Under the pieces are notes generated by a model. That model was not told where the DNA came from. It worked only from the letters and a program-made list of their open reading frames with translations, and did no database searches. This document shows, in pieces, positions 1 through 64,000 of a stretch of DNA of 64,000 bases. The translations under genes were made by a program, and so were the position numbers. How positions within the stretch are numbered: the first letter of the stretch is position 1; each line of letters begins with the position of its first letter. The stretch is from Candidatus Eiseniibacteriota bacterium (lineage in GTDB: Bacteria; Eisenbacteria; RBG-16-71-46), in the NCBI GenBank assembly GCA_038231135.1, contig JBBRLX010000005.1:1-64000 (forward strand), in the 5' to 3' direction.

Positions 1-1185
1 GTCCGACGTGAGCGCCGGTACCTCGAGTTGCAGGTCCATGCGGTCGAGCACCGGCCCCGAGACCTTCGCAGCGTGCTGGGCATGCTCGGTCGGAGTGCAG
101 ACGCAGCCGCGCAGCGGGTGACCGAGCCAGCCGCACTTGCACGGGTTCATCGCGCCGATCACCAGCGAGCGTGCGGGGAAGCACGTCGTGCCCGAGGCGC
201 GGGCCAGCCACACGCGTCCGGTCTCGAGCGGATCGCGCAGCGTGTCGAGCAGCCCGCGCTGGAATTCCGCCAGCTCGTCGAGGAACAGCACGCCGAGATG
301 CGCGAGCGACAACTCGCCTGGCCGCGGGGGAGTGCCGCCGCCGATCAGGCCGGCGCGCGTCACCGAGGAGTGCGGCGAGCGAAACGGACGTTCGAGCATC
401 AGGCCGCTGCCGGCGGGCCTCAGGCCCGCGGCCGAATGGAGCCGGGTCACCACCAGCGACTCCTCCGCGTCGAGCGGCGGCAGCACGCCCGGCAGCTTCT
501 TCGCGAGCATGGATTTTCCCGAGCCCGGCGGTCCGACGAGCAGCAGGTGGTGGCCGCCGGCGGCGGCGATCTCGAGCGCGCGCCGCGCCATCGCCTGACC
601 GCGCACCTCGGACAGGTCGCCGCCCTCCATGGCGCGGAGGGGATCGGCGGGGCCGGGCCGCGCGCGTGGCAGGTCCTCGCCGCGCAACCATGTCACCGCC
701 TCGGCCAGGTTGGCGACGGCGTGCACGGTCAGGCCGCCGATCAGCGCGGCCTCGCCGGCGACCTCGGGCGCGCACAGCACGGTGGTGGTGCCGGCGCGCC
801 ATAGCGCCTCGGCCAGCGCGAGCGTGCCGCGTCCGCCGTACACGCGGCCGTCGAGCGCGAGCACGCCGATCGCCGCGGCGTTCGCGATGCGCTCGGGCGG
901 CGCCTGGGCGGTGGCGACGAGCACGCCCAGCGCCATCGCGAGGTCGGCGGAGGCGCCTTCCTTGCGGCGTTCGGAGGGCGCGAGGTTCACTGTCACGCGG
1001 CGGTCGGGGAGCTGGAAGCTGGAATTGCGGAACGCCGGCCAGATGCGCTCGCGGGCTTCCCGCGCGGTGGCGTCGGGATGGCCGACGACGACGAAGCCCG
1101 GCAGGCCCTGTCCGACGTCGACCTCGCAATCGACGGGGAACGCCTCGAGGCCCCACAACGCCGCGGTGCGGATGCGGGCGAGCAT
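1..1185 (-). CDS. comM: YifB/ComM family Mg-chelatase-like AAA+ ATPase (3' end outside window)
   Basis: Not in the ORF track; translated by hand from ATG at 1185: MLARIRTAALWGLEAFPVDCEVDVGQGLPGF...RVTVNLAPSERRKEG...; Walker A in ALEIAAAGGHHLLLVGPPGSGKSMLA. Confidence 0.92.
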   Translation of the reverse strand, partial: MLARIRTAALWGLEAFPVDCEVDVGQGLPGFVVVGHPDATAREARERIWPAFRNSSFQLPDRRVTVNLAPSERRKEGASADLAMALGVLVATAQAPPERIANAAAIGVLALDGRVYGGRGTLALAEALWRAGTTTVLCAPEVAGEAALIGGLTVHAVANLAEAVTWLRGEDLPRARPGPADPLRAMEGGDLSEVRGQAMARRALEIAAAGGHHLLLVGPPGSGKSMLAKKLPGVLPPLDAEESLVVTRLHSAAGLRPAGSGLMLERPFRSPHSSVTRAGLIGGGTPPRPGELSLAHLGVLFLDELAEFQRGLLDTLRDPLETGRVWLARASGTTCFPARSLVIGAMNPCKCGWLGHPLRGCVCTPTEHAQHAAKVSGPVLDRMDLQLEVPALTSD

Positions 1186-1222
1186 GCACGACTCCGCGGG
1201 GGCGGGTTGACGCGTTCGCATC

Positions 1223-1238
1223 TGGCACAAGGCGTGCC
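1223..1238. promoter_or_regulatory. Palindromic GGCAC-N5-GTGCC site, sigma54 -24/-12-like on both strands, upstream of comM
   Basis: TGGCACAAGGCGTGCC, about 40 nt upstream of the comM start. Confidence 0.4.
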
Positions 1239-1272
1239 CGACCACGTCACTCGCGCCCGCGGGCGCCGCGCG

Positions 1273-1881
1273 CTACAGATTCGTCATGACGTCGTGGGTG
1301 AGCTGCCACACGCGGTCCGCCGACAGCGGTTCGCCGCTGCGGACCAGCTTCACGCGCCCGTTGGAATCGAGCACCACGAATCCCGGAGACAGGTTGGCTC
1401 CGCGGCTGCCGCGCAGGCCGTACAGGGCTCCCACCTGGCCGGATACGTCCGTGAGCACGAGGAACGTCAGATTCTCGCGGTGGGCCTGCGTACGCACGTA
1501 GCGGGTCTTCTCGCGGCACACGGCGACGAGCTTGACGCCCATGCGCTGCATGTCGCTGTCGATCTTCGTGAGCTTGAGCAGCGGCGTCATGCGGTCGTTG
1601 AACACGAGCGCCACCCAGTCGCCACGCAGGCTCGACAGCCGGACGGGCTTGCCGGCCGACCCGTCCAGCTCGAAGTCGGGCGCCATCATCCCAACTTCGA
1701 TGTGGGCGGCGGGATCCGAGTCAGAGCCGGGAACGATCGCGGCGCCGGCGGGGACATCGCGTGGTGACGACGGAGTCGACGTCTTCGTCGTCTCCTGGGC
1801 CAGTGCCGCAGAAGCCAGACAACATGCGAACCATAGGGCGAACAGCGCCGCCCACAACCGAGTGCGCTCTCGAGGGTACAT
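1273..1881 (-). CDS. Exported AhpC/TSA (redoxin, thioredoxin-fold) protein lacking the catalytic Cys motif
   Basis: Signal peptide ending ALA-Q; VGMMAPDFEL..GKPVRLSSLRG.WVALVF, FLVLTD..GQVGALYG, FVVLDSNGRV are redoxin hallmarks. Confidence 0.75.
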   Translation of the reverse strand: MYPRERTRLWAALFALWFACCLASAALAQETTKTSTPSSPRDVPAGAAIVPGSDSDPAAHIEVGMMAPDFELDGSAGKPVRLSSLRGDWVALVFNDRMTPLLKLTKIDSDMQRMGVKLVAVCREKTRYVRTQAHRENLTFLVLTDVSGQVGALYGLRGSRGANLSPGFVVLDSNGRVKLVRSGEPLSADRVWQLTHDVMTNL

Positions 1882-1947
1882 CTCGCGCCTCCCGAAGGGT
1901 TGTTCAACGTGACAGATGCTGCCAGGACGTGGCTGAGGTGACCTCGA

Positions 1948-2958
1948 CTAGGGTGCGCGGTCGTAGCTCATCAACGACTCGACCGCATCGCGCAGTGCGC
2001 GCAGGTTGGCGGGGGGAGTTGTGGGGGAGATCGAACAGCCGGGCGCGGCCAGCCAGCGCCGGCCACCGGACTGTTCGGATGCGCGGCGCAGCTCGGCCAG
2101 CGGAACGGCAGTGTCGTCCGCGAGCAGTGCGCCATCCTGGTCGATGCCCCCCATCACGGCCTGCTTCGCATGTGTCCGGGCCTGGGCGAGCGTGGGGTTC
2201 GTGGGATCCGTCATGGCCCACGACAACGCCTGCACCGGGTAGTCGGCGAATTCGAGCAGCAGGTTGTTGCGTTTGCAGACGTGCAGCACGTTGAACGGTG
2301 CGCGGGCCGCCGTGTGGAGCACGCGCAGGTCGTAGGGCCGCGACCACTCGCGCAGCTCCGCTGCCGAGATGAAGTCGCGCATGCCCCAGTCCACGGTCGC
2401 GAAGAAGATGCCGTCCGCGCCGGCGTCGAGCACGGCGGGCACGAACTTCTCGAACGTGCGCGTCACCGCCTCGAGCGCACCGCGCACGCGGTCGGGGGAT
2501 TCGGTCATGTGAGCGCGCAGCGTCTGCGGCACGTCCACCATCTCGCCGAGCACGGCGAGCGGCGTGAACACCGTCTCGATGAGCGGCACGTCGGCGGGCA
2601 GGGCGCGGCGCAGCTGGCGCACGGCGTCGAGTTGCTCGGCGAACGCGCCGCGATCGGCCGGCTGTTCAGCGATGCGGCTCCAGTCGGCGGCGGTTTTCAC
2701 CGGCCACGACTCGAGCACCGGTTTCTGATTCGGGACGCCGGAATACCGGTACGTCACGCCCCACGGCTCGACGTGATAGTGCTTCCGCGGGTTGAGCTTG
2801 ATCCAATCCCATTGGTATTCGCGCTGGAACTCGAGCGTGGCCTGGACCAGCGCGTCGGCGGTCGATTCGCGGTGGTAGAAGTGGCCCCAGAACGAGATCG
2901 GTGGCCGGTCGAGCGGGCGGCCTTCGAGCGCTGCGATCACCCGCTCACGCGAAGTCAT
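1948..2958 (-). CDS. Uroporphyrinogen decarboxylase superfamily protein (MtaA/CmuA-like)
   Basis: MTSRERVIAALEG..DRPP start, AGADGIFF, LHVC, MGGID, APGCS; GGAGGG RBS before ATG 2958. Confidence 0.8.
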   Translation of the reverse strand: MTSRERVIAALEGRPLDRPPISFWGHFYHRESTADALVQATLEFQREYQWDWIKLNPRKHYHVEPWGVTYRYSGVPNQKPVLESWPVKTAADWSRIAEQPADRGAFAEQLDAVRQLRRALPADVPLIETVFTPLAVLGEMVDVPQTLRAHMTESPDRVRGALEAVTRTFEKFVPAVLDAGADGIFFATVDWGMRDFISAAELREWSRPYDLRVLHTAARAPFNVLHVCKRNNLLLEFADYPVQALSWAMTDPTNPTLAQARTHAKQAVMGGIDQDGALLADDTAVPLAELRRASEQSGGRRWLAAPGCSISPTTPPANLRALRDAVESLMSYDRAP

Positions 2959-3140
2959 CATCGACCCTCCGGCCATGGGACGGTTCGAGCGCCGTGGTGC
3001 GCGAGTCTCGCGGAGCCGGGCGCCGAACATCGGGCATTGACTGTAGACCCGGGTCCCGGCGGGTACAAGAGGGAGCCTCCGTACGGCGCGATTGCGGCCT
3101 CCGGACCGCGTTCAGGAATCGTGAGATCTGGCCGCCGGTC

Positions 3141-3175
3141 TTGCATCCCGAACACCCGGAACGTAGCGTCAGGAC
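3141..3175 (+). promoter_or_regulatory. sigma70-type promoter, probably leaderless
   Basis: TTGCAT(3141-3146)-N17-TAGCGT(3164-3169)-N6-ATG(3176). Confidence 0.6.
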
Positions 3176-3742
3176 ATGCGTTCGCACGTCATGGCGTCCT
3201 GGCTGCTCATCCTGCTCGCAGTGCTCGCGTCCTGTGGTCACAGGCGCCAGGACTCCGAGGCCAACGTGCCGCTGCGCGTCGAGGTCCGTGCCGATTCGGG
3301 CGGTGCACAGCGGATGCGCGTGGGCGCGCCGCCTCGTGCGCGCATCTGGGTGGCCAGCGTGGCGCCGGTGCGATCGTCGCCGATGGAGGCCGATCTTCCC
3401 GAGGCGGCGCAGGATTCGGTGCTGCCGTCCGCTCCGTCACCGCCGATGCTCGAGATCGACGACGATCTCAAGGCGCCGATCCTCAAGAGCGGCACGGTCC
3501 TCGTCGTGCCGGCCCGCTACAGCCACAGCCGGACCGTGGAATCCGTCGAGCTCGACGTGCGCGTCGACGAAGTGGGCGAGGTGACGGATGCTCTCTGGGC
3601 GGGCGGATCGAACTCGACGGATCTGGTGCAGGCCGCGACCGAATGCGCGCTCCGGATGCGATTCTTCCCGGCACTCCAGGCCGGGCAGCCGCTGCCCGTG
3701 TGGTGCCGCCAGCGGTTCGACTTCGGCGGCTCGGCGCGTTGA
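3176..3742 (+). CDS. Lipoprotein with TonB C-terminal-like domain
   Basis: Lipobox LASC; Pro-rich linker; VELDVRVDEVGEVTD...LVQAA.ECALRMRFFPA...GQPLPVW....FDF. Confidence 0.7.
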   Translation: MRSHVMASWLLILLAVLASCGHRRQDSEANVPLRVEVRADSGGAQRMRVGAPPRARIWVASVAPVRSSPMEADLPEAAQDSVLPSAPSPPMLEIDDDLKAPILKSGTVLVVPARYSHSRTVESVELDVRVDEVGEVTDALWAGGSNSTDLVQAATECALRMRFFPALQAGQPLPVWCRQRFDFGGSAR

Positions 3743-3749
3743 CGTCCTG

Positions 3750-4646
3750 TTAGTCCACGCGTGACCACACCTGGCGGGTGCGGGTCACCGCGAAGCCTTC
3801 CGAGCGGTAGAGGTCGAGCGCCGACTCGTTCTCGCCGTCCACGAGCAGTGTGATGCGGGGCGCATTCTGCGCCTGCAGCCACGCCACTCCCCAGCGCAGC
3901 AGCGCGCGCCCGAGACCGATGCGCCGCGCGGCCGTCACCGTACCCACGACCGCGATCTCGCCGCGCTGGGGCCGCAGCTCGTTGCGGCAGAAGCCCACGC
4001 ACGCGCCGTCGCGATAGGCCAGCGCCAGTCCGTCCGGCCGGAACCCCGGGAGCGCGGCCAGCGCCCGGTTGTCCTCGGGGCGCGTGCGCACGAAGTGATA
4101 GTGCTTCGCAAACGAATCGTTGTAGGCATCGTTCCAGTCGTGCAGCGCCTGCTCGGTGCCGTCGAACACCCGCAGTTCGATGCCGTCGGGCATGCGATGG
4201 CCCGGCGCCGTTCCGCGCGGGCGCTCCATCATCCAGAAATACCGGGCGTGGCGGAATCCGTTGTGCCCGGCCAGACCCTGCGCCCCCGCGTTCGGGATCC
4301 AGGCGTTGAGCGACAACTCGTGGACCGGAGCTGCCTGCGCCTTCAGCGCCGCGATCGCGCCCGTCAGCAGCCGGGTGCCGATGCCGCGGCGACGATGCGA
4401 CTCGATCACCCCGAGCCGCACCGCGGCGAACGGCGCGGGCGTGCTGGGCAGCACGTACACCAGCGCGAATCCGACCGGGGTGCCCTGATCGCGCGCGATC
4501 CACGTCAGCTCGCGCGGATGGAACGGATCGTCGCACGCGGTCTGCACCCGGCCCTGCCAGACTTCGAACTCGTCGGCCAGCGATGGATGCTCGACGACCG
4601 TGGTGAGCGCCGCGACATCCAGGTCCGGCGCGATCGTGGCCGTCAT
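3750..4646 (-). CDS. Tandem GNAT acetyltransferase (MshD-like architecture)
   Basis: Two acetyl-CoA motifs (HRRRGIGTRLL, ARRIGLGRALL) and N..ALDLYRSEGF; GAGGA RBS before ATG 4646. Confidence 0.8.
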   Translation of the reverse strand: MTATIAPDLDVAALTTVVEHPSLADEFEVWQGRVQTACDDPFHPRELTWIARDQGTPVGFALVYVLPSTPAPFAAVRLGVIESHRRRGIGTRLLTGAIAALKAQAAPVHELSLNAWIPNAGAQGLAGHNGFRHARYFWMMERPRGTAPGHRMPDGIELRVFDGTEQALHDWNDAYNDSFAKHYHFVRTRPEDNRALAALPGFRPDGLALAYRDGACVGFCRNELRPQRGEIAVVGTVTAARRIGLGRALLRWGVAWLQAQNAPRITLLVDGENESALDLYRSEGFAVTRTRQVWSRVD

Positions 4647-4704
4647 GAATTCCTCAGGGGGTCCTTGCGAGTGGCCGGTTGCGGCCGCAGGATGCCACGC
4701 TGCG

Positions 4705-4739
4705 TTGACCGCCCACAACCGCGGATGTAGCGTCCGCGC
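4705..4739 (+). promoter_or_regulatory. sigma70-type promoter, probably leaderless
   Basis: TTGACC(4705-4710)-N17-TAGCGT(4728-4733)-N6-ATG(4740). Confidence 0.6.
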
Positions 4740-5807
4740 ATGGCCACGAACTCCACGCCGCGCGCGGGCGGCGCGGCCGAACCTCCCCTCGCCCCGGTGC
4801 CCGTCATGACCCCCTGGACCCCGTTCGACCGCGCGCGCATGACCGAAATCGTCGGGCGGTTCGCGGGCCGGCGCGTGGCGGTGCTCGGCGACGTGATGCT
4901 CGACCACTATCTATGGGGGCGCGTCGAGCGCATCTCACCCGAAGCTCCGGTGCCGGTCGTGGAGGTCGAGCGCGAGACCTGGTCGCTCGGCGGCGCCGGC
5001 AACGTGGCGGCGAATCTGCGGTCGCTCGGCGGCCACCCGGTGCTGTTCGGCGTGGCGGGCGCCGACGAGTCCGGCGGCGCGCTGCGGGCGGAGCTTGAAC
5101 GCCGCGCCGTGGACGTCGCCACGCTGGTCGAGGATGCCGGCCGCCCCACCACCGTCAAGACCCGCATCATCGCGCATTCCCAGCAGGTGGTGCGCGCCGA
5201 TCGCGAGTCGCGGGCCGACGTCGCGGGCGCGGGTCTCGCCCGGCTCACGGCGGCGATCGAGCGCGAGCTACCGCGCTGCGAGGCGCTGATCATCAGCGAC
5301 TATGGCAAGGGCGTGATCCATCCGGGCACACTCGAGATCGCGCTCGCGCTCGCGCGCGGCGCGGGAATTCCGGTGTGCGTGGATCCCAAGGAGAGCCACA
5401 TCGATTCCTACCGCGGGGTGAGCATCCTGACGCCGAATCAGCACGAGGCGGGCTGGGTGCAGGGCCGGCGCATCGTCGACGATGCCAGCCTGCTCGAGGT
5501 CGGCTGGGGGCTGCAGCACAGGCTCGACGCCGAAGCCGTGCTGGTGACGCGTGGCGCCGACGGCATGAGCCTGTTCGAGCGCGGCGGCCGGTACACGCAC
5601 CTCGGCACCGCCGCGCGCGAGGTCTACGACGTCACCGGCGCGGGCGACACGGTGGTGAGCGTGGTCGCGATCGCGCTCGCGGCGGGCGCCGACTACCCGG
5701 CCGCCTGTCAGCTCGCGAACCATGCGGCGGGCGTGGTGATCCGCGAGGTGGGCACCGCCACCTGCACGGTCCCGGTGCTGCTGGCGTCGCTCGACGCGAG
5801 CGCGTGA
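4740..5807 (+). CDS. rfaE1: D-glycero-beta-D-manno-heptose-7-phosphate kinase (HldE kinase domain)
   Basis: [46 protein letters not shown]. Confidence 0.93.
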
Positions 5808-6295
5808 CCGGCGGCGTGCCCGGGCCAAGGGTGCGTGACGCGCTCGCCGGCTGGCGGGCGGCGGGCGAACGCATTGTGTTCACGAACGGGGTGTTCGACC
5901 TGCTGCACCTGGGCCATGTCGAATACCTCGAGGACGCGCGTGCGCTCGGCGACCGGCTGGTGGTCGGCGTCAACTCCGACGCGTCGGTCCGGCGCCTCAA
6001 GGGGCCCGAGCGCCCGCTGGTGCCGGCTGCCGAGCGCGCGGAGCTGCTCGAGGCGCTCGACTGCGTGGACCTGGCGGAGATCTTCGAGGACGACACGCCG
6101 CTCGCGCTGATCGAAGCGATCGTTCCCGACGTGCTCGCCAAGGGCGGCGACTGGGAGCTCGACCGCATCGTCGGCCGCGAGTTCGTGGAATCCCGCGGCG
6201 GACGCGTGGTGAGCGTCCCGCTGCGCGACGGCGTCAGCACCACGCGGCTGATCGAGCAGATCGTGGCGGGACGGAGCGCCGCCGACCGCGCTTGA
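5804..6295 (+). CDS. rfaE2: D-glycero-beta-D-manno-heptose-1-phosphate adenylyltransferase
   Basis: [44 protein letters not shown] overlap with rfaE1. Confidence 0.93.
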
Positions 6296-6499
6296 TTCCG
6301 CTTCGCCCCGCCGATTAAGGTACTTCGTCCCTTTTCCTGCCGGGCCGCAACGCCCGGCCGCGCGCCGGACGCACGATCGCCGCGATCCGGCGACCGCCCG
6401 GCTCGTTCCAGGCAGCGGTAACGGGACACCACTCACGATGCACCCGCCTGCTCGGTATGGTTCGCATCCGACCTCGCGCGGCCGCCCGCGGAGACTTCG

Positions 6500-7984
6500 A
6501 TGTCCGAGAACTTCATGAATTGGATCGGGGGCCACTGGGTCCCCGCACGTTCGGGCCGTACGTTTCCCAATCACAATCCGGCGACCGGCGAGGAGATCGG
6601 CAGGTTCCCGGCCTCCGACGCCGCGGATGTCGCCGCCGCCGTCGCGGCGGCCCAGGCGGCCAAACGCGCGTGGCAGCTCACGCCCGCGCCCAAGCGCGCG
6701 GAGCTGCTGTTCCGGCTGGGTGGGCTGCTCGCCGCCCAAAAGGAACCGCTGGCCCGCGCCGCGACCCGCGAGATGGGCAAGATCCTGATCGAGACCCGCG
6801 GCGACGTTCAGGAAGGTATCGACATGGCGTTCCTCGCCGGGGGCGAGGGACGCCGGATGTACGGCGTCACCACGCCCAGCGAGATGCCGAACAAGTGGGC
6901 GATGTCGGTGCGTGCGCCGGTCGGCGTGGTCGGAGTGATCACGGCCTGGAACTTCCCGCTCGCCGTGCCCACCTGGAAGATCTTCCCGGCACTCGTCGCC
7001 GGCAACACCGTGGTGTTCAAGCCCTCGGAGCTCGCGCCCGAGACCGGCGTGAACCTGGCGCGGCTGCTGGAGGAGGCGGGACTGCCGCCCGGCGTGCTGA
7101 ACCTGGTGCACGGTGACGGTGCCGGCTGCGGCACGCCGCTCGTGCAGCACCCGGGCATCGATCTGGTGTCGTTCACGGGCTCGAACCCCGTCGGCACGTG
7201 GATCGCCGAGCAGTGCGCCCGGCTCGGCAAGCGCGTGTCGCTCGAGATGGGCGGCAAGAACGCGGTGATCGTGATGGATGACGCCGACCTGGAGCTGGCG
7301 GCCGATGCGCTGGCGTGGAGCGCGTTCGGCACCACCGGCCAGCGCTGCACCGCGTGCAGCCGGGCGATCGTCCACGACCGCGTGCACGACACCATGCTCC
7401 AGCTCGTGGTGCAGCGCGCGAACGCGATCAAGCTCGGCGACGGGCTCGACCCCGCGACCCAGATGGGCCCGGTCGTGAGCGAGCGGCAGCTCGAGCGCGT
7501 GCACGAATACGTGAGAGTCGGATCCGGCGAGGGCGCGAAGGTGGCGGTGGGCGGCGAGCGGGCGCGCGAGGGCGCACTGGCGCACGGCTCGTTCTACCGG
7601 CCGACCGTGCTCGCGGGCGTCGCGCCCGGCATGCGGGTGGCGCAGGAGGAGATCTTCGGCCCGGTGCTGTCGTTCCTGAGCGTGGGATCGCTGGAGCAGG
7701 CGATCGAAGTCAACAATCGCACGCCCTACGGACTGTCGTCCTCGATCTTCACAGCCGACGTGAACTCGGCGTTTCGCGCCATGCGGGATCTCGAGACCGG
7801 CATCGTCTACGTGAACCATGGAACCACGGGGGCCGAGACGCACCTGCCGTTCGGCGGCGTGCGGGGCACCGGGAACGGTCACCGCGAGGCCGGCCACACC
7901 ATGCTGGACGCATTCACCGAGTGGAAGAGCATCTACGTCGATTTCAGCGGCCGGCTGCAGCGCGCCCAGATCGACAACGCCTGA
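6500..7984 (+). CDS. Aldehyde dehydrogenase family protein
   Basis: ITAWNFP, FTGS, LEMGGKN, GQRCTA (catalytic Cys), EEIFGP, PFGG. Confidence 0.93.
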   Translation: MSENFMNWIGGHWVPARSGRTFPNHNPATGEEIGRFPASDAADVAAAVAAAQAAKRAWQLTPAPKRAELLFRLGGLLAAQKEPLARAATREMGKILIETRGDVQEGIDMAFLAGGEGRRMYGVTTPSEMPNKWAMSVRAPVGVVGVITAWNFPLAVPTWKIFPALVAGNTVVFKPSELAPETGVNLARLLEEAGLPPGVLNLVHGDGAGCGTPLVQHPGIDLVSFTGSNPVGTWIAEQCARLGKRVSLEMGGKNAVIVMDDADLELAADALAWSAFGTTGQRCTACSRAIVHDRVHDTMLQLVVQRANAIKLGDGLDPATQMGPVVSERQLERVHEYVRVGSGEGAKVAVGGERAREGALAHGSFYRPTVLAGVAPGMRVAQEEIFGPVLSFLSVGSLEQAIEVNNRTPYGLSSSIFTADVNSAFRAMRDLETGIVYVNHGTTGAETHLPFGGVRGTGNGHREAGHTMLDAFTEWKSIYVDFSGRLQRAQIDNA

Positions 7985-8045
7985 TGGCGGCCAGCATGGC
8001 GCGAACCGGAACGGCCACGGCGCCGAGCGGCGCTAAGGAGACGCG

Positions 8046-9181
8046 ATGAACCTGCACGAATACCAGGCCAAGGACCTGTTCGCCCGCTATGGCCTCCCGG
8101 TGCTGCCGGGGCAGGTGGCGAGCACGCCGGAAGAGGCGCGGTCGATCGCCGCCTCGATCGGCGGCACCGTGGTGATCAAGGCGCAGGTGCAGGTCGGCGG
8201 CCGCGGCAAGGCCGGCGGCGTCAAGCTGGCGCAGTCGCCGGGCGAGGCCTACGACAAGGCGCGCGACATCCTGGGGCTCACCATCAAGGGGCTGCCGGTG
8301 CGCAAGGTGCTGGTCGCGCAGGCCGCCGACATCGCGGCCGAGTTGTACCTGTCGATCGTGCTCGATCGCGCGAGCAAGCTGCCGCTGATCATGCTGTCGG
8401 CGGAGGGTGGCGTGGACATCGAGGAGGTCGCGCGGGTCGCGCCCGGGAAGATCATCCGCCGCCACATTCCGCTCGCCGGCATTCGTTCGTACGAGGCACG
8501 CGCGCTGTTCAAGCCGCTGATGAAGGACCCCAGGGCCGCGTCGCAGGCGGCCGACATCCTGCTCAAGCTGTGGCGCGCGTACACGGACGGCGATTGCACG
8601 CTCGCCGAGATCAATCCGCTCGCGATCACCCCCGAGGGCCGGGTGATCGCGCTCGACGCCAAGGTGATCCTCGACGACAACGCCGAGTTCCGGCACCGCG
8701 AGTGGGACACCTGGCGCGACCCGGACGACGAGACCCCGGGCGCGCGGCTCGCGCGCGAGAAGGGCCTGTCGTACGTGAAGCTCGACGGCGACATCGGCTG
8801 CGTCGTGAACGGCGCGGGCCTCGCGATGGCCACGATGGACCTGGTCAAGCACTATGGCGGCGAGCCCGCGAACTTCCTCGATATCGGCGGCTCGTCGAAT
8901 CCCGAGAAGGTGACGGCGGCGTTCCGCATCATCACCGGGGACTCGCACGTGCGCGCGATCCTGTTCAACATCTTCGGGGGCATCACCCGCTGCGACGACG
9001 TCGCGAACGGCATCGTGCAGTCGCTGCGCGAGACGCCGCTCGAGGTGCCGCTGGTGATCCGGCTCACCGGCACGAACGAGGAGCTGGCGCGGAAGATCCT
9101 GGCGGATCACGGGCTCGGCGCCACGACCAGCATGGACGAAGCGGTGCGCATGGTGATCGAAAAGGCGCAGGAGGTGACGGC

Positions 9182-9185
<4 letters not shown>
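8046..9185 (+). CDS. sucC: Succinyl-CoA ligase beta subunit
   Basis: [39 protein letters not shown]. Confidence 0.97.
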
Positions 9186-10492
<1,307 letters not shown>

Positions 10493-10565
10493 CCGATCAT
10501 GTATCCTGTCCGCCGGCAGCGCATCCGCTCGGGATTCGCGCCGGTAACGCTCAAGGAGGACTGAA

Positions 10566-10988
10566 GTGTCGCTGGAACGCACGCTGTTCATCGTCAAACC
10601 GGATGCCGTCGGTAGGAACCTGATCGGAAAGATCCTCGCCCACGTGGAGCACGACGGGTTTCGCATCGTCGAAGCGCGGCTCGCGCAGCTCACCCGCGAG
10701 CAGTGCCAGGAGTTCTATTCCGAGCACCTGGGCAAGCCGTTCTTCAACGATCTCGTGGGCTACATGACCTCGGGGCCGGTGATGCTCACGTGTCTCGAGC
10801 GCGACCAGGCGATCACGCGGCTGCGCGAAGTCGTGGGCGCCACCGATCCCGCCCAGGCGGCCCCGGGCACGATTCGCAAGCTGTACGGCGAGAGCAAGCA
10901 GGCGAATTCCGTACATGCCTCGGATAGTTCCGCCAGCTCGGAGCGCGAAGTAAAGCTGTTTTTCGGAGTGGCGGCGCTGTCGCGCTAG
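10566..10988 (+). CDS. ndk: Nucleoside diphosphate kinase
   Basis: [39 protein letters not shown]. Confidence 0.96.
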
Positions 10989-11336
10989 AACACCCAAGTT
11001 CGGGTCTCGACGATCCTCGAACGAAGTGCGCCCGGAATTTGTGTGACGAATCGCTACGATGTTTAGTTCCGGGTGTTCGCACCGGCCGTTGGGGGTCGCA
11101 TATCGGGGATTCCTGACGATTTTCGTCGCTGCCGGGCGCGCCATTCCCTAATATTAGAGAAGATGGCCTTGCTGCGTAGTCTCTCTCATCGGGTGTTCTC
11201 CCCGGCCTCGATCCCGTTCCTTGCGGGGATCTCCGCGCGCCTGCGTTCCGGCGCCGCCGCCGATACCGCCATGGCCTCCATTCGGGGACCCGGCGGCGAC
11301 GGGCTCGACACCGCCTACTCGCTGGGGTCCCGCGAG

Positions 11337-12215
11337 ATGTCGGACGCGCCCCAGCACGTGCCGGTTCGGCCACTGCCGATCGCGCGGCCGACGTGCGCGT
11401 TCACGGTCGACGTCGAGGATTGGTACCAGTCGAGCATGGACTACGACGCGCCGATCTCGGACCGCGTGGTCCGCAACGTCGACCGGGTATGCGCGCTGCT
11501 CGACGAGTGCGGCGTCAAGGGCACGTTCTTTATCCAGGGCAAGGTCGCCGAGGCATTCCCCGGCATGCTGCAGCAGTTGCTCCGGCTGGGCCACGAGATC
11601 CAGTCGCACGGCTACAGTCACCGGCCCCTATACGGCATGGACCGCAAGGCGCTGGCCCATGAGCTCAGCATGGCGGTGCGGACGGTGGAGGACGCATGCG
11701 GGGTGCGGGTGACCGCGTTTCGCGCTCCCGACTTCTCGATCCTGCCACAGAACCTGTGGGCGCTCGAGACGCTGGCCGAGCACGGTTTCGAGGTGGATTC
11801 GTCGATCTTCCCGATCCAGACCCGTCGCTACGGCGTGCCCGGCTGGGGATTCGAGCCGCGCCACGTGTCGCTCGGCAACGGCGCCAGCATCTTCGAAGTG
11901 CCGGTCGCGATCGGCAAGCTCGGGCCGGTGACGCTGCCGGTGGCGGGCGGCGGCTACTTCCGCCTCATGCCGCTCGCGGTGCTCGACAGCGCGATCCGCT
12001 CCATCCTCGACGCCGGCCGTCCGGTCGTGATCTACTGTCACCCCTATGAGTTCTGCCCCGAAGAGATGGACGAGTATCGTGGACGCGTCCCCACGTTCTA
12101 CCGGCTGCACCAGAGCGTCGGACGCGGCTCCCTCATCCGGCGCTTCCGGCACCTGCTCCAGGCGTTGCCGTTCGGGCGTTTCGACGACGTGATCGCGGGA
12201 TGGCCGGGCGCCTGA
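11337..12215 (+). CDS. Polysaccharide deacetylase (CE4/NodB) with DUF3473-like C-terminus; start uncertain
   Basis: FTVDVEDWY, HEIQSHGYSH, FRAPDFSI, DSSIFP, AGGGYFRL, YCHPYE. Confidence 0.85.
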   Translation: MSDAPQHVPVRPLPIARPTCAFTVDVEDWYQSSMDYDAPISDRVVRNVDRVCALLDECGVKGTFFIQGKVAEAFPGMLQQLLRLGHEIQSHGYSHRPLYGMDRKALAHELSMAVRTVEDACGVRVTAFRAPDFSILPQNLWALETLAEHGFEVDSSIFPIQTRRYGVPGWGFEPRHVSLGNGASIFEVPVAIGKLGPVTLPVAGGGYFRLMPLAVLDSAIRSILDAGRPVVIYCHPYEFCPEEMDEYRGRVPTFYRLHQSVGRGSLIRRFRHLLQALPFGRFDDVIAGWPGA

Positions 12216-12961
12216 ACCTCACGTTCCTCACCACCGACGACCCCATCTACCTGCCCGCGTTCTACGATCGCGTGTTGTCGCTCTGGGGTGATCGCACCGC
12301 CGCCGTCTACGTGGTGCCTCCGCTCTACAAGAAGCAGACGCCCGCGGATGCCGCGCTGCGGTACGCGAACACGTTCGGCTACGGCGCCGCCGCGCACCTG
12401 GCCGTCCGCGTCGTAGGCGCCAGGCTGCGGCGGGAGTCGATCGCCGCGTCGTGCGCGCGCCATCACGTGCGCTGCGAGGACATCGCCGACGTCAACGCAC
12501 CGGAGTTCATCGACCGGCTGCGCGGCGAGGCGCCCAGCGTGCTGGTCTCTGTGAGCTGCCCGCAGATCTTCAAGCGCCCGCTCATGGAGGTGCCGCCGCT
12601 CGGGATCCTCAACATCCACGGGGCGATCCTGCCGCAGTACCGCGGAGTGATGCCGAGCTTCTGGATGATGGCGAACGGTGAGCGCGAGGCGGGCGTGACG
12701 ATCTACTTCGTGGACGACAAGATCGATTCCGGCGAGCGCGTCGGGCAGCGGATCTTCCCGATCCTGCCCGCCGAGACGCTCGACGGCTTCCTCGTGCGCT
12801 CCAAGGCGCTGGCCGCCGACCTGCTGCTCGAGGTACTGGACGGCCTCGAGGGGGGGACGCTGACCCGGCAGCCGCTGGATCTGTCGGCCGGATCCTACTT
12901 CTCGTGGCCGGACGCGGACGCGGTACGCCGGTTTCGGAGCACCGGGCGCCGGATCTGGTAA
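12200..12961 (+). CDS. Formyltransferase family protein (N10-formyl-THF dependent, stand-alone domain)
   Basis: LNIHGAILPQYRGVMP, GVTI, KIDSG; no Fmt C-terminal domain. Confidence 0.85.
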   Translation: MAGRLNLTFLTTDDPIYLPAFYDRVLSLWGDRTAAVYVVPPLYKKQTPADAALRYANTFGYGAAAHLAVRVVGARLRRESIAASCARHHVRCEDIADVNAPEFIDRLRGEAPSVLVSVSCPQIFKRPLMEVPPLGILNIHGAILPQYRGVMPSFWMMANGEREAGVTIYFVDDKIDSGERVGQRIFPILPAETLDGFLVRSKALAADLLLEVLDGLEGGTLTRQPLDLSAGSYFSWPDADAVRRFRSTGRRIW

Positions 12962-13104
12962 GGTTCCGCCACCAGGACACCCCGGAAACGACGCCGGGGC
13001 GTGTGCCGCAGGGCCGGAATCTGCCGGTCCGAGGCGGCTGGACCGTTCCCTCGAGGGTGTGCTAGCTTTCGACGTTCAGGTCCCGCGTCGGCGGGCTTAT
13101 TTGT

Positions 13105-13581
13105 ATGTCAGGTTTGACGATCGAACTCGCGGGACTACCTGCCGGCGCAAGCCGTGTACGGCTCGAGGCGGAGCCCGCGGAACTGGAGCTCGACACCTCG
13201 GAATGGACCCGTCCCGTGGGGGCGGACCTCCAGGTGGAGAAGAGCGGAGAACGGCTTACGATCCGGGGCGAGCTCCGGACGGTCGCCGCTCTCGAGTGTG
13301 TGCGTTGCCTCAATCATTTCGAGATGCCGGTCATCGTGCCGCTCGACGTGTTTGCGGAACGCTCCGGCACCGGTTCCCGCCACGAGCAGGAAGAGCTCGA
13401 GCGCGACCGGTACATGAAGTTCCACGATGGGCGTAAGGTTGACCTCCGCGAGGAGGCGCACGACGCGCTGTTGCTGGAGATTCCGTTGGCGCCCTGTTGC
13501 CGGGAGGATTGCCGGGGGTTGTGCCTCCGCTGCGGCGCCGACTTGAACGAAGGGCCGTGCGCTTGCTCCGTCGACACCTGA
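13105..13581 (+). CDS. yceD: DUF177/YceD family metal-binding protein
   Basis: ECVRCL and CREDCRGLCLRCGADLN..PCAC; directly upstream of rpmF. Confidence 0.9.
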   Translation: MSGLTIELAGLPAGASRVRLEAEPAELELDTSEWTRPVGADLQVEKSGERLTIRGELRTVAALECVRCLNHFEMPVIVPLDVFAERSGTGSRHEQEELERDRYMKFHDGRKVDLREEAHDALLLEIPLAPCCREDCRGLCLRCGADLNEGPCACSVDT

Positions 13582-13623
13582 CGGTGGTCGCGCACAGCCC
13601 CGATCGACGGAGGATCCCGATTC

Positions 13624-13806
13624 ATGGCGGTACCCAAGCGCAGACACTCGTCCACGCGCGGCAAGAAGCGCCGCACGCACTGGAAGCTCACCGCTCCCGG
13701 GCTGCATCGCTGCGATCATTGCAGCAGCCCAAAGCTTCCCCATCGCGTGTGCGCCAACTGCGGCTACTACGACGGCGAAGAGATCTTCACGCCGCGCGAA
13801 GAATAA
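13624..13806 (+). CDS. rpmF: 50S ribosomal protein L32 (zinc-binding type)
   Basis: [30 protein letters not shown]. Confidence 0.97.
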
Positions 13807-13828
13807 TTCCGGACATTCGATCCACATC

Positions 13829-14854
13829 ATGACCTCGATCCCGCGCATCGGCATCGACGCGATGGGGGGCGATTTCGGGCCTTCCGTCGTCGCCGAAGGC
13901 ACCGTGCTGGCCTTCCGCGAGATGCCGAACCGCTTCGAGGTCACGCTGGTCGGCGACGAGCAGGAGATCGGGCGCGCGCTGAAGCGAGTGCACGCCGACG
14001 GCCTGCCGATCCACGTGGTGCACGCCTCCGAGCGCATCGACATGGCCGAGAAGGCCGTCGCCGCGGCGCGCCGCCGCGGGCATTCGTCGCTCGGCGTGCT
14101 CACCCAGCTCCACAAGGACGGCAAGCTCGACGCGATCTTCAGCGCCGGCAACACCGGTGCCGTGGTCGCCACCGCGCTGCTCGGCCTCGGCCGGCTTGAA
14201 TCGGTGTCGCGCCCCGCGCTCGCCGCCTACATGCCGAATCCCGGCGGCGGCACGATCGTGCTCGACGTGGGCGCCAACTCCGAGTGCAAGGCGTCCTACC
14301 TCGTGCAGTTCGCGCACATGGGCTCGGTGTACGCCCGCTACCTGCTGGGGCGCGAGAATCCGCGCGTGGGCCTGCTGTCGATCGGCGAGGAGGACACCAA
14401 GGGCAACTCGCTGGTGCTCGAATCGCTGCCGCTGCTGCGCCGCGCCAAGCACCTGAACTTCATCGGCAACGTCGAGGGCCGCGACGTGTTCAAGGGCACC
14501 TGCGACGTCGTGGTGACCGACGGCTTCACGGGCAACGTGGTGCTCAAGACCGCGGAGAGCGTGGCGGGGCTGCTGGCGCACAAGGTGCGCGAGGAGCTGA
14601 ACCGCGACATGCTCGCGCGGCTGGGCGCCCTGTTCCTGATGCCGGCGCTCCGCCGGCTCAAGGCCGAGATCGACTGGGAGGAATATGGCGCGGCGCCGCT
14701 GCTCGGCGTCAACGGCGTGTGTTTCATCGGCCACGGCGCCAGCCGCTCCAAGGCGTTCCACAGCGCGATCCGCACCCTCACGCGGTTCGTCGAGCATCGG
14801 GTGAACGAGCACATTCGTGAGGAGATTCTGGCGGACCATGTCAGCGCAGCCTGA
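13829..14854 (+). CDS. plsX: Phosphate acyltransferase PlsX
   Basis: IDAMGGDFGP, SAGNTGA, LDVGAN, DGFTGNVVLK, GAAPLLGV, GHGAS. Confidence 0.96.
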   Translation: MTSIPRIGIDAMGGDFGPSVVAEGTVLAFREMPNRFEVTLVGDEQEIGRALKRVHADGLPIHVVHASERIDMAEKAVAAARRRGHSSLGVLTQLHKDGKLDAIFSAGNTGAVVATALLGLGRLESVSRPALAAYMPNPGGGTIVLDVGANSECKASYLVQFAHMGSVYARYLLGRENPRVGLLSIGEEDTKGNSLVLESLPLLRRAKHLNFIGNVEGRDVFKGTCDVVVTDGFTGNVVLKTAESVAGLLAHKVREELNRDMLARLGALFLMPALRRLKAEIDWEEYGAAPLLGVNGVCFIGHGASRSKAFHSAIRTLTRFVEHRVNEHIREEILADHVSAA

Positions 14855-15899
14855 CGCCATCCGCGGTGCGACGATCACCGGCACCGGCATGTACGTGCCG
14901 GACCGCGTGCTCACGAACGCCGACCTCGAGCGCATGGTGGAGACCTCGGACGAGTGGATCCGCGAGCGCACCGGCATCGCCGAGCGCCACATCGCAGCGG
15001 AAAACCAGGCCTCGTCGGATCTGGCGGTGGAGGCCGCGCGCGCCGCGCTCGACATGGCCCGGCTGGCCCCTGAGGACGTGGACCAGATCATCGTCGCCAC
15101 CACCACGCCCGACCGCTTCCTGCCGTCGTGCGCGTGCACGGTGCAGGCGAAGCTCGGCGCCAGGAACGCGGCGGCCTACGACGTGTTCGCGGCGTGCACC
15201 GGATTCGTGTACGGCATGGGCCTCGGGCGCGGACTGATCGGCACCGGCATCGCCGACACCGTGCTGCTGATCGGGGTCGAGACGCTGTCGCGCATCGTCG
15301 ACTACACCGATCGCAACACCTGCGTGCTGTTCGGCGACGGCGCCGGCGCCGCGGTGTTGCAGCCGTGCGCCCCCGGCGACGGCATCGTCGGCGTGTCGAT
15401 GCACAGCGACGGGGTGCTGGGCGACCTGCTCGAAGTGCCGGCCGGCGGCGCCGCGATGCCGGCCTCGCACGCCACCGTCGACGCCCGCGGGCATTTCATC
15501 CGGATGCGCGGCAAGGAACTGTTCAAGGTGGCGGTGCGCGGCATGGAGGACAGCATGCGGCAGGCGCTCGACATGGCCGGGCTCGCGGCCTCGGACCTCG
15601 ACATCGTGATCCCGCACCAGGCGAACCGGCGCATCATCGACGCCGTGTCGCAGCGGCTGCAGGTTCCGGAACAGCGCATGGTGATCAACATCGACCGGTT
15701 CGGCAACACGTCGTCGGCATCGATCCCGATCACACTCGACGAAGTCGTGCGGGCCGGGCGCGTGAAACCGGGCGATCGCGTGGGGTTCGTCGCGTTCGGC
15801 GGTGGCGCCACGTGGGGCGCATCGGTGGCGCGCTGGACACTGCCGGTCCCGGTGGGCACCGATGCCACGCTGGCGGCCGCCGCCGGAGCGCGTGCGTGA
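14838..15899 (+). CDS. fabH: Beta-ketoacyl-ACP synthase III
   Basis: AACTGF, LFGDGAGA, PHQAN, GNTSSAS. Confidence 0.96.
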   Translation: MSAQPDAIRGATITGTGMYVPDRVLTNADLERMVETSDEWIRERTGIAERHIAAENQASSDLAVEAARAALDMARLAPEDVDQIIVATTTPDRFLPSCACTVQAKLGARNAAAYDVFAACTGFVYGMGLGRGLIGTGIADTVLLIGVETLSRIVDYTDRNTCVLFGDGAGAAVLQPCAPGDGIVGVSMHSDGVLGDLLEVPAGGAAMPASHATVDARGHFIRMRGKELFKVAVRGMEDSMRQALDMAGLAASDLDIVIPHQANRRIIDAVSQRLQVPEQRMVINIDRFGNTSSASIPITLDEVVRAGRVKPGDRVGFVAFGGGATWGASVARWTLPVPVGTDATLAAAAGARA

Positions 15900-16852
15900 A
15901 GCTGGCATTCCTGTTCCCCGGCCAGGGCGCCCAGCAGGTCGGCATGGGCCGCGCGCTGGCCGACGCCCATCCCGCGGCGCGTGCGGTGTTCGACGCCGCG
16001 GATCGCGCGCTGGGCTATTCGCTCAGCGCCATCGCGTGGGAGGGGCCCGACGACGAGCTGCGCAAGACCGTGAACGCCCAGCCCGCGCTGCTCACCCACA
16101 GCGTCGCGGCGCTGCGGCTGCTCGAGGCCAAAGGCCTGCACCCGTCGTGGGTCGCGGGTCACAGCCTTGGCGAGTACTCGGCGTGCGTCGCGGCCGGCGT
16201 GCTCGCGTTCGACGACGCCGTGCGGCTCGTGCACCGGCGCGGCGAGCTGATGTACCGCGCGGGGCTCGACCACCCGGGGGCGATGGCGGCGATCCTCGGG
16301 CTCGACGCGCCGGCGATCGAGGCGGTGTGCGCGGAGGCGGCCCCGGCGGGGGTGGTGCGCGCGGCGAATCTCAATGCGCCCGGCCAGGTCGTGATCTCGG
16401 GCGAGGTGGCCGCGGTGGAGCGTGCGTGCGTGCTCGCCCGGGAACGCGGAGCGAAACGCGCGATCCGGCTCGAGGTGAGCGGCGCGTTCCATTCGCCGCT
16501 CATGGAATCGGCGGCCCGGGGGCTGTCCGAGTCGCTGCGCGCGACGCCGTTCCGCGACGCCGCGTGCCCGGTGTTCGTCAACGTGTCGGCGGCGCCGCTC
16601 ACGCAGGCGGCCGCGCTGCGCGAGGCGCTCGAGCGGCAACTGCTGGGCGCGGTGCGCTGGGAGGAGTCGATGCGCGCGCTGGCGGCCGCCGGTCCCGACG
16701 CCTGGGTCGAAGTGGGCACGGGCCGCGTGCTGCGCGGTCTGCTGCGGGGCATCGCCGGCGACGCGCGGCTGCTGGGGGCGGATGATCCCGACAGCGTGGC
16801 CGCGACGCTGCAGGCGCTGGGTGGCGTGCCGGCGGCCGGGCGGACCTCGTGA
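15896..16852 (+). CDS. fabD: Malonyl-CoA:ACP transacylase
   Basis: [27 protein letters not shown] overlap. Confidence 0.96.
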
Positions 16853-17628
16853 CAGACACCGCCGGGTTGCCGATGACGGATCCCACGGCCGAACTGGCCG
16901 GCCAGGTCGCGTTCGTGACCGGCGGCGCCTCGGGCATCGGACTGGCCGTGAGCCGGGTGCTGGCGGCGCGGGGCGCGACGGTTGCCATGTTCGCGCGCAA
17001 CGCCGGACGCGCCGATGCGGCCGCGCAGTCGCTGCGCGACGCCGGCCGCGGCGCCCGCGCCTACGCGGCCGACGTGGCGGACACGGCATCGGTCGACCGG
17101 GCATTCGCGGCCGCGGTGGCCGAGCTGGGCCGCGTGGACATCCTCGTCAACAACGCCGGCACCACGCGCGACGGCAGCTTCATCCGCATGGACGACGCGC
17201 AGTGGGAGGAAGTGCTCAATACCAATCTGCAGGGGGCGTTCCGCTGCTGCCGCGCCGTGGCGCGCCCGATGATGAAGGCCCGCGCCGGCCGCATCGTGAA
17301 CATCTCGTCGGTCGTGGGACTCATGGGCAACGCGGGGCAGGCGAACTATGCGGCGTCCAAGGCGGGCCTGATCGGGCTCACCAAGTCGCTGGCCCGCGAG
17401 CTGTGCAGCCGGGCGATCACGGTGAACGCCGTGTGCCCGGGATTCATCGAAACCGACATGACGGCGCGTCTGCCCGAAGCCGCCCGCGCGGACCTGCTCG
17501 GCAGGATCCCGCTCGGGCGGCTCGGACGCGCCGAGGAAGTGGCCGAAGTGATCGCGTTCCTGGCTTCGCCGCGCGCGTCCTATGTGACCGGACAGGTCTG
17601 GACCGTCGACGGCGGCATGGTGATGTGA
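16849..17628 (+). CDS. fabG: 3-oxoacyl-ACP reductase
   Basis: [19 protein letters not shown]; alternative start ATG 16873. Confidence 0.95.
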
Positions 17629-17666
17629 AGCAGCTGTTCCCGAGTACCAACAAGGAGGTGAATCCA

Positions 17667-17909
17667 GTGGCAGCATTCAGTGAAGATCGGGTGAAGGAGA
17701 TCATCGCGAAGGAGCTCGAGGTCGAGGCGAAGCAGCTCACGCCCGAAGCCAAGTTCATCGAGGATCTCGGAGCCGATTCGCTCGACATCGTGGAATTGGT
17801 CATGGCGCTCGAGGAGGAGTTCGGGATCGACATCCCGGACGAGGACGCCGATAAGATGAAGACGGTCGGCGATGCCTTGAACTACCTGAAGTCGCACGCG
17901 ACTGCCTGA
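17667..17909 (+). CDS. acpP: Acyl carrier protein
   Basis: [32 protein letters not shown] before GTG 17667. Confidence 0.97.
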
Positions 17910-18004
17910 CCTGAACACGCCCCATCCCGCCGGATCCGCCCTCGCGCATCGCAAGACGTCGAGGGCCGGGTGCCGGCCCCGGGCTTTCCATTCGAGGTAG
18001 ATCG

Positions 18005-19252
18005 ATGTCCGAACACGGGCACCGGGTGTTCGTCACCGGGACCGGCGTGGTATCGCCGCTCGGCAACCGCACATCCGAACTCTGGAGCAACCTGATCGCC
18101 GGGAAATCCGGCGCGGGTCCGATCACGCGCTTCGACACGTCGAACTACGATACCCGGTTCGCCTGTGAGGTGCGGGACTTCAGCGTCGAGGGCATCATCG
18201 ACCGCAAGGACGCCCGGCGCATGGATCGGTTCGTCCAGTATGCCGTGGTCGCCACCCGGGAGGCGCTCGACAGCGCCGGGATCGACGTCGAGGTTCTCGA
18301 CCCGGAACGGATCGGAGTGATCGTCGGTTCGGGCATCGGCGGCATGGAGACGTTCGAGACCCAGCACAGCGTGTTGATGGAGCGTGGTCCGGCCCGCGTG
18401 AGTCCGTTGTTCATTCCCATGATGATCTCGGACATGGCCGCGGGCCAGGTCTCGATCCAGTTCGGGCTGAAGGGGCCCAATTTCTGCACCGTATCGGCAT
18501 GCGCATCGGGTGCGAACGCCATCGGAGAGGCACTGCGCCTCATCCGGGCGGGCGATGCCGACGTCATGATTGCGGGAGGCAGCGAAGCGACCATCACGCC
18601 GATGGCGCTCGCCGGTTTCGGCAATCTGCGCGCCCTGTCCACACGTAACGACGACCCCCTGCATGCCAGCCGTCCGTTCGACCAGGATCGGGACGGGTTC
18701 GTCATCGGGGAAGGCGCGGGAGTGCTCGTTCTGGAATCGGAACGGCACGCCCGAGGCCGAAACGCACCGCTGATCTGCGAGCTCAGCGGCTATGGCGCGT
18801 CCGGGGACGCGTTCCACATCACGGCGCCCAGCACCAGCGGTGAGGGCGCCGCGCGCGCGATGAAACGCGCGCTCGAGGACGCGAACTTGAACCCGGAAGA
18901 TATCCAGTACGTCAACGCCCACGGCACCTCGACCCCCGCGGGAGACCCCATCGAGGTCTTCGCGGTGAAGTCGGTGTTCGGCGAACACGCGCGCCGGATC
19001 ATGATGAGCTCGACAAAGTCCATGACGGGACACCTGCTGGGTGCCGCCGGCGGACTCGAAGCGGTGGCGGTCGCGATGACGATCGCAGAAGGGGTCGTTC
19101 CACCCACGATCAACCTGGTCCAACCGGATGCTCAATGCGACCTAGACTTCGTACCGAATCAAGCCCGCGCAGTACGCGTGACGGCCGCCCTCTCGAACTC
19201 GTTCGGGTTCGGGGGACACAACGTGACCCTGGCCATGAAGGCCCTGACGTAA
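18005..19252 (+). CDS. fabF: Beta-ketoacyl-ACP synthase II
   Basis: VSACASGANAIG, NAHGTST, KSMTGHLLGAAG, SNSFGFGGHN. Confidence 0.97.
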   Translation: MSEHGHRVFVTGTGVVSPLGNRTSELWSNLIAGKSGAGPITRFDTSNYDTRFACEVRDFSVEGIIDRKDARRMDRFVQYAVVATREALDSAGIDVEVLDPERIGVIVGSGIGGMETFETQHSVLMERGPARVSPLFIPMMISDMAAGQVSIQFGLKGPNFCTVSACASGANAIGEALRLIRAGDADVMIAGGSEATITPMALAGFGNLRALSTRNDDPLHASRPFDQDRDGFVIGEGAGVLVLESERHARGRNAPLICELSGYGASGDAFHITAPSTSGEGAARAMKRALEDANLNPEDIQYVNAHGTSTPAGDPIEVFAVKSVFGEHARRIMMSSTKSMTGHLLGAAGGLEAVAVAMTIAEGVVPPTINLVQPDAQCDLDFVPNQARAVRVTAALSNSFGFGGHNVTLAMKALT

Positions 19253-19458
19253 AGCGGCGCGGCGCGGGCCGCCGCGGCAACCGCAGCCGTTCGCGGGGAC
19301 CCCGCACACCGCAGAATCCACCGCCGCGTCCGACGCTATGGGCGTGGCTCAAGAACCTGTTCGCGCCGGCGCCCGCGCCGGCGCCCCGCAACCGTGCGCG
19401 GCAGGAGGCGCCGCCGGAACGCCCCGTCGTGTCGGGCAGCGCCCAGGAAGCGCGCCTG

Positions 19459-21174
19459 ATGGACGATTTCGAGCGCCACTACAGCATCAAGTTTCGCAAT
19501 CTGGAGCAGTTGCGCCTGGCGCTCACCCATCGCTCGTACCTGAGCGTCACCGGCAACAACCAGCGCGAGTCGAACGAGCGTCTCGAGTTTCTCGGCGATT
19601 CGGTGCTGGGGCTCGTGACGAGCGAGTTCCTGTACCTCGCGCACCCCACCGAACACGAGGGGCAGCTCACCAAGACCAAGTCGCTGCTGGTGTCCAAGGC
19701 GATCCTGTCGCGGCGGGCGCTGGCGATGGGGCTCGGCCGGTTCGTGTTCATGAGTCACTCGGAGGTGGAATCCGGCGGCCGGCAGCGGCTGTCGATCCTC
19801 GCCGACGGGTTCGAATCCGTGGTGGGCGCGATCTACCTCGATCAGGGTTTCGAGGCGGCGCGCAAGTTCATCCACGACTGGCTGCTGAGCGAGGCGAGCG
19901 AGATCGCGTCGGACAAGCGCCACACCAACTACAAGAGCCATCTGCAGGAATACGTGCAGAGCACGTTCCGCACCCATCCCGTGTACCGGATCCGCAGCGA
20001 GATGGGCCCCGACCATTCCAAGCAGTTCATGGTCGATGTCGTCGTGGGCCGGCGCACGATGGGCAGCGGCAAGGGTCGCAACAAGAAGGAGGCGGAGCAG
20101 GCGGCGGCTCGTGATGCGCTCGAAAAGGCGAATCACAAGATCGCCGAGCCGTCTCACGAGGAGATCGCCGAGCGCAACGCCGCCTCGCGTGCCCATTCGG
20201 TCGATTCCGAGACGGATGCCGGCGACGTGTCCGAGCCCCGCCGTCGCAGCCGTCGAGGCGGTCGCCGGCGCGATGCCGAGGGATCCCACGATCGGGAACC
20301 ACGGACGGGTGACGAACGTCCGCTCGAGGGCCGACCGTCGCGTCCGGAGCGTGAAGTGCGTCCGGAGCGTGAAGTGCGTCCGGACCGCGAGTCGCGTCCG
20401 GACCGCGAGTCGCGTCCGGACCGTGAGTCGCGTCCGGTGCGCGAATCGCGTCCGGACCGTGAGGCGCGTCCGGCGCGTGAATCCCGCCCGGAGCGCGAGG
20501 TGCGTCCGGAGCGCGATGCGCGTCCGGAACGGGAGCCGGCGGATGCCGGTCCGCGGCGCGAAGCGCGAAGCGGCCGGGAACGTCCGGGGCTGGGATCCCG
20601 GCCGGTGGCGGATCACGAGACGATGCCGGAGGTCGCGGCGGAGTCGCGTACACGGGAGTCGCGGGGCGCGGAGACCCCGCGTGATGCGTCGCGTTCCGTC
20701 CGCCGTCCGTTCCGGCCGGGGGATGCGGTGCCGTCCGCGCCCGCGCCTGTGGCCGAGCCATTCTGGGGCACGGGTAGCGCGAATTTCGAGGACGACGATT
20801 TCGAAGAGATCGGGCGCCCCGAGGGACCGCTCGAGGAGCGTCGTGTCGATCCCTATGCCATGACCGATCCGCGCGCGGCGGGTGAGCCGACGACGGAACA
20901 AGCGCCGGGTCCGCACTTCGGGCGCACGGTCGTGGGCCCGCTGCATTCCGGCGGTCCGGTGCGCTACGAGCCCGAGGAGTTCAACCCCGAGAGCGGGAGC
21001 GATGACTCCGACCGGGCGTCCGATCGCACCACGGGCGAATCCGCCGGGGACGAGCCGCCGGTGGATTCGAGCGCGTCCGCAGCGTCGGATGATTCGGGGG
21101 CGAAGGACTCACCGTCCGACCCGCGCTCCGCGGTCTATGGGCGGCGGGGTGGGCGCGGCCGCCGCGGTCGGTGA
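19459..21174 (+). CDS. rnc: Ribonuclease III with ~340-aa disordered C-terminal extension; start uncertain (possibly 19249)
   Basis: ALTHRS, NERLEFLGDSVL, ADGFESVVGAIYLD, dsRBD NYKSHLQEY...GPDHSKQF...KKEAEQAAA. Confidence 0.95.
   Translation: MDDFERHYSIKFRNLEQLRLALTHRSYLSVTGNNQRESNERLEFLGDSVLGLVTSEFLYLAHPTEHEGQLTKTKSLLVSKAILSRRALAMGLGRFVFMSHSEVESGGRQRLSILADGFESVVGAIYLDQGFEAARKFIHDWLLSEASEIASDKRHTNYKSHLQEYVQSTFRTHPVYRIRSEMGPDHSKQFMVDVVVGRRTMGSGKGRNKKEAEQAAARDALEKANHKIAEPSHEEIAERNAASRAHSVDSETDAGDVSEPRRRSRRGGRRRDAEGSHDREPRTGDERPLEGRPSRPEREVRPEREVRPDRESRPDRESRPDRESRPVRESRPDREARPARESRPEREVRPERDARPEREPADAGPRREARSGRERPGLGSRPVADHETMPEVAAESRTRESRGAETPRDASRSVRRPFRPGDAVPSAPAPVAEPFWGTGSANFEDDDFEEIGRPEGPLEERRVDPYAMTDPRAAGEPTTEQAPGPHFGRTVVGPLHSGGPVRYEPEEFNPESGSDDSDRASDRTTGESAGDEPPVDSSASAASDDSGAKDSPSDPRSAVYGRRGGRGRRGR
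20341..20538 (+). repeat. In-frame 18-bp tandem repeat, about 11 units (RP[E/D]RE[V/S/A])
   Basis: cgtccggagcgtgaagtg / cgtccggaccgcgagtcg units repeated head-to-tail inside rnc. Confidence 0.92.
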
Positions 21175-21190
21175 CAGAGTGACGGCCGGC

Positions 21191-21228
21191 ATAAAATGAC
21201 GAACGGGGGAGCTTGCGCTCCCCCGTTC
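21191..21228 (-). terminator. Intrinsic terminator hairpin, possibly bidirectional
   Basis: Perfect 12-bp stem GAACGGGGGAGC-GCAA-GCTCCCCCGTTC followed by GTCATTTTAT on the minus strand. Confidence 0.75.
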
Positions 21229-21323
21229 CAAGCTGCCGTCACCATCACCCAGGTCAGGCCCCTCGGTTTACCATGTCCTGTTTGCGGTGACGACAGAACC
21301 GGGTCCGCCCGTGAGCGGATTCA
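21191..21323 (-). ncRNA. Putative sigma54-dependent structured small RNA (~130 nt)
   Basis: Lies between a sigma54 promoter and a terminator; stems at 21304-21319 and 21233-21244/21285-21296; no credible ORF. Confidence 0.6.
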
Positions 21324-21333
21324 CTCAAATGAA

Positions 21334-21350
21334 AGCAGAGCGCGTGCCAA
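21334..21350 (-). promoter_or_regulatory. sigma54 (-24/-12) promoter
   Basis: Minus strand TTGGCAC-GCGCT-CTGCT versus consensus TGGCAC-N5-TTGC[A/T]. Confidence 0.7.
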
Positions 21351-21739
21351 CCGATTCATCCACCTGCAAAGACCTGTCGATAATGAAGATACAGGAGTCT
21401 GAATAACTGACCATCGATCCTGACGTGCATGGAACGGGTCAACGTGTCGCAATTGAGTCGCGCCGTTGCGGCAAGCTATTGTGATGTAAGCAATTCCGGA
21501 ATACGCGACATAACGGCACCCGACTGAGACATCGAGTCGCCATTCCGTTCAGCAGAGGCACGAGAACCCGTAGTAGTCCTGAACTCGGGCTACGTAAGTT
21601 TCTGTAAGTCGCAGGGCCTTCGCACGGTGGAGGTTCGTCACAAATCGCGACAACCGGCGTTCGTTTGTTTGCTGTGCTCTCCCTGATCACTGGGACCGTG
21701 AGCACCCCGGCCCCCGTGACCCGCATCCGGGATTCGGGG

Positions 21740-23125
<1,386 letters not shown>

Positions 23126-23218
23126 GGTTTCGTTCCGGATGCCGGGAGTTCGCCGCGGAAAAACATGGCAACATTCTAACGGAATCTCGGGCCGCGCGTG
23201 GTGGCGGTCTGGGCCGCG

Positions 23219-23233
23219 TGCTACGCTCCACGG
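23219..23233 (+). promoter_or_regulatory. Extended -10 promoter, probably leaderless
   Basis: TG-c-TACGCT(23222-23227)-N6-GTG(23234). Confidence 0.5.
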
Positions 23234-24904
23234 GTGAAACTGCTCGTCTTAGCGAGCCTGCTCGCGCTCGCTTTCTGCCTGCCCCGGACCGCCCACTGCG
23301 CCGCCGCCGATTCGTCCGGGATCTATCCCAACGAGGAGGCGCTGCGCCACTACGTGGCGGGGCTCGCGCTCGAGGAGGGCGGCGACCCGGGCGAGGCACT
23401 TCGCGAGTTCTACCGGGCGCTGGCGCTCGATCCGCACTCGATCGCCGCCCTGAGGCACGTGAGCGAGTTGGCCGCCCGGCAGGGGGACGTCGCGCAGTCG
23501 CAGGAGTTCGCCGAGCGCGGGCTCGCGCTCGCGCCGCATGACGGGCGGCTCCTGTGGCTCAAGGGTGCTGCGCTGTTCAACGGGGGCCACCCGGCCGACG
23601 CGCTGCCGGTGCTCGAAGCGGCGCTGGACGCCGACTCCGGGCAGGTGGAGTACGCGCGCACGCTGGCGCACGTCGCGGAGGCGCTGGGGCGCACCTCGGT
23701 GGTGGCGCGGGCCTGGCGCCGCACCACGGCGCTCGAGGAGGAGGACGGCGAGGCGTGGTTCCAGCTCGCCGCGGCCGAGACCCGGCTCGGCCATTTCACC
23801 GCGGCGGAGCGGGCCCTCGCAACCGCGCGCGATCTGGCCCCCGAACGTCCCGGACTCACGTTCCTCGAAGGCTGGATCCGCGAGGGGCAGGGGCGCCGGC
23901 CCGAAGCGATCGAGTTGTTCCGCAAGCACCTCGCGACTCACGCGGACGATCTGGCGACGCGGCGCCGGCTGGTGCAGTTGCTGGCGCGCGAACGGCGCTG
24001 GGACGAGGCGTACCACGAGGCCCACGTCGTGAGTGCCGCGCAGCCGGAGGACTTCGTCGCGCTCGAGGTCGAGACCGACCTGGCATTCCGCGCGAAGCGC
24101 CGCCCCGCCGCCGAGGCGCTGCTGCCGAAACTCGAAGCCGTCGCGGGCCGGGATCCCGATCGCATCCTGCGCGTCGTGGGACTGCTCGGCCGCAACGGCC
24201 GGGGACCGCAGGGTGTCGCGCTGGCCGACCGGTGGGGGGCCACGGCGCCGGCCGGCGAACGCGAGCAGATGGCGGCCCAGTCGCGGGCGCTGATCGACGA
24301 CACGCGCGGCGCCCTGGTGCACGCGCGGCTCGCGATCATCGCGGAACCCGACTCGCTGGCGCCGCGGCAGCTGGCCGCCAGCCTGTTCCAGACCCGGCAC
24401 GAGTACGCCGCGGCCGAGTCGGCGTGGACGGACGGGCTCGGGCGCGGCGCCGATTCGCTGTCCACCCTGCTGTCCATCGCGTTCTGCCGCGAACAGCTCG
24501 GCGACATTCCGGGAGCCGAACACACGGTTCGCGACGCGCTGCGCATCGACCCTGGGAATCCCCGCACGCTCAATTTCCTCGGGTACCTGCTGGCCGACCA
24601 CTCACGGGCGCTGGACGAGGCGCTCCAGCTGATCCAGCGCGCCCTCGAGCTGGATCCGGACAATGGGGCCTACATCGACTCGCTCGGCTGGGTTTACTAT
24701 CGACTCGGTCGATTGCCCGAGTCGCGCCAGCAGCTCGAACGCGCCGTCCAGCTCACCGATGGGGATCCGGTGGTGCGCGAACACCTGGGCGACGTCTATA
24801 AAGAGTTGAAAATGCTCGAGATGGCACGCCAGCAGTATCGTCTCGGGCTGGCGGCGGACGCGTCCAACACCAAGCTGAAGGCCAAACTCGCGCAGATCCG
24901 GTGA
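23234..24904 (+). CDS. Exported tetratricopeptide repeat protein
   Basis: Signal peptide; C-terminal LNFLGYLLAD...ALELDPDNGAYIDSLGWVYYRLG...DPVVREHLGDVY. Confidence 0.88.
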   Translation: MKLLVLASLLALAFCLPRTAHCAAADSSGIYPNEEALRHYVAGLALEEGGDPGEALREFYRALALDPHSIAALRHVSELAARQGDVAQSQEFAERGLALAPHDGRLLWLKGAALFNGGHPADALPVLEAALDADSGQVEYARTLAHVAEALGRTSVVARAWRRTTALEEEDGEAWFQLAAAETRLGHFTAAERALATARDLAPERPGLTFLEGWIREGQGRRPEAIELFRKHLATHADDLATRRRLVQLLARERRWDEAYHEAHVVSAAQPEDFVALEVETDLAFRAKRRPAAEALLPKLEAVAGRDPDRILRVVGLLGRNGRGPQGVALADRWGATAPAGEREQMAAQSRALIDDTRGALVHARLAIIAEPDSLAPRQLAASLFQTRHEYAAAESAWTDGLGRGADSLSTLLSIAFCREQLGDIPGAEHTVRDALRIDPGNPRTLNFLGYLLADHSRALDEALQLIQRALELDPDNGAYIDSLGWVYYRLGRLPESRQQLERAVQLTDGDPVVREHLGDVYKELKMLEMARQQYRLGLAADASNTKLKAKLAQIR

Positions 24905-24905
24905 C

Positions 24906-24940
24906 CCCGCACTGCGCGCATGTGCAGTGAGCGGGCATTT
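24906..24940 (+). terminator. Hairpin after the TPR gene
   Basis: CCCGC-ACTGC...GCAGT-ga-GCGGG followed by CATTT. Confidence 0.4.
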
Positions 24941-24953
24941 CATCGGCTGGCTT

Positions 24954-24980
24954 GGAACCCGGGCGTCAACGCGGTGTAAA
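24954..24980 (+). promoter_or_regulatory. ECF-type (autoregulatory) promoter
   Basis: GGAACC(24954-24959)-N16-GTAAA directly before the ECF sigma gene. Confidence 0.6.
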
Positions 24981-24982
24981 AC

Positions 24983-25624
24983 ATGAAAGTGAGTGTGCCC
25001 GTGCCGTCGGATCGTGATCCGGCTCTGCCACCCATTCTCAGCCTGTCCGACGAGGACCTCATGGCCCGCGTCGCGGAGGACGAAGAGCGTGCGTTCGCAG
25101 AGCTGGTGCGCCGTTATCAGGGGCGGATCGCGAACCTGGTGAGCCGGGTGCTGAACGACCGCGAGTGCGCGGACGACCTCACGCAGGAAGTGTTCATACG
25201 GGTGCACGTGCACCGCCGGAACTATCGGCGGGGTTCGAAGCTGTCGACCTGGTTGTTCACGATCGCGGCGAACCTGGCAAAGAACGAGATCCGCCGGCGG
25301 GTGCGGCGGCGCAACTGGTTCAGCCTGGATGCGCTGCAGGAGGTGCTCCAGGACAGCGCGATGGTGTTCGCGGATCCGCACGAGGGCAGTGAGCGCACGA
25401 TGGAGCGCAAGCAGCTGCAGGAGCTGCTCGCGCGCGCGATCGCGACGGTGCCCGAGAAGTACCGGTTCGCGCTGGTGCTGAGGGACGTGGAAGGCATGGC
25501 GTACGAGGAGATCGCGCTGGTGCTCGGAGTGCCGGGCGGAACAGTCCGGTCGCGGATCAACCGGGCGCGGAACATGTTGAAACGCAAGCTGCAGCCGGTG
25601 CTGCGCAGGGAAGACACGACATGA
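24983..25624 (+). CDS. ECF RNA polymerase sigma factor (RpoE/SigW-like)
   Basis: AFAELVRRYQ, ADDLTQEVF, STWLFTIAAN, YEEIA..LGVP.GTVRSRINRAR. Confidence 0.95.
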   Translation: MKVSVPVPSDRDPALPPILSLSDEDLMARVAEDEERAFAELVRRYQGRIANLVSRVLNDRECADDLTQEVFIRVHVHRRNYRRGSKLSTWLFTIAANLAKNEIRRRVRRRNWFSLDALQEVLQDSAMVFADPHEGSERTMERKQLQELLARAIATVPEKYRFALVLRDVEGMAYEEIALVLGVPGGTVRSRINRARNMLKRKLQPVLRREDTT

Positions 25625-26217
25625 AGCATCACGAAGCACGGCGGCTCTTCGGAGCCTATTGGGACGACGAGACGACGCAGGCCGAGCGCGAGTGGCTGGA
25701 AGCGCACTTCGCCGGCTGCGACGCCTGCCGCGCCGAATACGAGCAGTTCACGCGCGTGATCGAGGCGATGGGCACGCTGCCCCGCCACGAGGTCGCGCCG
25801 GATCTGCTCGAGCGCACGCTGGCGCGCACGCGCCGCATGACGCCGGCGCGCGACGTGCTGCCCGAACGGCGTCCCATGTGGGTTCCCGTCACCGCGGCCG
25901 CCGTGGCGACGCTGCTCGTGGTGGGCGCCGTCGCCGGGCTGATCGGACACGGATTCCTCGGCGGCCCGGGCGCCGATCGCGTCGCGACCCGATCGGCGGC
26001 CACGGTGCGGCAGGTTGCCAGCGCCGTCCCTGCGCCGGTTCGCCGCACCACCCTCGTCGCGGGCGGTTCGCTGGCGGCGGTTCCGGACAGCATCTTCGAT
26101 CATTCGGACGACGTGGAGTTCGTATTGGACCCCGTCACTCTCAAGCGCGGACGGGCTTCCGTCACGCGCGCGCTTCCGGGCGGCATCCGCACCGAACAGG
26201 CGGTGGTGAGCTTCTGA
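25621..26217 (+). CDS. Zinc-binding anti-sigma factor (zf-HC2) with TM helix
   Basis: HFAGCDAC (HxxxCxxC), hydrophobic segment, ATGA coupling to the sigma gene. Confidence 0.88.
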   Translation: MKHHEARRLFGAYWDDETTQAEREWLEAHFAGCDACRAEYEQFTRVIEAMGTLPRHEVAPDLLERTLARTRRMTPARDVLPERRPMWVPVTAAAVATLLVVGAVAGLIGHGFLGGPGADRVATRSAATVRQVASAVPAPVRRTTLVAGGSLAAVPDSIFDHSDDVEFVLDPVTLKRGRASVTRALPGGIRTEQAVVSF

Positions 26218-26225
26218 GGCAGGTC

Positions 26226-27416
26226 ATGCACCGTGTGCGTCGAGTCATACTGGCGACCGTGGCGGCGTTCCTGTTCGCGGTCGCCGTCGATTCACCGCGC
26301 CCGATCGCGGCTCAGGGCACGCTGTCCGCACTCGAAACCGATGTCGACCAGATCGCGCGCGCCGCGCGGCCGTCGGTCGTCACCGTGTTCTCGCAGCACA
26401 ACGTGATGCGTCCGCGGACGCGCCTGCTCGGGCCGTCCAGGCGGCTCCACACCCGTGTCGGCTCGGGAGTGGCGGTGGACGGCGATCTCGTGCTGACGAC
26501 GGCGAGCGTGATGCTCGGCGCCGAGCACGTGATGATCCGCACGGCCGACGGCGCGGAGGCCGAGGCGCGGGTCGCCGCGATCGACCTGGTGTACAACCTG
26601 GCGCTGGTGCACGTCGACGGGCTCAATCTTCAGCCGGTGCGGTTCGCGGACCACGCGCCGCAGGCCGGCGACTGGGTGATGGCGCTCGGCACGTCCTACG
26701 GCGGCCAGCCCACGCAGTCGGTCGGCAACGTCGCGACGCTGCACCCCGATCCGGTCCAGCCGCTGCTCCAGCTCACGAACACCGTGTACCCGGGCAACAG
26801 CGGCGGTGCCGCGCTCAATGCGCGCGGCGAGCTGATCGGGCTCGTGCAGGGGGAGCTGGGGCCGCCGTCGCCCGACGGGCACAGCCCGGAGTCCGAGCGG
26901 CGCGCGGGCGGGATGAGTTTCGTCCAGCCGGTACAGACGCTGCGCGCGGCCTACGAGACGCTGCGTCGCGACGGCCGGGTCGCGCACGGGTTCCTGGGCG
27001 TGAGCACGCGCAGCGCGAGCGTTGCGAGCGACGCCGAGCCGGGCGTGCGCGTGCCGATCGGCGCGCTCGTCGAGCGCGTGCAGCCCGACGGCCCCGCGAT
27101 GAAGGCGGGAGTCCGTCGCGGCGACCTGATCGTCGGATTCAACCGCGATCGCGTCGAGTACGCGGAGCACGTCGCGCGCTGGGTCGCCTCGACCGCCCCC
27201 GGGCGCACCGTGCAACTGGTGTGGGTGCGCAACGACATCCAGCACCAGGCGCCGATCGTGCTCGGCGAATCCCCGGACGCGGCGCCGCAGTGGACTCCCA
27301 CGCAGAGCGCTGCCGACACGCCGCTCCAGGGTCCGCACGTCGCCGATCTCGAGCGTCAGATCCAGCAGCTCAATCAGCAGCTGCGCCGCATGCGCGACTC
27401 CAGCAGCTCCCGCTGA
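26226..27416 (+). CDS. HtrA/DegP-like trypsin-PDZ protein with degenerate catalytic triad
   Basis: Signal peptide, GSGVAV, PGNSGGA, PDZ (GFLGV...GPAMKAGVRRGDLIV), C-terminal coiled coil. Confidence 0.85.
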   Translation: MHRVRRVILATVAAFLFAVAVDSPRPIAAQGTLSALETDVDQIARAARPSVVTVFSQHNVMRPRTRLLGPSRRLHTRVGSGVAVDGDLVLTTASVMLGAEHVMIRTADGAEAEARVAAIDLVYNLALVHVDGLNLQPVRFADHAPQAGDWVMALGTSYGGQPTQSVGNVATLHPDPVQPLLQLTNTVYPGNSGGAALNARGELIGLVQGELGPPSPDGHSPESERRAGGMSFVQPVQTLRAAYETLRRDGRVAHGFLGVSTRSASVASDAEPGVRVPIGALVERVQPDGPAMKAGVRRGDLIVGFNRDRVEYAEHVARWVASTAPGRTVQLVWVRNDIQHQAPIVLGESPDAAPQWTPTQSAADTPLQGPHVADLERQIQQLNQQLRRMRDSSSSR

Positions 27417-27439
27417 CCGCACTGCCGTATACTGCGGCG

Positions 27440-28543
27440 ATGACCGACCGGGTCCTGCGCTACGCCGGCCACGCTGTCCAGTCCGTCGTTCACGTGCGCC
27501 GCGGCTCGCTCGCCACGCTCGGCGCGCGGGTGCGCAGCGCCGCTCCCGGGCGCGCGGCCGTGCTGGTGACCGACCGTCGCGTGCACGCGCTCCACGGCGC
27601 CGCCGCGATCCGGTCGTTGCGCCGTGCCGGGTTCACCGTCGAGCTGGCGATCGTGCCGCGGGGCGAGCGCGCGAAGCTGCCGCGGCCGCTGGCGCGCCTG
27701 TGGGACGCGTTCGCCGCGGCCGGGCTCGAACGCACCGGGGTCGTCATCGCGCTCGGCGGCGGCGTGGTGGGCGACCTCGCCGGCTTCGCGGCCGCGACGT
27801 GGATGCGCGGCGTCGCGTGGTACGGCGTGCCGACCACGCTGGTGGCCCAGGTCGACAGCTCGATCGGCGGCAAGACCGGCATCGATCTCGCGGCCGGCAA
27901 GAACCTCGCGGGCGCGTTCCATCATCCGGCGGGGGTGCTCGTCGATCCCGACCTGCTGGTTACGCTGCCGGCGCGCGACTACCGGTCCGGCCTCGCGGAG
28001 GTCGTGAAGGTGGCGTTCGCCACCGACGCCCGGATGTTCCGCGCGCTCGAACGCGCGGCGGCGCAGCTCGCCGCCCGGGATCCGGACGCGGTGTTCCGCG
28101 CCGTGCGCGCCGCGCTCGCCGCCAAGGCACGCGTGGTCACCGCCGACGAGCGCGAGCGCGAGGGCGGCGTGCGCACCGCGCTCAATTTCGGCCACACGCT
28201 GGGGCACGCGCTCGAGTCGGCGACCGGCCACCGCCGCTGGCGCCACGGCGAGGCGGTCGCGATCGGCATGCGCGTCGCGGCGGAGCTGTCGGTGCGCGCG
28301 GCCGGCCTCGACCCCGGCGCGCGCGCGCGTCTCGAGGCGCTGCTCGACCGCTTGAGGCTCCCCGCCGGGCTCGCGCGCTGCCCGGTGCGGCGGCTCGAGC
28401 TCGCGATGCGGATGGACAAGAAGCGGGCGAACGGCGAGGTGCGCTGGGTTTTGACGCCCCGGTTGGGTCATGCTAGCGTGCCCCGGCTGATTTCCGCCCG
28501 CATGGTGCGCGCCGCGCTGCTCGATGCCGGAGCAGCGGCTTGA
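27440..28543 (+). CDS. aroB: 3-dehydroquinate synthase
   Basis: [61 protein letters not shown]6-ATG. Confidence 0.96.
28451..28479 (+). promoter_or_regulatory. sigma70 promoter inside the aroB 3' end, pointing at aroQ-accB
   Basis: TTGACG-N17-TAGCGT with TG extension. Confidence 0.55.
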
Positions 28544-28563
28544 CCCCGCGGGAGCGAGGCCCG

Positions 28564-28996
28564 ATGCATCGCGTACTGGTCCTGCACGGTCCGAACCTCA
28601 ATGCACTGGGGACCCGCGAGCCGGACGTTTATGGCACATCGACGCTCGAAGCCCTGGAGCGACAGCTTCATGGACTCGCGGAGGAGCTCGGGCTCGTGCT
28701 CGAAACGCTGCAGTCGAACCACGAAGGCGTGCTCATCGATGCGCTCCACGGCGCGGTCGGGCACATGGACGGGGTGCTGCTGAATCCGGGCGGTCTGACC
28801 CATACCAGCGTCGCACTGCGTGACGCGGTGCTCGCGACCCGTCTGCCGGTGGTCGAAATCCATCTCTCGAACCCCCACGGCCGTGAGGCGTTCCGACACG
28901 TGTCCTACGTGTCCGACGTCGCGCTCGGGGTCATCCAGGGCTTCGGCGCCGGCAGCTACCTGCTGGGGCTGCGCGCCCTTGCGGGGCACCTCCAAC

Positions 28997-29013
<17 letters not shown>
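28564..29013 (+). CDS. aroQ: Type II 3-dehydroquinate dehydratase
   Basis: [38 protein letters not shown]...RE.FRH. Confidence 0.96.
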
Positions 29014-29548
<535 letters not shown>

Positions 29549-29583
29549 ACGCAATCGGGACCTGAGTCCCGCGGGGAGCGGCG

Positions 29584-30753
29584 ATGAACATCCGTAAAGT
29601 GCTCGAGAAGATGATCGCGTCGCGTGCCAGCGACCTGCACCTCAAGGCCGGCACCGCGCCGATCGTGCGCGTGGACGGCGTGCTCTACACGCTCGACGAT
29701 CCGCCGCCTGCCGCCCAGGAGTTGCGCGACGTGTGCAACCAGCTCCTGAACGACGAGCAGCGCCTGTATTTCTCGACCCACAACGAGATCGACTTCGCGT
29801 TCGGCGTGTCCGGACTCGCGCGCTTTCGCGCCAACATTTTCATGCAGCGCAGCACCCCCGCGCTGGCGCTGCGCCACGTGCCGGTCGAGGTCCCGACGAT
29901 CGAGGAGCTCGTGCTGCCCGGCGTGGTGCGCGACCTGGCGTTCTCGCCCCGCGGCCTGCTGCTGGTCACCGGCCGGACCGGGTCCGGCAAGTCGACCACG
30001 CTTGCCTCGATGGTCGACGCGATCAACGCGACCACGACGCGCAACATCATCACGGTCGAGGATCCGATCGAGTTCCTCCACCGCGACAATCTGTCGTTCA
30101 TCCACCAGCGCGAGCTGGGGCTGGACACGCGCTCGTTCCATGACGGCCTCAAGTACGTGCTGCGGCAGGATCCCGACATCATCCTGGTCGGTGAGATCCG
30201 TGATCTCGAGACGATGCGGACCGCCCTGATGGCGGCCGACACCGGTCACCTCGTGATGTCCACGCTGCACACCACGGACGTCGTGCAGACGATCCAGCGC
30301 ATCGTGTCGTTCTACCCGCCGCATCAGCACGACGAGGTCCGGCTGTCGCTGGCCTCGAACCTGCGCGCCGTGATCTGCCAGCGGCTGGTGCCGCGGGCGG
30401 ACGGCCAGGGCCGCGTGCCCGCGGTCGAGGTGATGATCAACACGCCGACGATCAAGGACCTCATCCTGAGCCAGGAAAAGACCTCGATGATCCACCAGGC
30501 GCTCGGCGAGGGCTTTACGCAGTATCATACGCAGACGTTTGACCAGTCGGTGCTGGGCCTGCTGCGCGACGGTCTCATCACCGAGGACGAGGCGCTCAAG
30601 AACTGCAACAACCCGAACGAACTGAGTCTCAAGCTGAAGGGCATCCTGGCCACCTCCGACCGCACGTGGGCCCCGATCGAATCGGGGTCGAACGCCACCG
30701 ATCTCAGTCCCCGCGCCGCCGCCGGCGGCGGGGGGCGATCCGACGAATTCTAG
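29584..30753 (+). CDS. PilT/PilU family type IV pilus retraction ATPase
   Basis: ASDLHL, RFRAN, GRTGSGKSTT, EDPIEF, LRQDPDIILVGEIRD, TGHLVMSTLHT, QTFDQ. Confidence 0.93.
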   Translation: MNIRKVLEKMIASRASDLHLKAGTAPIVRVDGVLYTLDDPPPAAQELRDVCNQLLNDEQRLYFSTHNEIDFAFGVSGLARFRANIFMQRSTPALALRHVPVEVPTIEELVLPGVVRDLAFSPRGLLLVTGRTGSGKSTTLASMVDAINATTTRNIITVEDPIEFLHRDNLSFIHQRELGLDTRSFHDGLKYVLRQDPDIILVGEIRDLETMRTALMAADTGHLVMSTLHTTDVVQTIQRIVSFYPPHQHDEVRLSLASNLRAVICQRLVPRADGQGRVPAVEVMINTPTIKDLILSQEKTSMIHQALGEGFTQYHTQTFDQSVLGLLRDGLITEDEALKNCNNPNELSLKLKGILATSDRTWAPIESGSNATDLSPRAAAGGGGRSDEF

Positions 30754-30759
30754 AGGGCG

Positions 30760-32121
30760 ATGTTTCGCAAGGTCCTGATCGCGAACCGGGGTGAGATTGC
30801 GCTGCGCGTGATCCGTGCGTGCCGCGAGCTGGACATCGCCACGGTCGCCGTGTTCAGCGAGGCCGACCGCGACAGCCTGCACGTACGGCTCGCGGACGAA
30901 TCGGTGTGCATCGGGCCGCCCCCGCCGGCGGCGTCCTACAACTACGTGCCGCGCCTGATCTCGGCCGCCGAGGTGACCGGCGCCGACGCGATCCATCCCG
31001 GCTACGGCTTCCTGTCCGAGAACGCCCACTTCGCGGACGTGGCGGCCACCTGCGGTTTCACGTTCATCGGGCCCACTCCCGACATGATCCGCCGCATGGG
31101 CGACAAGGCCGAGGCGCGGCGCACCATGAGGGCCGCGGGACTGCCGCTCGTGCCCGGCAGCCCGGACGTGCTGACCGACGTGGACGAGGCGCAGTCGTTC
31201 GCGCGCGACATCGGTTTTCCGGTGATCATCAAGGCGTCGGCCGGCGGTGGTGGACGCGGCATGCGGGTGGCGTGGGACGAGAAGCAGCTGCGCGCCGGAT
31301 TCGGGATCGCCCGGGCGGAAGCCGGCGCGGCGTTCAACAACGACGCGGTGTATCTCGAGAAGTACCTCGTGAGACCGCGGCACATCGAGTTCCAGCTGTT
31401 CGGCGACAGCCACGGCAACCTGATCCACCTCGGCGAGCGCGAGTGCTCGGTGCAGCGCAATCACCAGAAGCTGATCGAGGAGGCGCCGAGTCCGTTCCTG
31501 TCGGACGAGCAGCGGCGCACCATCGGCGGGATCGCCGCCGAGGGTGCCAGGTCGATGGGCTACCAGAACGCCGGCACCATGGAGTTCCTGTTCGACCAGG
31601 ACGGCTCGTTCTACTTCATGGAGATGAACACGCGCATCCAGGTGGAGCACCCGGTCACCGAGGAGGTGACCGGACTCGACCTCGTGAAGGAGCAGATCAT
31701 GGTGGCGGCGGGCGAGCCGCTGTCGGTGCGCCAGGAGGACGTCGAGTGGCGCGGCCACGCGCTCGAATGCCGCATCAACGCCGAGGACTTCGAGAACGGG
31801 TTCCGGCCGAGCCCCGGCCGCGTGACCTACTGGTACAAGCCCGGCGGTCCGGGCGTGCGGGTCGACAGCCATGTGTACGCCGGTTACACGGTGCCGCCGT
31901 TCTACGACTCGATGATCGGCAAGCTCATCACGCACGGCAAGGATCGCGCGGAGGCCGTGCGGCGCATGCAGATCGCGCTCGACGAGGTGATCGTCGAGGG
32001 CATCAAGACCACGATACCGTTCCATCAACTCGCGCTGCGCGACCCGCGCTTCCAGCGCGGGGACCTCGACACCCGGTTCGTCGAGGCGCTGCTCAAGCCG
32101 GAATCCACCGCGGCCCGCTGA
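30760..32121 (+). CDS. accC: Acetyl-CoA carboxylase biotin carboxylase subunit
   Basis: [53 protein letters not shown]. Confidence 0.97.
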
Positions 32122-32137
32122 GCCGCCGGAGCCCCAG

Positions 32138-32824
32138 GTGCCGTCGGTTCGCGTGCTGCTCACTCCCGCCGCGGAACCGGTCGAGCGTGACGCCGCCGCC
32201 GTGATCGTCGACGTGCTGCGCGCCACGAGCACGCTGACCTATGCCCTGGCGAACGGCGCCGCCCGCGTGCTGCCGGTCGCCTCACCCGACGCGGCGTTCG
32301 CATTACGGCGGCAGGAGCCCACGGCGCTGCTGTGCGGCGAGCGGGAGGGCCGGCTCATTCCGGGCTTCGATCTCGGCAACTCGCCCGCCGAGTACACCCG
32401 CGAGCGCGTCGGCGGCCGGCCGCTGATCTTCGCCTCCACGAACGGCTCGATTGCGATGCTGAACGCGCGCGCCGCGCACCGCCGGATCCTCGGCGCGTTC
32501 GTGAACGCCGGCGCCGTGGCGGCGGCCGTCGCCCGCGAGTCGCGGGTGACGATCGTCTGCGCCGGCAAGCTCGGCCACTTGAGCCTGGAAGACGCCGCGT
32601 TCGCCGGCTGGCTGGCCCGCGACCTGCACGCCCGGGGCTTCCGGATCGACGGCCCCGCCGCCGCCATGGCCATCACGCTGGCTCCCCGCGACCCCGCCGC
32701 GATCGCGCCCCTCCTCGAAAGCGCCGCCCACGGCCGCTACCTGCGAGCGCTCGGCGGCGAGTTCCTCGCCGACATCAGCCGCTGCGCCCAACTCGACGCG
32801 ATCGACAGGGCCTTTGAAGTGTAA
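32138..32824 (+). CDS. comB: 2-phosphosulfolactate phosphatase family protein
   Basis: VIVDVLRATST, LCGER.G...GFDLGNSP.E, STNGS, SLED. Confidence 0.9.
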   Translation: MPSVRVLLTPAAEPVERDAAAVIVDVLRATSTLTYALANGAARVLPVASPDAAFALRRQEPTALLCGEREGRLIPGFDLGNSPAEYTRERVGGRPLIFASTNGSIAMLNARAAHRRILGAFVNAGAVAAAVARESRVTIVCAGKLGHLSLEDAAFAGWLARDLHARGFRIDGPAAAMAITLAPRDPAAIAPLLESAAHGRYLRALGGEFLADISRCAQLDAIDRAFEV

Positions 32825-32866
32825 AAGCGCATTCAAGGGGTTGCCGTTCCCCAGGCGCCTGGGCGC

Positions 32867-33946
32867 TCACCTGCGGTGGGCGCGCCACAGCATGATGATG
32901 CCGATCACGCCAAACGCCACATCGCCGATCCACGCCGCCGCGTAGGGCGGCAGGGCCCCCGTGTGGCCGAGCGCCTGGCCGGTGCGCATGAACGCGTAGT
33001 AGACGAACGAGATCGCCACCGACAGGCCGAACGAGACCGCCGCGCTCTGCAGCCTGAGCTGGGTCGCGATCGAGGCGCCGATCATGACCACGATGAAATT
33101 CACCAGCGGGAACGCGAGCTTGAGGTGCAGGTCCACGAGGTACTTCGCCACCGCGCCGCCGCTCGATCGCATGCGCTCCACGAATCGCCGCAGCTCGAAG
33201 AAATTCATCTCGCCCGGATTGCGGTTCTCCTTCGCGAAGTCGTCGGGCTGCTCCTTGAGGCCCGGGACCACCATGCGCTCGAATGGCCGGGCGGTCTCGT
33301 GCTCGCCGTCGAACGTCCGTTCGATGCCCGACGTGAACACCCACTGGCTGCCATTCCAGGTCGCCTCCGTGGCGTCGATGCGGCGGCGCAGCCGGTCGCC
33401 CGCGAACTCCTGCAGCGACACCTCGTGCAGCCGGCGCTCGGTAACCAGGTAGAGCCGTGCGTACCAGATGCTGCCCCCGGCCGCGAGATACGTGAGATCG
33501 GGGCGCTCGGTCACCGATTCGCGGCGGATGCTCTGGATCTGCTCGTCGTAGATGTCGTCACGCTCCCGGTTCGCGACCGGCACCACCAGCTCGCTCAGCG
33601 CCAGCGCGGCGAGCGACGCGACCGCGGCGACCGCCAGCACTGGCGCCAGGATCCGCATCACCGACAGGCCCACGGAGCGCATCGCGGTGAGCTCGCCGAA
33701 CTTGTTGAGCTGGCCGAGCGCGAGAAACGTGGCGAGCAGCAGCGCGACCGGCATCACCTGCACCACCACCTCCGGCGCGCGGTACAGGTAGAACCGCGCC
33801 ACGAGGTCGAGCGAGGCGTGGTGGTCGAGGAACACGTCGATCTTCTCGAAGATGTCGACCACGATGAAGATCACGATGAACCCGGTGAGGCCGAGCACCA
33901 GATAGCCGAGGAATTCGCGGAGCAGGTAGCGGTCGAGCAGCTTCAC
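32867..33946 (-). CDS. lptG: LPS export permease, LptG-like
   Basis: KLLDRYLLREF, GELTAMRSVGLS, KLAFPL, AAWI; GTGA overlap with the upstream paralogue. Confidence 0.85.
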   Translation of the reverse strand: MKLLDRYLLREFLGYLVLGLTGFIVIFIVVDIFEKIDVFLDHHASLDLVARFYLYRAPEVVVQVMPVALLLATFLALGQLNKFGELTAMRSVGLSVMRILAPVLAVAAVASLAALALSELVVPVANRERDDIYDEQIQSIRRESVTERPDLTYLAAGGSIWYARLYLVTERRLHEVSLQEFAGDRLRRRIDATEATWNGSQWVFTSGIERTFDGEHETARPFERMVVPGLKEQPDDFAKENRNPGEMNFFELRRFVERMRSSGGAVAKYLVDLHLKLAFPLVNFIVVMIGASIATQLRLQSAAVSFGLSVAISFVYYAFMRTGQALGHTGALPPYAAAWIGDVAFGVIGIIMLWRAHRR

Positions 33947-35319
33947 GCGGCCGCGCTGAGGGGTGCGGCGACACGGGTCCGCGCCGGCCGCCGGGGCAGG
34001 ATCTCGCATGCCTGCAACGTGGATACCAGTCCCCAGCCGCCGAGCACGATGTTCGCGAGCCACATCGCGAACCACGGCGGCAGCAGCAGCCGGTTCGCCA
34101 GCTCCTCGCCGCCGACCAGGCACAGGTAGTAGAACAGGAAGAACGCGATCGACACGAACGCCACGGCGGGCCCGGCGCGCCGTACGCGCATCCCGAGGGG
34201 CGCCCCGATCAGCACGAACACGATGCACGCGAACGGCAGCGAGAACTTCTTGTGGATCTCCACCGACAGGCCGGCGATGCGCTTCTGCAATTCCTCGCGC
34301 TCGACGCGGAACTGCTCGAGCTCGGCGCTGACCGCGGGCTGGCGCGATGCCTCGACGAGCGGCTCCTCGCGGCCCAGCAGCTTGCGCCACGCGGACGCGA
34401 CCCCGTTGAGCGCCAGGCCGGCCGCGTCCCGGTCGAACGTCTGGGTCTGGAGGCCCAGCTGCCGGAGCCTGAGCCGGTGCATCGCCAGCGTCTGGTCGTA
34501 GTCGTGCCGGATTCGCGACCGCTCGTCGATCAGGGTGCGCGCGCTCATCTCGCGGTCACTGCGGTTCTGGCGCACCGACCGCTCGAGGATCCCGCCGGCG
34601 TTCGCGATGTAAAGTGTATGCTGCCGGAACACCAGCCGCCGGTACTTGCGTCCGCTGGGGTCGTCCTGGGGCACCTCGTGGATCTCGCCGTCCTCCAGCT
34701 GAAGCACCGCGGTGCGTCCGTCAGGGGTGTACGACAGGAACCCGCTGCGGGCCAGGATCGTGGTCGGCGGCCCCCCAGGGTTGAACTGGTAGATGGTGAC
34801 CCCCTTCATCTCGTTCGTCCGGCCGTTCACCGACTGCACCAGCAGGTTATAGCCTGGAAAATCCGTGATGAACGTGCCCTCCTGGAGCTTCACCGTGGGC
34901 CGCATTCTGCCGATGTCGATGAGGAGATTGGCGAATGCGTGGTTGCTCTCGGGGAGGACATAGTTGTTGAACAGGATCAGGCCGGTCGCGACCAGGGCGG
35001 CGGCCGCCAGCGGCCACATCAGGATTCGGCCCAAATTCACCCCGCTGGCCCTCAGGGCGGTGATTTCGTTGTCCTGGGACAGCCGCCCGAACGTCATGAG
35101 CACGGCCACCAGAACCGCGCAGGGCACCGACAGGGCCACGATGTAGCCGAGCGACAGCACGAACAGCTGGGCTACGATCCCGATCGCCACACCCCGGTTC
35201 ACGACCAGGTCCAGGTAGTCGAACAGGACGTCCATTTCAAGAATGAACGTCACGACCCCGAATCCGAGAAGGAATGGAACCAGGTGCAGGCGAAGGATGT
35301 ACCAGTTCAGTATCCGCAT
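33943..35319 (-). CDS. lptF: LPS export permease, LptF-like
   Basis: ILNWYIL, FGRLSQDNEITALRASG, EIHKKFSLPFAC...IGAPLG, MWLAN. Confidence 0.85.
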   Translation of the reverse strand: MRILNWYILRLHLVPFLLGFGVVTFILEMDVLFDYLDLVVNRGVAIGIVAQLFVLSLGYIVALSVPCAVLVAVLMTFGRLSQDNEITALRASGVNLGRILMWPLAAAALVATGLILFNNYVLPESNHAFANLLIDIGRMRPTVKLQEGTFITDFPGYNLLVQSVNGRTNEMKGVTIYQFNPGGPPTTILARSGFLSYTPDGRTAVLQLEDGEIHEVPQDDPSGRKYRRLVFRQHTLYIANAGGILERSVRQNRSDREMSARTLIDERSRIRHDYDQTLAMHRLRLRQLGLQTQTFDRDAAGLALNGVASAWRKLLGREEPLVEASRQPAVSAELEQFRVEREELQKRIAGLSVEIHKKFSLPFACIVFVLIGAPLGMRVRRAGPAVAFVSIAFFLFYYLCLVGGEELANRLLLPPWFAMWLANIVLGGWGLVSTLQACEILPRRPARTRVAAPLSAAA

Positions 35320-35456
35320 GACCGTGCAGCCTACTCCACGTCGCCGGGTCGAAGCGAAAGTATTTGGCCTGTAAGGGCTTTGACCATCAAGACTTGCCCT
35401 GTTAGGGTCCGCGTATCCCTCCCCGCCGCGGGGCCCATCCGCACCTTCGGAACTCC

Positions 35457-38400
35457 ATGCTGAGTCTTTTGAGCGTTCCCGCTCTCGCCCTTTTGATCAG
35501 TCTACCGGGCCTGTCGGGGTTCCATTTTCCAGGGTTCCGGGTCAAATCCCGGTCGGTGGCGGTCCAGGATTCCATCCCGCCCACCTGGAAGACGGCATCC
35601 CTGCTGGCGCTGCGGGACGACTTCGTGTTCGGGGACGTGGGGCTGATCCTCCGGCAGGCCGAGGGCACGGGACGGATCGGTTTCACCAGCGACGAGCGCC
35701 GCTTCCTGATCGCGGTCGACCCGGATTCCGGTGAGGTCACGGTGCTGCCCCAGCTCGGCGAGGTGGCGATCGGCGCCGGCACCCGCGAGGGTCTGACCGA
35801 GTACTCGCACGAAATGCTCCGCGCGACGTTTCGCAAGCAATGGGCCGAACGGTCGCGCTCGAACATCAATTCGCTGGGTTCCAACACCCCCGCCAGCTCC
35901 GCCCCGACCACCGGACTGACCTTTCAGCTCCCCGGGCTGCTGCCGAAGAGCGTGCAGAGCCTGCTCGGCCCCGGCAGTCCGGCGCTCAACGTGTCCGGCT
36001 CTGAGAACATCCGGCTGTCGGGGGAGAGCAACTGGACGAACCAGCAGACCGGCCCGCTCGGCCAGAAGCGCTCGCTGTTCCCGTCCCTCGACATGCAGCA
36101 GGACTTGAACATCCAGCTCGAGGGCCAGCTGTCCGACCGCATCCGGGTGAACCTGCTGCAGAACTCGCTCAACCAGATCCCGCTCGCGAACCGCATCGCG
36201 ATCAACTACAAGGGCGAAGAGGACGACCTGATCCAGCAGCTCGATCTCGGCAACACCGAGCTGAGCCTGCCGGGCACGCAGTACGTGTCCTACAGCGGGC
36301 GCAACGAGGGACTGTTCGGCGCCAAGGCGTCGAGCCGGTTTGGGCCGCTCGACATGACGGTGCTCGCGACCAAGCAGGAGGGCCGGAGCGAGCGGGCGTC
36401 CTACACCGGCGGTGCGTCGCGCCAGCAGTACACGATCTACTCACATGAGTACGTGAGGGGCGTGTACTTCTTCCTCTACGATCCCAACTTCGAGACGCTC
36501 GACATCCAGGATGCCTCGATCAAGGTGTACCGCGACGACGGCAACTACAACACCACCGACATCACGGTGCGCGGGCGGGCGTTCGTCGATCCGCGCACCT
36601 ACAGCGCGCCCAACCCGGCCGCCGTCGGCGACTCGTCCGCCGCGGGCCAGTCGCTGCACGGCAACTTCCGCCAGCTGCTGCAGGGCGCGGATCAGGACTA
36701 CGAGGTGCTCCAGAGCTTCTACGGCCCGCGCTACAAGGTCCTCAAGATGAAACAGCCGCTGAACTACGATCAGCGGCTCGCGGTGACCTACACAGCGGGA
36801 CACTTCAACGGGCTGGCCGCGGTCGGCGACTACCAGCCGTTCGGCGGCGATACCATCGCGGCGTCGGACGGCGGCCGCGAGCTGCGCATGCGGTTGATCC
36901 GCGCACCGCTCAGCAGCCTCGCGCGCGACGACCGCGGCAACTTCGCCGATTCAGTCGGATTCACGAACGTGCGCCACCTCGAGCTGGCGAATTTCTATCA
37001 GCTCCCGGGTCAGCGCATCGACGCATCCACGTTCAAGCTGCAGATCGAGCGCGGCGATGACGTGCCGGCCAAGACGTTCGTGAACGGGCCGGCCGGCGTC
37101 GCGGTCCCGTACCTCGAGGTGCTCGGCCTCGACAACTACGACGAAACGAACGGCACGCCGGTGCTGGGCCACGACAACAAGGTCGACGGCACCGCGGTGA
37201 CGAACACGACGTTCGGGCAGCCGGTGCTGTGGCTCGACGTGGACACCGGCGTGCTGCACTTCTTCGAGCCGCGGCCGTTCGCGCCGCGCCTGCACGCGCC
37301 GTTCTATTTCGACTCGGCCGCGGCCTCGGTGCTGAACCGCCGGTCGGTGCTCGACGGCGACACGTCCCAGCCGCCTGTGGACGAGCGTGCCCCGAACCCG
37401 ATCATCTACGACCGTTACAACCCGGAACGCCAGGACGACAACTACCGGCTGCTCGTTGATTTCACGGCCCAGAGCGCGGCGGGCGACATCCAGCTCGGGC
37501 GTGGCAACATCCTCCAGGGCTCGGAGGTGGTGACCGTGAACGGCCGTCCGTGGCTGCGCGACGTGGACTACAGCGTGGACTACGACCTGGGGCGCGTCAC
37601 GCTCAAGAAGCAGCTCGGGCCGGCGGACAACCTGAACATCGACTACTCGTACGCGCCGTTGTTCCAGCAGGCCGGCCGTACGCTGATCGGCAGCGCGTTC
37701 CAGCTGGACGGGGGCAACAAGAGTCTCGGCGGCGCATTCATGTACGAGAGCCGCGGCGCCCAGGATCTGCGGCCGCGCCTCGGCGAGGAGCCGTCGCGCA
37801 GCCTGATCGGCGACCTCAACGGCAAGTGGGCGTTCACTCCCGACTGGATGACCCGGCTCGCGGACCGCCTGCCGGGAGTTCGGACCACGACGCCGTCCGA
37901 GTTCGACATCGAAGGCGAGGCGGGCGCGTCGCTGCCGAATCCGAACACCCGCAACGAGGTGTTCATCGACGACATGGAAGGCGTGCGCGACGCCGTGTCG
38001 CTGACGATGGGCGCCGAGCGGTGGAAATGGTCCAGCGAGCCGACCCGCAAGGATACCTCCGGCGTGCTGACGCCGTATGACGACCTGGCGCGTTACCACA
38101 ACGCCGAGGTCCACTGGTACTCGCCGTTTGCGGTGGTCAAGGAGCGCGACCTCAAGCCGTCGCTGACCGACGCCGAGGGCGCCCAGAACAACCGCCAGGT
38201 GCTCGCGATCTCGGTGCCGCGACGGCCGCGCAGCGAGGATCCCACGCCGCCGCCGGGGGATCCGATTCCGGGCGACTCGCTGTGGGTCGGGCTGACCTAT
38301 CCGCTCGACCCGTCCGGCATCGACCTGTCGAAATCGCAGTTCATCGAGCTGTGGGTCAACGACTTCAACGACGAGCACACCGGCGTGCCGGAGCCGCGGG

Positions 38401-41400
38401 TGCGGGGCCATCACCTCAAGCTGCACGTGGATCTCGGCGCGGTGAGCGAGGACCAGCAGCGCGCCCCCGACGAGCCGCCGAACGGGCAGCTCGACAGCGA
38501 GGACAAACTCCCGCGCGACAACCAGCTGGTGGTGACCGACGCGAACAACGAGGACACGGGCTACGACGGCCGGCTGGACGCGGAGGAGCGCGATTCGCTC
38601 AAGACGCCGCGTGACCTCACCACGGCCACCCCCGAAGACCCCGAGGGCGACGACTTCTCGCGGCCGGTGGACGGGCTCGACGAGATCGACCCCCGGAGGT
38701 TCCGGGGCACGAACGGCACCGAAGGCAGCAAGGTGATCTTTCCGTACCCCGACACCGAGGACCTGAATCTCAACAACGCGATCGACCGCAACGAGAACTA
38801 TTTCGAGTACACGATCGATCTCGGCGATCCGATCCAGCCGTACCTCATCACCGACGTTCAGCGCGACTTCGGGGCGCGGTATCCCGCCACCGTCCATTCC
38901 GACAACGGCTGGCGGCGGTATCGCATCCCGATCACGGACGCGAACCGGGCGGTGTTCGGCACCCCCGACCTGGTGAACACCCGCCAGATGCGCGTGTGGC
39001 TCGACGGCATCCGGGTCACCGACGACACCACCGCCACGGCCAAGACGATCCGTCCGCTGCTGATGCTCGGCAGCATCGACATCGTGGGCAGCCGGTGGCG
39101 CGCGGAGACGCTGAGCGACTCGCTGCTCAACGAAGGCTCGACGGTGACGCTCAATTCCGTGAACACGGTCGACAACGCCGATATCTACAAGGCGCCGTTC
39201 AACCCCGGCCAGACCCGCAGCGGCAACCAGGCGGTGGCGCTGCGCGAACAGTCGCTGGCGCTGGAATTCACGCGGCTGCAGCCCGGCATGACGCTCGAGG
39301 CATTCAAGTCGCTGTCGCTCGAGGAGGACTACACGCGGTACCGCGAGCTCAACTGGTATGCCGCGGGCTTCGGCATCGACGACTACGACGCGGCCACCGA
39401 CACCTCGCTCAAGTACTTCGTGCGGTTCGCCTCGGACGAGGTGGGTCACAGCTACTACGAATACCGGGCGCCGCTGCCCAAGTCCTCGCATCCGGATACG
39501 ATCTTCTGGAAGCAGGTACTGCTCAAGATCACCGACCTGTCGAACCTGAAGCTCACCGTGAATCCGGGCTCCGGAATCGACACGATCCTCGCCGCCGGCT
39601 TCGCACCGGGGGAGGAGTTGCGGGTGGTCGGGTTCCCGTCGTTCACCCGGCTCCACCGCATCTCGTTCGGTCTGGTCAACACCGGGCCGCGCGAGTACCG
39701 GGAAGGCCAGTTGTGGTTCGACGAACTGGTGTCGACGGACGTCGAGAAGACTCCGGGCATCGCGGGGCGCCTGCTCGTGAACGGCAAGCTCGCGAATCTC
39801 ATGACCTACAGCGCGAGCTACAACACCCGCGACGCGAACTTCGTCAGCGTCGGGGAGACCCGCGGTCAGGGCACGACCAACAACCAGTTCGCGTTCAACA
39901 CCTCGATCGACACCCACCGGTTCTTCGAGGGCACCGGCATCGTGCTGCCGGTGTCGTACGGCTATTCCAACAACACCTCGAAGCCGCGGTTCACCGCGGG
40001 CGATGACATCGTGCGGTCCGGCGCCTACGCCGCCGCGAGCCAGTCGCGATCGGACAACACCAACTGGTCCGTGAACTACTCGCGCACCTGGAGCGAGCGC
40101 TCGAATCCGCTGCTGCTGTACACGATCGGCGGCATCACCGGCGGATTCAACCAGCAGACCAGCCACACCATCACGCCGAGTTCTGTGGACACTTCGACCT
40201 CGTTCAACAGCTTCGTGAACTACCGCCAGTCGTTCCGCAGGCTGCTCGCGATCCCGATCCCGGGGCTCAATCACGTGAAGTTCTTCCCGCTGCCCGACCA
40301 GGTGACGTGGTCGTTCAATCAATCCAGCCGCGAGTCGCGGACCTACGACCGGTTGCGGGACTCGACGGCGAGCCTCGTGCAGCGCAACGCCACGCACGGC
40401 AACGCGGCGGCGCTGTCGTTCGGCGCCGACGTGCGGCCGTTCGACATGTTCACCTACCACATCGACGGGCTGCGCAACCTGACGCTCGACGACGCCGTCA
40501 GCGAGCACCTGGGCAGGATCAACATCGGCCGCGTCGTCAACTTCCGGCAGAACACCAACCTCACCTACGCGCTGACCCGCGGCGCGTTCCTGCGCCCGTC
40601 GTTCGGGCTCGCGACCAACTACATCCAGGACAACGGTCCGCAGATCTCCTCGGACCTGAACGTGCGGCAGGTGACGAGCGGCCAGTCGTACAACGTGCGC
40701 TGGGAGCTGCCGTTCGAGACCCTCACCGCGCGGGCGCCGGTCGCGGTGCGCGATTCCTCGGGCCACACGAAGAGCGAGCTGCCGTGGCGGCTGTGGCTGT
40801 CGCGGCTCGGCAACGTCTCCGCCGAAGGGTCGTACAACAAGTCGTCCAGCTATTCGCGGATCTTCGGCACCCCGGACTTCTTCTACCTGTTCGGGTTCGC
40901 CGACAACCCCGCGCTGGGTCGCCACACCTCGGAGGCCTACGGCGACCAGATCGGCAAGAACTCCGACTGGCGGCTCGCGGGACGCACGCGGTTCAACCTG
41001 GGCCTCGGCACGTTCGTGACGACCCAGGTCGAATTCACGTCGCGCATCGGGGAGAACAATGGCGTGACGCAGCGCAACGACAGTTCGCGCTATCCCGACC
41101 TGTCGTTCGAATACGGCAAGCTCGTGAACGTGCTGCGGCTCGACAAGTTCCTCGTCAATCCGCAGTTGCGCACCGCCTACAATCGCAACACCCAGACCCT
41201 GTTCCAGAACGACGCGGTCACCCCGACAAACGTTTCGACCGCGAGCCAGTGGCAGCCGCTGCTGGGGCTGCGGGGCGCGCTCAAGAACGGCTCCAACCTC
41301 GAGCTGAGCATCGAGCGCCGCAACACGCAGCGCGAGAATTTCCAGCTCGGCCACTCGATCACGAACGACCGGCAGACCACCGTGAACTTCAGCCTCAATC

Positions 41401-41717
41401 GCTCGTACACGCAGGGCCAGAAGTTGAGCCTGCTCGGCAAGACCTCGACGGTGCGCAGCTCGATCAACATGGGAGTGTCGGCCACCTACGACAAGCGCAG
41501 CGGTGAGACGACGATCTTCGGCAGCGCGGATCAAACCGGCGGCGTGCGGAACCCGACGAGCAACGATCGCCTGAGCGTCCAGGGCAACGGGTCCTACGGC
41601 TTCAGCAACAACGTCACCGGCACCGCCACGCTCGGGTTCTCGCAGGACCGCGACCTGCAGCGGGCGATCGTGCGCCGCAGCATCCGCGTCGAGATGCGCG
41701 GATCGTTCACGTTCTGA
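35457..41717 (+). CDS. sprA: SprA/Sov-like large outer-membrane beta-barrel (T9SS translocon homologue)
   Basis: 2086 aa; DMQQDLNIQLEG, NYKGEEDDLIQQLDLGN..LSLP, GLFGAK, PDTEDLN.N..D..ENYFEY.I, GWRRYRIP; beta-rich C-terminus ending in Phe. Confidence 0.82.
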   Translation: MLSLLSVPALALLISLPGLSGFHFPGFRVKSRSVAVQDSIPPTWKTASLLALRDDFVFGDVGLILRQAEGTGRIGFTSDERRFLIAVDPDSGEVTVLPQLGEVAIGAGTREGLTEYSHEMLRATFRKQWAERSRSNINSLGSNTPASSAPTTGLTFQLPGLLPKSVQSLLGPGSPALNVSGSENIRLSGESNWTNQQTGPLGQKRSLFPSLDMQQDLNIQLEGQLSDRIRVNLLQNSLNQIPLANRIAINYKGEEDDLIQQLDLGNTELSLPGTQYVSYSGRNEGLFGAKASSRFGPLDMTVLATKQEGRSERASYTGGASRQQYTIYSHEYVRGVYFFLYDPNFETLDIQDASIKVYRDDGNYNTTDITVRGRAFVDPRTYSAPNPAAVGDSSAAGQSLHGNFRQLLQGADQDYEVLQSFYGPRYKVLKMKQPLNYDQRLAVTYTAGHFNGLAAVGDYQPFGGDTIAASDGGRELRMRLIRAPLSSLARDDRGNFADSVGFTNVRHLELANFYQLPGQRIDASTFKLQIERGDDVPAKTFVNGPAGVAVPYLEVLGLDNYDETNGTPVLGHDNKVDGTAVTNTTFGQPVLWLDVDTGVLHFFEPRPFAPRLHAPFYFDSAAASVLNRRSVLDGDTSQPPVDERAPNPIIYDRYNPERQDDNYRLLVDFTAQSAAGDIQLGRGNILQGSEVVTVNGRPWLRDVDYSVDYDLGRVTLKKQLGPADNLNIDYSYAPLFQQAGRTLIGSAFQLDGGNKSLGGAFMYESRGAQDLRPRLGEEPSRSLIGDLNGKWAFTPDWMTRLADRLPGVRTTTPSEFDIEGEAGASLPNPNTRNEVFIDDMEGVRDAVSLTMGAERWKWSSEPTRKDTSGVLTPYDDLARYHNAEVHWYSPFAVVKERDLKPSLTDAEGAQNNRQVLAISVPRRPRSEDPTPPPGDPIPGDSLWVGLTYPLDPSGIDLSKSQFIELWVNDFNDEHTGVPEPRVRGHHLKLHVDLGAVSEDQQRAPDEPPNGQLDSEDKLPRDNQLVVTDANNEDTGYDGRLDAEERDSLKTPRDLTTATPEDPEGDDFSRPVDGLDEIDPRRFRGTNGTEGSKVIFPYPDTEDLNLNNAIDRNENYFEYTIDLGDPIQPYLITDVQRDFGARYPATVHSDNGWRRYRIPITDANRAVFGTPDLVNTRQMRVWLDGIRVTDDTTATAKTIRPLLMLGSIDIVGSRWRAETLSDSLLNEGSTVTLNSVNTVDNADIYKAPFNPGQTRSGNQAVALREQSLALEFTRLQPGMTLEAFKSLSLEEDYTRYRELNWYAAGFGIDDYDAATDTSLKYFVRFASDEVGHSYYEYRAPLPKSSHPDTIFWKQVLLKITDLSNLKLTVNPGSGIDTILAAGFAPGEELRVVGFPSFTRLHRISFGLVNTGPREYREGQLWFDELVSTDVEKTPGIAGRLLVNGKLANLMTYSASYNTRDANFVSVGETRGQGTTNNQFAFNTSIDTHRFFEGTGIVLPVSYGYSNNTSKPRFTAGDDIVRSGAYAAASQSRSDNTNWSVNYSRTWSERSNPLLLYTIGGITGGFNQQTSHTITPSSVDTSTSFNSFVNYRQSFRRLLAIPIPGLNHVKFFPLPDQVTWSFNQSSRESRTYDRLRDSTASLVQRNATHGNAAALSFGADVRPFDMFTYHIDGLRNLTLDDAVSEHLGRINIGRVVNFRQNTNLTYALTRGAFLRPSFGLATNYIQDNGPQISSDLNVRQVTSGQSYNVRWELPFETLTARAPVAVRDSSGHTKSELPWRLWLSRLGNVSAEGSYNKSSSYSRIFGTPDFFYLFGFADNPALGRHTSEAYGDQIGKNSDWRLAGRTRFNLGLGTFVTTQVEFTSRIGENNGVTQRNDSSRYPDLSFEYGKLVNVLRLDKFLVNPQLRTAYNRNTQTLFQNDAVTPTNVSTASQWQPLLGLRGALKNGSNLELSIERRNTQRENFQLGHSITNDRQTTVNFSLNRSYTQGQKLSLLGKTSTVRSSINMGVSATYDKRSGETTIFGSADQTGGVRNPTSNDRLSVQGNGSYGFSNNVTGTATLGFSQDRDLQRAIVRRSIRVEMRGSFTF

Positions 41718-41724
41718 GGTACGC

Positions 41725-42696
41725 ATGATCGCGTCCGCCGCCGCACCGGTCTCGCGCCACGCCACCACGGGCAGCCGCGCCGCGGCCGTCCGCCGCATGG
41801 CGGCCGCGGCCGTCGCCTTCGCGGTCCTGGCGACGCTGCTCGCGGGCTGCGGTCCCACGTTCCCGGTGGACGGCGCGCGCATGCAGCAGCGCGTGGTCCG
41901 GCAGGTGGCGGCGGGCCCGCGCATCCCCGGCACGCCCGGCCACGCCGCGATCGAAGCGTGGATCGCGAGCGAGCTGACGCGGCTCGGCGCGCGCATCGAA
42001 CATCAAGCGTTCGTGGACTCCTCGCTGGGCGCGCCGATGCGGCTCGTGAACCTGGTCGGGCGCTACGGCCCCGTGGGCGGCCGGCAGATCCTGCTGCTCG
42101 CGCACTGGGACTCGCGCCCGATGTCGGACCAGGATCCCGACCTCGCGCACAAAACGGACCCGGTGCCGGGCGCCAACGATGGCGGCTCCGGCGTCGCGGT
42201 GCTGCTCGAGGTGGCGGAGCTGCTTCACCAGCGGGCGCCGGCGGTCGGCGTGGCGCTGGCGTTCGTCGACGGCGAGGACCAGGGCGAGGCGACGCGCTCG
42301 GACCAGTTCTGCTTCGGCGCCCGCGAGCTGGCCCGCCGGCTGCCACCCGGGTCCGTCACGGCGGCATTCCTGTTCGACATGGTGGGCGACCGGGACCTCG
42401 AGATCCATCCCGAGGTGACTTCCGCGCGCCGCGCGGCGAACCTCGTCGAGCTGGTGAACGATGCCGCGCGGGCGACCGGCGGGCGGCACTTCCGGCCGGG
42501 GCCGCGCTGGGAGCTGACCGACGACCATGTTCCCCTGCTCGACGCCGGCATCCCCGCCGTGGACATTATCGACTTCGACTACCCCGCCTGGCACACCCAC
42601 CGGGACTTACCGGACCAGACGGCGCCCGAGAGCCTGGCCGAGGTGGCCCGGGTCGCCGCGTGGCTGGTGTACCAGAGCCCGCTCGCCAAGCCCTGA
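41725..42696 (+). CDS. M28 family lipoprotein, glutaminyl cyclase-like
   Basis: Lipobox LAGC; LLAHWDSRP, GANDGGSGVAVLLE, DGED, DMVG, DDH, WHT. Confidence 0.85.
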   Translation: MIASAAAPVSRHATTGSRAAAVRRMAAAAVAFAVLATLLAGCGPTFPVDGARMQQRVVRQVAAGPRIPGTPGHAAIEAWIASELTRLGARIEHQAFVDSSLGAPMRLVNLVGRYGPVGGRQILLLAHWDSRPMSDQDPDLAHKTDPVPGANDGGSGVAVLLEVAELLHQRAPAVGVALAFVDGEDQGEATRSDQFCFGARELARRLPPGSVTAAFLFDMVGDRDLEIHPEVTSARRAANLVELVNDAARATGGRHFRPGPRWELTDDHVPLLDAGIPAVDIIDFDYPAWHTHRDLPDQTAPESLAEVARVAAWLVYQSPLAKP

Positions 42697-42889
42697 CGAT
42701 TCGGGGACGCCGCCGCTTGACGGATGGCGTATGTTGTTCGGGAGATGGAACTCGCGGTGGGACGGCAGCTGCCCGCCGATGCGCCGACCGAGGCGCCCGA
42801 ACGAACTGATTTCCCGTGGCCCGCGTGCTCCTGCGCTGGGTCAGATGCAGCTTGCCCGGCGGTGAAATCTTAATGTAGTGTGCCGTTCA

Positions 42890-42923
42890 GGAGTGGGGCA
42901 GGTGCGACCACTCCCTTTTGTTT
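42890..42923 (+). promoter_or_regulatory. rimP leader hairpin/attenuator
   Basis: GGAGTGG...CCACTCC followed by CTTTTGTTT just upstream of rimP; candidate promoter TTGCCC-N18-TAGTGT precedes it. Confidence 0.65.
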
Positions 42924-42940
42924 CCCGATCCGGAGTCAAA

Positions 42941-43447
42941 TTGGAAGTCCGAGAAGAGGTTCGACGGCTGGCGCTCCCCCTCGCGGAGGAGTCCGGCTAC
43001 GAGCTGGTGGACGTCGAGCATGCGTTTCTGGGGCGGCATCGCATCCTCCGGGTGCTGCTCGACAAGCCGGGCGGCATCACGGTCGGTGACTGCGCCCGGT
43101 TCAGCCGCCGGTTGGCGGACTGTCTCGATATGAACCAGGTGATGGCGGCCAGCTACCAGCTCGAGGTGAGCTCGCCCGGCATCGAACGTCCGCTCCGGAC
43201 GCTCGAATCCGTGGCGAGGTTCGCGGGGCAGACGGCCTCGTTGACGACGCACGAAGCACGGGACGGACGCCGGAACTGGGATGGGGTGCTGCTCGAGCCG
43301 CAGGCGGAGCGGGTGGGAATCCGCCTCGAGGACGGCAGCGAATGCTGGTTCGATTGGGCCGAGGTGAAGGCCGCCCGGCTGGTGATGCCGGACCCATGGG
43401 GGCACGGGGCCCCTAGGCCCGGAGCAAAGCGGGGAGGAGCGCGATGA
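42941..43447 (+). CDS. rimP: Ribosome maturation factor RimP
   Basis: GYELVDVE, LDKPGGITVGDC, YQLEVSSPGIERPL; TTG start with GGAG RBS. Confidence 0.95.
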   Translation: MEVREEVRRLALPLAEESGYELVDVEHAFLGRHRILRVLLDKPGGITVGDCARFSRRLADCLDMNQVMAASYQLEVSSPGIERPLRTLESVARFAGQTASLTTHEARDGRRNWDGVLLEPQAERVGIRLEDGSECWFDWAEVKAARLVMPDPWGHGAPRPGAKRGGAR

Positions 43448-44826
43448 ACCACGAAATTCTGGACGCGTTGAGTCAGATCACGCGGGAAAAGAGCGTGGAC
43501 CGTGCGCTGCTCATCGAGACCCTCGAGGCCGGGCTGGCGAGCGCCGTGCGCAAGAAGTACGGCGCCACCGCGGACGTCGAGGTGCGGTTCGCGAACGAGA
43601 CCGGCACGATCGCGATCGCGCTGCGCAAGACCGTGGTCGAGACCGTCGAGGACGCTGCTCTGCAGCTCACCGTGGAGGGCGCCCGCGCCCACAAATCGGA
43701 TGCGGCGGTGGGCGACGTGCTGACGTTCCCGCTGCCGATCGCCGAGTTCGGCCGCAACGCGATCCAGACCGCGAAGCAGGTGCTGATCCAGCGCGTGCGC
43801 GAGGCGGAGCGCGACAAGGTGTTCCGCGAATACTCCGACAAGATCGGCTCGCTGGTGCGCGGCGTCGTGCAGCAGGTCGACCGCGGCAACGTGATCGTGA
43901 AACTCGACCACTCCGAGGGCTTCCTGCCGGCGCGCGAGCAGATCGCGCGCACCTACCACCGCCAGGGCGACTACGTCCGGGCCGTGGTGATCAACGTCGA
44001 CAAGTCGGCGAAGGGTCCGCAGGTGATCCTGTCGCGCACACATCCCGATTTCCTGCGCCGGCTGTTCGAGGCCGAGGTCCCGGAGATCGCGGAGAGCATC
44101 GTTGAGGTGAAGGCGGTGGCGCGCGAAGCGGGCGCCCGGTCCAAGATCTCCGTGTATTCAAACGATCCGCGGGTGGACGCGGTCGGCTCGTGCGTCGGCC
44201 TCAAGGGCTCGCGCGTGCAGAGCATCGTCCGCGAGCTGGGCGGCGAGCGCATCGACATCGTGCCGTGGTCGCAGGACCCGACGGTGTTCGTGTCGCGCGC
44301 GCTGGCGCCGGCGCGCGTGCTGGACGTGCGGTTCAACGAGCCGGAGAAGACGATGAACGTGGTGGTCGCGGACGATCAGCTGTCGCTCGCGATCGGCAAG
44401 GGTGGTCAGAACGCGCGGCTCGCGGCGCGGCTCACGGGCTGGAAGATCGACCTGATCTCGAAGACCGAGGAGAAGAAGCGCCAGGATGCGGAACGCGCCA
44501 GCCGTGTCGAGGTCGAGAAGCTCGAGCTCGGCGATGCCACCACCGAGAAGCTGATCTCGGAAGGCATCGAGACCGTGCAGGAGCTGATCGCCACACCGCT
44601 CGAGAAGCTGATCGGCATCCCGGGCATCGGCGAGAAGACCGCAGAGAAGATCCTGAGCGTCGCGAACGAGTATCTCGCCGCGCATCCGCCGGTCCCGGCG
44701 GAGCCCGCGCCGGCCGAGCTGGAGTTCACGCCCGAAATGGAGTCGGCGGGCGATGGCGCTGCGGAACGCGCGGGCGACGACGGCGTCGCCCCGGCGATTT
44801 CCGATGGAGGTGAGCACCATGCCTAA
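43444..44826 (+). CDS. nusA: Transcription termination factor NusA
   Basis: FGRNAIQTAKQ, LSRTHP, AREAG.RSK, AIGKGGQNARLA. Confidence 0.97.
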   Translation: MNHEILDALSQITREKSVDRALLIETLEAGLASAVRKKYGATADVEVRFANETGTIAIALRKTVVETVEDAALQLTVEGARAHKSDAAVGDVLTFPLPIAEFGRNAIQTAKQVLIQRVREAERDKVFREYSDKIGSLVRGVVQQVDRGNVIVKLDHSEGFLPAREQIARTYHRQGDYVRAVVINVDKSAKGPQVILSRTHPDFLRRLFEAEVPEIAESIVEVKAVAREAGARSKISVYSNDPRVDAVGSCVGLKGSRVQSIVRELGGERIDIVPWSQDPTVFVSRALAPARVLDVRFNEPEKTMNVVVADDQLSLAIGKGGQNARLAARLTGWKIDLISKTEEKKRQDAERASRVEVEKLELGDATTEKLISEGIETVQELIATPLEKLIGIPGIGEKTAEKILSVANEYLAAHPPVPAEPAPAELEFTPEMESAGDGAAERAGDDGVAPAISDGGEHHA

Positions 44827-47125
44827 TTCGGCCACTCCCAAGAAACAGCGGGTGTACGAAGTGGCGAAGGATCTCGGCATGTCGAGCGAGGCGGTCCTCG
44901 TGATCGTGAAGCGGCTCGGTGTCGACGTGAAGAACCACATGAGCACGCTGGCGACCGACATCGTCGACAAGGTGCGCGCGGAGCTGAACCAGGAGAAGAC
45001 CGCCGTCCGCGAGGCCGACGCGCGCAAGCACGAGCACGAGCAGCAGCGCATCCGCGAGGAGCGGGCACGCGCGCAGGCGGCCGCTGCGGCCGCGCCGCGT
45101 CCCGCCGTGGCGGCGCCGGCGACCGCACGCGCGGCGGCGCCCACCACTCAGTCGCGCCCGCCGCTCGGCGCCGGTTCGGGGCCGCGGCCGCTGACCCATG
45201 CCCCGCACGGCGCGCCCAAGCGGCGCGACCGCAAGAAGAAGAAGGTCGTCGACGAGACGCTGGTGATGGAGAACGTCCGCAAGACGCTCGCGAGCCTCGA
45301 CGGCGGCGGCGCGCGGCGCCGCCGGCATCGCCGCGACGACGAGAACGGCGAGATCGCGGTCGAGGAATCGAAGATCCTGCGCGCCACCGAATTCATCACG
45401 GTGGCCGACCTCGCGAACCTCATGCAGATCCGCCCACAGGAAGTGATCGCGGCGTGCATGAAGCTCGGCCTGATGGCGACGATCAACAAGCGGCTCGACA
45501 AGGACTCGATCCTCACCGTCGCCGACGAGTTCGGCTACGGCGTGGAGTTCGTGTCGGAATACGGCGAGGAGGAGGACGAGTTCGCCGAGGAGGTCACGAC
45601 CGGCGAGCAGCTCACCCGTGCCCCGGTCGTCACGATCATGGGTCACGTCGACCACGGCAAGACCTCCCTGCTCGACTACGTCCGCAAGACCAACGTCATC
45701 GCCGGCGAGGCGGGCGGCATCACGCAGCACATCGGCGCTTACGACGTCGAGCTCGCGAACGGCCGCAAGATCTGCTTCCTCGACACCCCCGGCCACGAGG
45801 CGTTCACGGCGATGCGCGCCCGCGGCGCACAGGTCACCGACGTCGTCGTGCTGGTGGTGGCGGCTGACGACCGCGTCATGCCGCAGACGATCGAAGCGAT
45901 CGACCACGCGAAGGCGGCGAACGTGCCGATCGTGGTCGCGATCAACAAGATCGACCTGCCGTCGGCGCGGCCGGACCTGGTCAAGCAGGAGCTTGCGGCC
46001 CACGGCGTCGTCGTCGAGGAATACGGCGGCAAGGCGGTGTCGGTCGAGATCTCGGCGAAGAAGGGCACGAACGTCGACAAGCTGCTCGAGATGATCCTGC
46101 TGGTGTCGGATCTGCTCGACTTGAAGGCCGACCCCGACCGCCGCGCGCGGGGCGTGGTCATCGAGGCCCGCGTGGAGCAGGGCCGCGGCGTCGTGGTCAG
46201 CGTGCTGATCCAGCAGGGCACGCTGCACGTCGGCGACGCGTTCGTGGCCGGGCAGCACTCGGGCCGCGTGCGGGCGCTGTTCGACGAGCGCCAGAAGCTG
46301 GTGCCGTCGGCGGGGCCGTCGACGCCGGTCGAGGTGCTGGGCTGGAGCGGCACGCCGGCCGCGGGCGATCACTTCGCGAGCTTCGAGGACGAGCGCGAGG
46401 CGCGCGAGATCGCGTCCAAGCGCGCGGCGCTGCATCGCGAGCAGGAGTTCCGCGCGGCGAAGGCGATCTCGCTGAGCGACTTCTACGGCCGCGTCAGCCA
46501 GGGTGAGACCAACGAGCTCAAGCTGATCGTGAAGGGCGACGTGGACGGCTCGGTCGAGGCGCTGGCGGAATCGTTCGTCAAGCTCGGCAACGCCGAGGTG
46601 AAGGTCAACGTGATCCGTCAGGCCGTGGGGCAGATCACCGAGTCCGACGTGATGCTCGCGACGGCATCGGGCGCGATCATCGTCGGGTTCCACGTGCGTC
46701 CGGACGTCAAGGCGCGCGAGATCGCGGAGCGCGAGAAGGTCGAGATCCGCCTGTACGACATCATCTACAAGGCCGTCGAAGAGGTGAAGTCCGCGCTCGA
46801 GGGCATGCTCAAGCCCGAAATCAAGGAAGTCGTGCTCGGCGCGGCCGAGGTGCGCCAGACGTTCCGCATCTCCAAGACCGGCACGATCGCCGGCTGCATG
46901 GTGGTGTCCGGCACGATCCCCCGCACCGGCAGGGTGCGGCTGCTGCGCGATGGCGTGGTGGTGTGGACGGGCCGCATCGACGCGCTCAAGCGCTTCAAGG
47001 ACGACGCGCGTGAAGTCCAGACCGGCTTCGAGTGCGGCATCAGCCTCGACGGGATGAACGACCTGAAGGTGGGTGACGTCATCGAGTCGTTCACCACCGA
47101 AGAGGTCGCCCGCACCCTCGCCTAG
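44819..47125 (+). CDS. infB: Translation initiation factor IF-2
   Basis: [42 protein letters not shown] before ATG 44819. Confidence 0.97.
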
Positions 47126-47137
47126 CGGGTTCCGAAG

Positions 47138-47419
47138 ATGTTCGTCGGCGTCGTGCGCATCGAGCTCCACATTCCGGGCGCCCGGTCCCTCAAGGACAAG
47201 CGCTCGGTGGTGCGCTCGCTCAAGGATCGTATCCGCCAGCGCGTGCAGGCCGCCGTGGCCGAGGTGGACCATCAGGACCTGTGGCAGCGGGCCGCACTCG
47301 GCGTCGCCGTGGTGTCGGGGGAGCGCGGGCAGGTCGATTCGATGCTGCAATCCGTCCGCCACATCGCCGACTCCGCGCCCGAGGCGCTGGTGATCGACTG
47401 GCAGGAGCAATTCCTATGA
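47138..47419 (+). CDS. DUF503 (YlxP) family protein
   Basis: SLKDKRSVV, AEVDHQDLWQRA; position after infB. Confidence 0.9.
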   Translation: MFVGVVRIELHIPGARSLKDKRSVVRSLKDRIRQRVQAAVAEVDHQDLWQRAALGVAVVSGERGQVDSMLQSVRHIADSAPEALVIDWQEQFL

Positions 47420-47793
47420 AGATCCGTCCCGAACGTGTGGCGCAGCGAATCCATCGCGAGACCGCGGAGATCCTCGAGCGCCGGCTGCGCGACCCCGGTC
47501 TCAGCCATTGGATCAACATCACCGGCGTGGACGTGAACCACGACCTGTCGCTGGCGCGCATCTACATCACCGTCCTGAACGAGGGCGACGAGCGCGAGCG
47601 CACGCTGGCCGCGCTGCAGCGGGCGCAGGGCTTCGTGCGCCACGAGCTCGCGACCCGGCTGGGTCTGCGCGAGATGCCCGAGGTGCGGTTCCTGCTCGAC
47701 CCGTCGGTCGAGCGCGGCGCGCGTGTCGACGAGCTGCTGCGGCGGCTCGAGACCGGTGAGCCGCTGCCGGACGAATCCGGGGACGACGAGTGA
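47416..47793 (+). CDS. rbfA: 30S ribosome-binding factor A
   Basis: RPERVA, RDP, DLSLARIY, GFVRHEL...PEVRF..D.S. Confidence 0.93.
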   Translation: MKIRPERVAQRIHRETAEILERRLRDPGLSHWINITGVDVNHDLSLARIYITVLNEGDERERTLAALQRAQGFVRHELATRLGLREMPEVRFLLDPSVERGARVDELLRRLETGEPLPDESGDDE

Positions 47794-48782
47794 TCGAGGA
47801 CGCGACCCGCACGCCGGCGCCGGCGGCCGCAGGCGCCGCCGCGCCGCGCCTGGGACTGCTGATCGTCGACAAGCCGGGCGGGATGACGTCGCACGACGTG
47901 ATCGACATCGTGCGCCGGCGGTTCCGCGAACGCGCCGCGGGTCATCTGGGTACGCTCGACCCCGCGGCCACCGGGTTGCTGGCCGTGGCGCTCGGACCGG
48001 CGACCCGCTGTGCGTCGGTGTGGCAGGGCGGCGAGAAGACCTACGACGCGGTGCTGCGGTTCGGCATCGCGACCACGACCCAGGACATGACGGGCGAGGT
48101 GACCGGTACCTGGCCGGTTGCGATCGACGCCGCGGCGATCCGCGCGGCGACGTCCGCGTTCACCGGCGACGTGATGCAGGTTCCGCCGATGGTGTCGGCG
48201 GTGCGGGTCGGCGGCGAGCGGCTGTACCGGCTGGCGCGGCGCGGCATCACGGTGGACCGCGACCCGCGGCCGGTGCACGTCGCGAGCTGGGACTGGCTGG
48301 CGTTCGACCTGCCGCTCGCCCGGTTCCGGGTGCGCTGCTCGGGCGGCACCTACGTGCGCACGCTCGCGCACGATCTCGGTGCCGCACTCGGCTGCGGCGC
48401 GGCGCTCGAATCGCTGCGCCGCAGCCGCAGCGAGCCGTTCGACCTGGCGCGCGCGGTGACCACGCGCGAGCTGCAGACGCTGGACCCGGAGGACTGCTGG
48501 GAGCGCGCCGGCATCCCGCTCGACCGGGCGCTGGGCGTGCTGCCGGCGCTGGCGCTCGATGCCGCCGAAACGCTCACGCTCGGCTGCGGCGGCGCGATTC
48601 CGCTGACGGCCGCACGTGCCGCCGCGCTGCCGCTGGGTGCGGGGCCGCGCTCGATCGTGTTCCGTGACCTGGGCGGCGCGGCGCTCGGGCTCGGCGAAGT
48701 GGCCGCGGACGGCGGCGCTGGGACCGCGCGCCCGCAGGTGGTGTTCCCGTGGGTGGTGCGCGACGGCAGGCCCGAAGTGTGA
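47790..48782 (+). CDS. truB: tRNA pseudouridine(55) synthase
   Basis: DKPGGMTSHD, GHLGTLDP.ATG, QVPPMVSA, CSGGTYVRTL. Confidence 0.95.
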   Translation: MIEDATRTPAPAAAGAAAPRLGLLIVDKPGGMTSHDVIDIVRRRFRERAAGHLGTLDPAATGLLAVALGPATRCASVWQGGEKTYDAVLRFGIATTTQDMTGEVTGTWPVAIDAAAIRAATSAFTGDVMQVPPMVSAVRVGGERLYRLARRGITVDRDPRPVHVASWDWLAFDLPLARFRVRCSGGTYVRTLAHDLGAALGCGAALESLRRSRSEPFDLARAVTTRELQTLDPEDCWERAGIPLDRALGVLPALALDAAETLTLGCGGAIPLTAARAAALPLGAGPRSIVFRDLGGAALGLGEVAADGGAGTARPQVVFPWVVRDGRPEV

Positions 48783-49708
48783 GCGCGGCCGTGGCCGTGG
48801 GCATCTTCGACGGGCTCCACCGCGGGCACCAGGACCTGCTGGGCCGGGCGCTGGAGATCGCGGCCGTGCGCCAGACGCGGACCGTGGTCGTGACGTTCGA
48901 CCCCCATCCCGACGTGGTGCTGTCGCGATCGTTCCGGGCGCCGGCGCCGCTGACCCCGCTGCCCGAGAAACGCGAGCGGCTGCTCGCGATGGGCATCGCC
49001 CAGGTCGAGGTGCTGCCGTTCACGCGCGAACTGGCCGGGCTCGATCCTGAGGAATTCGTCGACCGCCACCTGGTCGCGCGGTTCGCGCCGCACGCGCTCG
49101 TCGTGGGAGCGGACTTCGCGCTCGGCCGTGGCCGGTCGGGAACCGTGCCGCGGCTGCGCGAGATCGGCCGGACTCGGGGGTTCGACGTGCACGCGGTGCC
49201 GCTGATCGAGCTGGAGGGCGGGCCGGTGACGAGCACCCGCATCCGCGGTCTGCTCGAGGCGGGCCAGGTCGCCGCGGCCGGGCGGCTGCTGGGGCGGCCA
49301 TACGATCTTGCGGGCCGGGTGGTGACCGGCGATGGCATCGGGCGCACGCTCGGGTGCCCGACCGCGAACCTCAGGCTCCACGACGAGAAACTCGTCCCCG
49401 ACAACGGCATCTACGCGGTGTGGGCCCGGATCGGGACGGAATCCGGGCACCGCCCGGCGGCGATGAGCATCGGCGTGCGGCCCACGTTCGGCGGCCAGGT
49501 GCGCACGCTCGAAGTTCACCTGCTCGACTGGTCCGGCGAACTGGTCGGTCGCGAACTGACCGTGGAGTTCGTGGACTGGCTCAGGCCCGAGCTCAAGTTC
49601 GACGGTCCGGAGGCCCTAAGGGCCGCGATTGCGGACGATCTCGACCAAATCCGGGCCCGATTGGCCGCCGAGTCCCGGCAAATTGCCAGTCCGGGCCAGC
49701 CGTGTTAG
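48779..49708 (+). CDS. ribF: Bifunctional riboflavin kinase/FAD synthetase
   Basis: GIFDGLHRGH, TFDPHP, STRIR, GRTLG.PTANL, G.RPTF, EVHLLD. Confidence 0.96.
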   Translation: MSAAVAVGIFDGLHRGHQDLLGRALEIAAVRQTRTVVVTFDPHPDVVLSRSFRAPAPLTPLPEKRERLLAMGIAQVEVLPFTRELAGLDPEEFVDRHLVARFAPHALVVGADFALGRGRSGTVPRLREIGRTRGFDVHAVPLIELEGGPVTSTRIRGLLEAGQVAAAGRLLGRPYDLAGRVVTGDGIGRTLGCPTANLRLHDEKLVPDNGIYAVWARIGTESGHRPAAMSIGVRPTFGGQVRTLEVHLLDWSGELVGRELTVEFVDWLRPELKFDGPEALRAAIADDLDQIRARLAAESRQIASPGQPC

Positions 49709-49711
49709 ATT
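49683..49711 (+). promoter_or_regulatory. sigma70 promoter of rpsO
   Basis: TTGCCA-N17-TAGATT with TG extension. Confidence 0.65.
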
Positions 49712-49822
49712 GCACGGTCGCCTGCTGTTAGGCGTGCTGCACTTCCGGCTCGGACACGCGAGAACTTGCACTCGGTGCTCACGGGCCTCCGATACTCACA
49801 ATCCATGCAGGAGGTGACCGCT

Positions 49823-50092
49823 GTGACGCTCTCCAAGGAGCAGAAGCAGGGGATCATCGGAAAGTTCAAGATTCACGAAGGGGATTCCGGTTCGCCGGAG
49901 GTACAGATCGCCCTTCTCACGGAAAAGATCCACTACCTGACCGACCACTTCAAGGTGCACAAGCGGGACCACGCCTCGCGGCGCGGTCTGCTGCGTATGG
50001 TCGGGCAACGCCGGCGGTTGCTGGATTACCTCAAGGCAACCAAGGTGGACCGTTACCGCAAGGTGGTGAAGGATCTGGGACTGCGCCGCTAG
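49823..50092 (+). CDS. rpsO: 30S ribosomal protein S15
   Basis: [45 protein letters not shown]. Confidence 0.97.
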
Positions 50093-50114
50093 GGCGCGCC
50101 CGGCAGCGAGCACA

Positions 50115-50145
50115 GGGACGCGGGCCAAGGCGGCCCGCGTTTCCC
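50115..50145 (+). terminator. Hairpin between rpsO and pnp (terminator or processing site)
   Basis: GGGACGCGGG...CCCGCGTTTCCC. Confidence 0.45.
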
Positions 50146-50257
50146 ACTGCGCGGACATTGGTTTTCGCGCACGCCGCTTTGCATACGATTGCGAGAGCGG
50201 CGACGAGTGCGTCCCGGCGGGTGCCGGACGCGTAGGCGAGAGGCAGGAAGGTACTTA

Positions 50258-52471
50258 ATGGCAGAGCAGAAGGTTCAATTGGAGCTCGGGGGTCAGACCC
50301 TCACGATCAGCACCGGCAAAATGGCGAAGCTCGCCGGTGGATCGGCCCTGGTGCGGCTGGGCGACACGATGGTGCTGGTGGCGGCGAGTGCGGCGAAGAA
50401 TCCGACGCTGGGACGCGATTTCATTCCGCTGACCTGTGATTACCGCGAGCGTACCTACGCCGCGGGCAAGATCCCCGGCGGCTTCTTCAAGCGCGAGGGG
50501 CGTCCGACCGAGAAGGAAGTGCTGAGTTCGCGGCTCATCGACCGTCCGGTCCGGCCGCTGTTCTCGAAGCAGTTCCCGTACGAAACCCAGATCATGGCGA
50601 CCGTGATGTCGTCCGACCAGGAGAACGACGCCGACGTGCTCGCGCTGATCGGCGCGTCCGCGGCGCTGTGCCTGTCGGACATCCCGTTCCCCGAGCCGAT
50701 CGCCGCCGTGCGCGTCGGCCGCGTGGACGGTCAGTTCATCGTCATGCCGACCGGCACGCAGCTCGACGACAGCGACATGGACATGGTGGTCGCCGGCACC
50801 GCCGAGAACATCATCATGGTCGAAGGCGGCTGCCGTGAGATCGCCGAGCAGGACATGATCGCGGCGCTCGAATTCGCGATGGACAACATCCGCAAGCTGG
50901 TGCAGCTCCAGGTCGAGCTGATCGGGCGCGCGCCCAAGACCAAGCGGCCGCTGCTGCCGGCGCCCGACGTCGCGGCGCTCAAGCACGATCTCGAGCAGGC
51001 GTTCCGCACGCGGCTGCGCGACGCGATCCGCATCCCGGGCAAGGAGGCGCGGCAGGAGGAGATCGACCGCATCTCGCTCGACGCGACCGCCCAGTTCAAG
51101 GACAAGCACGCCGAGCAGGAGAGCTTCATCGGCAAGCTGCTGCACGACGTCGAGCGCGAGGAGCTGCGCAACACGATCCTCGATCAGGGCATTCGCACCG
51201 ACGGCCGCGGCCTCAACGACATCCGGCCGATCACGATCGAGGTGGGAACGCTGCCGCGCACCCACGGCTCGTGCCTGTTCACGCGGGGCGAGACCCAGGC
51301 GATCGGCGTCGCGACGCTCGGCACCAAGAGCGACGAGCAGCGCGTCGAGGAGCTCGAGGGCCAGTCGTGGAAGTCGTACATGCTGCACTACAACTTCCCG
51401 CCGTTCAGCGTCGGCGAGACGCGTCCGATCCGTGGCCCGGGCCGGCGCGAAATCGGCCACGGTGCGCTGGCGGAGCGGGCGATCGAGCCGGTGATCCCGG
51501 CCGAGACGCACTTCCCGTACACGATCCGCATCGTGAGCGACATCCTCGAGTCCAACGGCAGCTCGTCGATGGCGACGGTGTGCGCGGGCTCGCTGGCGCT
51601 GATGGACGCGGGCGTGCCGATCAAGGCGCCGGTCGCGGGGATCGCGATGGGCCTGATCAAGGAGGGCGATCGCGTCGCAGTGCTCACCGACATCCTGGGC
51701 GTCGAGGATCATCTCGGCGACATGGACTTCAAGGTGACCGGCACGCGTGACGGCGTCACCGCGTTCCAGATGGACACGAAGATCGGCGGCATCTCGTTCC
51801 AGGTGATGTCGGACGCTCTCGACCGCGCGCGTCAGGCGCGGCTGTTCATCCTCGACAAGATGGCGCAGACGCTGGCGGCGCCGCGCGCAGAGATGTCGCC
51901 GTTCGCGCCCCGCATCACGATCCTCACGATCAACCCGGACAAGATCCGCGAGATCATCGGCCCCGGTGGCAAGATCATCAAGCGCATCACCGAGGAGACG
52001 GGCACGCAGATCGACATCGAGGACACGGGAGAAGTGCGGATCGCCGCGGTGAACAGCGAAGGCAGCCGCCGCGCCGAGGAGATGATCCGCAACATCACCG
52101 AGGATCCGGAGCCGGGCCGCGTGTACCAGGGCAAGGTGCGCAGCGTGGTCACGTTCGGCGCGTTCGTCGAGATCGTGCCCGGCCGCGACGGCCTGCTGCA
52201 CATCTCGGAGATCGATCACCATCGCGTGGCGAAGACCGAGGACGTGCTCAACGTCGGCGACATGGTGATGGTGAAGGTGATCGGAGTCGACCGCGACGGG
52301 AAGATCCGCCTGTCCCGCAAGGCGCTGCTGCCGGAGCCGGAGGGTGGCGTGCCGGCCGGAGCAGGGGCCGGCGGCGGAGAGCGTGGTTACGGCGGTGGTG
52401 GTGGTGGTGGCGGGCACCGGGGCGACCGCGATCGCGGGCCCCGGGATCGCGACCGGGAGCGCCGTCGGTAG
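50258..52471 (+). CDS. pnp: Polyribonucleotide nucleotidyltransferase
   Basis: [48 protein letters not shown] and S1 domains. Confidence 0.97.
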
Positions 52472-52497
52472 GGTTCGCAGCCTCAACGTGTTGGCGT

Positions 52498-52532
52498 GCA
52501 ACGTGGCGGGGCGACCCGCCACGTTGTGTTTT
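52498..52532 (+). terminator. Intrinsic terminator after pnp
   Basis: GCAACGTGGCGGG-GCGA-CCCGCCACGTTGT then GTTTT. Confidence 0.8.
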
Positions 52533-52630
52533 AGGCGGCACGGAAGGTGCGAAGCTCATCCAACAGTAGAGATGCAACCTCCTTCGGGAATCCGATCCCG
52601 CGCTGCGCCCCCGCCGTCATCCGAGGGGTC

Positions 52631-53908
52631 ATGACCGAATCGACGTACCAGCGAACCGTACTGCCGTCGGGCCTCACCGTGCTCACCGAGTCGATGCCGG
52701 ACCGGCGCTCGGTGTCGGTGGGCGCCTGGCTGCGCAACGGGGCGCGCGACGAGCCGCGCGAGTGGCTCGGCATCTCGCATTTCATCGAGCACATGATGTT
52801 CAAGGGCACCGAGCGCCGCGACGCGCGTGCGATCGCCGCCAGCCTGGAGTCGCTCGGCGGCCATCTCGACGCGTTCACCGCGCGCGAACAGGTGTGCTAC
52901 TACGCGCGCGCGCTGTCCGAGCACCTGGAATCGGTGGTCGACGTGCTCGCCGACCTGCTCAGCCGGCCGCGGTTCGCCGCCGAGGACGTGACCCGCGAGA
53001 AGTCGGTGGTCAAGGAGGAGATCCTCGCCTGCGAGGACAACCCCGAGGACAAGGCCGGCGAACTGCTGAACGAGCAGATCTGGGGCGACCACTCGCTGGG
53101 CCGGCCGATCCTGGGCACGCTCGAGACGCTCGACCCGATCGGGCGCGACGCGCTGTGCGCGTACTACGCGAGCCGCTACCGCGGCGAGGACGTGATCATC
53201 GCGGGCGCCGGCGGGCTCGACCACGACCGGCTGGTGGAGCTCGTCGCCAGGCACTTCGCGACCCCGGCCGGAGAGTCGCGGCCGTTGTCGGAAACGCCGC
53301 CGCCGTTCACACCCACCGTCCAGCACGTGGTGCGCGACGACCTGCAACAACTCTACGTGGAGCTGGCGACCCGGGCGGTGCCGTACCAGCACCAGGACCG
53401 CGACCCGCTCGTGGTGTTGAACACGCTGCTCGGCGGCGGCATGAGCTCGCGGTTGTTCCAGAGCGTCCGCGAGGATGCCGGGCTCGCCTATTCGGTGTTC
53501 TCGGGGCTCGATTTCCACCGCGACTCGGGGCTGCTGTCGGTGCACATGGGCGTGGCCCCCGAGCGCGGCCGCGAGGCGCTGGCGCTGGTGCGGGCCGAGC
53601 TCGAGAAGCTCGCGGCCGAGGGGCCGGGCGAAGCCGAGGTCGAGGACACTCGCTCGCAGTTGCGGGGCAGCGTGATCATCGGGCTCGAGAGCGTGACGAA
53701 TCACATGTACCACCTCGCGAACGAGGAGCTGTACAGCGACCGCTACACCACCCCCGAGGAGCAGGTCGCGCGCATCGACGCCGTGACGATGGACCAGGTC
53801 CGCGACGTGGCCCGCCGGTATCTCGTCACCGGCAAGTTCGCGGTGTGCGTGCTGGGACCGGCGGGAGGGCGCCCGGTCGACGCGGAGGACTGGAAGCTCG
53901 ACGGATAG
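52631..53908 (+). CDS. M16 family zinc peptidase
   Basis: HFIEHMMFKGT (HxxEH), AFTARE, LGRPILG, LGGGMSSRLFQ.VRE..GLAYSV. Confidence 0.93.
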   Translation: MTESTYQRTVLPSGLTVLTESMPDRRSVSVGAWLRNGARDEPREWLGISHFIEHMMFKGTERRDARAIAASLESLGGHLDAFTAREQVCYYARALSEHLESVVDVLADLLSRPRFAAEDVTREKSVVKEEILACEDNPEDKAGELLNEQIWGDHSLGRPILGTLETLDPIGRDALCAYYASRYRGEDVIIAGAGGLDHDRLVELVARHFATPAGESRPLSETPPPFTPTVQHVVRDDLQQLYVELATRAVPYQHQDRDPLVVLNTLLGGGMSSRLFQSVREDAGLAYSVFSGLDFHRDSGLLSVHMGVAPERGREALALVRAELEKLAAEGPGEAEVEDTRSQLRGSVIIGLESVTNHMYHLANEELYSDRYTTPEEQVARIDAVTMDQVRDVARRYLVTGKFAVCVLGPAGGRPVDAEDWKLDG

Positions 53909-54008
53909 GTTTGCGCGGCCGGCACCAAACGCCGGGCCATTCGCGCTCGAGATCTGGCGCCGTTGGAAAAAACCAGCCCCCGCGAACTCTTTACAAGGGG
54001 GTACTTCC

Positions 54009-54452
54009 ATGTCCAGGCACTCGTCCCCGCATCCCAGCGACCAGGCCACATTGCGCAAACTCGTCGAGTTGTCCGCCCGGGAGCGCGCCCGCGTGGCCCG
54101 GCTGCTCGGCGAGATCGGTGAAGTCGAGGCTCGCGGGTTGTATCGATCGGAGGGCTACCCGTCGATGCTGGCCTATTGCGAGTCCCTGAACATGGACGAG
54201 CCCGAGGCCCACATTTGCGCCGCGCGGGTGGCGCGCGAATATCCGAGCGTGTTCGATGCGATCGCCGACGGACGACTGCACCTCGCCGCCGTGGGATTGC
54301 TCGCGCCATTTCTGACGGCGGAAAACGCGGTCGAGCTGTTCGCGGCGGCAACGCACAAGGGAGAATCGGAGATCGAGGCGTTGCTCACGGAGCGGTTCCC
54401 GGGTGCGACGTTCCCGCCGCAGCCCGTTTGGGATGACGACGCGAACAATTGA
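54009..54452 (+). CDS. DUF222-like N-terminal-domain-only paralogue of the downstream HNH protein (possibly truncated)
   Basis: Aligns by eye with the N-terminal domain of 54686..56083 (ARGLY...PSM..YC, AR, LLAP.LT..N..EL.AAA.HK...EIE). Confidence 0.65.
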   Translation: MSRHSSPHPSDQATLRKLVELSARERARVARLLGEIGEVEARGLYRSEGYPSMLAYCESLNMDEPEAHICAARVAREYPSVFDAIADGRLHLAAVGLLAPFLTAENAVELFAAATHKGESEIEALLTERFPGATFPPQPVWDDDANN

Positions 54453-54685
54453 GTTCGGGCCCTCGACGAATTGACTTGACGTCCAACAACGTGGGGTGGC
54501 CGGCGCCGTGTCGCTGCCCCTCAAACTTGGCGCTGCCGCGCCCAGGTCGTGCGCGACAGCGTCGATTGTCTTCGGATGGCTCCGATTCTCGTAACCCTTC
54601 TCTCCAAGCGTCCTCACGAGATCCACGAGCGCGAAATCAGGCGCCGTTAGAATTGAGCTGATGAGCCCCCGCTCACCCAATTCTC

Positions 54686-56083
54686 GTGAGCGACCCCATG
54701 ACCTGGTATGCGCTGTCTCATCTCGCCGACGGTGATATCGCTCGTGAATTGCCGGCCAAATTCGCCCGGGTCTCTCGAAACGATGCCGAGGCGCTCGCGT
54801 GGCTGGCCGAATTCGATGCGCGCCGGTTGTACCTGCCGGCGGCGCATCCCTCGATGCACTCCTATTGCGTGCACGAGATGCACATGGAGCCGGACCCGGC
54901 ATTCAAGCTCATCCGCGTGGCGCGGACGGCCTGGAAGTTCCCGGCCATCTTCCCGGAGCTCGCGGCACAGCACCTGAACCACAGCGCCGTGATCCTGCTG
55001 GCTCCAAGTCTCACGCCGAACAACGTCACCGAGTTGCTGGCGGCGGCCAAACACAAGACCAACGTCGAGATCGAACAGCTGCAGGCGCGGCAGTGCCCGC
55101 GACCCGGAGTGGGCAACCGGGAACTGGGCATTTCGGCGGATACCGATCAACAGGCCGTACGGCCTGTTAAGTTGACATCTGAGCAACAGGCCGCGGGGCA
55201 ACCGTCACTGGAATCGGGTAACGGCGTATTCGAGCAACAGGCCCCGCGGCCTGTTGAGACATCCGCACCGCGCCGCCAGCCCAACTCGCATGAATTGCGG
55301 CACGTGATCGGCGAGAGCAACTTCGACAAGCTGCAGTACGCCAAGTCCCTGGCGAGCCATCGTGCCACTGGGCGGGACGTCGAGGATCTCCTCGGGCAGG
55401 CGCTCGATCTGCTCATCCGAGAGTTCGAACGGCGCAAATTCGGAGCGACCAAGCGGCCGCGTAAGGAGCGTTCGAATTGTTCGAGCGCGAAGCCGCGGTA
55501 CGTTCCAAGACACGTGAAACGCGCCGTGTGGCAGCGGGATCACGGCCAATGCACGTTCACGAGCGAGACTGGCACGCGCTGCCCTTCGCGATCACTCCTG
55601 GAATTCGATCATATTGATCCGGTGGCGCGGGGCGGCGAAGCGACCGTGGCCGGCATGCGGCTACGATGCCGGGCGCACAATCAGTACACGGCGGAATGCG
55701 AGTTCGGCCTCGACTTCATGAAGCGCAAGCGCGAGTTAGCCCGGGAAACGGCGGCGCGAGCGCGTGCGCAGGCCGCCGAGGCAAGAGCCGCAGCCGAGGA
55801 GGAGAAGCGGAGGGCCTCGGCGGCCGCAAAGGAGGCGGCCATGAACCCGGAGCGGGATGTAACGCCCTGGCTCCGCAGGCTCGGGTTCCGCGCCGACGAG
55901 GTGAAGCGTGCGGCGGTGCACTGCGAGACCATCGCTGGCGCCTCGCTGGAGGAACGCGTACGCGTCGGGCTGGCCTTCCTTACGTCGAATCCGGCGAGCC
56001 GACCGCGATCTTCCCCATACCTCAGTACGCGAACCCCGCCTCGCCCATGCGTTTCAACGCCTCCTTCAGCCGGTCGTCGGTGA
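54686..56083 (+). CDS. DUF222-like / HNH endonuclease protein with RuvA-C-like tail
   Basis: RYVPRHVKRAVWQRD.GQC...RC...LEFDHIDPVARGG.....MRLRCRAHN; overlaps the convergent gene by 62 nt. Confidence 0.8.
   Translation: MSDPMTWYALSHLADGDIARELPAKFARVSRNDAEALAWLAEFDARRLYLPAAHPSMHSYCVHEMHMEPDPAFKLIRVARTAWKFPAIFPELAAQHLNHSAVILLAPSLTPNNVTELLAAAKHKTNVEIEQLQARQCPRPGVGNRELGISADTDQQAVRPVKLTSEQQAAGQPSLESGNGVFEQQAPRPVETSAPRRQPNSHELRHVIGESNFDKLQYAKSLASHRATGRDVEDLLGQALDLLIREFERRKFGATKRPRKERSNCSSAKPRYVPRHVKRAVWQRDHGQCTFTSETGTRCPSRSLLEFDHIDPVARGGEATVAGMRLRCRAHNQYTAECEFGLDFMKRKRELARETAARARAQAAEARAAAEEEKRRASAAAKEAAMNPERDVTPWLRRLGFRADEVKRAAVHCETIAGASLEERVRVGLAFLTSNPASRPRSSPYLSTRTPPRPCVSTPPSAGRR
55148..55256. 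repeat. Three in-frame palindromic repeats CAACAGGCC-N4-GGCCTGTT(G)
   Basis: Units start at 55148, 55184 (right arm degenerate) and 55235. Confidence 0.85.
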
Positions 56084-57233
56084 CGCACAGCGCGATCCGC
56101 ACGTAGCCTTCGCCCGAGCGGCCGAAGCCCGAGCCGGGTGCGACCACTACGCCGGTCTTGTCGAGCAGGTCGCGGGTGAAGTCCATCGAGCTGGTGTACG
56201 AGCGCGGGATCGGCATCCACAGGTAGAGCGTGGCCTGCGGGGTGTGGATCGGGTAGCCGAGCGGCTTCACGCCGGCGAGGAACACGTCGCGGCGCGCGCG
56301 GTAGAGATCGGACGCCTCGCGGCAGTAGTCCTGGGGGCCGGTCAGCACGGCGAGCGCGGCGCGCTGGATCGCCATGAACACGCCGAAGTCCATGTTCGAC
56401 TTGATGCGCAGCAGGTTCGCCATCGCGTCGCGGTTGCCGGCGACGAAGCCGATGCGCCAGCCCTGCATGGAGTAGCTCTTCGAGAACGAATGGAACTCGA
56501 GCGTGCGCTCCTTGTCGCGGTCGAACTCGAGGAACGACCGGGTGCGATAGGCTGGATCGAGCAACAGATCGCAGTAGGCGATGTCCGACAGCACGAACAC
56601 GTCGTACTTGCGCGCCCAGGCCAGCAACTCGGTGTAGAACTCGGGGGTCTCGACGCCGCCCGTCGGATTGTTCGGGAAGTTGATGCAGATCACCTTGGCT
56701 CGCCGCGCCTCGTCGGGCGGGATCGCCGACAGGTCGGGGCGGAAGTCGTTCGCGGCCGTAAGCGGCACCTCGATCATGCGGAGCTGGGCGAGTGCGGCGA
56801 CGCCGAGGTAGGCCGGATAGCACGGCGCGCACATGAGCACGGTGTCGCCGGGGTTCGTGTGGGCGAGGAAGAATTTCGCGATGCCTTCCTTCGAGCCCAC
56901 GAGCGGCATGGCCTCGCCGGCGGGATCGATGTCGACGGCGAACCGCGAGCGATACCACTGCGCCACGCCGGCCCGGAATTCGGGCAGGCCGTTGAAGCTG
57001 GGGTACCGATGGTTCTGCACGGCGGAATCGTCGAGCGCCGCCTTCAGCGCCTCCACGGCGAGCTGGGGGGGACGAATGTCAGGGTTCCCCACACCCAGGT
57101 CGATAACGTCGACGCCCTGCCTGATCTTATCGTCGCGATCCTGAAACACCCGAGCCAGGGAGTAGGGGGGTACGTTCAGCAACCGGTCGGAGGGCGTAAG
57201 TGTGGGTTTGACAGTCGACTGGCTCGACGACAT
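56022..57233 (-). CDS. Class I/II PLP aminotransferase, LL-diaminopimelate aminotransferase-like
   Basis: VIDLGVGNPD, HRYP, GSKEGI, NFPNNPTG, DIAY, EFHSFSKSYSM.GWRIGF, PGSGFG..GEGYVRIAL. Confidence 0.88.
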   Translation of the reverse strand: MSSSQSTVKPTLTPSDRLLNVPPYSLARVFQDRDDKIRQGVDVIDLGVGNPDIRPPQLAVEALKAALDDSAVQNHRYPSFNGLPEFRAGVAQWYRSRFAVDIDPAGEAMPLVGSKEGIAKFFLAHTNPGDTVLMCAPCYPAYLGVAALAQLRMIEVPLTAANDFRPDLSAIPPDEARRAKVICINFPNNPTGGVETPEFYTELLAWARKYDVFVLSDIAYCDLLLDPAYRTRSFLEFDRDKERTLEFHSFSKSYSMQGWRIGFVAGNRDAMANLLRIKSNMDFGVFMAIQRAALAVLTGPQDYCREASDLYRARRDVFLAGVKPLGYPIHTPQATLYLWMPIPRSYTSSMDFTRDLLDKTGVVVAPGSGFGRSGEGYVRIALCVTDDRLKEALKRMGEAGFAY

Positions 57234-57294
57234 GATGCGGTCTCCGCGGCCGTGGAATAGCGGCATCTCGCTTGCAGTACGTAGGTTCATCAGG

Positions 57295-58215
57295 ATGATG
57301 AACGTGACGCCTCATTCTAAGAGCCGGACCCCGTTCCGGCCAAGGCCCTCGCGCCTGCTCCCCTCCCCTGGCCTTGTGAAGTGGTTGGCGCTCGCCGCGG
57401 TGATCGCGACGACGGGGCTACCCGTTGCCTTGAATTCGAGTCCGGCGTCGGGGGCGGACACCGTGTCGACCGACACCACGGACTATGAAGGGCTGCCGCT
57501 GCTGCCGCACCCGAAGTCCGACGGGGTGAAAGAGCTGCTCGGCGCCCCGGCGCGGCCGATCCGCCCCGGCGAGTCGCTCAAGTTCACGGTCCAGTATGGC
57601 GTGATCCATGCCGGTTACGCGTACCTGGAAGTGCCGGAAATCAAGGACTGGGGTGGCCACACCGTGTATTCGCTGGTGGCGCGGGCGGAGTCCAACTCGT
57701 TCTTCAGCCACATCTACAAGGTGCGGAACCGGATCGAATCGTACTGGGACAAGGACGGGCACTTCAGCCGGCGGTACGCGGAGAACCGCCACGAGGGCAA
57801 GTATCACTCGAAACAGGAGATCACGTTCGACTACGTCGCCCGGGAGGCGAAGTATGACGACGGCGCCATGCTGGCCGTGCCGGCCGAGGTCCAGGACGCG
57901 CTGTCCTCATTCTACTATACCCGCACGCAGCCGTTGCCGATCGGCGGTTCGATCGTGTTCGATTATCATGCGAGCAAGAAGACCCAGCCGCTCGAGGTCC
58001 GCATCCTGGGGCGCGAGCGGGTCAAGGTCCCGGCCGGCACGTTCGATTGCATCGCGATCGAGCCAATGCTCAAGGCGGGCGGCATCTTCAAGAACAAGGG
58101 GCGACTCGTGATCTGGATCACCGACGACGACCGGCGCATGCCGGTGCTGATGAAGAGCAAGGTCCTGATCGGGTCGATCAGCGTGGTGCTGACGGAAATG
58201 AAGCCGGGGGTGTGA
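57295..58215 (+). CDS. DUF3108-like exported beta-rich protein; start uncertain
   Basis: GESLKF.V.YG.I.AG, YKVRN...S, QDALSSFYY.R, E.VKVPAGTFDC, WITDD.RRMPV. Confidence 0.7.
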   Translation: MMNVTPHSKSRTPFRPRPSRLLPSPGLVKWLALAAVIATTGLPVALNSSPASGADTVSTDTTDYEGLPLLPHPKSDGVKELLGAPARPIRPGESLKFTVQYGVIHAGYAYLEVPEIKDWGGHTVYSLVARAESNSFFSHIYKVRNRIESYWDKDGHFSRRYAENRHEGKYHSKQEITFDYVAREAKYDDGAMLAVPAEVQDALSSFYYTRTQPLPIGGSIVFDYHASKKTQPLEVRILGRERVKVPAGTFDCIAIEPMLKAGGIFKNKGRLVIWITDDDRRMPVLMKSKVLIGSISVVLTEMKPGV

Positions 58216-59195
58216 TGGGCCGCCACCGCGAGGCCGACCTTTCGCGGCTCGCGGTCGGCGCCGTCGCCGACCGCCCCACCAAGGTGAGCGTCGCCGAGTT
58301 CGCGCGGCCGCTCGTGCCCGCGGCCGCGCGCGCCGTCATCGACGCACTGCCGCGGCAGCTCGCCGCCGAATCGCTGCGGGCGGTGATCCAGCGCACCGTC
58401 GCCGCGCGCACCGCCGGCCGGCCGGTGGTGGTGATGTGCGGCGGCCATGTGATCAAGGTCGGCGTCACGCCGTGCCTGATCGAGCTGATCGACCGCGGAC
58501 TCGTCACGCATCTGGCGCTCAATGGCGCCGCGGCGCTGCACGACGTGGAGATCGCGCGCAGCGGCCGCACGTCCGAGGACGTCGAATCGCACCTGCACCA
58601 GGGCACGTTCGGCATGGTCGACGAGACCGGTGACTTCATGAATTCGGTCATGCTCGAGGGCGCGCGCCGCGGCGAAGGTTTGGGCGAGTGCTGGGGACGG
58701 GCCCTCGTGGAATCGCAGGCGCCGCACGCCGGCGTGAGCCTGCTCGCCGCCGCGTGGCGCCACGGCCTGCCGGCCACGGTGCACGTCGCGATCGGCACCG
58801 ACACGATCCATCACCACCCGGCGTGCGACGGCCGCGCGCTCGGCGACACCACGCTGCGCGACTTCCGCATCTTCGCTGCCACGCTCGCCGAAGCGCGCGG
58901 CGCCGTGGTGCTCAACTTCGGCTCGGCGGTGCTGCTGCCCGAGGTGTTCCTGAAGGCGCTGTCGGTGGCGCGCAACCTCGGCGCCGATCTGTCCGGACTC
59001 ACCACCGCGAACTTCGACCAGATCCAGCACTACCGCCCGCGCGTGAACGTGGTGGAACGGCCCACTGCATCGCCCGGCTCGCAGGGCTACTCCATCACCG
59101 GCCACCACGAGATCGTGATTCCGCTGTTCGCGGGCGGCCTGCTGTCGTATGCGGGGGACGCGCCGTTCGCGACCGCCGCGCAGCCGCAGGCATGA
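58215..59195 (+). CDS. Conserved hypothetical protein, deoxyhypusine-synthase-like fold (tentative)
   Basis: GGHVIKVG, NGAAALHD, FGM..ETG, HVAIGTD, GSAVLLPEVFLKA, GHHEI; TGATG coupling. Confidence 0.55.
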   Translation: MGRHREADLSRLAVGAVADRPTKVSVAEFARPLVPAAARAVIDALPRQLAAESLRAVIQRTVAARTAGRPVVVMCGGHVIKVGVTPCLIELIDRGLVTHLALNGAAALHDVEIARSGRTSEDVESHLHQGTFGMVDETGDFMNSVMLEGARRGEGLGECWGRALVESQAPHAGVSLLAAAWRHGLPATVHVAIGTDTIHHHPACDGRALGDTTLRDFRIFAATLAEARGAVVLNFGSAVLLPEVFLKALSVARNLGADLSGLTTANFDQIQHYRPRVNVVERPTASPGSQGYSITGHHEIVIPLFAGGLLSYAGDAPFATAAQPQA

Positions 59196-59914
59196 ACCGA
59201 CCGCCGCCGCCGGACCCCGCGCGTGCGCTCGTGGTGATTCCGGCGCTGAACGAAGAAGACAGCCTGCCCGCGATCCTGGCCGAGATGCGCGCGGTGGCGC
59301 CGGACTACGCCGTGCTCGTGCTCGACGACGGTTCGCGGGACCGCACGTCGCAGGTGGCGCGCGATCACGGGGTGCGCGTGGTGCGGCATCCGTTCAACCT
59401 CGGCGTGGGCGCCGCGATGCAGACCGGGTTCCGCTGGGCGCTCGCCCACGGTTACGACATCGCGGTCCAGCTCGACGCCGACGGCCAGCACGATCCCCGG
59501 TACCTCGATGCGCTGGTCGAGCCGGTGCGCCGCGGCGCGTGCGACGTGGCGATCGGCTCCCGCTATCTCGAGTCCGGCCATTACCGCACGCCGCGGTTTC
59601 GCCGCATGGGCATGCTGCTGTTCGCCGGGATCGTGCGGCTCGCGTTGCGTCGCCGCATCACCGACACCACGTCCGGCTTCCGCGCCTACGGCCGCGAGGC
59701 GATGGAGGTGTGCCAGTACGAGTTTCCGAAGGACTTCCCGGATGCCCCGCTGCTGATCGCGCTCGCGCGGCGCGGGTTCCGGCTGGAGGAGGTGCCGGTG
59801 CGGATGCGCGAGCGCCAGGCGGGCACGTCGTTCTACACTCTGGGTAAATCGCTCTACTACCCGTACAAGAACCTGCTGGCATCGCTGATGGCCTGGATTC
59901 AGCGCACGCGCTGA
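59192..59914 (+). CDS. GT2 glycosyltransferase (DPM1/ArnC-like)
   Basis: VIPALNEE, LDDGSRD, NLGVGAAMQTG, DADGQHDP, GSR, DTTSGFRA, RERQAG.S. Confidence 0.92.
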   Translation: MNRPPPPDPARALVVIPALNEEDSLPAILAEMRAVAPDYAVLVLDDGSRDRTSQVARDHGVRVVRHPFNLGVGAAMQTGFRWALAHGYDIAVQLDADGQHDPRYLDALVEPVRRGACDVAIGSRYLESGHYRTPRFRRMGMLLFAGIVRLALRRRITDTTSGFRAYGREAMEVCQYEFPKDFPDAPLLIALARRGFRLEEVPVRMRERQAGTSFYTLGKSLYYPYKNLLASLMAWIQRTR

Positions 59915-59933
59915 TCGCGCCGAAGGAGGTCGA

Positions 59934-60299
59934 ATGGTGTTCCTATCCCGTACCCAGATCATCGTCGCGTTCGGCGCGGCCGGGCTCGCGGTCTACGTGC
60001 TCGACCTGGTGCGGCGGCGGCGGCTGTCCGAGGAGTATTCGTTCCTGTGGGTGATCGCCACGGTGTCGATCGCCGTGCTCGGGTTCTGCACGCCGCTGCT
60101 CCAGTGGCTGACGAGGCTGATCGGCGCGATGTTCGAGAGCTCGACGGTGTTCGCTCTCGGGCTCGCGTTCGCCACCGCGATGCTGCTGTACCTGTCGGTC
60201 AAGATGTCGCGGCTCAGCCAGGAGAACCAGGTGCTGGCCCGCGAGCTCGCGCTGCTGCGCTCGGAGCTGGAACAGCGCCGCGGCGCGGGAGCCGCATGA
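59934..60299 (+). CDS. DUF2304 family small membrane protein
   Basis: LVRRRRLSEEYSFLW, three TM segments, LARELALL; follows a DPM1-like GT2. Confidence 0.8.
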   Translation: MVFLSRTQIIVAFGAAGLAVYVLDLVRRRRLSEEYSFLWVIATVSIAVLGFCTPLLQWLTRLIGAMFESSTVFALGLAFATAMLLYLSVKMSRLSQENQVLARELALLRSELEQRRGAGAA

Positions 60300-61297
60300 G
60301 CCGCGGCCTCAAGCTGGCCCTCGGCATCGCCGTGTCGGCAGTGTGCGTGTGGCTGTCGATGAAGGACGTGCGGCCGGGCGAGGTGCTGGGCGCGCTGCGC
60401 ACCGCGCGGCCCGTCGGATTCCTGCTGGTCGTCGTGGCCACGCTGCTGGGGTTCTGGCTGCGCGCGTTCCGCTGGCGGTGGCTGATGCCGCCCGGCCGTA
60501 GGGTGCCGCTCGGCAGCCTGTACCGCTCGACGATGATCGGCTTCATGGCGAACAACCTGCTGCCGTTCCGGCTCGGCGAATTCGTGCGCGCGTGGGCGCT
60601 CGGCCGCCGCGAGGGCATGTCCAAGACCAGCGTGTTCGCCACCGTCGTGGTGGAGCGCGTGATCGACATGATCTCGCTGATCGCGATCTTCGGAGTGGCG
60701 CTCGTGGTGCACCCGCTGTCGACCACGACCGAGGCCGGCCGGCTCGCCCAGCTGGGCGCGCGCGTGCTGATCGTGTCGTGCTGCGTGCTCACCGCGACGC
60801 TCGTGATCCTCGAGCGGCAGCCGCGGCTGATGCACGCGCTCGTCGACCGCGTCACGGTCGCGTTCCCCGAGCGCGCCCGCGCGCGCGCCCGCCGCGCGCT
60901 CACGATGTTCCTCGAGGGGCTCGGCGTGTTCCGCGACCTGCCCCGGCTGCTGTGGGTATTTCTATTGTCGTTCGTCATGTTCGCCGTGGTCGTGCTCGGA
61001 CTGTCCGCCAGCCTGTGGGCGCTGCATCTCGACCTGCCGTGGTACGGCGGCCTCGTGATGCTGGTGATCACCTCGATCGGCATCATGGTGCCCGCGGCGC
61101 CCGGCTACATCGGCACGCTGAACGTGGCGTGCACCTACGGCCTCGCGCTGTTCTCGGTGTCCGCCCACCTCGGCGCCGCGTTCTCGTGGTTCTACTGGAC
61201 CAGCCAGTGGCTGCCGGTCACGCTCGTCGGCCTGTGGTGCCTGCGGCAGGAGGGACTGTCGCTCCGCTCGCTCGGCGAAGCGCAGGCCGCGACCTGA
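60296..61297 (+). CDS. Lysylphosphatidylglycerol-synthase TM / UPF0104 flippase-like membrane protein
   Basis: LRAFRWRWL, GFMANNLLPFRLGEFVRA, ERVID, PAAPGYIG. Confidence 0.85.
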   Translation: MSRGLKLALGIAVSAVCVWLSMKDVRPGEVLGALRTARPVGFLLVVVATLLGFWLRAFRWRWLMPPGRRVPLGSLYRSTMIGFMANNLLPFRLGEFVRAWALGRREGMSKTSVFATVVVERVIDMISLIAIFGVALVVHPLSTTTEAGRLAQLGARVLIVSCCVLTATLVILERQPRLMHALVDRVTVAFPERARARARRALTMFLEGLGVFRDLPRLLWVFLLSFVMFAVVVLGLSASLWALHLDLPWYGGLVMLVITSIGIMVPAAPGYIGTLNVACTYGLALFSVSAHLGAAFSWFYWTSQWLPVTLVGLWCLRQEGLSLRSLGEAQAAT

Positions 61298-61306
61298 CGC
61301 CCGCCC

Positions 61307-62797
61307 ATGGCTGATTCCGCGCCCGTGCCCGGCCCGCCGCGCGCGGGCGGCGCGTTCGTGCGCGACTCGGCGTCGATCGCGATCAGCCAGTACCTCGCGC
61401 GCGCCGTCGTGCTGGTGCGCGGCTGGGTGGCCGCGATCACGCTCGGCCCCGCGGGGTTCGGGGCCTGGACGCTGCTGAACCTGATCCTCGACTACGGCTC
61501 CTATGCGACGTTGGGCGCACTGCAGGGGCTCGACCTCCGGCTGCCGCCGGCGGTCGCGGCCGGCGATGCCCCGCGCGCACGCCGCCTGATGGCCGGAGCC
61601 TGGAGCATCGTGGTGGCGGGGGGCGTGGTGTTCGCGGCGGCGGTGTTCGCAGGTGTGCGCTGGGCGCCGCGGCCGGCCGCCGCTCCCGGCGGGGTGCTCG
61701 TGGCGCTGATGGTGGCCGCGGCGCTGCTGCAGCTCGCGTTCCAGTACTACGCGACGGCGTTGCGCGCGCACGGCCGGTTCCGCGCAGTCGGCACCGGCCA
61801 GGCACTCCAGGCCGTCCTGGGGGCGGGCCTCGGCATCGCGCTGGTGGGGAAGTTCGGCCTGCTCGGCCTCGTCACCGGCTGGATCGCGGGCACGCTCGCC
61901 GCCGTGGTGCACATGGCGCGGGCGTGCCCCGAGGCGCCGCTCGAGCCCGCCGGAGTGCGCGACGGCGCCGCGCTCGCTCGGCTGGGGCTGCCGATCTTCG
62001 CCTACTACGTCGCGTCGCTGGTGCTGCGCTCGGTGGACCGGCTGGCGCTGGCGCGCTACGGCAACGCGCATCAACTCGGCATCTACGGCGTGGCGCTGAT
62101 GGCGTCGGGGCTCGTGCTGTTCGCGCCCGAGGCGGCGGGCTACGTGCTGTTCCCGCGCGTCGCCGCCGCCTACCACGGCAGCGTCGATCGCGCCTTGGTC
62201 CGGGCGCACGTGCTGCGCGTGCAGCGCGCGCTCGCGGTGATGATGCCGCTCGTGGTCGGCATCGCGATCGTGTGGGCGGGCCCCGCGGTCGAGGCGCTGC
62301 TCGAGGGCTACCGGCCGGCGATCCTGCCGCTGCGGTTGCTCGCGGCCGGCGCGCTCGCGCTGTCGGCGGCCACGGTGCCCGCGTACTTCCTGCTCGGCAG
62401 CGGCCGGCAGCTCGTGCTGCTCGCGCTCGGCGGCGTGGCCGCGCTCGTGACCGCGGCGGGGGTGTTCGCGACCGCCTGGCGCGACCCCGCGCCCGCCCAC
62501 GTGGCGCTGGCGGCGAGCGCCGGGTACGCGCTGTTCGCGGTGCTGGTCCTGATGCGCGCCGCGGGCGAGCTCGATCCGGACGCCGGGCGGGTGCGGTTCA
62601 CGCTCGGCAGCCTGCTGCCGGGAGCGTGGGCCGTGCTGGTTGCGTTCGCGATCGTGCGCTGGCTGCCGGGCCACGGTGGCATGTGGGGCTTCGTCGCCAC
62701 CGACCTGTTCGGGCTCGGCTACCTGCCGGTCCTGATCGGCATGGCGCGGGGACTGGGGATGCGGTCGCTGGTGCGGGAGACGCTGGCGGCCCGGTAA
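61307..62797 (+). CDS. Wzx/MOP-like oligosaccharide flippase
   Basis: Many TM helices; LGPAGFG.W, LGLP, VDRL, LGIYG.A, VLFPR. Confidence 0.75.
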   Translation: MADSAPVPGPPRAGGAFVRDSASIAISQYLARAVVLVRGWVAAITLGPAGFGAWTLLNLILDYGSYATLGALQGLDLRLPPAVAAGDAPRARRLMAGAWSIVVAGGVVFAAAVFAGVRWAPRPAAAPGGVLVALMVAAALLQLAFQYYATALRAHGRFRAVGTGQALQAVLGAGLGIALVGKFGLLGLVTGWIAGTLAAVVHMARACPEAPLEPAGVRDGAALARLGLPIFAYYVASLVLRSVDRLALARYGNAHQLGIYGVALMASGLVLFAPEAAGYVLFPRVAAAYHGSVDRALVRAHVLRVQRALAVMMPLVVGIAIVWAGPAVEALLEGYRPAILPLRLLAAGALALSAATVPAYFLLGSGRQLVLLALGGVAALVTAAGVFATAWRDPAPAHVALAASAGYALFAVLVLMRAAGELDPDAGRVRFTLGSLLPGAWAVLVAFAIVRWLPGHGGMWGFVATDLFGLGYLPVLIGMARGLGMRSLVRETLAAR

Positions 62798-62881
62798 CGG
62801 CCAGACGTGCTAATCTGCGGGCGATTCCGCACCCTCTAGGCGAACCCGCCACACCCCCTCGAGTCTCGAGGCCGCATCGTC

Positions 62882-63880
62882 ATGACGACCTCCACCGCCA
62901 TTCCATTCGACATCGACGACGTGCGCGCCGCAGCGCGGCGTGCGGGCCCGGCGCTGCATCGCACGCCGGTGATGTCGTCGCGATCGCTCGGGGACATGGC
63001 CGGTGTGCGGCTGTGGCTCAAGTGCGAGAACTTTCAGAAGACCGGCTCGTTCAAGCCGCGCGGCGCGCTCAACATCGTGCGCTCGCTGCCGGCGGCCGAC
63101 CGCGAGCGCGGGCTGATCACCGTGTCGGCCGGCAACCACGCGCAGGCCGTGGCGTGGGCCGCCCGGCAGGCGGACGCCGCGTGCACGGTGGTGATGCCGA
63201 CCGGCGCGCCACGGTCGAAGCTCGACGCGGTGCGCGGGTATGGCGCCGAGATCATCCTGCACCACGACCGCGCCACGCTGTTCGACCGGCTCGACGCCGA
63301 GCGCGCCCGCAGCGGCGCCGCGTTCGTCCATCCGTTCGACGATCCCGTGGGCCTCGCCGGAGCCGGAACCCTGGCGCTCGAACTGCTCGAGGACGCACCC
63401 GGGCTGGACGCGATCGTCGTGCCCGTCGGCGGCGGCGGGCTGATGGCGGGGGTGGCGCGCGTCGTGAAGTCGCTCGCGCCGCGCTGTCGCGTGGTGGCGG
63501 TCGAGCTGGCGGACGGGCCGGGACTCGCGCCGGCGCTCGCCGCCGGGAAGCCGGTACCGGTGGCGCGGCCGGCGGGGACGCTCGCGGATGGCATGACGCC
63601 GCCGTTCGTGGGGGCGATCCCACTCGCCGTCGCCCGCGCCTGTGTCGACGACATCGTGACGGTCACCGAGGACGAGATCCGCCACGCCATGCGGCTGCTG
63701 CTCACGCGCGCCAAGCTCTACATCGAGGGCTCGGGTGCCGCCGCCACCGCTGCCGTGCTGTCCGGGCGCGCCGGCGTGCCGCCCGGCGCCCAGGTCGCGG
63801 CGATCGTGTCCGGCGGCAACGTCGACCCCGAGCGGCTGTTCGAGCTGTTCGCACCGGCGTCCGGAGGCGCCGCCTCGTGA
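62882..63880 (+). CDS. PLP-dependent threonine/serine dehydratase (short form)
   Basis: KCENFQKTGSFKPRGA, SAGNHAQA, HPFDD, PVGGGGL, SGGN. Confidence 0.92.
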   Translation: MTTSTAIPFDIDDVRAAARRAGPALHRTPVMSSRSLGDMAGVRLWLKCENFQKTGSFKPRGALNIVRSLPAADRERGLITVSAGNHAQAVAWAARQADAACTVVMPTGAPRSKLDAVRGYGAEIILHHDRATLFDRLDAERARSGAAFVHPFDDPVGLAGAGTLALELLEDAPGLDAIVVPVGGGGLMAGVARVVKSLAPRCRVVAVELADGPGLAPALAAGKPVPVARPAGTLADGMTPPFVGAIPLAVARACVDDIVTVTEDEIRHAMRLLLTRAKLYIEGSGAAATAAVLSGRAGVPPGAQVAAIVSGGNVDPERLFELFAPASGGAAS

Positions 63881-64000
63881 CCGCGACCCGCATCGTCACC
63901 CACGACGACGTGTACCGCCTGCTGCCGATGCCGGAGTGCATCGACGCGATGGACCTGGCACTCCGGAGCCTGTCCAGGGGCGACGCCGTGCTGCCGCTGC
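63877..64000 (+). CDS. Ornithine cyclodeaminase/mu-crystallin family protein (5' fragment only)
   Basis: GTGA overlap; MTATRIVTHDDVYRLLPMPECIDAMDLALRSLSRGDAVLPL. Confidence 0.65.
   Translation, partial: MTATRIVTHDDVYRLLPMPECIDAMDLALRSLSRGDAVLPL

Follow-up and report, generated by a model that had tools for sequence, protein, structure and literature searches.

An HNH nuclease gene of Eisenbacteria carries in-frame palindromes that covary with its predicted DNA-reading helix: a candidate self-addressed mobile unit

We conclude that a gene for a putative HNH nuclease, lodged between the genes for an M16 peptidase and an aminotransferase in a Candidatus Eiseniibacteriota bacterium, is best explained as a self-addressed nuclease that is copied by host recombination, and we assign this reading a probability of roughly 45%. 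The unit would then be a mobile element of 1.5 kb without a transposase. Sequence comparison shows multiple copies, empty sites in relatives, the boundaries of the unit, palindromes in the reading frame, a coupling of four residues with four bases, and orthologous loci at which the unit has been replaced. The window, meaning the whole stretch of DNA that was analyzed, covers 64,000 nucleotides of contig JBBRLX010000005.1 (Table 1).

Table 1. Features of the putative element and of the short reading frame preceding it
Feature	Position	Strand	Remarks
Putative remnant promoter/leader of an older decayed copy	53923..54008	+	Degenerate -10, GCCCCCG motif; alignable with the promoter region of the long gene
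Short ORF	54009..54452	+	147 aa, N-domain only; ends where the linker would start
Left-end motif	54468..54481	+	AT-rich plus CTTGAC; TTGAC at 54476; paralogue identity begins here
Leader	54482..54697	+	Length-conserved, sequence-variable spacer
-10-like hexamer TAGAAT	54648-54653	+	172 nt from TTGAC
Small hairpin before ATG	54670-54692	+	
Long ORF	54698..56083	+	Element's only protein; 461 aa counted from ATG 54698
N-domain, aa 1-135	54698..55102	+	Predicted ParB/KorB-like helix-turn-helix (fold comparison, covariation)
Predicted recognition helix, aa 65-80	54890-54937	+	Code residues D66, F69, R73
Fourth code residue, N122	within 54698..55102	+	Covariation
Own-site palindrome 1	55149..55168	.	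20 bp, perfect; linker
Degenerate third palindrome unit	~55181-55199		Linker
Own-site palindrome 2	55235..55256	.	22 bp, 9-bp perfect arms; linker
Two-helix middle domain, ~aa 200-248	55295..55441	+	Strand-helix-helix pattern in family consensus
HNH nuclease domain	55490..55705	+	D304, H305, N328; Zn ligands C285, C295, C324, H327
Long helix/coiled coil, aa 338-382	55709..55843	+	
RuvA-domain-III-like three-helix tail, aa 387-430	55856..55987	+	Profile matches
Ragged right end	55988..56083	+	Reads on into convergent host gene, overlap 56022-56083

Both reading frames of the original prediction were borne out, one at 54009-54452 (147 aa) and one ending at 56083, for which a GTG start at 54686 gives 465 aa and an ATG at 54698 (461 aa) matches the starts of paralogues and homologues. 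Its further observations also hold: the N termini of the two proteins are homologous (37% across 134 aa, E 8e-19), the codons are less GC-skewed than those of the surroundings (GC3 of 0.76 and 0.82 in the two frames, against 0.91 to 0.94 in pnp, M16, aminotransferase, truB, and IF2), the long frame overlaps the convergent gene by 62 nt, and neither of the two proteins matches a transposase, integrase, or RuvC family. Contigs from two runs, which are possibly the source and do not count as independent evidence, tile the region with 0 differences.

The N-domain of the long protein is predicted to read DNA. Ranked by fold against 48,161 chains, it places the DNA-binding domains of ParB, Spo0J, and KorB at ranks 1 to 4, a middling match (Z 6.5 to 7.1, rmsd 3.0 to 6.5, 91 to 117 aligned residues), and the same likeness is weak by Foldseek (E>1) and HHalign (probability 2.5%). 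The N-terminal CTPase domain, ParBc, had no match in the window proteins or 38 homologues, and the model starts with a single long helix. The middle domain, which may be ribbon-helix-helix-like, is likely a dimerization module. An HNH fold, as had been proposed, is predicted at about aa 271 to 336; PHROG profiles match HNH down to E 3e-7, and HNH nucleases lead the Foldseek list, yet all at E>0.2. The D, H, and N of this domain and its four Zn ligands are invariant in the sequences of 118 of 118 aligned genes, and dN/dS is about 0.14 to 0.26 among three paralogues, a comparison that indicates intact catalytic residues under purifying selection. The proposed RuvA-C-like tail was recovered as well (Pfam E 0.013), the only four PDB sequence matches with E<10 being RuvA chains over domain III. 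The tail profile scores 18.8 bits against aa 155 to 206 of this genome's RuvA, and the RuvA domain III profile places 4 of 38 homologues above the Pfam cutoff and many more beneath it. The tail occurs in 95 of 118 genes, and its absence from 23 counts against our main reading.

What had been called a repeat linker is not a peptide repeat; what recurs there is a palindrome in the DNA, and it is coupled to the N-domain. Linkers across the family contain in-frame palindromes of 18 to 22 bp, amounting to 145 perfect units, where 0.125 would be expected after synonymous recoding, and 36 half-site variants. Perfect units lie in-frame in linkers 86 times; the two other frames have 1 and 2, and in-frame positions outside the linkers have 3. 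In a covariation analysis of 114 genes, the top columns for palindrome positions 5, 6, 7, and 10 were residues 69, 73, 66, and 122, respectively, and the same four columns ranked first of 359 in 73 held-out metagenome genes. The residue-base rules are also valid in 214 held-out proteins and persist in tree-independent pairs; single tests of independent pairs are modest (median p 0.016 to 0.07 for the main rules), which counts against the main reading. Three of the four code residues lie on the same side of the helix predicted to serve in recognition, and the pairings (Arg-G, Lys-G, Gln-A, Asp-C, and aromatic-T) are those usual in direct readout. A rule for residue 70 and position 9 was dropped, as it did not replicate in the held-out set (p 0.62). 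Because the palindrome varies in step with the predicted DNA-reading helix, we consider it highly probable that the N-domain directly binds the palindromes of its own gene. We found no description of an own-site code of this kind in the open-access literature.

An RNA-hairpin role of the palindromes was rejected for the sense strand, where G-T and A-C mismatches number 18 and 38, with no G-T excess. On the opposite strand they may still have such a role.

The boundaries of the unit are asymmetric. TTGAC was found in 97 of 111 and in 45 of 52 leaders, and its spacing to the -10 hexamer is 171 to 173 nt in 57 of 60 and in 31 of 32 measurable leaders; on the right, homology among copies dies out within about 10 to 30 nt. 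Inspection by eye of three copies in one genome, G006 (90 to 93% identity), and of filled and empty pairs revealed neither terminal inverted repeats nor a target duplication. No direct repeat was found at 149 nt, as might serve an excision joining TTGAC to the -10 box. A structured RNA in the leader was likewise rejected: 71 leaders gave no RNAalifold consensus and no covarying helix on either strand, and the mean folding z is only -0.9/-1.2. An inverted repeat at the leader ends reflects conservation, not covariation (373 of 1,000 permutations reach an equal level).

The gene is neither single-copy nor fixed in synteny. At least 12 N-terminal family loci occur in this genome, and 33 of 41 related genomes also have family matches; more widely, the family comprises 7,924 representatives at 50% identity (E<=1e-30), is covered by no curated model, and goes under the annotations "hypothetical" or "McrA." The copies seen sit between housekeeping genes. 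An empty site, which the original prediction had named as a check, is what most relatives have at the M16-aminotransferase junction: the gap is <=115 nt in 8 of the 10 loci, among 29, that show both genes, and a family match is absent from all 29. An independent copy occupies this junction in G031, in the opposite orientation. The corresponding junction in G028, with flanks 95 to 97% identical to those of G031, spans only about 185 nt and contains two solitary palindromes. Clean empty sites without a palindrome, in G032 and G037, count against the main reading. Searches of 24 viral stretches returned 2 HNH-only matches and no whole element, and there was no plasmid match. Contigs of the two runs, which can miss both kinds of joint, contain no empty-site or circle joint.

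The suggestion of a "self-mobilizing or defense element" divides: its first half is supported by the multiple copies, the empty site in relatives, and an element history decoupled from that of the locus, whereas the second half has no support, as PADLOC matched none of the window proteins and the copies seen have housekeeping genes as neighbors.

Where loci are orthologous, the unit has been exchanged independently of its flanks. Among 8 orthologous pairs, pS is about equal in element and host genes in 3. The element is the more similar part in one pair (0.005, versus 0.21 to 0.28 in host genes) and in another (0.08 versus 0.15 to 0.19), and it is the more diverged part in others (0.58 versus 0.04; 0.49 versus 0.13 to 0.16; and 0.46 versus 0.09 to 0.19, with one short frame at 0.30). 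Locally fast mutation could be an alternative explanation for the over-diverged pairs. In one clear case among the 8 pairs, transfer did not go beyond the element and a short co-converted stretch of its flanks; the near-identical tract has 7 mismatches over about 1,535 nt and extends past the unit by about 100 and 37 nt, and the unit is 99.5% identical inside flanks of about 91%, in a cross-species comparison of two metagenome bins only. Paralogues are patchworks of blocks with 88 to 100% identity. For the pair L111/L122, replacement by a paralogue of the same genome was rejected and no donor was identified, because identity to the orthologue, at 75%, exceeds that to the single paralogue recovered from this draft genome, at 68%.

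We propose that a dimer of the protein binds the palindromes located within the gene that encodes it, after which the HNH domain would nick nearby DNA. RuvA domain III is known to load RuvB, according to passages of two papers (PMC10272136, PMC9477746), and the RuvA-like tail may recruit the host RuvB motor. Through host recombination the unit would overwrite related copies already resident and would now and then enter an intergenic site not occupied before. A private address would direct the enzyme to its own gene, and a switch of address could let a lineage escape use by decayed relatives. That the protein nicks DNA, that it recruits RuvB, and that the unit is copied by this route are, taken jointly, slightly short of an even bet. 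More doubtful is a new class of mobile element in the full sense, with a four-residue programmable code, a RuvA mimic that hijacks RuvB, overwriting of relatives, a dedicated IS481 parasite, and thousands of addresses.

We consider it unlikely that the gene encodes a self-repressed toxic nuclease of the addiction or abortive-defense type. The palindrome would then be an operator or a DNA "antidote" parking inactive protein, site loss or degradation would free the nuclease, and spread would be passive, via ordinary horizontal transfer and recombination. Extra sites pile up where tolerated: they occur 41 to 201 nt upstream of TTGAC (6 in 136 loci) and, as own-type palindromes, in the coiled-coil region or second linker (10 of 140 relatives); this flexible position fits a repressor or sequestration role equally. 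Six perfect solitary sites of this genome, at five places in or edging intergenic DNA, match resident specificities, and orthogonal addresses would allow several copies to coexist. However, PADLOC found no match for 7 of 8 proteins and weak HNH-type matches only for the eighth, and this reading accounts neither for the abrupt left end and its constant spacing of 172 nt nor for the RuvA-like tail and the unit-limited transfer tract.

Less probable again is a REPtron-like system, in which the protein mainly disperses or processes palindromes and the solitary ones are products or landing pads for later integration of the gene. Solitary sites share 25 to 31 nt at 96 to 100% with extant linkers and with nothing else, the junction palindromes of G028 stand where G031 has the gene, and the long gene begins right where the short gene's linker would be. 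Solitary sites are few, however (31 scored sites in 4.1 Mb, mostly inside family genes), the empty sites of G032 and G037 lack them, and no HUH or RAYT domain was found in the window proteins or the homologues searched.

Also rejected, as quite improbable, was a nonautonomous passenger moved in trans by an adjacent IS481 or by an IS91-type rolling-circle enzyme using the left-end CTTG. IS481 does insert at the left end of the element (the IS481 left-end motif lies upstream of a family gene in 20 of 22 matches), and CTTG in the left end with a ragged right end is the arrangement of rolling-circle elements. Yet the five IS481 copies of G020 are 100% identical and have their own 3-bp duplications, whereas the adjacent nuclease genes are 67 to 95% identical, so the IS arrived later there. 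The present genome, which is 93% complete, yielded no IS481 transposase, the IS91-type Y2_Tnp occurs in 10 of 41 genomes compared to 33 of 41 for the family, and the protein's own catalytic residues are invariant.

The short frame most likely descends from an older copy that stood at this junction and decayed, one of two options in the original prediction. It argues for decay, and not for a partner, that the tandem arrangement is a one-off (1 of 104 loci), that 3 residues are missing in and before the recognition helix, and that dN 0.60 / dS 0.81 against the long gene is relaxed. The frame has no palindrome, and its remnant leader has no upstream TTGAC end. The other option, a dominant-negative partner, would make the two genes a single module, as would an antitoxin role of the short protein; either is hardly credible, for although the frame is open, adjacent, and retains a long N-terminal helix that could dimerize, its leader is truncated and its 41 homologue matches (best 58%) include no close one.

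If the self-addressed reading is right, protein and target can be read together from any sequence, each gene holding its own cognate site, and nature supplies in this family thousands of helix-turn-helix domains matched to their DNA sites, each joined to a compact nuclease. The multiplication of transposase-less HNH repeats such as REP13E12 would become directly testable. We found no description of the predicted spreading route, self-recognition with RuvB recruitment, in the open-access literature.

Compared with known systems, the element is unlike an insertion sequence in that no transposase (DDE, HUH, serine, or IS110) was matched in Pfam, NCBIfam, and PHROGs searches. Matches to IscB are HNH-only and far under the cutoff, and the 71 leaders contain no conserved structured RNA of the IscB/HEARO kind on either strand. 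The lambdoid O initiator differs in starting phage replication from direct-repeat iterons and an AT-rich region, and it has no nuclease. REPtrons (RAYT/TnpA-REP) tie an enzyme gene to lineage-specific short REP palindromes and resemble the family in linking one enzyme gene to short palindromes that also stand alone between genes. Here, in contrast, the enzyme is HNH and not HUH, the palindromes lie mainly in the ORF, they number tens and not hundreds per genome, and sites flank the gene at only a minority of loci.

The "DUF222-like" label did not stand: PF02720 matched neither window protein, 0 of 38 homologues, and nothing in this genome, whereas a Corynebacterium glutamicum control gave the expected matches. 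The third ESM Atlas match (0.95) is a cluster in which 42% of the members carry DUF222, a language-model lead, and the relation of the N-domain to DUF222 is remote at best. Apart from this missing match, the DUF222-HNH genes of Actinobacteria, including REP13E12, are similar in being multicopy and chromosomal, with a C-terminal HNH, a helical N-domain, and no transposase; PMC10589994, in the part concerned, lists them as repetitive elements. ParB, Noc, and KorB provide the best-ranked, though middling, fold match and have a palindromic site whose bases follow few residues, a likeness that here comes from covariation only; four residues switch ParB/Noc specificity, as one section of PMC7383237 describes. 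Unlike them, the family has no CTPase-domain match, an 18- to 22-bp site in its own gene, a fused nuclease, and 36 half-sites. Free-standing HNH homing endonucleases, such as I-HmuI and the phage mob genes, are likewise single selfish genes that combine a DNA-binding domain with HNH, spread by host recombination, and leave short flank co-conversion. Unlike homing endonucleases, the family is chromosomal and has many loci per genome, and neither viral contigs nor plasmids gave a complete member. Two of its empty alleles are without a site and one has solitary sites; whereas homing endonucleases recognize the empty allele and not themselves, the putative site of this nuclease lies inside its own gene.

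The accessory block that the original prediction placed between the M16 peptidase and the aminotransferase is present as described, and its nuclease gene is a multicopy accessory unit. The long frame, aligned with paralogues and homologues, is best started at ATG 54698; the resulting 461-aa protein has an AlphaFold model (mean pLDDT 80) that contains the expected HNH domain. The label "DUF222-like" is not supported as a Pfam match: PF02720 gave no match in the window proteins, their homologues, or the window's own genome. Named relatives are mostly Candidatus Eisenbacteria, and look-alike clusters, which are leads only, are commonest in Myxococcota and Bdellovibrionota. At E<=1e-30, 7,924 of 1.84 billion representatives matched the family, and its profile has matches (not copy numbers) in 33 of 41 genomes, up to 34 per genome. 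The own genome holds at least 12 loci (N-termini counted); the gene is not single copy. Three of these loci are intact and fully assembled, and others carry frameshifts, deletions, or inversions or run into contig ends. Between pnp and the M16 gene, a hairpin followed by a T-run is likely an ordinary terminator.

The aminotransferase lies within 1.5 kb at 10 of 29 M16 loci in relatives, with a gap of <=115 nt (an empty site) in 8 of these and other inserts in 2; none of the 29 loci has a family match. One genome, G031, carries a family copy at this junction in the opposite orientation, and another, G028, has ~185 nt with two solitary palindromes (family palindromes without a gene) between flanks 95-97% identical. 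The junction appears to be a hotspot for insertions. In a same-genus genome (G001:C157, locus L303) a different insert encodes a secreted-looking protein, with a C-terminal domain that we take to be of FlgD type. By a codon heuristic, downstream neighbors of family genes are convergent in 85/122 cases and upstream neighbors co-directional in 69/104.

Features of the long protein and related sites (C followed by a number, contig of the window's own genome)
Feature	Position	Location or source
Window gene palindrome 1	55149-55168	linker
Window gene palindrome 2	55235-55256	linker
Helical N-domain	aa 1-135	AlphaFold model
Disordered linker	aa 140-190	AlphaFold model
Two helices	aa 206-248	AlphaFold model
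HNH domain		AlphaFold model, between the two helices and the long helix
Long helix	aa 338-382	AlphaFold model
Three-helix tail	aa 389-430	AlphaFold model
Hairpin and T-run	52478-52535	window
Broken copy: internal inversion, deletions	near 159000-159900	C3
Broken copy: deletions join N-domain to palindromes, palindromes to tail	near 29100-29870	C25
IS481 end and TTGAC left end, then host gene, no nuclease gene	near 47170-47290	C28
Solitary palindromes	166331; 109451; 160889; 15231; 11509 and 11551	C2; C4; C5; C39; C41
Other repeated palindrome, GACGTATC arms	193955; 26697; 1787; 26855	C2; C29; C34; C42

The linker does hold the repeat noted in the original prediction, not as a peptide repeat: at the sequence level it is an in-frame DNA palindrome, and the peptide variants (QLAPGQV, QQAPGPV, QPSPGTV, and QLVPEPV) arise because its symmetry dictates them. 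Across the 67 genes whose start is intact (from 70 loci), 86 perfect linker windows (7 core pairs) lie in frame, compared with 1 and 2 for the two remaining frames; outside the linker, 3 of 21,940 in-frame windows are perfect. At least one perfect in-frame linker palindrome occurs in 49/67 genes. In a larger set, 145 units are perfect and represent 36 half-site variants, whereas synonymous recoding of the same peptides (200 draws, family codon usage) yields a mean of 0.125 and a maximum of 3.

The covariation set was reduced from 154 loci to 134 without duplicates, 122 with an N-domain, and 114 with a site. With linker columns excluded, the top-covarying protein columns for site positions 5, 6, 7, and 10 are 69, 73, 66, and 122. 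D66 accompanies G7 in 87/87 genes and Q/E66 accompanies T7 in 13/16; the remaining pairings are Q73 with T6 (38/54), R73 with G6 (31/43), Y/F69 with T5 (67/76), C69 with C5 (6/6), K122 with C10 (69/70), and N122 with G10 (6/7). On a tree built without the code columns, independent pairs split predicted to contrary as 5.6:0, 8.4:1, 7.6:1.3, 6.9:0, and 7:1 (median p, respectively, 0.03, 0.02, 0.07, 0.016, and 0.07). Two held-out tests matter because the rules were picked on the 114 genes. Among 241 of 267 held-out proteins, each <70% identical to the training set, a heptad is decodable in 214 (about 38 chance windows are expected at background rate), and all four rules hold (Fisher p 3e-7 to 2e-18, kinship not corrected). 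In 73 metagenome genes (from 80 loci; 76 at <75% identity) the same four columns again rank first of 359. A fifth rule, residue 70 with position 9, held in the 214 proteins and failed in the metagenome genes.

Residues 66, 69, and 73 stand at i, i+3, and i+7 along helix 65-80 of the N-domain model (pLDDT 93), whose best fold matches are ParB, Spo0J, and KorB DNA-binding domains (ranks 1-4, Z 6.5-7.1; weak in other searches). The window protein has N122 and its two closest paralogues R122, and the window sites are changed at position 10. As read from these alignments, the palindrome follows the N-domain, and direct binding of the N-domain to its own palindrome is a strong inference. An unpublished genome, G026, supplied palindrome remnants (L028), a site near parB, and a single gene (L048) of the 122 used for training; the verdict stands without any claim based on it.

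D304, H305, N328, and four Zn ligands are kept in all 118 genes reaching the HNH region, and for the N-domain and HNH domain of the three intact paralogues dN/dS is ~0.1-0.3. A RuvA-like tail with an almost invariant L-x-x-L-G is present in 95 of the 118. Its profile scores 18.8 bits in direct comparison with domain III of the genome's own RuvA, which is not among the matches of a filtered genome-wide scan. The short ORF fits the predicted decayed copy, and we read it as a stump of an older one. It ends where the linker begins and is free of palindromes, and 3 residues within and ahead of the recognition helix are missing. It is 43-46% identical to other paralogues versus 37% to the neighboring long ORF (dN 0.60, dS 0.81). 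A search found no close homologue, and no other of the 104 loci that have 900 nt of upstream sequence shows the tandem; a second candidate pair, L165, seems to be one gene split in two.

In one genome (G006), the unit common to three paralogues (90-93% identical) runs from GCTTGAC at -222 to ~+1268; neither a terminal repeat nor a target duplication can be seen. Against a background of 0.03 per 110 nt, TTGAC is found 170-280 nt ahead of the start in 97/111 leaders and in 45/52 held-out leaders, and it lies 171-173 nt from a -10-like hexamer in 57/60 and, held out, 31/32 measurable cases. The spacer averages only 43% identity, its conservation is periodic at about 10 bp, and a search of it for conserved RNA structure found none. 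The unit has a ragged right end, and its reading frame frequently stops within host DNA; in one filled/empty comparison, insertion was immediately 3' of a stop codon, with the convergent gene's 3' end rewritten.

A left-end motif of the IS481 family has 22 occurrences, spread over 10 of the 41 genomes; in 20 of these occurrences a family gene follows after 256-364 nt, and in 17 TTGAC follows after exactly 18 nt. Five IS481 copies in genome G020 (408-aa transposase; 3-bp duplications read from alignment) are identical and precede nuclease genes 67-95% identical, which indicates that the element's left end is the target of the insertion sequence and that the gene is not its cargo. At L203-L207 (G020:C1) and L181-L202, it sits at a fixed distance upstream of TTGAC, always divergent, and older end remnants accumulate on its far side. 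Three matches to IS91-type transposases (C73, C81, and C96) were also found in the own genome.

The own genome has six perfect solitary palindromes, at five places, that match resident specificities. They lie within intergenic DNA or at its edge, e.g., upstream of leuS or between convergent stops, with no further gene remnant alongside. In G026, a perfect family palindrome (C21:6040-6061) lies near the parB start, ~320 nt before the helix-turn-helix match. The four-copy palindrome with GACGTATC arms is unrelated to the family and could mark one end of a different element.

In 8 orthologous pairs, synonymous divergence of the element relative to host genes is far lower in 2, far higher in 3, and similar in 3. 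L245 and L244 differ at 7 positions in about 1,535 nt, a tract of the unit plus ~100 nt to the left and 37 nt to the right, within flanks near 91% identity. Paralogues are mosaics. Judging from these comparisons, the unit turns over at its locus. The orthologue of L111 is closer than the sole paralogue found in its draft genome, which speaks against simple conversion; local mutation may therefore also account for the over-diverged pairs. L248 and G031 (C63 and C239) are 99% identical in both copy and upstream flank (85-96% at other loci of the two species), reflecting either a larger recent transfer or a binning artifact.

Our preferred mechanism is cis-acting self-copying, with a probability of roughly 45%. 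The protein would bind its own gene, nick, and recruit RuvB, the predicted partner of the tail, after which host recombination would overwrite relatives, or fill new intergenic breaks, with the unit; according to PMC10272136 and PMC9477746, RuvA domain III loads and stimulates RuvB. The main rival, a toxic nuclease that represses itself and has spread passively, is considered less likely.

Searches of open-access literature, covering listings, abstract openings, and passages of PMC10589994 and PMC7466680, found no description of this family's own-site code. The present analysis contributes the code at residue level together with its held-out tests, the constant spacing within leaders, the targeting of the left end by IS481, and the tracts of replacement. 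A comparison can be made with ParB-type proteins, in which, according to PMC7383237, four residues switch palindrome preference; in the family studied here, four residues covary with the palindrome.

Follow-up and report, generated by a model that had tools for sequence, protein, structure and literature searches.

Why should a gene for an HNH nuclease carry near-perfect palindromes in frame, inside its own coding sequence? The question is raised by a gene in the window, the stretch of 64,000 nt analysed here (from a contig of Candidatus Eiseniibacteriota bacterium). An initial annotation, made from the letters alone, saw at 55148..55256 a mini-array of three repeats with conserved arms, variable loops and unrelated spacers; it proposed that these might be binding, cleavage or recombination sites of the encoded protein, or else hairpins cut from the mRNA into guide-like RNAs.

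The nuclease gene and its three units

The gene (54698..56083, + strand) is a single open reading frame for a 461-aa protein (P0001). It belongs to a multicopy family with a ParB-like helical domain, a flexible linker, an HNH nuclease domain and, often, a RuvA-domain-III-like tail. In the window copy, fold comparison places a domain similar to the DNA-binding domains of ParB, Spo0J and KorB at 54698..55099 (+); the alignment to the ParB-like domain starts at about residue 8, at the N-terminus of the protein. The linker that contains the palindromes (55100..55297, +) is predicted to be disordered, with pLDDT <50 at residues 139–194. It is followed by a conserved two-helix middle domain (55298..55441, +; helices 206–219 and 228–248), recognized by conservation, which could conceivably serve in a ribbon-helix-helix-like dimerisation. 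The HNH domain (55496..55705, +) was assigned by fold match; its Pfam match is below the cut-off, nonetheless the fold matches, the catalytic residues are conserved, and both catalytic and zinc-ligand positions are intact. The domain is intact in nearly all family copies. A three-helix tail (55847..55990, +) has a likeness, and a likeness only, to RuvA domain III.

The last 62 nt of the gene overlap a convergent aminotransferase gene. Furthermore, the subfamily of the window copy is altered at Arg71, Gly91 and Leu95, all three nearly invariant elsewhere in the family. Given these changes and the run of the reading frame into the next gene, the window copy may be decaying.

A short paralogue with the N-terminal domain only lies upstream (54009..54452, +); it is 50% identical to homologue P0004 over 139 aa and is one of the tblastn matches to the nuclease protein. 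Its predicted recognition helix has a 2-residue gap; it carries a leader-like sequence of its own, and its stop codon precedes the full copy's left end by ∼15 nt. The remainder of this gene was sought downstream and was not found. It is probably a truncated older copy, which the newer full copy may have truncated. The 'echo' of a palindrome reported near its end keeps the register, but its 3 pairs of a possible 11 (P = 0.72) are not above chance; as a palindrome relic it was rejected.

All three strings that had been pointed out in the window copy are present and in frame in the 461-aa reading frame; the region 54667–55538 is covered, with zero differences, by contigs from two runs of one study (these runs may be the source sample). 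The idea of conserved arms around free loops had to be revised: the unit is a 22-bp palindrome, with the centre usually self-complementary too (CCGG, GTAC, GCGC, CTAG). Palindromes 1 (55148..55169, centre GTAC) and 3 (55235..55256, centre CCGC) have 10 of 11 pairs each, a value reached in 0 and 1, respectively, of 20,000 draws of synonymous recoding with family codon usage. Eight other 22-mers of the window have 10 pairs, every one of them very G+C-rich. The middle unit (55184..55198) has the position and frame described, but as a palindrome it does not hold (4 of 11 pairs, P = 0.30); comparison with three paralogues showed that an 18-nt in-frame deletion removed its right half, leaving the left half-site only. 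As to the 'unrelated spacers', alignment identified them as ordinary linker sequence, common to the window copy and three paralogues.

Symmetry of the site and residue–base covariation

Selection of homologues by protein features only gave 113 ORFs, reduced to 92 genes (the others were without an anchor or had a duplicate linker; one of the 92 comes from genome G038, on which none of the conclusions rests). A linker 22-mer with ≥10 pairs was present in 66 of the 92 genes, versus 2 of 184 control windows of the same length; 69 of the 92 linkers beat synonymous recoding at p ≤0.05, and 9 genes were without any unit of ≥9 pairs. We observed 0 to 5 units per linker (exactly one in 45 of the 92 genes), spaced by 12–207 nt (36 nt in 8 of 48 cases), with one common reading frame for 131 of 136 units. 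Covarying arms and changing copy number, which had been proposed as a check on homologues, were seen, although not universally (66 of 92). An array of spacers was not: almost half of the genes have a single unit, spacing is irregular and spacers are shared between paralogues. A guide-RNA array of the CRISPR or TIGR type was rejected, as there were no regular repeats or fixed-length unique spacers. At loci L208, L231 and L189, palindromes are stacked at a 24-nt period (22 plus 2), and L230 has seven units, mostly with a 30-nt period; all four represent local expansion within the linker.

In the 131 units that share this frame, pairs 3 to 10 were complementary in 120–131 units, with several pair types each; pair 6–17, for instance, was TA in 58 units, GC in 43 and CG in 27. 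Compensatory changes were found at most pairs, including the central pair 10–13 (CG in 106 and GC in 15 of 131). The innermost pair was the most relaxed internal one (complementary in 99 of 131), with mismatches CA (26) and TG (6), as CpG transitions would give. G–T mismatches were not favoured, with 17 cases versus 53 of A–C. No symmetry was seen beyond 22 bp in the 131 units; beside the palindrome ends A is mildly preferred, the flanks being otherwise unrelated. This pattern of pairs fits a two-fold symmetric duplex site rather than an mRNA hairpin.

Since the 131 units had been picked for symmetry, we added a set picked by the peptide pattern alone (112 units, pattern-picked loci included). 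Of these, 93 have at least 9 of 11 pairs, versus 0.8% under synonymous recoding. Homologues that keep the peptide thus keep the symmetry as well, which bears out the proposal of selection on DNA symmetry rather than on peptide.

Next, a half-site consensus per gene was scored by mutual information against ∼350 protein columns, for 214 of the 238 non-redundant genes with a unit (G038 excluded, pattern-picked loci included). The top columns for half-site positions 5, 6, 7, 9 and 10 were residues 69, 73, 66, 96 and 122, respectively. At position 5, Tyr69 goes with T (84 of 86) and Ala69 with A (20 of 23); at position 6, Gln73 goes with T (69 of 83) and Arg73 with G (52 of 75); at position 7, Gln66 goes with T (14 of 14) and Asp66 with G (165 of 166); at position 10, Lys or Arg122 goes with C (174 of 179) and Asn or Cys122 with G (14 of 15). 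When independent pairs were counted as same versus opposite on a tree that left out the covarying columns, the outcome was 6.8:0 for 122–10 (median p 0.016), 9.4:0 for 73–6 (0.004), 7.5:0 for 96–9 (0.008) and 5.6:0 for 66–7 (0.03); the 69–5 link was not significant on the tree. Predictions drawn from genes <65% identical outdid both the majority guess and every one of the 25 control columns, and this held for each of the five positions (for 73–6, the figures were 143 versus 47 of 204).

Residues covarying with the palindrome (66, 69, 73, 96, 99/100, 122) all fall within the N-terminal helical domain. Residues 66, 69 and 73 share one face of what is predicted to be the recognition helix; residues 96 and 122 begin two later helices. 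ParB contacts parS via its recognition helix and two further separate helices (PMC7383237); the covarying residues would likewise be distributed over three helices, with the residue-to-residue match inferred by eye. As the bases of the palindrome change in step with five residues of the N-domain, we consider it very likely that the 22-bp palindromes are double-stranded binding sites of the protein from the same gene. The suggestion of a binding site of the encoded protein is thus strongly supported by covariation between the N-domain and its own half-site.

The 'variable loops' of the window copy are explained in the same way. Its closest full paralogues (L002, L003) have Arg122, C at position 10 and CCGG centres. 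The window copy instead has Asn122 (codon 55061..55063, +), a residue that goes with G at position 10, and position 10 is G in 4 of its 5 half-sites. The variable centres are best read as a specificity switch in progress.

Unit ends, lone palindromes and candidate explanations

Identity between close copies drops to background ∼10 nt upstream of a left boundary motif, GAWTnnnCTTGAC (54468..54480, +). Of 191 genes, 148 have TTGAC at −320..−190, ∼225 nt ahead of the start. In the window genome (G000), 10 of the 14 matches to the left motif precede a family gene; no family gene was found behind the matches at C1:184340, C3:96319, C4:43672 and C28:47245. The motif holds a −35-like hexamer, which has no partner −10 at promoter spacing; a conserved −10-like hexamer (54648–54653, +; seen in the alignment of paralogue leaders) is located ∼170 nt downstream. 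It is part of a shared 5′ leader (54481..54697, +), delimited by paralogue leader alignment and k-mer counts, which also has a GCCCCCG motif about 20–35 nt before the start codon; neither an Rfam match nor a full sigma-70 promoter was found in the leader. In close pairs the right end of the unit is at or near the stop codon, and no terminal inverted repeats or target duplications were seen by eye at the ends. A ragged right end (rolling-circle-like one-ended transposition) was rejected, as the divergence of close pairs mostly sets in at the stop codon or close to it. Host promoters, with the unit inserted between −35 and −10, were rejected as targets as well, given that 1 of 119 loci has a −10-like motif after the stop.

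Copies of the family are dispersed over unrelated genomic sites, with 21 tblastn matches to the nuclease protein in the window genome. Exact empty sites were sought among relatives and not found, as the relatives are too diverged; in five of five relatives the 1.5 kb that follow the M16 peptidase gene were free of family genes. The unit is often adjoined on its left, just upstream of the left motif, by a recurring sequence of 50–60 nt that contains direct repeats (L002, L035, L045, L084, L181, L205, L272, L328, L334, L350, L385, L409 and G000 C1, C14, C20, C23, C25); it resembles the end of an IS481-type element. A second recurring flank was seen at L131, L226, L261, L292 and L403. Internally deleted copies are present in G000 at C25:29198–29771, C3:158963–159900 and C8:137060–137613. 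In the C25 copy, each of the two deletion ends lies no more than a few bases from a palindrome, a possible sign that the DNA broke close to the bound site. Six contigs of G000 (C12, C14, C1, C8, C35, C38) end within ∼60 nt of a linker palindrome; thus, copy numbers from short reads are underestimated.

In the 214-gene set, cognate sites were located in linkers (297, the richest class by construction), in the tail region (10), upstream (5) and downstream (2), with none in the N-domain, middle or HNH domains. At four loci from other phyla (L063, L095, L128, L132) the palindrome is just upstream of the left motif and absent from the linker. The site would thus be needed inside the unit or next to it, with some freedom of position, and would resemble a loading or self-recognition mark more than a fixed cut site. 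Insertion beside a pre-existing palindrome is unsupported as a general rule (1 of 104 genes in a strict test, ≤200 nt upstream of the left end), with these four loci showing it.

Family-type palindromes also occur without a family gene. The window genome has them at six intergenic sites (C2, C4, C5:160887, C25, C39 and two at C41). Five of these lone palindromes are perfect and letter-identical to variants in three other subfamilies of the same genome; no lone copy of the window copy's own variant was found in G000. At the C4 site, two relatives have the same gene order and no palindrome. The two palindromes of C41 (C41:11507–11570, L466) are of different variants and lie 42 nt apart; the gene just downstream is, judging by its translation, presumably cysteine-synthase-like. 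Among relatives with a strong gene match, 31 of 44 (30 of 43 minus G038) had a symmetric pattern with free positions, versus 0 of 16 relatives without such a match, counts in which kin among the relatives are not independent. Among the matches listed (75 of the 143 relative sites), 64 were perfect at all five free pairs. The species collection, where 38 loci had only 300-nt flanks, gave 128 matches, distributed over 118 loci; 55 lie within a family gene or close to one, and 73 do not. Of the 128, 105 were perfect at the free pairs; 8 imperfect ones in unrelated taxa look like chance. The flanks of 39 lone sites shared no DNA or gene family besides one same-site pair and a few short or distant matches; with flanks so unrelated, lone palindromes as ends of another element were rejected.

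Taken together, we give a probability of about 0.6 to the reading that the palindromes are the binding site of the protein itself and that the gene with its 230-nt leader is a selfish 1.5-kb unit acting on its own DNA. A protein dimer would bind with one half-site per subunit, like ParB on parS. The linker would be the sole part of the gene to tolerate the site, its fixed frame being inherited by descent. Residue and site would be re-tuned together in each lineage, thus producing several specificities per genome (four in the window genome). One could speculate further that a protein bound to its own DNA would make a nick close by with its tethered HNH domain and bring in host RuvB through its RuvA-like tail, so that the unit would be copied to another place by branch migration or repair; lone palindromes could be by-products or remnants of such copying events. 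The complete scheme, a new selfish element in which a five-residue code reads an in-frame palindrome, HNH nicks and a RuvA-mimic tail hijacks RuvB, without transposase or terminal repeats and seeding lone palindromes, is offered tentatively, and we would sooner doubt it than rely on it.

The best placed rival is an autoregulatory operator: a dimer bound in its own gene or beside the leader would block transcription and keep a toxic nuclease low, with spread of the unit independent of the palindrome. The residue–base evidence of binding applies here just as well, KorB-type repressors have the same fold, and at the four loci from other phyla the palindrome is upstream of the left motif. However, the usual site is ≥450 nt downstream of the start codon (5 upstream sites versus 297 in linkers), and exact lone copies at unrelated intergenic sites, as well as several specificities per genome, are left unexplained. 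We regard the operator as unlikely. Self-repression and self-directed mobilisation are compatible with each other.

Alternatively, the site could be a self-mark or antidote. The nuclease bound to it would be inactive and would attack DNA when the site is lost or absent, lone copies being decoys kept by the host. The intact HNH domains would agree with this, as would lone palindromes that equal gene variants of the same genome letter for letter and are found only in gene-bearing genomes. The idea is improbable, given that a PADLOC search matched none of 6 proteins, that the window variant is without a lone copy in its genome, and that many copies are broken by deletions, which suggests a weak penalty for loss.

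Palindromes fold well (z = −4.5 for the region in the window copy, versus shuffled sequences), the innermost pair is the relaxed one, and lone copies look like REPs. One could thus think of hairpins processed from the mRNA into small guides, as initially proposed, or of single-stranded DNA recognized as in REP or NTS repeats. Both are very improbable: pair 10–13 covaries though it is within the would-be loop, G–T pairs are not favoured, innermost mismatches are CpG-type transitions, and base-by-base covariation with helix residues fits reading of a duplex through the major groove; also, about half of the genes contain just one unit, and there are no regular spacers and no Rfam match. Finally, that the linker peptide QxAPxxV is selected, with symmetry as a by-product of codon choice, might draw on the common frame of units and on Val7 (retained in 92 of 104 distinct units), but it is refuted by the linker counts, the wobble bases (position 3 matches its partner base in 102 of 104, versus 19 expected by codon usage) and the peptide-anchored test, to which 81 different heptapeptides among the linker units listed and identical 22-mers in non-coding DNA can be added.

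Returning to the reading of a self-binding selfish unit, its interest is as follows. Every gene carries its own site; therefore, the family amounts to a natural library that pairs DNA-binding domains with targets, in which the candidate substrate of each copy can be read from its own sequence, and a residue-to-base table can be offered. Such a library should help in studying the evolution of specificity and might also serve as a compact scaffold for 22-bp targeting. For movement without a transposase, a concrete hypothesis comes from the RuvA-like tail. If the selfish-element reading is true, the natural variants would be a ready library of 22-bp-specific, re-programmable nucleases.

Comparison with known systems

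The REP13E12 or DUF222 (PF02720)–HNH genes of mycobacteria are likewise multicopy and dispersed, with a helical N-domain and a C-terminal HNH domain. Weak PF02720 matches were found in 31 of 96 homologue N-domains (best E 1.2e-4), with no match in the window protein at E 0.1; one Atlas look-alike cluster is 42% DUF222. The RuvA-like tail, on the other hand, belongs to the window protein. The window family is probably a relative of these repeated genes. DUF222-HNH-like repeated genes are widespread, with about 760 stretches estimated in the species collection, and we know of no substrate or way of moving described for them. REP13E12 is named as an unexplained repeat class (PMC10589994). A search of the open-access literature found no cognate palindrome, fold or mechanism for the DUF222-HNH family.

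Free-standing HNH homing endonucleases are selfish HNH genes, too. The sites that homing enzymes cut are absent from their own allele; the window family, in contrast, has the site inside its own gene. IscB has a similar HNH domain, but the IscB score of 19–25 bits falls below the cut-off, 175, and no RNA turned up. RuvA domain III, which the tail resembles by likeness only, binds RuvB in RuvA.

In ParB–parS, Noc–NBS and KorB–OB, a DNA-binding domain of similar fold reads a palindromic duplex site, with a few residues setting specificity (PMC7383237). The window family differs in its fused nuclease, its 22-bp site and its many copies and specificities per genome; the window protein has no N-terminal ParB/CTPase domain, no Pfam ParB match and no ParA neighbour. 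The parS inside the Bacillus spo0J gene is a precedent for an intragenic site. No description of the intragenic palindrome feature was found in the open-access literature, most subscription journals being outside the scope of the search.

REP/RAYT systems (REPtrons) pair a short dispersed palindrome with a dedicated nuclease gene (PMC3733652), as the window family does. However, RAYT is an HUH enzyme which cuts single-stranded, GTAG-tagged hairpins that flank its gene. The window family has HNH and RuvA_C-like domains instead of an HUH tyrosine transposase, and a near-perfect palindrome within the gene; lone copies are scarce, with 6 sites in the window genome. No GTAG or CGTC tag was found beside the palindromes, the flanks of which are unrelated, and the 39 lone sites share no adjoining gene family but this one. 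Ssn nucleases differ among themselves in specificity, every one having a repeat (NTS/SRM) of its own (PMC11893778). They are GIY-YIG enzymes, single-strand specific, with hundreds of repeat copies, whereas the window family has HNH, a ParB-like duplex reader and an intragenic site; the window protein had no match to a GIY-YIG domain. By these comparisons the family falls outside all three systems, and it combines recognition like that of ParB–parS with a nuclease–palindrome pairing like that of REP–RAYT or Ssn–NTS.
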